From an uncultured virus (IMG/VR IMGVR_UViG_3300032397_003421) (taxonomy: Duplodnaviria > Heunggongvirae > Uroviricota > Caudoviricetes): 20,000 nt of DNA. The stretch is taken from the IMG/VR virus record IMGVR_UViG_3300032397_003421; one strand, written 5' to 3'. Below are positions 1-20,000 of this stretch, one piece after another. The translations under genes were made by a program, and so were the position numbers. Each line of letters opens with the position of its first letter. Position 1 is the stretch's first letter. Below the pieces are notes generated by a model. That model saw only the letters and a list, made by a program, of their open reading frames with translations, was not told the DNA's origin and did no database searches.

Positions 1-709
1 GATTAGGTATATCAAAATCTTTTTTACGTATAAGTTTCATAATACTTTGGAAGTTTTCAATTCCGTTTGTATCTATTATACAGATTTCACCATCAAGTAC
101 AACATTTTTAAGATTCATTGTTTGTATTTCTTTTCTCAATACTCCAAGAGTTTCAAATTCATTTCCCTGTCTACTATAGAATTTTATATCTCCATCTTTA
201 TTTATTATGGTGAGACACCTACATCCATCAAGTTTATGTGAAGAGTAATAACCATCTTTAACAAGATCAACTTTGTTTTTAACATCCTCCCAGCTATTCG
301 CCAAAGCAACTTCAAAGGTAGGAATAAGTCCAGGATATATATCATTTATAATTTTATCCCCTACCCTACATTCAAGGTCTTTATCAATTATCTTATAAAG
401 AATGTCTTCATATTCTGAGTGATCTTTTATAAATCTATTACAGTATGATATTGCATCATGCCCTGTAATAAGTCTTTTATTAAGAGCGTCTAACAACATA
501 AATACATCTCCATAAGTACCTTCAGATAGAAGAGTAATATTCTTTTTAAGATTTGCACTTGATACATAATACATCTTAAAGGGATTATATACAATTTCTA
601 ACATATCTTTCATCTCTGGAAATTTTTTCAGTACTTCTTTTTTATCAAGAGTACTATTTGTTGTATTCATTTCTTCTATGAATTGTTTTGTAATTTCTAA
701 TATATTCAT
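1..709 (-). CDS. lig: ATP-dependent DNA ligase (T4 gp30-like), N-terminal part; truncated by the window edge
   Basis: Not in the ORF track; translated by hand from ATG at 709 (AGGAG RBS about 10 nt upstream): MNILEITKQFIEEMNTTNSTLDKKEVLKK...KIIDKDLECRVG...IPTFEVALA...SSHKLDGCRC...FYSRQGNEF...VVLDGEIC...ENFQSIMKLIRKK. Contains motif I (KxDGxR), SRxG and motif III (LDGE). Open to position 1. Confidence 0.93.
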   Translation of the reverse strand, partial: MNILEITKQFIEEMNTTNSTLDKKEVLKKFPEMKDMLEIVYNPFKMYYVSSANLKKNITLLSEGTYGDVFMLLDALNKRLITGHDAISYCNRFIKDHSEYEDILYKIIDKDLECRVGDKIINDIYPGLIPTFEVALANSWEDVKNKVDLVKDGYYSSHKLDGCRCLTIINKDGDIKFYSRQGNEFETLGVLRKEIQTMNLKNVVLDGEICIIDTNGIENFQSIMKLIRKKDFDIPN

Positions 710-725
710 TTTTTTAATTCTCCTT

Positions 726-1913
726 TTAATTTAATTCTACTAAATATTTAATTGTACATTGTTCAGATTTATAAACTATGAATTCATTATTTATAAGATC
801 AATTCCCCCTTTTGCAAATAATGAATCATAGTCTCCTTTAGACTTAAGATTTTGATATGACATAGAATACATTTCTGAAGTATGTTTATCAACTCGATAC
901 TCCATTCCTGTATTAACTTCATATAACGCCATAAAAGCTTGTTTAGCATTCCCCTTTACCCAATAACTACCGCTTAATGAGGTATAACCCAATGCCTTCT
1001 TGCATTTATCCGCCATGTATATACCATCACCAAACATACTTCCTGTATGTACTGCTCCTGTAGGTCTTATAAGCAAACTTGATTTAAGTATATTAAGCCA
1101 ATTTTCATTTCTACTACCATGCCATAAAAGTTTAGTCCAGTGTTTTACAGATTCTTTTTTCTGAACTTCAAATTTATCTTTTGATACTTTATGAATTACT
1201 TCATATAATCCACTAAATTTATTTGATTCTGTTCCCATCATTTCTTTAACTTTATCAATTACTATTTGATCAGTTACTTTAAAAATCTTAACTCCTAATA
1301 TATCTTCTAAAGTTTTATCTGAATCAATAGATGCTGTATTAATACTTACTTGTCCTCTCATTACATCCACTGCATCCTGCTCTCTTTCAAGTATTGCTTT
1401 TCCTTTTATTTTATCACCTATTCCATTAAGAATAAAATCTTGAACTTTTTTCATTTTTCTTGGAATAATAGTATAAAGTTCAGTAAGTTTATCATCAATA
1501 TTTGAATTTGAAATTTTTTTATATTTCAACATATCAGCTATTTGATTTAGAATTTCTTGTGCTTTATCAATTTGTGCTTCAGTAACTTGATCCGCTGAAA
1601 CTGTATAGTTATCCAATATAGATGCTTTTGAATAACTTTGTAAATCTGAAAGAAGCTTCATTATAGTAGAATTAGTAACATCTTTAAGAACTGCTGTTTT
1701 AATTGTGGATTTAAGACTGGTAATATCTTTATATCCTTTTTTGATTTTACTTTTATATATCTTATCCCAATCTAACATTGGATAAGTCATTGTTTGTTCA
1801 GTTAATCCTACTCTACCATATTTCACTAAAAAAGTAGAATTATTTTCTATCATAGTATAATACTTATTATTATTATTTTCTGAGCTAACCATTATCAATT
1901 CTATTTGTTTCAT
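726..1913 (-). CDS. Poly(ADP-ribose) polymerase-like protein (WGR-like + helical regulatory + catalytic ART domain)
   Basis: N-terminal KYY...VKYGRVG...KIKKGY (WGR-like, YGR variant); helical-domain signature LYTIIP; catalytic signatures LLWHGS (H265), GSMFGDGIYMA (Y299), KALGY, NNEFIVY (E377), Q..IKYLV. AAGGAG RBS. Confidence 0.93.
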   Translation of the reverse strand: MKQIELIMVSSENNNNKYYTMIENNSTFLVKYGRVGLTEQTMTYPMLDWDKIYKSKIKKGYKDITSLKSTIKTAVLKDVTNSTIMKLLSDLQSYSKASILDNYTVSADQVTEAQIDKAQEILNQIADMLKYKKISNSNIDDKLTELYTIIPRKMKKVQDFILNGIGDKIKGKAILEREQDAVDVMRGQVSINTASIDSDKTLEDILGVKIFKVTDQIVIDKVKEMMGTESNKFSGLYEVIHKVSKDKFEVQKKESVKHWTKLLWHGSRNENWLNILKSSLLIRPTGAVHTGSMFGDGIYMADKCKKALGYTSLSGSYWVKGNAKQAFMALYEVNTGMEYRVDKHTSEMYSMSYQNLKSKGDYDSLFAKGGIDLINNEFIVYKSEQCTIKYLVELN

Positions 1914-1937
1914 TTTATTTCTCCTTAGCTTACTTTA

Positions 1938-2540
1938 TTAAATTGTTAATTCATATCCAACATTATTCATAAATTCAATATATTTACTTTGTATTTTTGT
2001 TCTCCAATATGAAAGATTGGCTGTATGTTTTTCTCCTAATTCTTTTGCTATATCTTGTTTTTTCATATTTGTTTGTAATAAATTTAATAAATTTAATTCA
2101 TAAGAGGTAAGTTGTTTTTTAAAAATTTCTAAATTAGTATTAAATATTAGTATGTCTTCAAAAGATTTTGTTTTATTTTGTACAATAATTTTTTCTCTAT
2201 CTACTTCATATATATATTTTTTATTTTTTGTACCTTCATACTTAAAATAAGGCTCGATGTATGATTTAAATATATAACCAAAAGAAAAAGAAGATTCATT
2301 ATTTATTTTATTTATATTTACAAATTCAAGAGCTTTGATCATTAAAAAATAACATTCTTGCATATTATCTTCCATACTTGAGAGATATCTATATGCATTA
2401 GAATACTTTTTACAAAGAGGTGCATATTTTTTATAAAAATAAGTTTCTATTTCTTGTTTCGTTCTCCAATGTGAATTATTCTTATAAATTTCTATTACTT
2501 CTAAATCTGTTTTGTTTGAATAATTATTTGTTTTTTTCAT
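1938..2540 (-). CDS. RNA polymerase sigma-70-like factor (region 2 + region 4 HTH)
   Basis: MEDNMQECYFLMIKAL...FSFGYIFKSYI resembles sigma region 2; LTSYELNLLNLL...KKQDIAKELG resembles the region 4 HTH. ATG at 2540 with AGGAG 8 nt upstream is preferred to the track start at 2549. Confidence 0.65.
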   Translation of the reverse strand: MKKTNNYSNKTDLEVIEIYKNNSHWRTKQEIETYFYKKYAPLCKKYSNAYRYLSSMEDNMQECYFLMIKALEFVNINKINNESSFSFGYIFKSYIEPYFKYEGTKNKKYIYEVDREKIIVQNKTKSFEDILIFNTNLEIFKKQLTSYELNLLNLLQTNMKKQDIAKELGEKHTANLSYWRTKIQSKYIEFMNNVGYELTI

Positions 2541-2665
2541 TGTATACACTCCTACATGTATTTAATTTTTCCTTATTTAATTTTTAAAAAGTTTTTTTAT
2601 AATTTGTTATTAAAAATTTTATTTTATTTTTTATTTTTTATTTTTAAGTTTTCTCCTTATTTAAT

Positions 2666-3124
2666 TTATGCTATTTCTATGAAATATGCTATCCCAGAAT
2701 CAAATAATTTCCCTTTTTCAAAAAATAATTTAAGTGCTCCTATTTTAACTTCTTGAATATAGTTATAATAACCTTCTTGTAATTTTATACATTTTTGCAA
2801 TAATGATTCTACTATCATTTTAACATCATTAGGATGAGTAGTATGAAGATCTTTAAAATTCTTTTTTATAGGAGGAAGTGTTATAATAACTGCGTGATTT
2901 TGAGTATCTTTTTTATTATGTATGTCTTTTCTCCAATCTATAATAGCACATATACCAGTAGATTTTGACCATATAGCATAAATAGTTGCTTCGTCATCAT
3001 ATTCAGTAATTATTTTATTTATTGCATTAGTAATCACTTTATTTACTATTTCTTTTGAAAATTGATCTTTATACCTTTTAACATATTGATCAATAGCATG
3101 ATGAGTATCTATTATTTTTCTCAT
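2666..3124 (-). CDS. Hypothetical protein; N-terminus resembles DUF4258/RelE-like fold proteins
   Basis: 152 aa, AAGGAG RBS; N-terminal IIDTHHAIDQYVKRY motif and a later VIITL strand. Confidence 0.45.
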   Translation of the reverse strand: MRKIIDTHHAIDQYVKRYKDQFSKEIVNKVITNAINKIITEYDDEATIYAIWSKSTGICAIIDWRKDIHNKKDTQNHAVIITLPPIKKNFKDLHTTHPNDVKMIVESLLQKCIKLQEGYYNYIQEVKIGALKLFFEKGKLFDSGIAYFIEIA

Positions 3125-3162
3125 TCTATTTTCTCCTTACTTACTTTATTAAATCTAATACT

Positions 3163-3215
3163 AATATAATACCTACGTTAGAAAAGTACAATACTTTTTT
3201 TACTTTTTTTTAAAA
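3163..3215 (-). promoter_or_regulatory. Sigma70-type (early) promoter for the leftward PARP/ligase cluster
   Basis: Minus strand TTGTAC (3191-3186), 17 bp spacer, TATATT (3168-3163), with A-tracts upstream (UP-element-like), about 40 bp before the ATG at 3124. Confidence 0.6.
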
Positions 3216-3284
3216 AATTCATTTTTTTAGTTATATAAGAAAATGTAGAATAGTTATAAAAATTAAAATATAAAGAAGGAAAAA

Positions 3285-5297
3285 ATGGTTAATATAAACA
3301 AAGAACAGTTAATAGATGATAAATATAACGATTTATCAATTGAAGAAAAACAAACTCTATATAAGATGTATTTTGATAAAGAAACTAGAGATGAACTTAA
3401 AAAACAAGTTGAAAGTATAATATATTATTCTACTCCTCCAACACCAGAAGAATTTCTTGATCCTACTAATGGTTGGTTATCTGGATCATTTGTACAAAGT
3501 ATATATCCATGGGTAAAAGCTGAATTTTTAGAATGTTTAGATAAAGAAAAAAAATATAATAAAATAGTACAATATGGATCAACAAGGATTGGTAAAACAT
3601 ATCTAGCAATATTACTTATTACTTATACAATAGTATTTATACATTTTCTTAGAGAACCCGCAATGTATTATGGATTATCACCTCTTACAGATCTTGCTAT
3701 ATACATTATATCCTTTAAATATGATAAAACTAGAGAATTGTATTTACGTCCTATGTTTAAAATGATGGAAAAATCAGATAGATTTATACAAGTAAAATTT
3801 CAAGATAAAGTAGCAACAGAACAAAGAAGGTTAGGTCGAGATAAAATTGTATATAGTAAAGCTTCAACTTCAGGAGAAATTACTTTAGCATCTGGATTAC
3901 AATTACAATTAGGTAATGATGATGCATTAGCTTTTATAGGGTCTAATATAATTTCTGCCTATATATCAGAAATTTCATTTTGGGTTGAAAATGCAGGAGC
4001 AACAGAAGAAAATATTTTTAGATTATATACAGATATTGCAGATAGAATTAAAGCTACTGTTGGTGAAGATTATTTAACATTTCTTTATCTTGATACTTCT
4101 GCAAATAATGTAGATTCAATAATAGAAAAACATATACTTACTGAATTAAGATATAGAGAAGGAGTAAGATTCAATTGGGTAACTAGATGGGAAGCTCTTC
4201 CTAATAATGGTAAAAATTTTAAAAAATGGCATAAAACTGGAGAAACATTTAAAGTAATTACTGGTAATGGATCTATTCCTGCAGCTATAGTTACAGATAA
4301 TAGACAATTAGAAGATATACCATTAGATTTAATTATCAATGTTCCAATAGATTCTTATGATGCATTTAAAGATAATCTTATAAAAAGTATTAAGGATATC
4401 GCTGGTAGGCCCACGGTGTCAGAGAATAAGTTTATTAATAATGTTGAACTAATTACAAACATGTTTAATAATTCTTTATTAAACAATATTGAAGGAGCTA
4501 TAATAGCAGATTCTAATTCAATGCCTGAAAAATTATTATGGAATCAAATTAATACAAATTTATTTTTTCATAGAACACCTTCTAATTCTTTTCAGATAAA
4601 TAGGGCAATTGGAGCTCCTAGATTTGTTGGATTAGATACAAGTTATTCTATAAATGGAGATGCTACAGGAATAACAATTCTTCATAAAGAGTACGATATA
4701 GAAAAAAAAGAATGTGTTTATGTAGTAGATTTAAGTTGTGCTATAATAGGAAAAGAAAAAGGAATAAATTTAGAAGCAGTTCCATATTTATTATTAGATT
4801 TAATTTCTGAAGCTGGATTGCCTATTTATGCTCTTTATATAGATACTTTTCAAAGTGAAACAGGTAAACAATTTTTGGAAAGAAACAATGTAAAAGTAAT
4901 AAAACAAAGTGTTGATAGAGATGTAGTTCCTTATCAAATACTACTTACGACTATGATTAATGGTTTAGTTAAATCAGGAAGAAATATATTTTTAAAGAAT
5001 AATTTACAATGTTTAATGGTTACCAAATCTCAAACAGGCAAAGACAAAATAGATCATCCAGAAGGGGTAATAAATAATAAATATAATAGTGATTGGAATA
5101 AGTCAATTTGTGGTACTTTTGCTAAAGATGTAAGTGATTCACTAGCTAATGCTTTATATGGTGCGTTTGTATCGAATATATCTCCTACAATTATATATCA
5201 AGAAGAAAATAAAAGATTTTCTAAAGATATAATTGATACTAAAGATATTATAAATAAAGCATTAATAAATCTTTTGAAAACTCGTCCACATCTATAA
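3285..5297 (+). CDS. terL: Terminase large subunit
   Basis: 670 aa; PPTPEEFL N-terminal motif, Walker A GSTRIGKT, variant Walker B ISAYISE, motif-III-like LDTSAN, RNase H-like nuclease RFVGLDTS...GDATG, IDTFQS, KIDHP, AKDVSDSLANA. Confidence 0.88.
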   Translation: MVNINKEQLIDDKYNDLSIEEKQTLYKMYFDKETRDELKKQVESIIYYSTPPTPEEFLDPTNGWLSGSFVQSIYPWVKAEFLECLDKEKKYNKIVQYGSTRIGKTYLAILLITYTIVFIHFLREPAMYYGLSPLTDLAIYIISFKYDKTRELYLRPMFKMMEKSDRFIQVKFQDKVATEQRRLGRDKIVYSKASTSGEITLASGLQLQLGNDDALAFIGSNIISAYISEISFWVENAGATEENIFRLYTDIADRIKATVGEDYLTFLYLDTSANNVDSIIEKHILTELRYREGVRFNWVTRWEALPNNGKNFKKWHKTGETFKVITGNGSIPAAIVTDNRQLEDIPLDLIINVPIDSYDAFKDNLIKSIKDIAGRPTVSENKFINNVELITNMFNNSLLNNIEGAIIADSNSMPEKLLWNQINTNLFFHRTPSNSFQINRAIGAPRFVGLDTSYSINGDATGITILHKEYDIEKKECVYVVDLSCAIIGKEKGINLEAVPYLLLDLISEAGLPIYALYIDTFQSETGKQFLERNNVKVIKQSVDRDVVPYQILLTTMINGLVKSGRNIFLKNNLQCLMVTKSQTGKDKIDHPEGVINNKYNSDWNKSICGTFAKDVSDSLANALYGAFVSNISPTIIYQEENKRFSKDIIDTKDIINKALINLLKTRPHL

Positions 5298-5353
5298 TTT
5301 TTTAAATAAATGTTGTAAGAAGTCTATAAGTTTTTAACTTATAAATAGTTCAT

Positions 5354-5373
5354 TTACTAATAATTACTAATAA
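5354..5373 (+). promoter_or_regulatory. Tandem TTACTAATAA motif (putative late promoter)
   Basis: Two exact adjacent copies (5354-5363, 5364-5373) about 35 bp upstream of the ATG at 5408; the same 10-mer occurs upstream of 7205 and 18155. Confidence 0.6.
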
Positions 5374-5407
5374 GTTCGCTAAAGAGAAAATTATACAGGT
5401 GATATAG

Positions 5408-5779
5408 ATGGTAACTTTAAATTTTGAAGTTGTTGGCAATAAAGAAATTTCTGACCAATACTCATCAGAAAATTTGACATTAACTGGAAAGTTGGAAAGA
5501 GAAATGTATGAATTAACATCTACAGATGGTTGGATTACTAATTCTATTTCTAAAATAGGTACTATATCAAAAATTATTGCAAATGTAGAAGATCCAAGTA
5601 ATACTCTTGCTACAGCAAATTTAAGAATTGTTTATGATTCATCTGGTATTGTTATTCCCATAAATGGTATATTTGTTTATTCTGTAGATACTGTATTTGC
5701 TAATTTAATTACAAGTATAGATATGTCTACAAATAGTATTCTTCCAATGAATTGTAATCTTAGTATCTTAGGAATTTAA
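5408..5779 (+). CDS. Hypothetical protein, probably virion structural (beta-rich, acidic)
   Basis: 123 aa, AGGTG RBS, preceded by the late-type motif, S/T/N/I-rich composition. Confidence 0.6.
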   Translation: MVTLNFEVVGNKEISDQYSSENLTLTGKLEREMYELTSTDGWITNSISKIGTISKIIANVEDPSNTLATANLRIVYDSSGIVIPINGIFVYSVDTVFANLITSIDMSTNSILPMNCNLSILGI

Positions 5780-5786
5780 ATTTAAA

Positions 5787-6488
5787 ATGAAAAGATATGT
5801 AAGATATTTTGGTATAGATGATTCATTTAAAATTACAGAAGCAATTATTAATCCTAATTTATATTTAGATCAAATTAAAAAAGATTTAAATGATTTATCA
5901 TTCTTTAAATTCAAAAATGTTTCTTTAAAAAATATATCATTTAAATTAAATATAATTTTTAGAAAAAGTAAGATTCAATTTATACCTCAATCAAATATAA
6001 ATGATGATCCTTATGAGCCAAATATTAAATTTGGTATAAATAGTGGGGCAACTATATCTAATAAAACAAATGATATAGGTATCTTTATAAATGAAAATAT
6101 TGTAAGAAGTTTGCAGAATAAAGAGGCATACCCATTTTTTGTAAAATGGTTACTTTTTGTTTTAAAACATGAATTAGTTCATAGAGGTCAACATTTAAAG
6201 GTTAAAGATGCTAAATTAAGAAATGAAGTATTTCAAAAATCTCCAAAAGATAGACGAGAATATTTATCTGATAAACAAGAAATTATGGCAAGAGCTTGGG
6301 AAATTATTGAACTTTTTAAATTATTTAATTATCAACAAGATAAAATTCGGGAAATATTAAAATCAAAAGAATTAGAAAAATATCAAAATTTCACATTAAG
6401 AGTTTATCATGATGAATTTACTATGAAGGATTGGCAATTAAAATTACTGTATAAATATATGTATATGTATCTTGAGGAGGATGAATAA
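5787..6488 (+). CDS. Putative zinc metallopeptidase-like protein (HExxH)
   Basis: LKHELVHRGQ plus downstream EYLSDKQEIMARA supplying a candidate third Glu ligand. Confidence 0.6.
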   Translation: MKRYVRYFGIDDSFKITEAIINPNLYLDQIKKDLNDLSFFKFKNVSLKNISFKLNIIFRKSKIQFIPQSNINDDPYEPNIKFGINSGATISNKTNDIGIFINENIVRSLQNKEAYPFFVKWLLFVLKHELVHRGQHLKVKDAKLRNEVFQKSPKDRREYLSDKQEIMARAWEIIELFKLFNYQQDKIREILKSKELEKYQNFTLRVYHDEFTMKDWQLKLLYKYMYMYLEEDE

Positions 6489-6491
6489 AAA

Positions 6492-6728
6492 ATGGTAAAA
6501 TTTTTAATGAATGTTAAAATATACTTAATAACAATACTCACTATTATTTTTATAATAATTATATTTGTAGGTATAGTTGCTTTTGTATTATATCTTAAAA
6601 ATAATAATAAAAAATTACAAATAATTCCAACATTTAAAATTATAGATTGTAAAAAAGAAGATAATTTAAATACTCTTTCTGAATCAATTAATATAGCAAA
6701 AGAAATATTATCAAAGGTAAAAAAATGA
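6492..6728 (+). CDS. Small single-pass membrane protein
   Basis: Long hydrophobic run IYLITILTIIFIIIIFVGIVAFVLYL followed by a basic segment; GAGGAGG RBS; ATGA overlap with the next gene. Confidence 0.7.
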   Translation: MVKFLMNVKIYLITILTIIFIIIIFVGIVAFVLYLKNNNKKLQIIPTFKIIDCKKEDNLNTLSESINIAKEILSKVKK

Positions 6729-7159
6729 AAAAATTAATATTAGTTATATTATTTATATGTGTTAGCAGTTTACTTTATGGAATAGATAATAATATTTATA
6801 TAACACAATCTGATAAAATTATTGGTAGATTTACTCCAGAACAATTTGAAACTCTTGTACAAGGTGCTGATAAATATAAAGAAATTATGTTAGCTCAAGT
6901 AGAAAAAAGAGTAAATATTGTTTGTTCAGAAATTAAGGAAACAGATATAAAAGGAGAATATAAAACTAATATTCGTATTATCTGGATAAATAAAAATAAT
7001 ATGGAAATAAATTTTATTGAAGTAGAACTTATATTAAATATAGATAATGATACTTCTCAAAATATACCTGAATGGAGAATTGTATATCGAGATCTATCAG
7101 AAATTGGTTTTCCAATAACAGGAGGACTTTTAATTCTTATATTAGTACTTTTTTTATAA
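6725..7159 (+). CDS. Exported protein with N-terminal signal peptide and C-terminal TM anchor (spanin-like candidate)
   Basis: MKKLILVILFICVSSLLYG signal; C-terminal GGLLILILVLFL hydrophobic tail. Confidence 0.6.
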   Translation: MKKLILVILFICVSSLLYGIDNNIYITQSDKIIGRFTPEQFETLVQGADKYKEIMLAQVEKRVNIVCSEIKETDIKGEYKTNIRIIWINKNNMEINFIEVELILNIDNDTSQNIPEWRIVYRDLSEIGFPITGGLLILILVLFL

Positions 7160-7176
7160 TAATTTATAATATTATA

Positions 7177-7186
7177 TTACTAATAA
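7177..7186 (+). promoter_or_regulatory. TTACTAATAA motif (putative late promoter)
   Basis: Exact 10-mer ending 18 bp upstream of the neck gene ATG, just before the AGAGG RBS. Confidence 0.6.
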
Positions 7187-7204
7187 ATATAAAGAGGAAA
7201 TCAA

Positions 7205-7954
7205 ATGTCAGATATTTTAATAGAAGATAATTATTTAAATCTTATAAAAAAAGTCATTGCTGCGCCGATGGTCGATTCACTTTTATTAGATGACGAAGAA
7301 ATAAAAGATCTTTGTATATTCCCTGTTTTACAGCGATATTTTACAAAATTTCCTCTTAAAGAGGAATATACTGCTTCAATAAATGGAGAAACATTTGTAA
7401 CATTTCCAGACGATTACACCTTCGGTGTTTTAGATGCAAGAGTAGTGGATATTGGATTACTTCCGGGAAGTGGTACATCATTTTGGGATTTAATTTTATT
7501 TATGAATACAACATCAAATACAGCAACAATTAAAGGTGTTGGTGCTTATGGTGTAAAAGGTTATAATCCATCACAGTTAATGCAACAAAGAGATATGGAA
7601 AGATATAGATTTAAATCTCAACAAAATATGTATACAACTATTAAAACAAGAGTAGATACAGAAAATAGAAAACTAATTGTATATAGCTCTATTACTGGAG
7701 CATTGAATGTTACTTGGGCTAAATATAGTAATAATTTTGCTGATGTTAAATTTGAAAGACGAGATGATGTAATTAAACTTTGTCAGGCAGAAGTTTTAGA
7801 TCATTTATCAGATAGTGCTTCTATATTAGTAGATTCCGGGTTGGAAATAAATATAAATATCGAGAAATTAAGTGAAAGAGCCTCTAAATTAAAAGAAGAT
7901 ATTCAAACAAAATGGGATGCTATCCCTGATAATATTTTTGTTCACATGGTATAA
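7205..7954 (+). CDS. Neck / head-completion protein (T4 gp13-like)
   Basis: N-terminal LIKKVIAAPMVDSLLLDDEEIKDLCI..VLQRY and C-terminal GLEININIEKLSERASKLKEDI resemble the gp13 pattern (LGAP..VEL..DQI.DCI..AL..Y ... G..I.G..L...A..E...L). Confidence 0.7.
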   Translation: MSDILIEDNYLNLIKKVIAAPMVDSLLLDDEEIKDLCIFPVLQRYFTKFPLKEEYTASINGETFVTFPDDYTFGVLDARVVDIGLLPGSGTSFWDLILFMNTTSNTATIKGVGAYGVKGYNPSQLMQQRDMERYRFKSQQNMYTTIKTRVDTENRKLIVYSSITGALNVTWAKYSNNFADVKFERRDDVIKLCQAEVLDHLSDSASILVDSGLEININIEKLSERASKLKEDIQTKWDAIPDNIFVHMV

Positions 7955-7957
7955 ATT

Positions 7958-8088
7958 TTGGATAAGGCTGTACCCTGATAAGATATATAAATCTCTAACT
8001 TTTATATATTTTCCAATATTTTTTAAAATATTTATATTAATAAATAATAGAAAATTACAGTTTTTTATTATTTCAAAATGTTAGAGGT
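7958..8088 (+). promoter_or_regulatory. Structured leader of the homing endonuclease gene (candidate cis-regulatory RNA)
   Basis: TTGGA 7958-7962 / TCCAA 8012-8016; ATATATAAA 7983-7991 / TTTATATAT 8001-8009; hairpin 8042-8054 / 8061-8073; loop ATCTCTAAC 7991-7999 complementary to GTTAGAGGT 8080-8088, which contains the RBS. Confidence 0.55.
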
Positions 8089-8098
8089 AAGTAGAAAG

Positions 8099-9097
8099 AT
8101 GAATAAATTTTATGTATATGTATATGTTTATTGTAACCCCTTAAAACCCGGAAGTTATAGTTATATGGAAAACGGAATAGGTATAGATTTTCCCTGTGCT
8201 CCATTTTATATTGGAAAAGGAAAAGATTTGAGATTAGATTCTCATTTAAAAGAAGCTAAAAAATATTATGATATCATCGAAGAAGAAACTATTAAAGAAG
8301 AAAAACTAAAATACAACAGACATAAAATAAATACTATAAATCAAATTCAAAGAGAAGGAGAAGAAATAATTATTTATAAAATTTGTGAGAAGTTAGAAGA
8401 AGAAACTTCTTATTTATTGGAAAGATTTTTTATAAAGTTAATTGGAAGAAAAGATAAAAAATTAGGTATTTTAACAAATATGACTGATGGCGGCGAGGGA
8501 GTTAGTGGCGCAATTATGCCAACTCCTTGGAATAAAGGACTAACTAAAGATGATAATATTTCTATTTTAATGATTGGAATAAATACATCAAATTCTCTTA
8601 TTGAATATTATAAGAATGGTGGCAGTCATTGGAGTAGAGGGAAAATTGGTGTTTTTTCAAATGAAACATTGAAAATAATGAGTGATAAAAAATTAGGAAA
8701 ATCAAGCCCCAGAAAAGGGCAAAAAAATTCAGAAGAATCTAAGAAAAAATGTTCTGATTCTCATAAAGGAATAAAACAATCAAAAATTACTATTCAAAAA
8801 AGAAGTGAGGCAATGAAAATAAGTTTAAAAAATAAAAACTTAATGAGTGTTAATCCAATTTCTCAATATAGTTTACAAGGAGATTTTATAAAAACCTATC
8901 AAAATTGCTATATAGCAGAACAAGAATCTGGAATTAGTGCGAAAATTATTAGAAGCCAAGCTAGAAGCAATAAACAAAATATTAAAAGACAAAAAGAAAG
9001 AAGAAAATTTATTTGGGTGTATGTAACAGATCTTAAAGATAAAATAGAAGAGAAATGGTTACAAATTCCTGATATTAGTTTTATTCATATGTGTTAA
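8099..9097 (+). CDS. GIY-YIG-superfamily homing endonuclease with NUMOD3/NUMOD1-type DNA-binding modules (free-standing mobile gene)
   Basis: FYVYVY...PFYIGKGKDLR...H, ERFFIKLIGR, LTNMTDGGEG; NUMOD3-like PWNKG, SEESKKKCSDSHKG; NUMOD1-like PISQYSLQGDFIKTY...KFIWVY. ATG at 8099 with GAGGT RBS preferred to 8078. Confidence 0.85.
   Translation: MNKFYVYVYVYCNPLKPGSYSYMENGIGIDFPCAPFYIGKGKDLRLDSHLKEAKKYYDIIEEETIKEEKLKYNRHKINTINQIQREGEEIIIYKICEKLEEETSYLLERFFIKLIGRKDKKLGILTNMTDGGEGVSGAIMPTPWNKGLTKDDNISILMIGINTSNSLIEYYKNGGSHWSRGKIGVFSNETLKIMSDKKLGKSSPRKGQKNSEESKKKCSDSHKGIKQSKITIQKRSEAMKISLKNKNLMSVNPISQYSLQGDFIKTYQNCYIAEQESGISAKIIRSQARSNKQNIKRQKERRKFIWVYVTDLKDKIEEKWLQIPDISFIHMC
9032..9097 (+). repeat. 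Diverged duplicate of the neck gene 3' end (7889-7954), fused in frame to the endonuclease
   Basis: LKDKIEEKWLQIPDISFIHMC* vs LKEDIQTKWDAIPDNIFVHMV*: 11/21 aa identical, 42/66 nt identical, ungapped, stop codons aligned. Confidence 0.85.
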
Positions 9098-9124
9098 ATA
9101 ACAAATTCAATTTATATTTTTAAA

Positions 9125-9538
9125 TTATCTTTGAGTTATCTCTAATTTATTTTTTTCTGCTTCTTCTTTTATTCCTTTCATTTTACCAACTATTGACATA
9201 ATAGACATAGCAAAATCTTCTATTTGAGTACTCATTTTAGTTGCTACAAATGAATTTTTTTTTGCGCACTTTCTATTTTCATATTCTTTATTTTCTACTT
9301 CTTTTGCTTTACTTTTATATACTTTTATTGAATCTTCTAACATTGATATTTGTGCTTGTAGTTCTTGAATTTCTAGACTGTGTTCTCTATTTAAATGAAT
9401 AGTATTATCTTGTAATTTTTCTTTCCAAAATTTTTCATCTAGATGCTTTTGTTTTTTCTTTCCTTGTAAGATCATATCATTTATATCAGTTAACATAAAA
9501 AGTTTTATTATAAATTTTTTAACCATTACATTCCTCAT
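9125..9538 (-). CDS. Hypothetical coiled-coil protein
   Basis: 137 aa, K/E-rich heptad pattern (LEIQELQAQISMLEDSIK). Confidence 0.7.
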   Translation of the reverse strand: MRNVMVKKFIIKLFMLTDINDMILQGKKKQKHLDEKFWKEKLQDNTIHLNREHSLEIQELQAQISMLEDSIKVYKSKAKEVENKEYENRKCAKKNSFVATKMSTQIEDFAMSIMSIVGKMKGIKEEAEKNKLEITQR

Positions 9539-9639
9539 TTATACATCCTTTATTCATCTTTTTAATATTATATATGCTAACTTTCTCTGATTTAAGTTTT
9601 TTGATTGAAATAATATAATCTAGTTCTCTCTTGCTTTGC

Positions 9640-9810
9640 TCATTTATTAACCTTTTTGAGTATAACAATTTTGTCGGATAGTTTTACAATTATCCCCTCC
9701 CTGTCTCTAATATCTTGTTTTAAAGTTTTATTTTCTGATTCGAGTTGAGATACTTTTTTACTCAGCCTATAATTCTCCGTCAAAGCTTCTTCATATTTTT
9801 TCTGATTCAT
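9640..9810 (-). CDS. Small coiled-coil hypothetical protein (56 aa)
   Basis: Hand translation MNQKKYEEALTENYRLSKKVSQLESENKTLKQDIRDREG...KVNK; GAGGAGG RBS; ATGA overlap with the upstream gene. Confidence 0.65.
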   Translation of the reverse strand: MNQKKYEEALTENYRLSKKVSQLESENKTLKQDIRDREGIIVKLSDKIVILKKVNK

Positions 9811-10001
9811 ACTTCCTCCTCGTCATATCTCCATTTTATAACATCTATGGCCAAACCTCCACCAGAAACAACACATCTCCATTCTTTTTTACAGCATCCA
9901 CATAAATATGCATACCCTTCGTATCCATTAGAATGAATTACCTTCAATGTTTTTTTTGGTTCTGGAATTTTATCCGGATAATTATACCATTTACTCATCA
10001 T
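9807..10001 (-). CDS. Small hypothetical protein (DUF551-like W..P...W pattern)
   Basis: SKWYNYPDKIPE...DVIKWR; translationally coupled to its neighbours. Confidence 0.65.
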   Translation of the reverse strand: MMSKWYNYPDKIPEPKKTLKVIHSNGYEGYAYLCGCCKKEWRCVVSGGGLAIDVIKWRYDEEEV

Positions 10002-10369
10002 TCCTCCTCAAATATCTCTAATAAACAATTCAACAAGGCACATTCGAGTTGAGTTAGATTTTCTGGTTGATATTCCAAATAATCAAATGTTGTTAAACAA
10101 CAATCTTCTTTCCTTGTTAAGAGGCTGACCCCCTTTGAATAGAGATGTACAAATTTATTAGTTTTTAAATTATTCCAGCCCTCAACTGCCCGATGAATGA
10201 GGAGAGGGAAATTCATACTATCTTTAAATTTATCAATATATTTTAAAATAATACTATATTGTACCATTGGTATAGGATGATCGGTTACTTCAAACCCTTC
10301 CGCAAGTTCACACATCCATTTTATAAACTCTGGCGTACATCTGTCTTTTAATTCTTTTTCCGTTATCAT
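9998..10369 (-). CDS. Hypothetical protein, paralog of 11166-11552
   Basis: Shared blocks ELK..CT.EFI.WM.ELAEGFE, LI.RA..GWN, LT..ECA.L.CLL.IFEE. Confidence 0.8.
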   Translation of the reverse strand: MITEKELKDRCTPEFIKWMCELAEGFEVTDHPIPMVQYSIILKYIDKFKDSMNFPLLIHRAVEGWNNLKTNKFVHLYSKGVSLLTRKEDCCLTTFDYLEYQPENLTQLECALLNCLLEIFEEE

Positions 10370-10542
10370 AATTTGTGCCTCAAAGTTCTTTCATTACATT
10401 CTTTATATGCATCTATACAATCTGTAATATATTTCATCAATATATAATCAGGTGTATTACAGTCATTATCAATGCTAAATCTATTTAATAAAGACATAAG
10501 TTCTCTCTCAAATTCTGTTTTTCTATCCATCCGGTCTGTCAT
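10366..10542 (-). CDS. Small phage hypothetical protein (58 aa)
   Basis: Hand translation MTDRMDRKTEFERELMSLLNRFSIDNDCNTPDYILMKYITDCIDAYKE...; GGAGGG RBS; ATGA overlap with 10369. Confidence 0.7.
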   Translation of the reverse strand: MTDRMDRKTEFERELMSLLNRFSIDNDCNTPDYILMKYITDCIDAYKECNERTLRHKL

Positions 10543-10557
10543 ATCTTCCCTCCTAAT

Positions 10558-10689
10558 CTATTGACCCCATATTTTTGAGCACTCCTCACAGATACCATTT
10601 ATAATATAGGGGTAGTATTTAGATACTCTGCATATGGAACAAGTTTCCCAATAAGATTTTTTCATAGACCCATATTTAGTTGATCTCAT
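10558..10689 (-). CDS. Small zinc-finger-like protein (43 aa)
   Basis: Hand translation with CSIC...CEEC pairs; fills the gap between genes. Confidence 0.5.
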   Translation of the reverse strand: MRSTKYGSMKKSYWETCSICRVSKYYPYIINGICEECSKIWGQ

Positions 10690-10693
10690 TTTT

Positions 10694-10831
10694 TTAATCA
10701 TGCTTATACCTTATCCATAAGCCAAAAAACAAAGGCTTCATATAAATACCATCATTACTACAACAATATGCAGGTTTTAAATTACCCCATTTTTCATAAC
10801 CAAAAATAAACCATGTTTTCATATTTCCCAT
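10694..10831 (-). CDS. Small hypothetical protein (45 aa)
   Basis: MGNMKTWFIFGYEKWGNLKPAYCCSNDGIYMKPLFFGLWIRYKHD; GGAG RBS. Confidence 0.5.
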   Translation of the reverse strand: MGNMKTWFIFGYEKWGNLKPAYCCSNDGIYMKPLFFGLWIRYKHD

Positions 10832-10864
10832 TTAGTCGCTCCATATAAATTCATCTCATATTCT

Positions 10865-10892
10865 ATTATATATTTTTTTAACATTTCATCAA
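10865..10892 (-). promoter_or_regulatory. Possible sigma70-type promoter
   Basis: Minus strand TTGATG, 16 bp spacer, TATAAT in the intergenic gap upstream of 10831. Confidence 0.4.
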
Positions 10893-10900
10893 TTTCTCTT

Positions 10901-11182
10901 TTAAATATTGTATTTTCTTTTTAGATGCCTTTCGATTTTATTAAAATCTTCATCATTAATTGGTGAAGATAAAACTGAGATTTCTATTCCTTTATGATCA
11001 TCCCACCATGACCAACGGTAAAATATCTGAGAAGGATAAACACTCTCATGATTTTCGCCTGATGACATACCTATAAGTTTTGAGTGGACAGCTCCATATA
11101 AATCTATTATTCCTATAATAAAATTATCTGTTAAATCCTTTATCTCTTTTTTATTAATTCTTTTTTCATTCTTTGATTTCAT
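10901..11182 (-). CDS. Hypothetical protein
   Basis: ORF track 10901-11197; in-frame ATG at 11182 with GAGGAG RBS preferred. Confidence 0.65.
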   Translation of the reverse strand: MKSKNEKRINKKEIKDLTDNFIIGIIDLYGAVHSKLIGMSSGENHESVYPSQIFYRWSWWDDHKGIEISVLSSPINDEDFNKIERHLKRKYNI

Positions 11183-11552
11183 CTTCTTTCTCCTCAAAGA
11201 TATCTAATAAACATTCAAGACAGGCGCATTCTATTACTGTTAATTTTTTACATCGATAATCACAATATTTATAATATTTTTTTAAATTTTGATTATATCT
11301 TACAGTAAGATTATAAAGAATTGTTATTCGTTGTTTTGGAAAATATTGTTTATTCCATCCATCTATAGCTCTACGAATAAGTATAGAAAAAACAAATTCT
11401 TCTCCCCATTGTAAAGTATCATTAGAATTAATTATAATTTTATCATATTGTTTAGAATTAAATTCTGCGCATTCAAACCCTTCTGCTAATTCATACATCC
11501 AATTTATGAATTCAAGAGTACATTGATTTTTTAATTCTTGTTCTGTTTTCAT
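11166..11552 (-). CDS. Hypothetical protein, paralog of 9998-10369
   Basis: Same three conserved blocks as 9998-10369. Confidence 0.8.
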   Translation of the reverse strand: MKTEQELKNQCTLEFINWMYELAEGFECAEFNSKQYDKIIINSNDTLQWGEEFVFSILIRRAIDGWNKQYFPKQRITILYNLTVRYNQNLKKYYKYCDYRCKKLTVIECACLECLLDIFEEKEDEIKE

Positions 11553-11614
11553 TTATTAATCACTTTTTTTATATTAGTCTTCAGTGAACTAACATAATTC
11601 TAAAGAGTTAATTA

Positions 11615-11842
11615 CTAAAGATAACCATTAGTTTTAACTTGTCTTAATATTTCATTATATGAAACAATATTTAGTATACAAGTTTGGTAAAATTCATTAA
11701 ATTTTTCTTCACTTTCAAAGATTATTTTATCTTTTACTTGTTTTTCCTTTGATTGAAAATTATCAGATTCAAGAAATTTTGGACATATGTATTTACATAT
11801 ATAAATACAAGACCCTTTTTCAGTACAATTATTACAGATCAT
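11615..11842 (-). CDS. Cys-rich hypothetical protein
   Basis: AGGAG RBS; CNNC...C...C...C N-terminus; F(E/D)SEE...NGY block shared with 13793-14287. Confidence 0.65.
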   Translation of the reverse strand: MICNNCTEKGSCIYICKYICPKFLESDNFQSKEKQVKDKIIFESEEKFNEFYQTCILNIVSYNEILRQVKTNGYL

Positions 11843-11891
11843 TTTTAATATTCTCCTAATTTATTTTTTAATTTTATTTGTGACTTTGTTA

Positions 11892-12239
11892 TTAATAGAT
11901 ACACCACATCATTTTTATTCTATTTTCTAATTCAGAATAGACCTTAATAGTATATTCTCCTTTATCTATTATATTTTCCCATAATAATAATTGATTATCT
12001 ATTGAGAAATATAATGGACAATTATATCCATTAGGATCAATAATTCTAAAAGTAAAAATATTCATACCAGTTAATTTAAATATATATTGAGTATTTTCTT
12101 GTAAATTAATTTTAAATTCATAATAATTATTCGCTTTTATTTTAAACTCTATTTGATTTTTTTTTAAATCAGGAAAAGTATGAGCATATCCAAAAATTGG
12201 TATAACTAATAATGTAATTATTAAACTTAATTTTTTCAT
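11892..12239 (-). CDS. Exported beta-sandwich protein (PPC-domain-like)
   Basis: Signal peptide MKKLSLIITLLVIPIFGYA; YYEFKINL...YIFKLTG...FRIIDPNG...GEYTIKVYS pattern. Confidence 0.6.
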   Translation of the reverse strand: MKKLSLIITLLVIPIFGYAHTFPDLKKNQIEFKIKANNYYEFKINLQENTQYIFKLTGMNIFTFRIIDPNGYNCPLYFSIDNQLLLWENIIDKGEYTIKVYSELENRIKMMWCIY

Positions 12240-12278
12240 TTTTTATTTTTCCATACATAGAAAAAATTTATTAAAATT

Positions 12279-12452
12279 TTAAATTCTATGCCCAGTACAT
12301 TTTATTTTTAATTCATTTCTAATAATACCAAAATTATGAATACAATTAGAACAACTAGAACTATTAACCATTTTATCTCTACCATATGGACAAGGTGTAA
12401 AACAATAACCACTTTCTTCATTTTGTAGAAATTCAATTTTATTTTTTAACAT
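12279..12452 (-). CDS. Small Cys-rich protein (57 aa)
   Basis: Hand translation MLKNKIEFLQNEESGYCFTPCPYG...SSSCSNCIHNFG...KIKCTGHRI. Confidence 0.6.
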   Translation of the reverse strand: MLKNKIEFLQNEESGYCFTPCPYGRDKMVNSSSCSNCIHNFGIIRNELKIKCTGHRI

Positions 12453-12459
12453 TATTTGT

Positions 12460-12618
12460 TTATTCCCATATTGTAGTAGTTATCTTATATGAAGCATACA
12501 TTACCATTATTATTAATAATATATTAAATAATATTAAAAATATAATTGGAGAAACTAAAATTAATACAAATATCATTGGAAAAATTAAAATCCTAATTAT
12601 TTTTTTAAAATATTGCAT
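12460..12618 (-). CDS. Small hydrophobic membrane protein (52 aa)
   Basis: MQYFKKIIRILIFPMIFVLILVSPIIFLIIFNILLIIMVMYASYK...; AAGGAG RBS; first gene after the 12661-12697 element. Confidence 0.55.
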   Translation of the reverse strand: MQYFKKIIRILIFPMIFVLILVSPIIFLILFNILLIIMVMYASYKITTTIWE

Positions 12619-12660
12619 TTTTCTACTAATCTCCTTTTATTTATTTTATAAAATCTAATA

Positions 12661-12697
12661 TAGTATATAAAATATTCTTAAAAAATTAAATTATTTT
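12661..12697 (-). promoter_or_regulatory. 37-bp repeated promoter-like element, copy 1
   Basis: 34/37 identical to 16474-16510; minus strand reads TTTAAT-17bp-TATACT. Confidence 0.55.
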
Positions 12698-12730
12698 ATT
12701 TTATTAATAGTGAATTTTTCTTCTTTAATT

Positions 12731-13297
12731 TTAACATTTTTCATAATAATCAAACTCATGTGTATTTCTAATACAATAATTACACTGCTTAGGATTCCAA
12801 TATCCAGAAACTTCAGTTGACCACTTACACCCAACGCAATTTGTCGCATCGTTAAATTTGTCCTCTATTTCTTTTAATCTTTTAAGTTCAGAAACTACTT
12901 GATGCACCGTCCCACCCTGCCAGCCTAAAGCCTCATAAACTGACTCCATAAAAACATCAGTTTTATGATTTATACAAGGGTCATCAAAAAAACAGCATTC
13001 TGTTTGACCGCCTTCGATGTACTTTAAAAAACATCTTTCACCAAATGAATTGACTACCGATCCATAAATTATTTCAAAATTATTTTCCACACATATACAT
13101 TGTTGATTGCCACAATTTTTGCAATAACCACTCATTTTATTTCTCCTTAAATATTTATCATGTATAAACACCGCTTCTTTGTAAGTATATCCGAATTCCA
13201 TCATGCTATTAACAGGATTGCCCCCTTCTGCCTGTACCCACGCTAACGCTAATTTGTAATCGTGCATAGCTTCATCTATATTCTTTTCAGTTATCAT
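12731..13297 (-). CDS. Mosaic Cys-rich hypothetical protein; probably two in-frame cistrons (internal start at 13135)
   Basis: Internal AAGGAG-N7-ATG before MSGYCKNCG; several short Cys modules and ALGWQGGTVHQV. Confidence 0.65.
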   Translation of the reverse strand: MITEKNIDEAMHDYKLALAWVQAEGGNPVNSMMEFGYTYKEAVFIHDKYLRRNKMSGYCKNCGNQQCICVENNFEIIYGSVVNSFGERCFLKYIEGGQTECCFFDDPCINHKTDVFMESVYEALGWQGGTVHQVVSELKRLKEIEDKFNDATNCVGCKWSTEVSGYWNPKQCNYCIRNTHEFDYYEKC

Positions 13298-13322
13298 TTT
13301 TCAGCCTCATATTTTTTACAAG

Positions 13323-13505
13323 TTAACATATCACATTAATTTTCTTTAAACATTGTGTACACGTTACATGCGTTAATAGAGCTGTGACTGTTTTATTTTT
13401 TCTCATATACCCACATTTTGTTCCAGAATAATCCTTATATTCTTTATTTTTTAACCAAGCTGGCATTTCTTTCTCAGTGTCGTAACAAAAATAATGTATA
13501 TTCAT
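13323..13505 (-). CDS. Small zinc-binding hypothetical protein
   Basis: H...TKCG...VTCTQCLK pattern. Confidence 0.65.
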   Translation of the reverse strand: MNIHYFCYDTEKEMPAWLKNKEYKDYSGTKCGYMRKNKTVTALLTHVTCTQCLKKINVIC

Positions 13506-13508
13506 TTC

Positions 13509-13796
13509 TTAAACCCTTTTATTCCATTTTTCTGATAATTCTATTTTTTCTTTATTTATATATAATTCATAAGAATCTTCTTCTCTTGATCTTAAAGCAT
13601 TATTTTCTCTAAAATCCTGAACTGTATATTTTGAAAATTCGTTAAAAAACTTTATATAATATTCTCCTGAAGTGGCTTTGCAGTTATCACATACTATAAT
13701 TAAATATTTATATTTACAATACTCACTTATAGTTTCATCTTTATCTAACAACTTAATTTTATCAGATCCACAAAATGGACATGGTTTTAAATTCAT
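13509..13796 (-). CDS. Lar-family restriction alleviation-like zinc-ribbon protein
   Basis: LKPCPFCG...IVCDNCKA...EKWNKR signature. Confidence 0.75.
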   Translation of the reverse strand: MNLKPCPFCGSDKIKLLDKDETISEYCKYKYLIIVCDNCKATSGEYYIKFFNEFSKYTVQDFRENNALRSREEDSYELYINKEKIELSEKWNKRV

Positions 13797-14287
13797 ATCT
13801 TAAACTCTGGATGATCTTTCTTCAGGGCTTGAAATGCCGGTATCAATTTAACTATGAACCTTGTATCCCAATCATTTAAATCATGTGCTGATTCTTCCCA
13901 TGTAGTAATCATCTCTTCCGCTTCATCAACCCTCTGTTGTAGTTCTGATTTGCGGATGTAACCGTTACTATTAAGATGATGGAACTCTCTTGCAGTTAAC
14001 GGCCTACCAAGTTCAATGAATAAATCTCTTGCCTGTTCTTCACTATCAAACATAAATTTTTTTTCCATTGGTTTATCCTTTGGTATATATCCTATACAGC
14101 ACCTGTTATCCGCTTTTTCTATTTTTTTACAATCTACAAATTTTTCGCACGTTCTACACATTGATTTTTCCTTTAACTTTTCTAAATCAGATATTCTTTT
14201 ACCCTTCTCACTACTAATTCTAAAAAGCATATCAATATTTGCTTCCATAATTTCTTCTCTACTACCTTTTGACATTTCTTTCTCCAT
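13793..14287 (-). CDS. Hypothetical modular protein
   Basis: AAGGA RBS; CRTC...C...C module, then FMFDSEE...NGYIRKS module. Confidence 0.7.
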   Translation of the reverse strand: MEKEMSKGSREEIMEANIDMLFRISSEKGKRISDLEKLKEKSMCRTCEKFVDCKKIEKADNRCCIGYIPKDKPMEKKFMFDSEEQARDLFIELGRPLTAREFHHLNSNGYIRKSELQQRVDEAEEMITTWEESAHDLNDWDTRFIVKLIPAFQALKKDHPEFKI

Positions 14288-14329
14288 CCTTAATTCAATC
14301 TCATGCTTTTTTATTTGTAATTAAATATA

Positions 14330-15700
14330 TCATATCTCTTCTCCTTGATTATCCTCTATATTTTCTAATCCTTCATCTGCTTGTTTACTTTCCAACTGTT
14401 TAAATAAAAATGATTTTAATTTCCATACTTCAATATTTAAAGATTCCTTTCTTAAACAGATTCCCTCATTCGGAACTTTATTCAGACACATTGAGCATTG
14501 TTTTTCAAGATAAGTTTCTTGTAATTTTTCAAGAAATAAATGTTGCCATGTTTCTATATCATTAGAAGTAAACTCTATTATTTCTTTAAATAAATCCTTA
14601 GCATATCCATAATAATGTTCAAGTACTGCCTTAAGACCATTTTGTTTACACCATTGTTGAATTTGAAACATAGACCATTCAGTTACTTTTCCATCTGAAT
14701 TTGTAGTTGTTATACGATAGATATATTTCTCATGTTGTCCTTGTCTACAACCATAGTCAAAACTCTTCTGTACCATTTTACCATCAGATAAATATCCCAC
14801 GATTTCATAATATATAGTCATATTTTTTTGAAGAAATGGTTTAAGTTCTTCTGCTCCTACTTTCCATATATCAGTAGTATAATAATGATTAAGTTTATCT
14901 TCATATAAATATTGATTTTTTATAACTTTTCTAGATGCATATATATAGCTATACTCTGTTTCTTCTACCTTAACACCAAAAAACTTAACAATTTTATCTT
15001 TTAATGTAAGTTTCCTATTACAAAGTATATAAGAAGTTATTGCAGAAGTGCCATGAATTTTCTCTGTAATACTTATTAAATTATTTGGTTGTATCATATG
15101 AATATTTTTTGCCAATTGTGCTGTATCAATATGAAATTTAAATTGATTGTCCAGCAATTTATTAAATCTTTTTATTCTATTATTCTTCTTATCTTTCTTA
15201 GAAACATTTTGAACTTGTTTAGTTGGTACAAAATACTTTTTACAAATCATTTGCCCATTTATATGATCAAAATCTGTCCCGATTGTAATAAGAGGTATGT
15301 TTTTAGTCAAATCAAATATAGTATCTTTAGATGTTAAAAAATTTATGCTTTGTAAAGGAATAAAAAATCCTTCTGATTTAAATCCTCTTAATTTCACACA
15401 TCTTACTCTACCATTTAATTCAAAAAATCCAGATTTAGTTTTATCCTCATTAAGTTCTTTATCCCTATATAGATTATTTGCTCTAAGAAATATTTCTTTG
15501 ATAGAGCATTCAATAGGAAAAAATATACCTATATCATTTATTCTTGCATCCTCACTTATTTTTACATCTTTAGATATTATTACATGATTACCTTGAATAA
15601 TAGTTCCTTGTATTTGTGTACAATCTTCAAGTTCAATTATACTATCTATTTGTACTATAGTTGCACAATAATTTGGATTTCCTTTAAGTTCTATTTTCAT
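14330..15700 (-). CDS. RNA ligase (Rnl2/DRB0094-like nucleotidyltransferase with N-terminal OB-like domain)
   Basis: N-domain GRVRCVKLRGFKSEG; motif I TEKIHGT; ASRKVIK; IYYEIVG; NEGICLR; WKLKS. Confidence 0.85.
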   Translation of the reverse strand: MKIELKGNPNYCATIVQIDSIIELEDCTQIQGTIIQGNHVIISKDVKISEDARINDIGIFFPIECSIKEIFLRANNLYRDKELNEDKTKSGFFELNGRVRCVKLRGFKSEGFFIPLQSINFLTSKDTIFDLTKNIPLITIGTDFDHINGQMICKKYFVPTKQVQNVSKKDKKNNRIKRFNKLLDNQFKFHIDTAQLAKNIHMIQPNNLISITEKIHGTSAITSYILCNRKLTLKDKIVKFFGVKVEETEYSYIYASRKVIKNQYLYEDKLNHYYTTDIWKVGAEELKPFLQKNMTIYYEIVGYLSDGKMVQKSFDYGCRQGQHEKYIYRITTTNSDGKVTEWSMFQIQQWCKQNGLKAVLEHYYGYAKDLFKEIIEFTSNDIETWQHLFLEKLQETYLEKQCSMCLNKVPNEGICLRKESLNIEVWKLKSFLFKQLESKQADEGLENIEDNQGEEI

Positions 15701-15910
15701 TTATTTTCCTTTTTCTAATTTCAAATGAAATATTTTTGGTTTATCTATAAACATTCCTTCATTATTTATTTTTCTATTTTTAAAATAATTTGATTTTTTA
15801 AAAACAGTATAAAAATTAGCATTTTGTTCTCCACCACCATCTATATACTATTCAAGCCATTCATTCATATCTTTAAGAGATTTGAATTCTAAATTTAATA
15901 CTTTAGACAT
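15701..15910 (-). pseudogene. 70-codon gene interrupted by an in-frame TAG at codon 21 (pseudogene, read-through or sequencing error)
   Basis: MSKVLNLEFKSLKDMNEWLE*YIDGGGEQNANFYTVF...LEKGK*; AAGGAG RBS; exactly abuts both neighbours (15911 and 15700); TAG at 15848-15850. Confidence 0.65.
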
Positions 15911-16315
15911 TTATTTATTCTCCTTTTTAGTTGTAGTATAAGAATAAGAAATATAAGTTTCTATATTAAATTCATTTCCACAATTACTACATTCTATATT
16001 CTCATCTCCATCATTATAAAAATAAGAACTTTCACTATCTGGTTTATGCAAATAACCACAATATGGACAAATTGCTCCATCATCACTATATTGATAATCA
16101 TCCTCTTCATGTTCTTTTTGGAAGTTTTCTATTTCAGATTGTATTCTTTTCTCTTCACAATCTTGACATCTAAATCCACCAAGAGTTCCCCATCGATTCA
16201 TAGTACCTAATTCTAAAGTGTGTTTTCCACAAGACAAACATACGTCATGTTTTTCACATCTATTAAAATATTCTGGTTTTGTTTCATCACATATATAACA
16301 TTTTTTATCTTTCAT
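15911..16315 (-). CDS. Multi-zinc-finger hypothetical protein
   Basis: CYIC, CEKH, CLSC, CQDC, CPYC, CSNC pairs. Confidence 0.75.
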   Translation of the reverse strand: MKDKKCYICDETKPEYFNRCEKHDVCLSCGKHTLELGTMNRWGTLGGFRCQDCEEKRIQSEIENFQKEHEEDDYQYSDDGAICPYCGYLHKPDSESSYFYNDGDENIECSNCGNEFNIETYISYSYTTTKKENK

Positions 16316-16354
16316 TTTTTATTCTTCCTTGTTATTTTCTTTATCTATTATTTA

Positions 16355-16424
16355 GTGAACTAAATACAACTCTAACTATATTTATTTTATTTTATTTTTG
16401 AAATCGGTGAACCAAACATAACTC
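16355..16424. repeat. Two 18-bp direct repeats GTGAACYAAAYAYAACTC; third degenerate copy at 11584-11600
   Basis: 16355-16372 gtgaactaaatacaactc; 16407-16424 gtgaaccaaacataactc (15/18); 11584-11600 gtgaactaacataattc. Confidence 0.6.
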
Positions 16425-16475
16425 ATCAATTGGTTTTATTTTATTTTTTCCTTATTTAATTTAATTTTATTTATA

Positions 16476-16529
16476 ATATATAAAATACTTTTAAAAAATT
16501 AAATTATTTTTTAAAAGTATTTTATATAT
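16476..16529. repeat. Perfect 24-bp inverted repeat overlapping copy 2 of the 37-bp promoter-like element
   Basis: atatataaaatacttttaaaaaat (16476-16499), 6-nt loop, attttttaaaagtattttatatat (16506-16529), immediately after the glycosyltransferase stop codon. Confidence 0.8.
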
Positions 16530-16530
16530 A

Positions 16531-17805
16531 TTAGGCTGTTCTTTTAATACTTAATTTATTAAATATATCTATTTTATTTATAATATTAAAATCTAATATA
16601 GTTTCTAATTGAGTATATACATTTTCCCAAAGGTATTTTTGTCCTTCTTCTTGATTTCTTTTTTTAATAATATCTAATTCAGTTAAATTTAATTGAATTA
16701 CTTCTAACATTTTTTCAACTGTTTCATTTATATTGGGTATTTTCCAATCACAGAAATAATTATTTGGTCTTATAGTAGCAACACTTGATATAGGAAAACC
16801 AAAATCTTGTATATATTGTGATATACCACCTACATTATGATATATAATAGGAAGACCATTTATCATTGCTTCCATAAATCCATATCCAAACCCTTCTGCA
16901 AGAGGCAATCCTATATAGCAATTACAACATCGATATCTTTTATATAATTCTCTTTTTGATATTTGTTCAGGCTTAGATAGTATAATATTATCTGATATTT
17001 TCAATTCATAAATCATAGATTTTATATCAGTTCCTGCATCTACTGTATCTACCATTCCATGAAGATACAATTTATATTTTTCTTTATTATCTACTTTTTG
17101 TAAAAATTTATAAAAAGCTTCTATGACAAAATCTAATCCTTTTCTATTGAAATTATGTCCAACTGTAATAAAAACAAAATCATCCTCTTTAATTGCTCCA
17201 CGAAAAACTAATTGTTTAGTTAATTCTTCTTCTTCAAAATAAAAATTATCTAACCCATTTGGTAAAGATTCTAAAGTATTAGCTCCAAATTTATTTAATT
17301 GTATTTTACCAACTTCATTATAAGCAATAGAATAATCTATATTTTTACATATATCACTTAAAGATTTTCTTATATTTGGATCTATTTGTGTTGGATTAAT
17401 TACATATCCAGAATAGAAATCACTTTCTATTGGACAATATGCTATCCATGTAAATGTATCTCTATATGCAGATAATATGATATTTTCAAATTGCCATAAA
17501 TCATGAATTGTTAAAACTATATTAGGTTTAAATTCTTTTATACAATCATTTAAGATAGTTAAAGAATCTTGTTTTTTATTTTGACAATTATAAATTTTTG
17601 AATCAAATAAATTTTCATAAAAGAAATGCCCTTTATTAGGAAGATCATTTATCGTACAATCTTCTCCACTCAAAATGCAATAATTTACTAAATATTCTTT
17701 TTGAATAAAAAAATTACATAAATTCAAAGCTACATATGATAAACCAGTTATATTCTTAAATGAATCACTACATATTAATATTCGAGGACTATTTTTAGAT
17801 TTCAA
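16531..17805 (-). CDS. GT-B fold glycosyltransferase (GT4-like)
   Basis: TGLSYVA, PNIVLTIHDLW, LPNGLD, FITVGHNFNRKG, AEGFGYGFMEAMINGLPII (E-x7-E motif). TTG start with AGGAG RBS. Confidence 0.9.
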   Translation of the reverse strand: MKSKNSPRILICSDSFKNITGLSYVALNLCNFFIQKEYLVNYCILSGEDCTINDLPNKGHFFYENLFDSKIYNCQNKKQDSLTILNDCIKEFKPNIVLTIHDLWQFENIILSAYRDTFTWIAYCPIESDFYSGYVINPTQIDPNIRKSLSDICKNIDYSIAYNEVGKIQLNKFGANTLESLPNGLDNFYFEEEELTKQLVFRGAIKEDDFVFITVGHNFNRKGLDFVIEAFYKFLQKVDNKEKYKLYLHGMVDTVDAGTDIKSMIYELKISDNIILSKPEQISKRELYKRYRCCNCYIGLPLAEGFGYGFMEAMINGLPIIYHNVGGISQYIQDFGFPISSVATIRPNNYFCDWKIPNINETVEKMLEVIQLNLTELDIIKKRNQEEGQKYLWENVYTQLETILDFNIINKIDIFNKLSIKRTA

Positions 17806-17831
17806 AAAATTCTCCTAATGATCTATTTTTT

Positions 17832-17863
17832 AAAAAAACTCCTTTATATTTCAAAAGGAGTTT
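17832..17863 (-). terminator. Rho-independent terminator after the 17874-18155 gene
   Basis: 10-bp stem aaactccttt (17836-17845) / aaaggagttt (17854-17863) running into a U-tract on the minus strand. Confidence 0.75.
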
Positions 17864-17873
17864 AACTGGTGGG

Positions 17874-18155
17874 TTACACGTAAGTACCTATAATAGTAAC
17901 TACATCCCCTGCTGTGAGAACATAATCGGAACTATTATTATAAATAACAACTGCTCCTGATGCAGTACTATATGCATGTTTTGTTTTAAACGAATAATCT
18001 ACTTCTCCTCTTTTAATTCCAAGTGTATATGCAAAAGGATCTGTTGCATGTGCTGGAACTCCTGTACCTACAAACATAATTTTTTTTGTAGCTGTTACTT
18101 CTGCAGCAGTTACAGTGTCTTGAAGAGTTTTAACTTTTCTCCATGTTTTAAACAT
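17874..18155 (-). CDS. Small beta-rich protein, probable virion/decoration protein (93 aa)
   Basis: ATG at 18155 with AGGGGG RBS; T/A/V/G-rich sequence ending YVLTAGDVVTIIGTYV; has its own TTACTAATAA motif and terminator. Confidence 0.6.
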   Translation of the reverse strand: MFKTWRKVKTLQDTVTAAEVTATKKIMFVGTGVPAHATDPFAYTLGIKRGEVDYSFKTKHAYSTASGAVVIYNNSSDYVLTAGDVVTIIGTYV

Positions 18156-18218
18156 TAAAAATACCCCCTGATAAAATTGTTTTATAAAACAATTAGGAAT
18201 TACTTCCATATCATTTGA

Positions 18219-18228
18219 TTATTAGTAA
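18219..18228 (-). promoter_or_regulatory. TTACTAATAA motif (putative late promoter)
   Basis: Plus strand ttattagtaa is the exact reverse complement, oriented toward the ATG at 18155. Confidence 0.6.
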
Positions 18229-18242
18229 AAAATAATTTTAAT

Positions 18243-18992
18243 TTAATTGAAAGTTATTTTATTTGAATCAAATTCATAAAAATTAGTATTATTTAAATAG
18301 TGTTTAGTATTACAACTATCTCCTCGTATTTCTTTACATCCTTCTCGAAGTAATAATTTTCTTAATATCCAATCTGGAGCATATCTTCTATATAATTTTT
18401 CACCGTCATTTATTACTTCATAAAGATTTTGTGTTATATCTATTATATTATTTAATATTTTAATAGGTAAGATGAAACAACCAAAACTATCAGACATTAC
18501 TTGTTTTTTAGATTTTATAATATATGGGATATTTATAATATATGGAATTATTTCTTTATTTTTTCTTTCAAGAATTTTACATAATTTATATATATCATTA
18601 GCATCAATTTTTATATCAGCATCAATATAAAAAATATAATCAAAAGAAGTAAGTACTTTCTTAATATTCATAAACATATATATTCTTTGTTTTGCCCATC
18701 CAACTTCATGAGCATTTTTTTCATTCATATTTTCTTTATAAATAGCATCAAAAGGTAATTTTGTAACTTGTATATTATATGTTTCAAAATTAAATAAATT
18801 CTCTTCAGGGCATTCTGTGCATGATAAAATATCTTGAAGATTTTTTGTCATTTGATTATGACAAGAAAATAATCGATAAGTAAATAAATTAGATATTTTA
18901 TTATATTTAGATGACTCCATAAAATAGTTTAAATTTTCTATTTCATGACAATTATTTTGCTCTGGAAAAAGACTCATATATAAAATTTTCAA
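18243..18992 (-). CDS. GT-A fold glycosyltransferase-like protein
   Basis: FDYIFYIDADI (DxD motif), FGCFILP, APDW, TKHY; TTG start with AAGGAG RBS. Confidence 0.7.
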   Translation of the reverse strand: MKILYMSLFPEQNNCHEIENLNYFMESSKYNKISNLFTYRLFSCHNQMTKNLQDILSCTECPEENLFNFETYNIQVTKLPFDAIYKENMNEKNAHEVGWAKQRIYMFMNIKKVLTSFDYIFYIDADIKIDANDIYKLCKILERKNKEIIPYIINIPYIIKSKKQVMSDSFGCFILPIKILNNIIDITQNLYEVINDGEKLYRRYAPDWILRKLLLREGCKEIRGDSCNTKHYLNNTNFYEFDSNKITFN

Positions 18993-19025
18993 CTTAACTT
19001 CTCCTTATAATTTAAAAATAATTGT

Positions 19026-20000
19026 TTAGTCTGAATATAGAGTATTCATAATTCGTTGTATAGCATTATCAAAATAATCTTCTTCTGCTAATTGTTCTGA
19101 TTTTTTAAGTATTTCTTCTCTATTTGAATTTAATAATTTATCATATTGATTAACTATTTTTTCTATATTCATATGATTATAAGTAAAATCTGGATAATAT
19201 TTTGAAGCATAGCACATAGTACTGCTAATATAAGGGGTTCGTGAATAAAAAGATTCTATTATCGCTCTTCCTGGTCCTGGTCTAGCATCAGGATTTATAT
19301 ATACTTTTGATTTAGATAACCAAGGAATTAATCCTCGATTATTAGTAGTTATTGCATCTTGAAATTCAATTTCAGGGTATAATGGTTGTAAAATATTTTT
19401 TCTATTTGTAGGATAAACAATTCTTTTATCTGGATATTTCTCTTTAAGCATCAACATTATTTCAATAGCAAAGGCTAATGTTATTTCATTTCTATTAATT
19501 GATCCTGATAAAAGAATATCGATATCTCTTTGTTCATATGGTAAAGAAAAATTTACCCTTTCAAGAAACATTCCCATATTTATAACTTTATGTTGATATC
19601 TACCAAAGAATTTCATGTGTGATGGAATTCCAGACATAATAATATCAACTTCCTTACATAATGCTGTATATATAATACCATTTTTATTTATTAAATTATC
19701 ACCTGTAAGAAATTTATAATCAGATGATATTGATAAGATTACTTTAGATCCATTTGCTTTAACTTTTCTAATAAATTCTATTTCATGTTCATAAGTATGT
19801 GTATAAGCTGAAAGTAAAATATATATATCAGCTGTCATATCTATATCTACATTATTTATATGACTTGCTCCACATTGTAATAATTTACCTAAAGCAATAT
19901 TGCAATCATCATTCCAAGGTGCATTAAAATTAGGAGTAGACCATCTTCCTCCTTCTATTGGTTGCATTATTAACCATTTTTTATCCCTATAATCTATCAA
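19026..20000 (-). CDS. GT-B fold glycosyltransferase-like protein (5' end may lie outside the window)
   Basis: RDIDILLSGS, WLSKSKVYINP...PGRAIIESFYSRTPYISS resemble a GT-B C-terminal nucleotide-sugar-binding domain. Confidence 0.65.
   Translation of the reverse strand: MIDYRDKKWLIMQPIEGGRWSTPNFNAPWNDDCNIALGKLLQCGASHINNVDIDMTADIYILLSAYTHTYEHEIEFIRKVKANGSKVILSISSDYKFLTGDNLINKNGIIYTALCKEVDIIMSGIPSHMKFFGRYQHKVINMGMFLERVNFSLPYEQRDIDILLSGSINRNEITLAFAIEIMLMLKEKYPDKRIVYPTNRKNILQPLYPEIEFQDAITTNNRGLIPWLSKSKVYINPDARPGPGRAIIESFYSRTPYISSTMCYASKYYPDFTYNHMNIEKIVNQYDKLLNSNREEILKKSEQLAEEDYFDNAIQRIMNTLYSD

Follow-up and report, generated by a model that had tools for sequence, protein, structure and literature searches.

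Our sequence, profile and fold searches place an intact three-domain PARP encoded by a large uncultured phage, an enzyme of the type with which animal cells mark DNA breaks, together with PARP1 and PARP2, and comparison among phages reveals that genes of this kind are recurrently paired with a DNA ligase gene, which we regard as a conserved and under-described break-repair context. The gene lies in the window, by which we mean the whole 20,000-nucleotide stretch of DNA analysed, and its product retains the WGR, helical and catalytic architecture along with the catalytic and allosteric residues of the eukaryotic enzymes, while linkage to a ligase recurs across PARP clades. The explanation that best fits these observations, with a probability we put at roughly one half, is that the protein is a PARP1/PARP2-type ADP-ribosyltransferase activated by nucleic-acid breaks and expressed with the phage's own DNA ligase in a break-handling module; both the targets of the PARP and its functional coupling to ligation are what we infer.

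A phage PARP is not in itself a new kind of gene, and the window protein is an ordinary member of a known family, matching PHROG 23333 over its full length (1.5e-64, residues 5-394 on profile positions 7-382 of 383). Phage PARPs of WGR-helical-catalytic architecture are annotated in GenBank and discussed in several papers (PMC4245714, PMC7824862, PMC9503650 and PMC11662467), and the preliminary description of this DNA had therefore overstated their novelty. What we add is comparative, namely the recurrence of the PARP and DNA ligase pairing across many phages. Outside eukaryotes only a few bacterial PARPs have been demonstrated to be active, and the pairing in phages bears on the idea that eukaryotic break-sensing PARPs descended from bacterial or phage versions.

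Architecture and conserved residues of the phage PARP

The 395-residue product had been read as a WGR, helical and catalytic protein, and Pfam, PHROG, phmmer and Foldseek agree on this architecture (Table 1). HMM search and structure prediction, which had been named as the way to check that reading, both favour it. Pfam matches to the PARP catalytic domain (3.8e-22, residues 231-394) and to WGR (23.9 bits, cut-off 22, residues 8-64) lie above threshold, and although PARP_reg falls slightly under its gathering cut-off (24.3 versus 26.8 bits, residues 83-164), the helical domain is recovered by phmmer, which pairs residues 76-232 with the PARP1 HD within a longer alignment to the helical and catalytic domains of PARP1 in the PDB (residues 76-314 and 372-394, 5e-18). 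The AlphaFold model (pLDDT 88.5, pTM 0.83, with poor confidence in loop 286-290) similarly has helices across residues 82-232 at high confidence. In Foldseek the model matches best to WGR-HD-CAT chains from structures of PARP1 and PARP2 bound to DNA breaks, with values far beyond chance (8g0h_D 2.2e-20; 4dqy_C TMq 0.69; 6x0l_P 9e-20), and the family profile scores highest against PARP2 (7.6e-29).

At the level of single residues, the phmmer alignment equates H265, Y299 and E377 with PARP1 H862, Y896 and E988, and M293, K306 and Y310 with PARP1 M890, K903 and Y907, just as had been proposed, and all six positions are invariant in 36/36 family members. The WGR domain carries the motifs NNNKYY (residues 14-19) and YGRVG (residues 32-36), in which N16, Y32 and R34 are the equivalents of PARP2 N116, W138 and R140 by family profile alignment; in PARP2 each of these three residues is needed for DNA-dependent activity (PMC4081085). 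Column counts show N16 and R34 to be invariant in the 36 members, and position 32 to be aromatic throughout (Tyr in 19, Trp in 14 and Phe in 3), the window residue being Tyr and not Trp. Combined with homology to the bacterial enzymes CdPARP and HaPARP and to PARP1-3, these features lead us to predict that catalysis by the window PARP would be stimulated by DNA breaks.

Table 1. Features at the PARP end of the window (positions within the 20,000 nucleotides)
Feature	Position	Strand	Evidence
ATP-dependent DNA ligase (T4 gp30 type), N-terminal 236 aa, cut by window edge	2..709	(-)	Pfam, PHROG
PARP-ligase spacer, 16 nt, ligase Shine-Dalgarno AAGGAG at 725-720	710..725	(-)	
PARP gene, 395 aa, WGR / helical / ADP-ribosyltransferase, H265/Y299/E377	726..1913	(-)	Pfam, PHROG, phmmer, AlphaFold, Foldseek
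ART catalytic domain, ~residues 233-394	732..1217	(-)	Pfam PARP 3.8e-22, phmmer, Foldseek
Helical (PARP_reg / HD-like) domain, ~residues 76-232	1218..1688	(-)	Pfam, phmmer, model
WGR domain, residues 8-64	1722..1892	(-)	Pfam WGR 23.9 bits and profile alignment to PARP2
Spacer upstream of PARP, 24 nt, Shine-Dalgarno AAGGAG at 1926-1921	1914..1937	(-)	
Sigma-70-like protein, 203 aa, directly upstream of PARP; lead only	1938..2549	(-)	Atlas feature matches
152-aa protein, function not assigned	2666..3124	(-)	

The adjacent ligase and neighbouring genes

That the PARP ends 16 bp before an ATP-dependent DNA ligase on the same strand is borne out by matches of the ligase fragment to Pfam DNA_ligase_A_M (1.4e-10) and phrog_114 (2.2e-48), and by its KxDG motif, which reads HKLDG and whose K159 and G162 are invariant in the ligase alignment. 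Since the window copy is cut at the edge, the OB domain of the full 430-residue ligase is visible only in L006, a locus 98-99% identical to the window whose full-length ligase protein is 99.6% identical to ours. No terminator-like site was found in positions 1-3400, hence none between PARP and ligase, and a promoter scan gave results at background (26 found versus 28.4 in shuffles). The short spacers with their AAGGAG sites and the absence of a terminator make co-transcription of PARP and ligase likely.

Of the genes on the other side of the PARP, the 203-aa protein has Atlas feature matches of 0.96-0.97 to Sigma70_r2/r4 clusters and no Pfam or PHROG match, and for the 152-aa protein the Atlas gave no usable lead (best 0.86). 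In L011, a relative at 80% identity, the homologue of the former is placed just after the ligase and that of the latter (48% identity) sits between PARP and ligase, so that the group of four genes is kept but rearranged. The window holds no tRNA genes. A megablast search of the phage collection with the whole window gave no match, and no record in that collection exceeds 40% identity to the window PARP, whose bacterial relatives reach 37-46%; the nearest virus record, G001 (52 kb, 33% complete), stops near window position 2099 and is without a PARP.

Linkage of PARP and DNA ligase across phages

We surveyed 50 dereplicated phage PARP loci for linkage and, separately, 36 whole records for distances. 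A DNA ligase lies within three intervening ORFs of the PARP in 13/50 loci, with no intervening ORF in 3, one in 8 and three in 2. Among the whole records the nearest DNA ligase is at most 3 kb away in 10/36, against 2.67 expected (simulated P 6.5e-5, a value that overstates independence because the 50 groups are kin), and at most 10 kb away in 19/36, against 7.7 expected. In the other 17/36 it is more than 10 kb distant and up to 328 kb away, and 31/50 groups are without a DNA ligase within ~8 kb, making the linkage a minority pattern. Similarly, no ligase was found within 5 kb of the PARP in the distant relatives Klebsiella 05F01, XacN1 and Xoo-sp13, and an ATP-ligase profile matched only 1/80 bacterial PARP loci, the linkage being absent in 79/80. 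The earlier proposal to test whether the adjacency recurs in related phages thus has a positive outcome, with the linkage lacking in many relatives, the Klebsiella and Xanthomonas phages and nearly all bacterial loci among them.

Where it is present, the linkage extends over at least four PARP clades (that of the window, phi4:1, L009 and a clade with a macrodomain), and the same slot can hold either of two ligase types. The window PARP is followed by an ATP-dependent ligase and that of L087 by an NAD-dependent one, and in the macrodomain clade the order of ligase, macrodomain and PARP is found with an ATP-dependent ligase in L050, L060 and L088 and with an NAD-dependent ligase in L063, L068 and L082. 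Moreover, PARP-adjacent ATP ligases from different clades share only 18-29% identity, and therefore do not represent a single cassette that has spread. Part of the proximity is nevertheless module-level synteny, because in the macrodomain clade the PARP is found inside a wider conserved replication/recombination block (primase-like, PD-(D/E)XK, C5 methylase and ERCC4).

Comparison with known ADP-ribosyltransferases and ligase systems

Among named phages, Cellulophaga phage phi4:1 gp031 and Xanthomonas phage XacN1 ORF414 are PARPs with 34% and 23% identity to the window protein, in each case over 99% of its length. In phi4:1 the DNA ligase, gp029, is one gene downstream of the PARP with a small partner, gp030, between them, whereas the window ligase is directly adjacent. 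With the WGR-HD-CAT core of human PARP2 and PARP1 the window protein has in common the domain order, the H-Y-E residues and acceptor-site Met, Lys and Tyr, the NNNKYY and (W/Y)GRVG motifs and the N116, W138 and R140 equivalents. However, it is only ~20% identical to the human proteins and lacks their N-terminal tail, zinc fingers and BRCT, and it differs from PARP2 in having Tyr for the WGR Trp and in being phage-encoded, with no chromatin context. In single-strand-break repair by PARP1, XRCC1 and DNA ligase III, an NAD+-using break sensor is likewise paired with a sealing ligase, but no XRCC1-like scaffold is known for the phage and the coupling proposed here is read from gene order only. A further parallel comes from the bacterial fusions of WGR to ATP-dependent DNA ligase (Williamson and Leiros 2020, PMC7470946), which tie WGR to a ligase by fusion and are without an ART domain, whereas in the window the tie is one of adjacency. 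One fused form, the 762-residue P0128, was considered as a ligase fusion and rejected, as it consists of weak, sub-cut-off TPR-like matches at the N-terminus followed by WGR and PARP.

Of the homologues that have been characterised, the nearest are CdPARP from Clostridioides difficile CD160 and HaPARP from Herpetosiphon aurantiacus, both PAR polymerases with DNA-dependent auto-PARylation (PMC5966428). Their minimal WGR-PARP_reg-PARP_cat layout is that of the window PARP. According to the same paper the WGR Trp position is mostly Tyr in bacterial PARPs, as in the window, and CdPARP was assayed with activated DNA. The T4 enzymes Alt, ModA and ModB are also phage-encoded, NAD+-dependent ADP-ribosyltransferases, but as had been stated at the outset they belong to a different class, the R-S-E (cholera-toxin) class without WGR or helical domain (PMC8120803), whereas the window active site is H-Y-E and the protein has no Pfam match to the R-S-E class at E up to 0.1.

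Proposed mechanism and alternative explanations

If the window PARP acts in a break-handling module, its WGR domain would bind a nick or end in phage DNA, arising from replication or recombination intermediates, from packaging or from host nuclease cuts, and N16 and R34 would relay the signal to the helical domain so that the H-Y-E active site is released. NAD+ would then be spent on modifying the PARP, proteins in its vicinity and perhaps also the DNA end, and this modification may mark the break or keep it in place for sealing by the neighbouring ligase. Removal of the mark would fall to a TARG1-like macrodomain in a sister clade. Against this explanation we count that the linkage is a minority pattern and rare in bacteria, that part of the proximity is module-level synteny, that no eraser was found in the window-clade records, that PARP_reg scores under its cut-off, and that the L087 PARP has a frameshift inside an A7 run. 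The pairing of PARP and DNA ligase, with a TARG1-type eraser between them in one clade, yields a concrete and cheap hypothesis of break-stimulated ADP-ribosylation coupled to sealing, and phi4:1 is a culturable relative that carries a PARP.

A tentative alternative, to which we give clearly less weight, is that the PARP poly- or mono-ADP-ribosylates host proteins (RNA polymerase, nucleoid or defence) for takeover, a role put forward for phage ARTs generally, its position beside a ligase reflecting the clustering of early and DNA-metabolism genes. Iyer et al. 2021 (PMC7824862) suggest for phage PARPs the mode of action of other phage ARTs, except that polymers are added, and several of our observations point the same way: in most loci no ligase is adjacent to the PARP, the window gene immediately upstream of the PARP resembles a sigma factor, and the PARPs of distant relatives sit among unrelated genes. 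A constitutive modifier, however, fits poorly with a WGR and an autoinhibitory helical domain whose three activation residues are all kept family-wide, and it leaves unexplained why two ligase types occupy one slot and why a TARG1-like eraser lies between ligase and PARP. Moreover, this alternative overlaps the break-handling explanation, as it is compatible with break-activated protein modification.

Quite unlikely in our estimate is a role in RNA-end repair, whereby WGR would sense RNA breaks, for example in cleaved tRNA, and the PARP would counter host anticodon nucleases together with RNA ligase, PNKP, RlaP, Thg1 and CCA-adding enzymes. Genes of the RNA-repair type do occur within ~8 kb in 21/50 groups, in phi4:1 the gene immediately upstream of the PARP encodes a CCA-adding enzyme, and the window has an RNA ligase of its own (14330-15700; phrog_968, 7.8e-52), although 12 kb and many genes separate it from the PARP. 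RNA ligases are in fact enriched within 10 kb of PARP (15/27 records versus 5.7 expected) but not at adjacency range (2/27 within 3 kb versus 2.0 expected), which makes the close pairing specific to DNA ligase; furthermore, it is DNA that activates the closest characterised homologues (PMC5966428). We hold it to be highly improbable that the PARP serves NAD+ economy or interference with defence, by burning or diverting NAD+, for instance to blunt host systems that depend on NAD+ or to serve as a superinfection or abortive switch. Being a PARP it is an NAD+ consumer, and some relatives are found near NAD+-linked genes (an NMNAT-like gene in L005, and NAD-dependent ligases), but NAD+ loss is generally harmful to phages, regulation by WGR/HD and the conservation of acceptor-site residues M293, K306 and Y310 point to regulated transfer rather than hydrolysis, and the gene neighbourhoods showed no link to known defence or anti-defence genes.

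Erasers and small partner proteins

A TARG1-like macrodomain is encoded directly upstream of the PARP in 16/50 groups, its profile matching human TARG1 at 3.5e-35 and DarG at 7.8e-13, and in one clade it is located between ligase and PARP. Ligase, macrodomain and PARP might then form a write, erase and seal cycle on DNA itself, which we consider a long shot. At nicks or ends in phage DNA the terminal phosphates would be ADP-ribosylated by the PARP, the modified ends might be shielded from host exonucleases or pre-activated, and the ligase would act after uncapping by the macrodomain or, in clades such as that of the window in whose records no eraser was found, directly. Human PARP3 ADP-ribosylates DNA terminal phosphates in vitro. 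ADP-ribosylated gapped DNA can in turn be joined without ATP by ligases including T4 ligase (PMC5843604). Should such a cycle exist, phage PARPs would stand as the first DNA-end ADP-ribosyltransferases of viruses, and eukaryotic PARP-coupled break repair would have a forerunner in prokaryotic viruses.

In the bacteria that encode CdPARP and HaPARP the PARP is paired with a PARG, whereas neither PARG nor Macro or ARH was found in the window-clade records, which are 33-95% complete and all partial except G004. No macrodomain was found in G001 or G002, and hhalign of the macrodomain and small-partner profiles against the 152-aa and 203-aa neighbours of the window gave probabilities of 0.1-0.9%. 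The only NADAR match among the window-clade records is in G004, 25 kb from its PARP. In bacteria, a small unrelated partner protein accompanies the PARP in 48/80 loci.

Domain organisation and predicted DNA dependence

The 395-aa protein matches the Pfam PARP catalytic domain (3.8e-22, residues 231-394) and WGR (23.9 bits against a cut-off of 22, residues 8-64), with PARP_reg just under its cut-off (24.3 against 26.8 bits, residues 83-164), and it is a full-length match to phrog_23333 ('polymerase', 1.5e-64). When aligned to PDB sequences with phmmer, residues 76-314 and 372-394 pair with the helical and catalytic domains of PARP1 (5e-18), which sets LLWHGSR, GIYMAD and NNEFIVY opposite LLWHGSR, GIYFAD and YNEYIVY and therefore identifies H265, Y299 and E377 as the H-Y-E triad; the equivalence of M293, K306 and Y310 to PARP1 M890, K903 and Y907, drawn by eye in the preliminary description, is borne out by the same alignment. 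In an AlphaFold model built from the 36-sequence family alignment (mean pLDDT 88.5, pTM 0.83) the N-terminal domain is rich in beta structure, the middle (82-232) is helical and the C-terminal domain is alpha/beta. The model's top Foldseek matches in the PDB, covering the entire query, are PARP1 and PARP2 WGR-HD-CAT chains in complex with DNA breaks (8g0h_D, 2.2e-20; 4dqy_C, TMq 0.69; 6x0l_P, 9e-20). The downstream protein matches DNA_ligase_A_M (Pfam, 1.4e-10) and phrog_114, ATP-dependent DNA ligase (2.2e-48), and its closest counterparts are ligases from large phages of Bacillus (32%). The earlier observation of a WGR/helical/catalytic frame closely followed by a same-strand ligase is fully confirmed by these searches and by ORF calling. 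AAGGAG precedes both genes, and no terminator-like sites were found within window positions 1-3400.

The family profile scores highest against PARP2 (7aeo_A, 7.6e-29), and the family motif NNNK(F/Y)Y ... (Y/W)GRVG aligns to NNNKYY ... WGRVG of that enzyme. N16, Y32 and R34 of the window protein correspond to PARP2 N116, W138 and R140, mutation of any of which is reported to abolish DNA-dependent activity (Langelier et al. 2014, PMC4081085, whose numbering we follow). Among the 36 aligned sequences N16 and R34 are invariant and position 32 is always aromatic (Tyr in 19, Trp in 14, Phe in 3); a like preference for Tyr at the WGR Trp position is described for bacterial PARPs, of which CdPARP, similar to HaPARP, auto-PARylates given NAD+ and activated DNA (García-Saura et al. 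2018, PMC5966428). Because the WGR activation residues are kept and these bacterial enzymes are DNA-dependent, we infer on good grounds that the window PARP would have a DNA-dependent, probably poly-ADP-ribosylating, activity.

Positions of the genes and sites discussed
Source	Feature	Coordinates	Strand	Remarks
Window	PARP, 395 aa	726..1913	-	
Window	ATP-dependent DNA ligase, 236 aa	709..2	-	starts 16 nt downstream of PARP; runs off window edge
Window	203-aa protein	1938-2549	-	
Window	Divergent large terminase, 670 aa	3285-5297	+	~25% identity to annotated TerL
Window	GIY-YIG (LEM-3-like) protein, 339 aa	8078-9097	+	homing-endonuclease PHROG matches
Window	Lar-like restriction-alleviation protein	13509-13796	-	
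Window	RNA ligase, 456 aa	14330-15700	-	phrog_968, 7.8e-52; Pfam RNA_ligase 26.8 bits, cut-off 27
Window	GT4 glycosyltransferase	16531-17805	-	weak 'GT4-conflict' family match
L063	Macrodomain	7533-7973	+	alike in L050, L060, L068, L082, L088 and others
L028	Small partner	7410-7949		
L001 (phage phi4:1)	Small partner, gp030	6169-6633		
L168	Small partner	9203-9511		
L087	PARP frameshift, A7 run	8760-8775		
L011	DUF2786/DUF7168 protein	9496-10161		
L006	TnpB-like gene	6204-7376	-	OrfB_IS605 and Cas12f-like TNB domain

Distribution of the family

The window PARP is a real, intact and ordinary member of a known phage and bacterial family, and the gene is not rare. Of 6902 candidates of comparable length, a homologue search retrieved 2569 proteins at E<=1e-3, mainly unnamed metagenomic proteins of ~395-410 aa, and an exhaustive search of representatives gave 3081 clusters at E<=1e-3 (493 at E<=1e-30). 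One metagenomic protein, P0128 (762 aa), has ~365 extra N-terminal residues before WGR-HD-CAT, with weak, sub-cut-off TPR-like matches. The phage collection contains 14 matching records, 13 of them covering at least 80% of the query; it has annotated PARPs in Cellulophaga phages phi4:1 and phi17:2 (34%), a PARP in an uncultured 462-kb phage (40%) and others in Klebsiella, Xanthomonas and Stenotrophomonas phages (23-26%). Perina et al. (2014, PMC4245714) listed four dsDNA viruses that have PARPs, phi4:1 among them. Scanning with the family alignment found relatives on 201 IMG/VR contigs, the best 80 of which were retained, and in 159 species-representative bacterial genomes; among the best 80 of these 159, Bacteroidota (Saprospiraceae, Cytophagales) predominate, some Clostridia are present, and identities run from 37 to 46%.

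Gene neighbourhoods of phage PARPs

ORFs of at least 60 aa were called in 84 sources (the window and compared loci L001, L005, L006, L009 and L011-L089). The distant relatives L002-L004 were taken from their own annotation instead, and two duplicate contigs (L007 and L008, of L011 and L012) and a non-PARP locus (L010) were excluded. The 1880 ORFs were clustered by BLASTP; L064, L065 and L067, with no ORF in the PARP cluster, were dropped, and the remaining 81 sources form 50 groups at 90% PARP identity. Cluster representatives were named by Pfam, and macrodomains and partners counted by profile searches. With families delimited by BLAST clustering and a small number of profiles, on crudely called ORFs from mostly fragmentary contigs, the neighbours within ~8 kb of PARP are a TARG1-like macrodomain (16/50 groups), a small partner protein (15), RNA ligases (14), C5 DNA methylase (13), ATP-dependent DNA ligase (12), ERCC4 nuclease (9), NAD-dependent DNA ligase, PD-(D/E)XK nuclease and primase-like proteins (7 each), RlaP and VWA (6 each), and Thg1, CCA-adding/HD and PNKP (4 each). 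Either type of DNA ligase occurs in 19/50 groups, and any polynucleotide ligase in 29/50. In the 462-kb phage (L005, LR756500.1) the PARP is followed by R2K ATP-grasp, AAA ATPase, RNA ligase and HD plus P-loop kinase genes and is preceded, 4 kb upstream, by a cytidylyltransferase-like (NMNAT-like) gene.

A DNA ligase directly adjoins the PARP in three of the 50 groups (window, L066, L087), stands one ORF away in eight and three ORFs away in two. As a control for genome size, adenylation domains PF01068 and PF01653 were located over the entire record of each of the 49 groups other than the window's, and 36 of the 49 had at least one DNA ligase. The nearest was within 3 kb of the PARP in 10/36, against 2.67 expected under uniform placement (simulated P 6.5e-5, optimistic since related phages are counted as independent), within 5 kb in 13/36 (4.42 expected) and within 10 kb in 19/36 (7.70 expected). 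The adjacency in the window is thus a recurrent one, and in a maximum-likelihood tree of 50 PARPs the pairing turns up at distinct, well-supported positions: the window clade (window, L011, L087, L013; support 100/99), phi4:1 on a long branch, L009, and a macrodomain clade of 17-19 members. Between the window and L011, an 80%-identity relative, a 152-aa protein, the 203-aa protein, PARP and ligase stay clustered in altered order. L011 has a DUF2786/DUF7168 protein inserted between PARP and ligase, and the 98%-identical contig L006 carries a TnpB-like gene ~2.4 kb past the ligase.

The macrodomain family (~146 aa; Pfam Macro in 16/17 members) resembles human TARG1/OARD1 (3.5e-35) and DarG macrodomains (7.8e-13), and lies directly upstream of PARP in 16/50 phage groups, often in the order ligase, macrodomain, PARP. 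Hydrolases reported to clear DNA-end phosphates of the ADP-ribose added by PARP3 include TARG1 (Munnur and Ahel 2017, PMC5725667). The small partner has a winged-helix-like N-terminus and a conserved TTTLEVKN.LR, with no Pfam family and a top PDB match to the ArgR N-terminal domain at E 0.05; gp030 of phi4:1, between PARP and ligase, is a member (hhalign 93.8%). Among the best 80 of the 159 bacterial genomes it is the chief companion (48/80 loci, typically directly downstream of PARP), with a macrodomain in 10/80 and an ATP-ligase profile in 1/80. Macrodomain and partner occur together in 0/50 phage groups, and by profile comparison neither adjoins the window PARP; partial records of the window clade contain no Macro, PARG or ARH match. 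The parts of the literature searched contain no description of a conserved phage PARP, ligase and macrodomain neighbourhood.

Interpretation

The best-supported reading, to which we give a probability of about one half, is that the window PARP may be a break-activated ADP-ribosyltransferase in a phage DNA break-handling module with the ligase, where the candidate targets would be the PARP itself, the ligase, other proteins or the DNA end. The strongest argument for selection on the pairing itself is that the slot is kept while the class of ligase swaps: in the window clade the ligase after PARP is ATP-dependent (window, L011) or NAD-dependent (L087), in the macrodomain clade the ligase, macrodomain, PARP order likewise includes NAD-dependent (L063, L068, L082) or ATP-dependent enzymes (L050, L060, L088), and PARP-adjacent ATP ligases share 18-29% identity between clades. 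A caveat is that the L087 PARP is split by a single frameshift; because the shifted frame still encodes the catalytic domain fully intact, an error of assembly is more likely than decay. Bacterial WGR-ligase fusions exist (PMC7470946) and tie the sensor domain to ligases independently. In a 2024 survey of jumbo phages it is speculated that phage PARP and NAD-dependent ligase act in the repair of phage DNA (PMC11662467). The break-sensing and sealing module of the preliminary description gains comparative-genomic support for one part, the recurrent pairing; break sensing itself is predicted from sequence.

The main rival, appreciably less probable, is a break-independent or host-directed modification of proteins beside which the ligase lies incidentally; modification of host proteins has been suggested for phage PARPs (Iyer et al. 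2021, PMC7824862; 2022, PMC9503650). Less likely again is a role in RNA repair. RNA ligases (PF09414) are enriched within 10 kb of PARP in the same test (15/27, 5.68 expected) and not within 3 kb (2/27, 1.96 expected), therefore PARP sits in a broader nucleic-acid repair region in which close pairing is peculiar to DNA ligase; the window's own RNA ligase is on the PARP's strand, 12 kb upstream. An NAD+-economy role would be very improbable, well below the main rival. The boldest reading is that ADP-ribosylation of DNA ends might serve as a cap or pre-activation step ahead of ligation; several ligases, T4 ligase included, are reported to join PARP3-modified gapped DNA without ATP (Belousova et al. 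2018, PMC5843604).

Other genes and host

The phage is AT-rich (21-30% GC), and its relatives suggest a genome of ~150 kb (partial records G001, 52 kb at 33% completeness, and G002, 77 kb at 50%). The 203-aa protein upstream of PARP has no match in Pfam or PHROG; in the Atlas it falls with sigma-70 r2/r4 clusters from Bacillota and phages (0.96-0.97), and it is probably a phage sigma factor. There is a weak lead to a host in the Bacillota. A weak DNA_ligase_A_M match (E 0.083) in the terminase was rejected as spurious. The GIY-YIG protein ends the plus-strand block, and the Lar-like protein and the glycosyltransferase belong to the same leftward gene array.

Follow-up and report, generated by a model that had tools for sequence, protein, structure and literature searches.

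The locus described here raises the question of how a homing endonuclease gene can reside within a structural gene of a tailed phage while the reading frame of that gene stays whole, and of why the nuclease should end in what appears to be a second copy of the end of the invaded gene. It lies in the window (the whole stretch of 20,000 nucleotides of uncultured virus DNA that was analysed) and comprises the following features.

7205 to 7954, plus strand: host gene, encoding a neck (head-to-tail adaptor) protein of 249 aa (ORF list, 66 homologs).
7864 to 9024, plus strand: probable inserted cassette of 1161 nt, replacing 18 nt of the unoccupied allele (joint of 7863 to 9025).
7864 to 7954, plus strand: copy A, a putatively imported, diverged neck gene 3' end, with the last base of codon 220, codons 221-249 and the stop codon (ungapped alignment).
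7955 to 8098, plus strand: spacer of 144 nt between the neck stop codon and the nuclease start (read from the sequence).
8099 to 9024, plus strand: predicted GIY-YIG homing endonuclease proper, ending in ...FIWVYV (Pfam, PHROG, alignment).
9025 to 9097, plus strand: copy B, the putative displaced native neck gene 3' end (23 codons and stop), forming the in-frame C-terminus of the nuclease (unoccupied contigs, profile).
9125 to 9538, minus strand: converging gene of 137 aa, a conserved right-hand neighbour of the neck gene, in the flank outside the element (homologs in relatives).

The C-terminus of the 249-aa ORF (7205..7954) is ...KLKEDIQTKWDAIPDNIFVHMV and that of the nuclease ORF (8078/8099..9097, plus strand) is ...KFIWVYVTDLKDKIEEKWLQIPDISFIHMC. 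Ungapped alignment of 7883-7954 with 9026-9097, each in the reading frame of its own ORF, showed identity at 44 of 72 nt and 11 of 23 residues, with aligned TAA stop codons; 12 codons altered the residue and four differed only synonymously. This confirmed the homology, with several synonymous differences, that had been claimed in an earlier note on this DNA, whose counts of 11/21 residues and 42/66 nt describe the same match over a slightly shorter span. When all 72-nt segments were scanned on both strands (mean 22.7 matches, sd 4.0), the place of copy A was the best non-self match (44, the runner-up reaching 39). A neck-tail profile, made of the last 30 alignment columns of 16 neck homologs, also recognized the last 23 residues of the nuclease ORF (E 9.6e-13, 44.8 bits). 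The match between both copies is not due to chance.

Natural alleles without the nuclease defined the borders of the insert. In contigs from three of four public sediment runs (one each in X7, X8 and X10), position 7863 is connected to 9025 through an identical stretch of 18 letters, 1161 nt being skipped; the insert therefore extends from 7864 to 9024, and 73 nt separate its right junction from the end of the stop codon. The net gain is 1143 nt, or 381 codons. These contigs are 269-641 nt long with a depth of 3.6-4.4 and come from metagenomes that possibly belong to one campaign; the fourth run (X9), with patchy cover and no such joint, is uninformative for its own sample. The earlier note had placed the insertion about 70 bp before the neck stop codon, which agrees with these junctions, but the empty site that it reconstructed (7885 joined to 9026) was incorrect because the replaced stretch (91 nt, 7864-7954) exceeds the retained duplicate by 18 nt. 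The actual empty site consists of the sequence up to 7863, 18 native letters, and 9025 onward.

Compared with the window, the X8 contig (record 17) had three other letters in 7674-7863 and one in 9025-9457, the X7 contig (record 9) had 24 other letters and two gaps in 7424-7863 and one other letter in 9025-9154, and the X10 contig (record 5) had none over 9025-9229. Since the X7 and X8 contigs differ on the flank, the junction is common to at least two unoccupied haplotypes. Run X7 additionally contains a nuclease piece identical to window positions 8512-8701, so that occupied and unoccupied forms co-occur. In the loci of six relatives (L001, L003, L004, L005, L007 and L016), the neck gene is followed by a homolog of the converging gene without any nuclease. 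Presence of the nuclease is thus polymorphic at one fixed site. The 18-letter string itself had six exact matches in viral_contigs, none of them in sequences related to the window by blastn. A CNNNG pentamer, described as the preferred cut sequence of I-TevI (PMC2988022), is formed by 7861-7863 together with the first two of the native letters, and copy A lacks it; no weight was given to it, a span of 30 nt being expected to contain such pentamers by chance.

The earlier note had asked which copy corresponds to the uninvaded allele. It is the downstream one, which follows the unoccupied contigs colinearly and with hardly a difference, and which is closest to the nearest endonuclease-free relatives. 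Relative L003 shares 60/72 nt with copy B versus 47/72 with copy A, and the native end is identical to P0003 and P0004 at 24/30 residues each, versus 18 and 17 for copy A. In frame, the 18 native letters encode a continuation of the tail type of these nearest endonuclease-free relatives (P0003, P0004, L003); they could not have been produced by deletion from the occupied allele, in which copy A matches just 11 of them. Copy B thus appears to be the native neck end, which has become an in-frame extension of the nuclease. Ungapped, copy A and the native end share 55/91 nt and 15/30 residues; the 36 differing positions include 7 of the 18 removed letters (11/18 match), and the conserved family residues W237, D242 and H247 are retained in copy A. 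With 40% divergence against less than 2% in the flanks, copy A seems to have been imported rather than to have evolved in place. Beyond its own cluster, copy A most resembles P0002 (25/30) and P0006 (19/30), and its donor was not found among the neck relatives compared. P0001, whose neck protein is 96% identical to that of the window, has the same copy A. The host ORF (7205..7954) is a hybrid, made of a native body up to 7863 and an imported end. The claim of the earlier note, in which the element supplied a diverged substitute for the 3' end and the displaced end became fused to the nuclease, is supported by these natural unoccupied alleles.

The same alleles bear on whether a self-splicing intron that encodes the endonuclease occupies 7864-9024 or roughly that span, with copy B as the true last exon. 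Neck gene sequence does bound the span on both sides, and phage GIY-YIG nucleases are described as frequent in group I introns (PMC2988022). However, 18 letters of the unoccupied allele are absent from the occupied one, and simple excision would therefore not restore the gene; the upstream ORF already has a complete conserved tail and a stop codon. An Rfam search of 6500-10000 on both strands (E<=1) gave no match to any family, intron or other. An intron is accordingly the least credible of the explanations considered, and a highly improbable one.

Assignment of the host gene was based mainly on structure prediction. Neither Pfam nor PHROG gave a match for the window's neck protein or for 16 and 13 relatives, tblastn against 50,697 phage records found none, and sequence searches of the PDB returned nothing usable. 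The AF2 model obtained from an alignment of 63 sequences reached a pLDDT of 77.7 and a pTM of 0.66, an earlier one from 16 sequences (pLDDT 46.7) being too poor for searching. All six Foldseek matches at E<=0.001 came from T4 portal-neck entries (the best at E 1.0e-7, with TMq 0.56-0.63 for the 9mkb chains), whose chains the output does not label as gp13 or gp14, and the next matches were adaptors from other phages. The host protein is thus predicted to have a fold like that of a T4 neck chain, and the cassette is placed by this model within the last helix of the encoded protein. Additional leads were an Atlas link to PF26809 (Phage_T4_gp13), covering 12-28% of the members in the nearest clusters, and a tail sheath gene that comes after the neck gene in relatives L002 and L010.

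The nuclease ORF including the tail (8099..9097, with an alternative start possible at 8078) is intact over 332 codons. It matched Pfam LEM-3_GIY-YIG (PF22945; E 3.9e-11, 43.6 bits, cut-off 27) and PHROG 314 'homing endonuclease' (2.3e-6). A NUMOD3 match stayed under the cut-off (16.9 bits versus 20.4) and no NUMOD1 match was obtained in the same protein, the end of which aligns with homologs that do score as NUMOD1 or I-HmuI_NUMOD-like. All invariant columns of an 11-sequence alignment were retained (Y7, Y9, P35, F36, Y37, G39, K40, G41, R45, E108, N127 and others). On the evidence of its catalytic domain, the protein is classified as a putative GIY-YIG homing endonuclease. As regards its expression signals, a GAGG sits 10 nt upstream of ATG 8099, and promoter-like sites in the spacer were not commoner than in shuffled sequences (8 versus 11.8 expected). 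Comparison of the spacer with the DNA downstream of relatives' neck genes gave short AT-rich matches only, none of them colinear, and its origin was not found.

In nuclease homologs with the same kind of end, the stop codon comes 1-12 residues past the W.Y motif. Only one of 92 homologs carries the tail, namely the window's own protein (next best E 0.1); its occurrence on nucleases elsewhere, which the earlier note had named as evidence against its reading, was looked for and was not found in any of the 91 others. In a MAFFT alignment the tail came to stand against a second NUMOD1-like repeat present in longer homologs, with which it shares a K..KW pattern. This was judged a coincidence, and the reading of the tail as a NUMOD1 repeat was rejected because the tail profile scores P0092 only at E 0.84 and because the unoccupied neck allele aligns colinearly with the tail.

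The earlier note had also suggested that the fused tail might tether the nuclease to the virion neck or offer a swappable neck terminus, and competition with the neck protein could be added to these roles. C-terminal arms of adaptors touch portals in other phages. In the model of the adaptor-like neck protein the tail would take in the C-terminal arm and most of the final helix, and it is in frame with an aligned stop codon. Its confinement to one of the 92 homologs argues against such a function, as does the identity of copy B with the unoccupied allele, which is practically complete over 130-433 nt and includes downstream non-coding DNA; recency and a role as homology arm explain this conservation. 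No selection on the fusion is needed, since the tail is at the same time the right homology arm of the element. Moreover, swapping of ends has no mechanism without recombination, and for the same in-phase fusions in fungal mobile ORFs no such role is proposed (PMC3630166). A functional tail is therefore very unlikely, and the suggestion found no support in a tail that simply matches a co-circulating unoccupied allele.

The reading that we favor, and consider probable, is that 7864-9024 is a homing endonuclease cassette of a type that supplies the invaded gene with a new 3' end. The layout agrees with this: the nuclease lies within the 3' part of the gene, the host ORF is whole and the native end is found downstream. 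The cassette would consist of copy A (a foreign version, about 60% identical, of the last 29 codons and the stop), the 144-nt spacer and a GIY-YIG gene devoid of its own stop codon. Copy A would keep the neck ORF whole, and the nuclease frame would run into copy B and borrow the original stop codon of the neck gene; no splicing would be required. The presumed target of the nuclease in unoccupied alleles is the 18-nt stretch and the junction, both eliminated by the cassette, or their immediate vicinity. After the cut, the two ends could pair with an occupied genome, the left one through the body of the neck gene and the right one through copy B and the downstream DNA, and repair synthesis would copy copy A, the spacer and the nuclease gene into the recipient. 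Occupied alleles, which the earlier note took to have a cleavage-resistant end, would be spared because their site is split at the junction of nuclease and copy B and heavily respelled in copy A. The fused 23-residue tail would merely be a by-product of where the right homology arm starts.

Alternatively, the nuclease and copy A may have come only once from another phage, by illegitimate or one-sided recombination, and be passively inherited ever since, the nuclease being inactive or no longer matched to its site and the fused tail being junk. The nuclease cluster has two members differing only in their called start, so that a single occupied haplotype is known and there is no sign of repeated homing into different backgrounds; the only two relatives in viral_contigs are distant and restricted to the catalytic domain (L022, 37%; L023, 27%). 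Cleavage is a prediction, an in-frame fusion is expected by chance in one case out of three, and the neck gene recombines often in any case. Against such an immobile remnant, the 332-codon frame is undamaged with every invariant catalytic residue present. Occupied and unoccupied alleles with flank divergence below 2% were found together in one run, as fits a young or active element, and the left edge of the foreign sequence is just 18 nt from the right junction, as fits repair from a cut made there. Passive inheritance is thus unlikely, although less so than a functional tail, and we infer that the cassette may be mobile at present.

Ordinary recombination also swaps this gene end, as the scatter of tail types over the tree of the neck protein body shows. 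Tails resembling copy A are present in nuclease-free relatives too (L001/P0010). It is conceivable, if rather doubtful, that an arms race is running at the neck gene end, in which the cassette would be a single participant that can be seen. The 3' end would have been replaced again and again through endonuclease activity, and the nuclease lost through recombination between the two diverged copies; the KLSER and AL[KR].R tail types would thereby have spread through the family regardless of descent. Chimeric alleles such as P0002, the tail of which is of the copy A type up to IPD and of the copy B type beyond, would be scars. In that case, a selfish nuclease would be diversifying the C-terminal, possibly portal-contacting end of a virion protein, in the manner of the WHO elements at FBA1 in yeast.

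Phage endonucleases are known to have invaded essential genes without an intron, as T4 mobA with the bypass in gene 60 and Aeh1 mobE splitting nrdA. These leave the host gene split or bypassed, whereas the neck gene is a single ordinary ORF. Closer parallels exist outside phages. A mobile endonuclease ORF in atp6 of Allomyces macrogynus was reportedly described by Paquin et al. in 1994. Such mobile ORFs (mORFs), forming 'gene hybrids', are reported for this gene and for atp6, atp9, cox2 and nad3 of Glomus sp., the enzyme in Glomus atp9 being a GIY-YIG nuclease (PMC3630166). As in the neck gene, the endonuclease ORF lies in the 3' part of the host gene, a foreign C-terminus keeps the gene whole, and the native C-terminus stays downstream with the ORF in phase. 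The identity to an unoccupied relative is 91-98% for the native end versus 64-81% for the inserted end (PMC3630166); in the phage, the native end is nearly identical to the unoccupied allele (one other letter in 130 and in 433 nt, none in 205), versus 60% for the inserted one. Unlike the fungal cases, the host is a tailed phage and the target a virion neck gene, and the duplication is small, with 73 nt retained and 91 nt replaced.

The WHO elements of Torulaspora yeasts at FBA1 (bioRxiv 10.64898/2026.08.13.744650; PMC7282813) likewise combine a foreign inserted C-terminus with a native one downstream and an ORF in phase, and their occupied and unoccupied alleles coexist. They differ in their enzymes (LAGLIDADG with zinc fingers, in a nuclear genome, versus GIY-YIG in a phage gene) and in extent, since half of the gene is replaced and clusters reach up to nine genes, versus one gene and a 29-codon replacement. 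Cleavage and an arms race were demonstrated experimentally for WHO (bioRxiv 10.64898/2026.08.13.744650); the phage case is a reading of sequence. Among phages, the Seg endonucleases and I-TevI of T4-like phages belong to the same enzyme class. Their modular build, which the present nuclease may share, has GIY-YIG at the N-terminus, then a linker containing NUMOD3-like repeats, and finally a helix-turn-helix-like C-terminal end; they spread via double-strand-break repair with co-conversion of flanks, and their presence varies among close relatives (PMC2988022). However, seg genes are located between genes and I-TevI in an intron, whereas the nuclease described here lies inside a coding sequence with a spare gene end.

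The layout is thus already known from fungal mitochondria and yeast and is found here in a phage neck gene. A 2026 preprint presents this organization, from yeast, as a rare 'third category' of homing element (bioRxiv 10.64898/2026.08.13.744650). Our literature searches found no phage account of it, and the word stem 'duplicat' is absent from the review on T4 mobile elements (PMC2988022). Such cassettes yield hybrid genes and short in-frame duplicates, which mislead annotation and gene phylogenies, and the allele pair directly suggests a candidate target site for a new GIY-YIG specificity. This natural pair of occupied and unoccupied alleles with its exact junction indicates that a free-standing phage endonuclease can live inside an essential structural gene, for which intron, intein, gene split and translational bypass are all unneeded because the element carries a spare gene end.

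In the window, the nuclease ORF lies between a neck gene and a converging gene, as follows:

7205..7954, plus strand: upstream ORF of 249 aa, the host (neck) gene
between neck stop and nuclease start: spacer of 123-144 nt, the length depending on the start taken (8078 or 8099)
8078/8099..9097, plus strand: GIY-YIG endonuclease ORF
9125..9538, minus strand: converging ORF, 3' of the nuclease ORF

The final 23 codons and stop of the nuclease ORF (9026-9097) paired without gaps with those of the upstream gene (7883-7954), with 44 of 72 nucleotides and 11 of 23 residues identical; four codons differed synonymously only and 12 altered the residue. This was the top non-self 72-nt match over both strands of the window (runner-up 39; mean 22.7, sd 4.0). 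A profile built from the final 30 alignment columns of 16 upstream-gene homologs also matched the C-terminal tail of the nuclease (E 9.6e-13), and alignment and profile together confirmed the duplicated neck C-terminus described in the earlier note. The end now closing the neck gene is referred to as copy A (7864-7954), the end fused to the nuclease as copy B (9025-9097), and copy A, spacer and nuclease as the cassette (7864-9024), present in occupied and absent from unoccupied alleles. Copy A contained a perfect hairpin (7914-7926; 5-bp stem, 3-nt loop), called terminator-like on the minus strand, for which copy B had no counterpart.

The 249-aa host protein matched nothing in Pfam, PHROG, phage-database or PDB sequence searches. 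A structure predicted from 16 sequences was of poor quality (pLDDT 46.7); with 63 homologs the model reached a pLDDT of 77.7 and a pTM of 0.66. All six Foldseek matches of the host model at E<=0.001 were T4 portal-neck chains (9mkb, 9lu4, 9lu6, 9lu7; best E 1.0e-7, TMq 0.56-0.63 to 9mkb chains), followed in rank by head-to-tail adaptors of other phages. PF26809 (Phage_T4_gp13) was found on 12-28% of members in the Atlas clusters nearest to the host protein, and a tail sheath gene lies 3' of the host-gene homolog in two relatives (L002, L010). The predicted fold and the gene position thus support the label of neck protein that the earlier reading had given. The T4 neck genes 13 and 14 are essential. 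In the host model, the replaced part begins at the start of the last helix (H219-238).

The region 3' of the neck gene varied among relatives' loci. The converging gene follows, with no nuclease, in six of them (L001, L003, L004, L005, L007 and L016, of which L004 and L005 are near-duplicates). A small Cys-rich ORF of 54-62 aa overlaps the neck stop on the opposite strand in L001 (4719..4883, minus) and L003 (1559..1747, minus); the window lacks it, and colinearity implies that this lineage's unoccupied allele lacks it too. Two distant relatives have another ORF 3' of the neck homolog. In L002 it encodes 372 aa (4749..5867, plus), starts 5 nt beyond the stop of the neck homolog and is followed by the tail sheath gene; in L008 it runs off the contig (1931..2163, plus), starting about 390 nt past the neck homolog and behind a 65-aa minus-strand ORF. 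Neither of these ORFs had a Pfam family or a duplicated tail.

Other genes of the window were annotated as well. The phage is large, neck and nuclease proteins occurring on contigs as long as 147.5 kb. A 395-aa ORF (726..1913, minus) matched WGR (4.5e-5), the PARP catalytic domain (3.8e-22) and, slightly below cut-off, the PARP regulatory domain (3.7e-5), the predicted domain architecture of a eukaryote-style poly(ADP-ribose) polymerase, here in a phage. Two ORFs of about 125 aa (9998..10369 and 11166..11552, both minus) are paralogous, with motifs in common at both termini, and L003 has a homolog (3357..3731, minus). Further matches were:

2..709, minus strand: ATP-dependent DNA ligase domain (1.4e-10)
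14330..15700, minus strand: RNA ligase, weak match (6.7e-6; 26.8 bits, cut-off 27)
16531..17805, minus strand: group-1 glycosyltransferase (2.6e-17)

The nuclease ORF matched Pfam LEM-3_GIY-YIG (E 3.9e-11; 43.6 bits, cut-off 27) and PHROG 314 'homing endonuclease' (2.3e-6), while NUMOD3 scored 16.9 bits, under its cut-off of 20.4. All invariant columns of an 11-sequence alignment were kept, including the catalytic-core Tyr, Arg, Glu and Asn. Homologs with a like C-terminal module end 1-12 residues past the W.Y motif, which implies that the nuclease itself stops at ...FIWVYV and that the 23 residues after it are an add-on. The earlier note had held that the same tail on nuclease homologs elsewhere would speak against its reading; among 92 homologs a neck-like tail was found in the window's own protein only (E 3.4e-14; next best E 0.1, 5.0 bits). 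The nearest homologs were alike over the catalytic 40% only (62-79% identity), with different DNA-binding parts, and swapped DNA-binding parts are usual in modular GIY-YIG enzymes. A contig of sediment run X10 (record 3; 762 nt, depth 12.7) matched catalytic-domain parts 8117-8233 and 8372-8483, differing from them by 16 and 10 letters, with a replaced 135-nt segment in the middle. The match suggests that the community contains a related GIY-YIG gene at another place, which agrees with the homologs being alike over the first 40% only.

Contigs of four public sediment runs (X7, X8, X9, X10) covering only part of the stretch were compared with window positions 6800-9700. One contig each in X7, X8 and X10, and none in X9, joined 7863 to 9025, skipping 1161 nt and carrying in all three cases the same 18 letters in between; the insert is a net gain of 1143 nt, a multiple of three. 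The chief technical reservation is that these unoccupied contigs are short and thinly covered (depth 3.6-4.4). X8 record 17 (641 nt) had three other letters in 7674-7863 and one in 9025-9457, X7 record 9 (590 nt) had 24 other letters and two gaps in 7424-7863 and one other letter in 9025-9154, and X10 record 5 had none in 9025-9229. Different left flanks with one junction indicate that at least two unoccupied haplotypes share it. Pieces of the cassette were also recovered, namely 190 nt of nuclease sequence in X7, with no difference from the window, and two 151-nt pieces in X9, one covering spacer and nuclease start (8006-8156), the other inside the nuclease gene (8184-8334). Occupied and unoccupied forms circulate in the same sediments.

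From the 18 letters, the unoccupied contigs continue directly into 9025-9097 and the downstream gene, so that copy B is the native end, still at its original position relative to the downstream gene, displaced and fused to the nuclease as the earlier note had proposed. The unoccupied form cannot be a deletion product, because the 18 letters are missing from the occupied allele, where the matching part of copy A agrees at 11 of 18. Read in frame, they add six residues to copy B, of the type of the closest endonuclease-free relatives, P0003 and P0004/L003 (overall neck-protein identity 85% and 80%). The native end and copy A shared 55 of 91 nucleotides and 15 of 30 residues. The L003 end was identical to copy B at 60 of 72 nucleotides and to copy A at 47, and P0003 and P0004 each had 24 of 30 residues in common with the native end, against 18 and 17 with copy A. 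Copy A, 40% diverged between flanks differing by less than 2%, is therefore imported, and the diverged replacement 3' end claimed from the sequence is real. A donor of copy A was sought and not found, and the spacer had no recognisable relative in the comparison.

Outside its own cluster, the tails nearest to copy A were those of P0002 (25/30) and P0006 (19/30). The tail of P0002, an 88% identical neck homolog, follows copy A to ...DAIPD and then copy B (ISFIHMC). One possible origin of this tail is a loss of the nuclease that left a scar, since recombination between the two repeats at the shared CCTGATA would yield exactly this sequence. Mosaicism as is ordinary among phages explains the tail equally well, and P0002 may also represent the lineage that donated copy A. 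When the 30 closest neck homologs were placed in a tree by their residues 1-219, two tail types were mixed inside a well supported 14-member clade, seven of each, and the sister pairs P0008/P0009 and P0005/P0014 differed in tail type; P0008 and P0009 show no difference in roughly the first 130 residues and diverge thereafter. The 3' half of the neck gene appears to recombine often. The KLSER tail type required five changes, at least three of them forced by starred branches; shuffles averaged 6.4 changes, 60 of 500 scoring as low as observed. A wider pattern of scattered tail types across neck homologs is weakly supported.

Beside the observed anatomy, the polymorphism of occupied and unoccupied alleles and the import of copy A from a foreign source, a likely mode of spread can be proposed. 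The predicted nuclease would cleave an unoccupied allele at, or close to, the stretch removed by the cassette; the left broken end would pair with the neck-gene body of an occupied genome, the right one with its copy B and downstream DNA, and repair would transfer the whole cassette to the recipient. An occupied allele would be spared, because its site is interrupted where the nuclease meets copy B and is spelled differently in copy A. Spread would follow the double-strand-break repair pathway that passages of PMC2988022 present as established for phage endonucleases, with no need for splicing; an Rfam search of 6500-10000 (both strands, E<=1) gave no match to an intron or any other family. 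As right homology arm, copy B would always be recipient-like. This role would account for its near identity to the unoccupied allele, with selection on the fused protein not required, and would make unnecessary the earlier suggestion, an unlikely one, that the fused tail might tether the nuclease to the virion neck.

The arrangement matches that of mobile endonuclease ORFs of fungal mitochondria, in which, according to passages of PMC3630166, a foreign C-terminus is inserted and the native one lies downstream, the latter being much nearer to the unoccupied relative than the inserted one and the ORF being in some cases in phase with the native end. The same passages cite Paquin et al. 1994 for the biochemical demonstration of mobility of the Allomyces element, and further duplications of this kind are found in PMC6279837. 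No phage account of a 3'-end-replacing layout was found in the non-subscription literature searched; passages of PMC10448857 and PMC2988022 held no such phage layout, with zero occurrences of 'duplicat' in those of the latter. The cassette belongs to an already known 3'-end-replacing kind. As judged from sequence, it is real and well delimited, a probable homing cassette of this kind in a phage neck gene, and its natural empty site is known.
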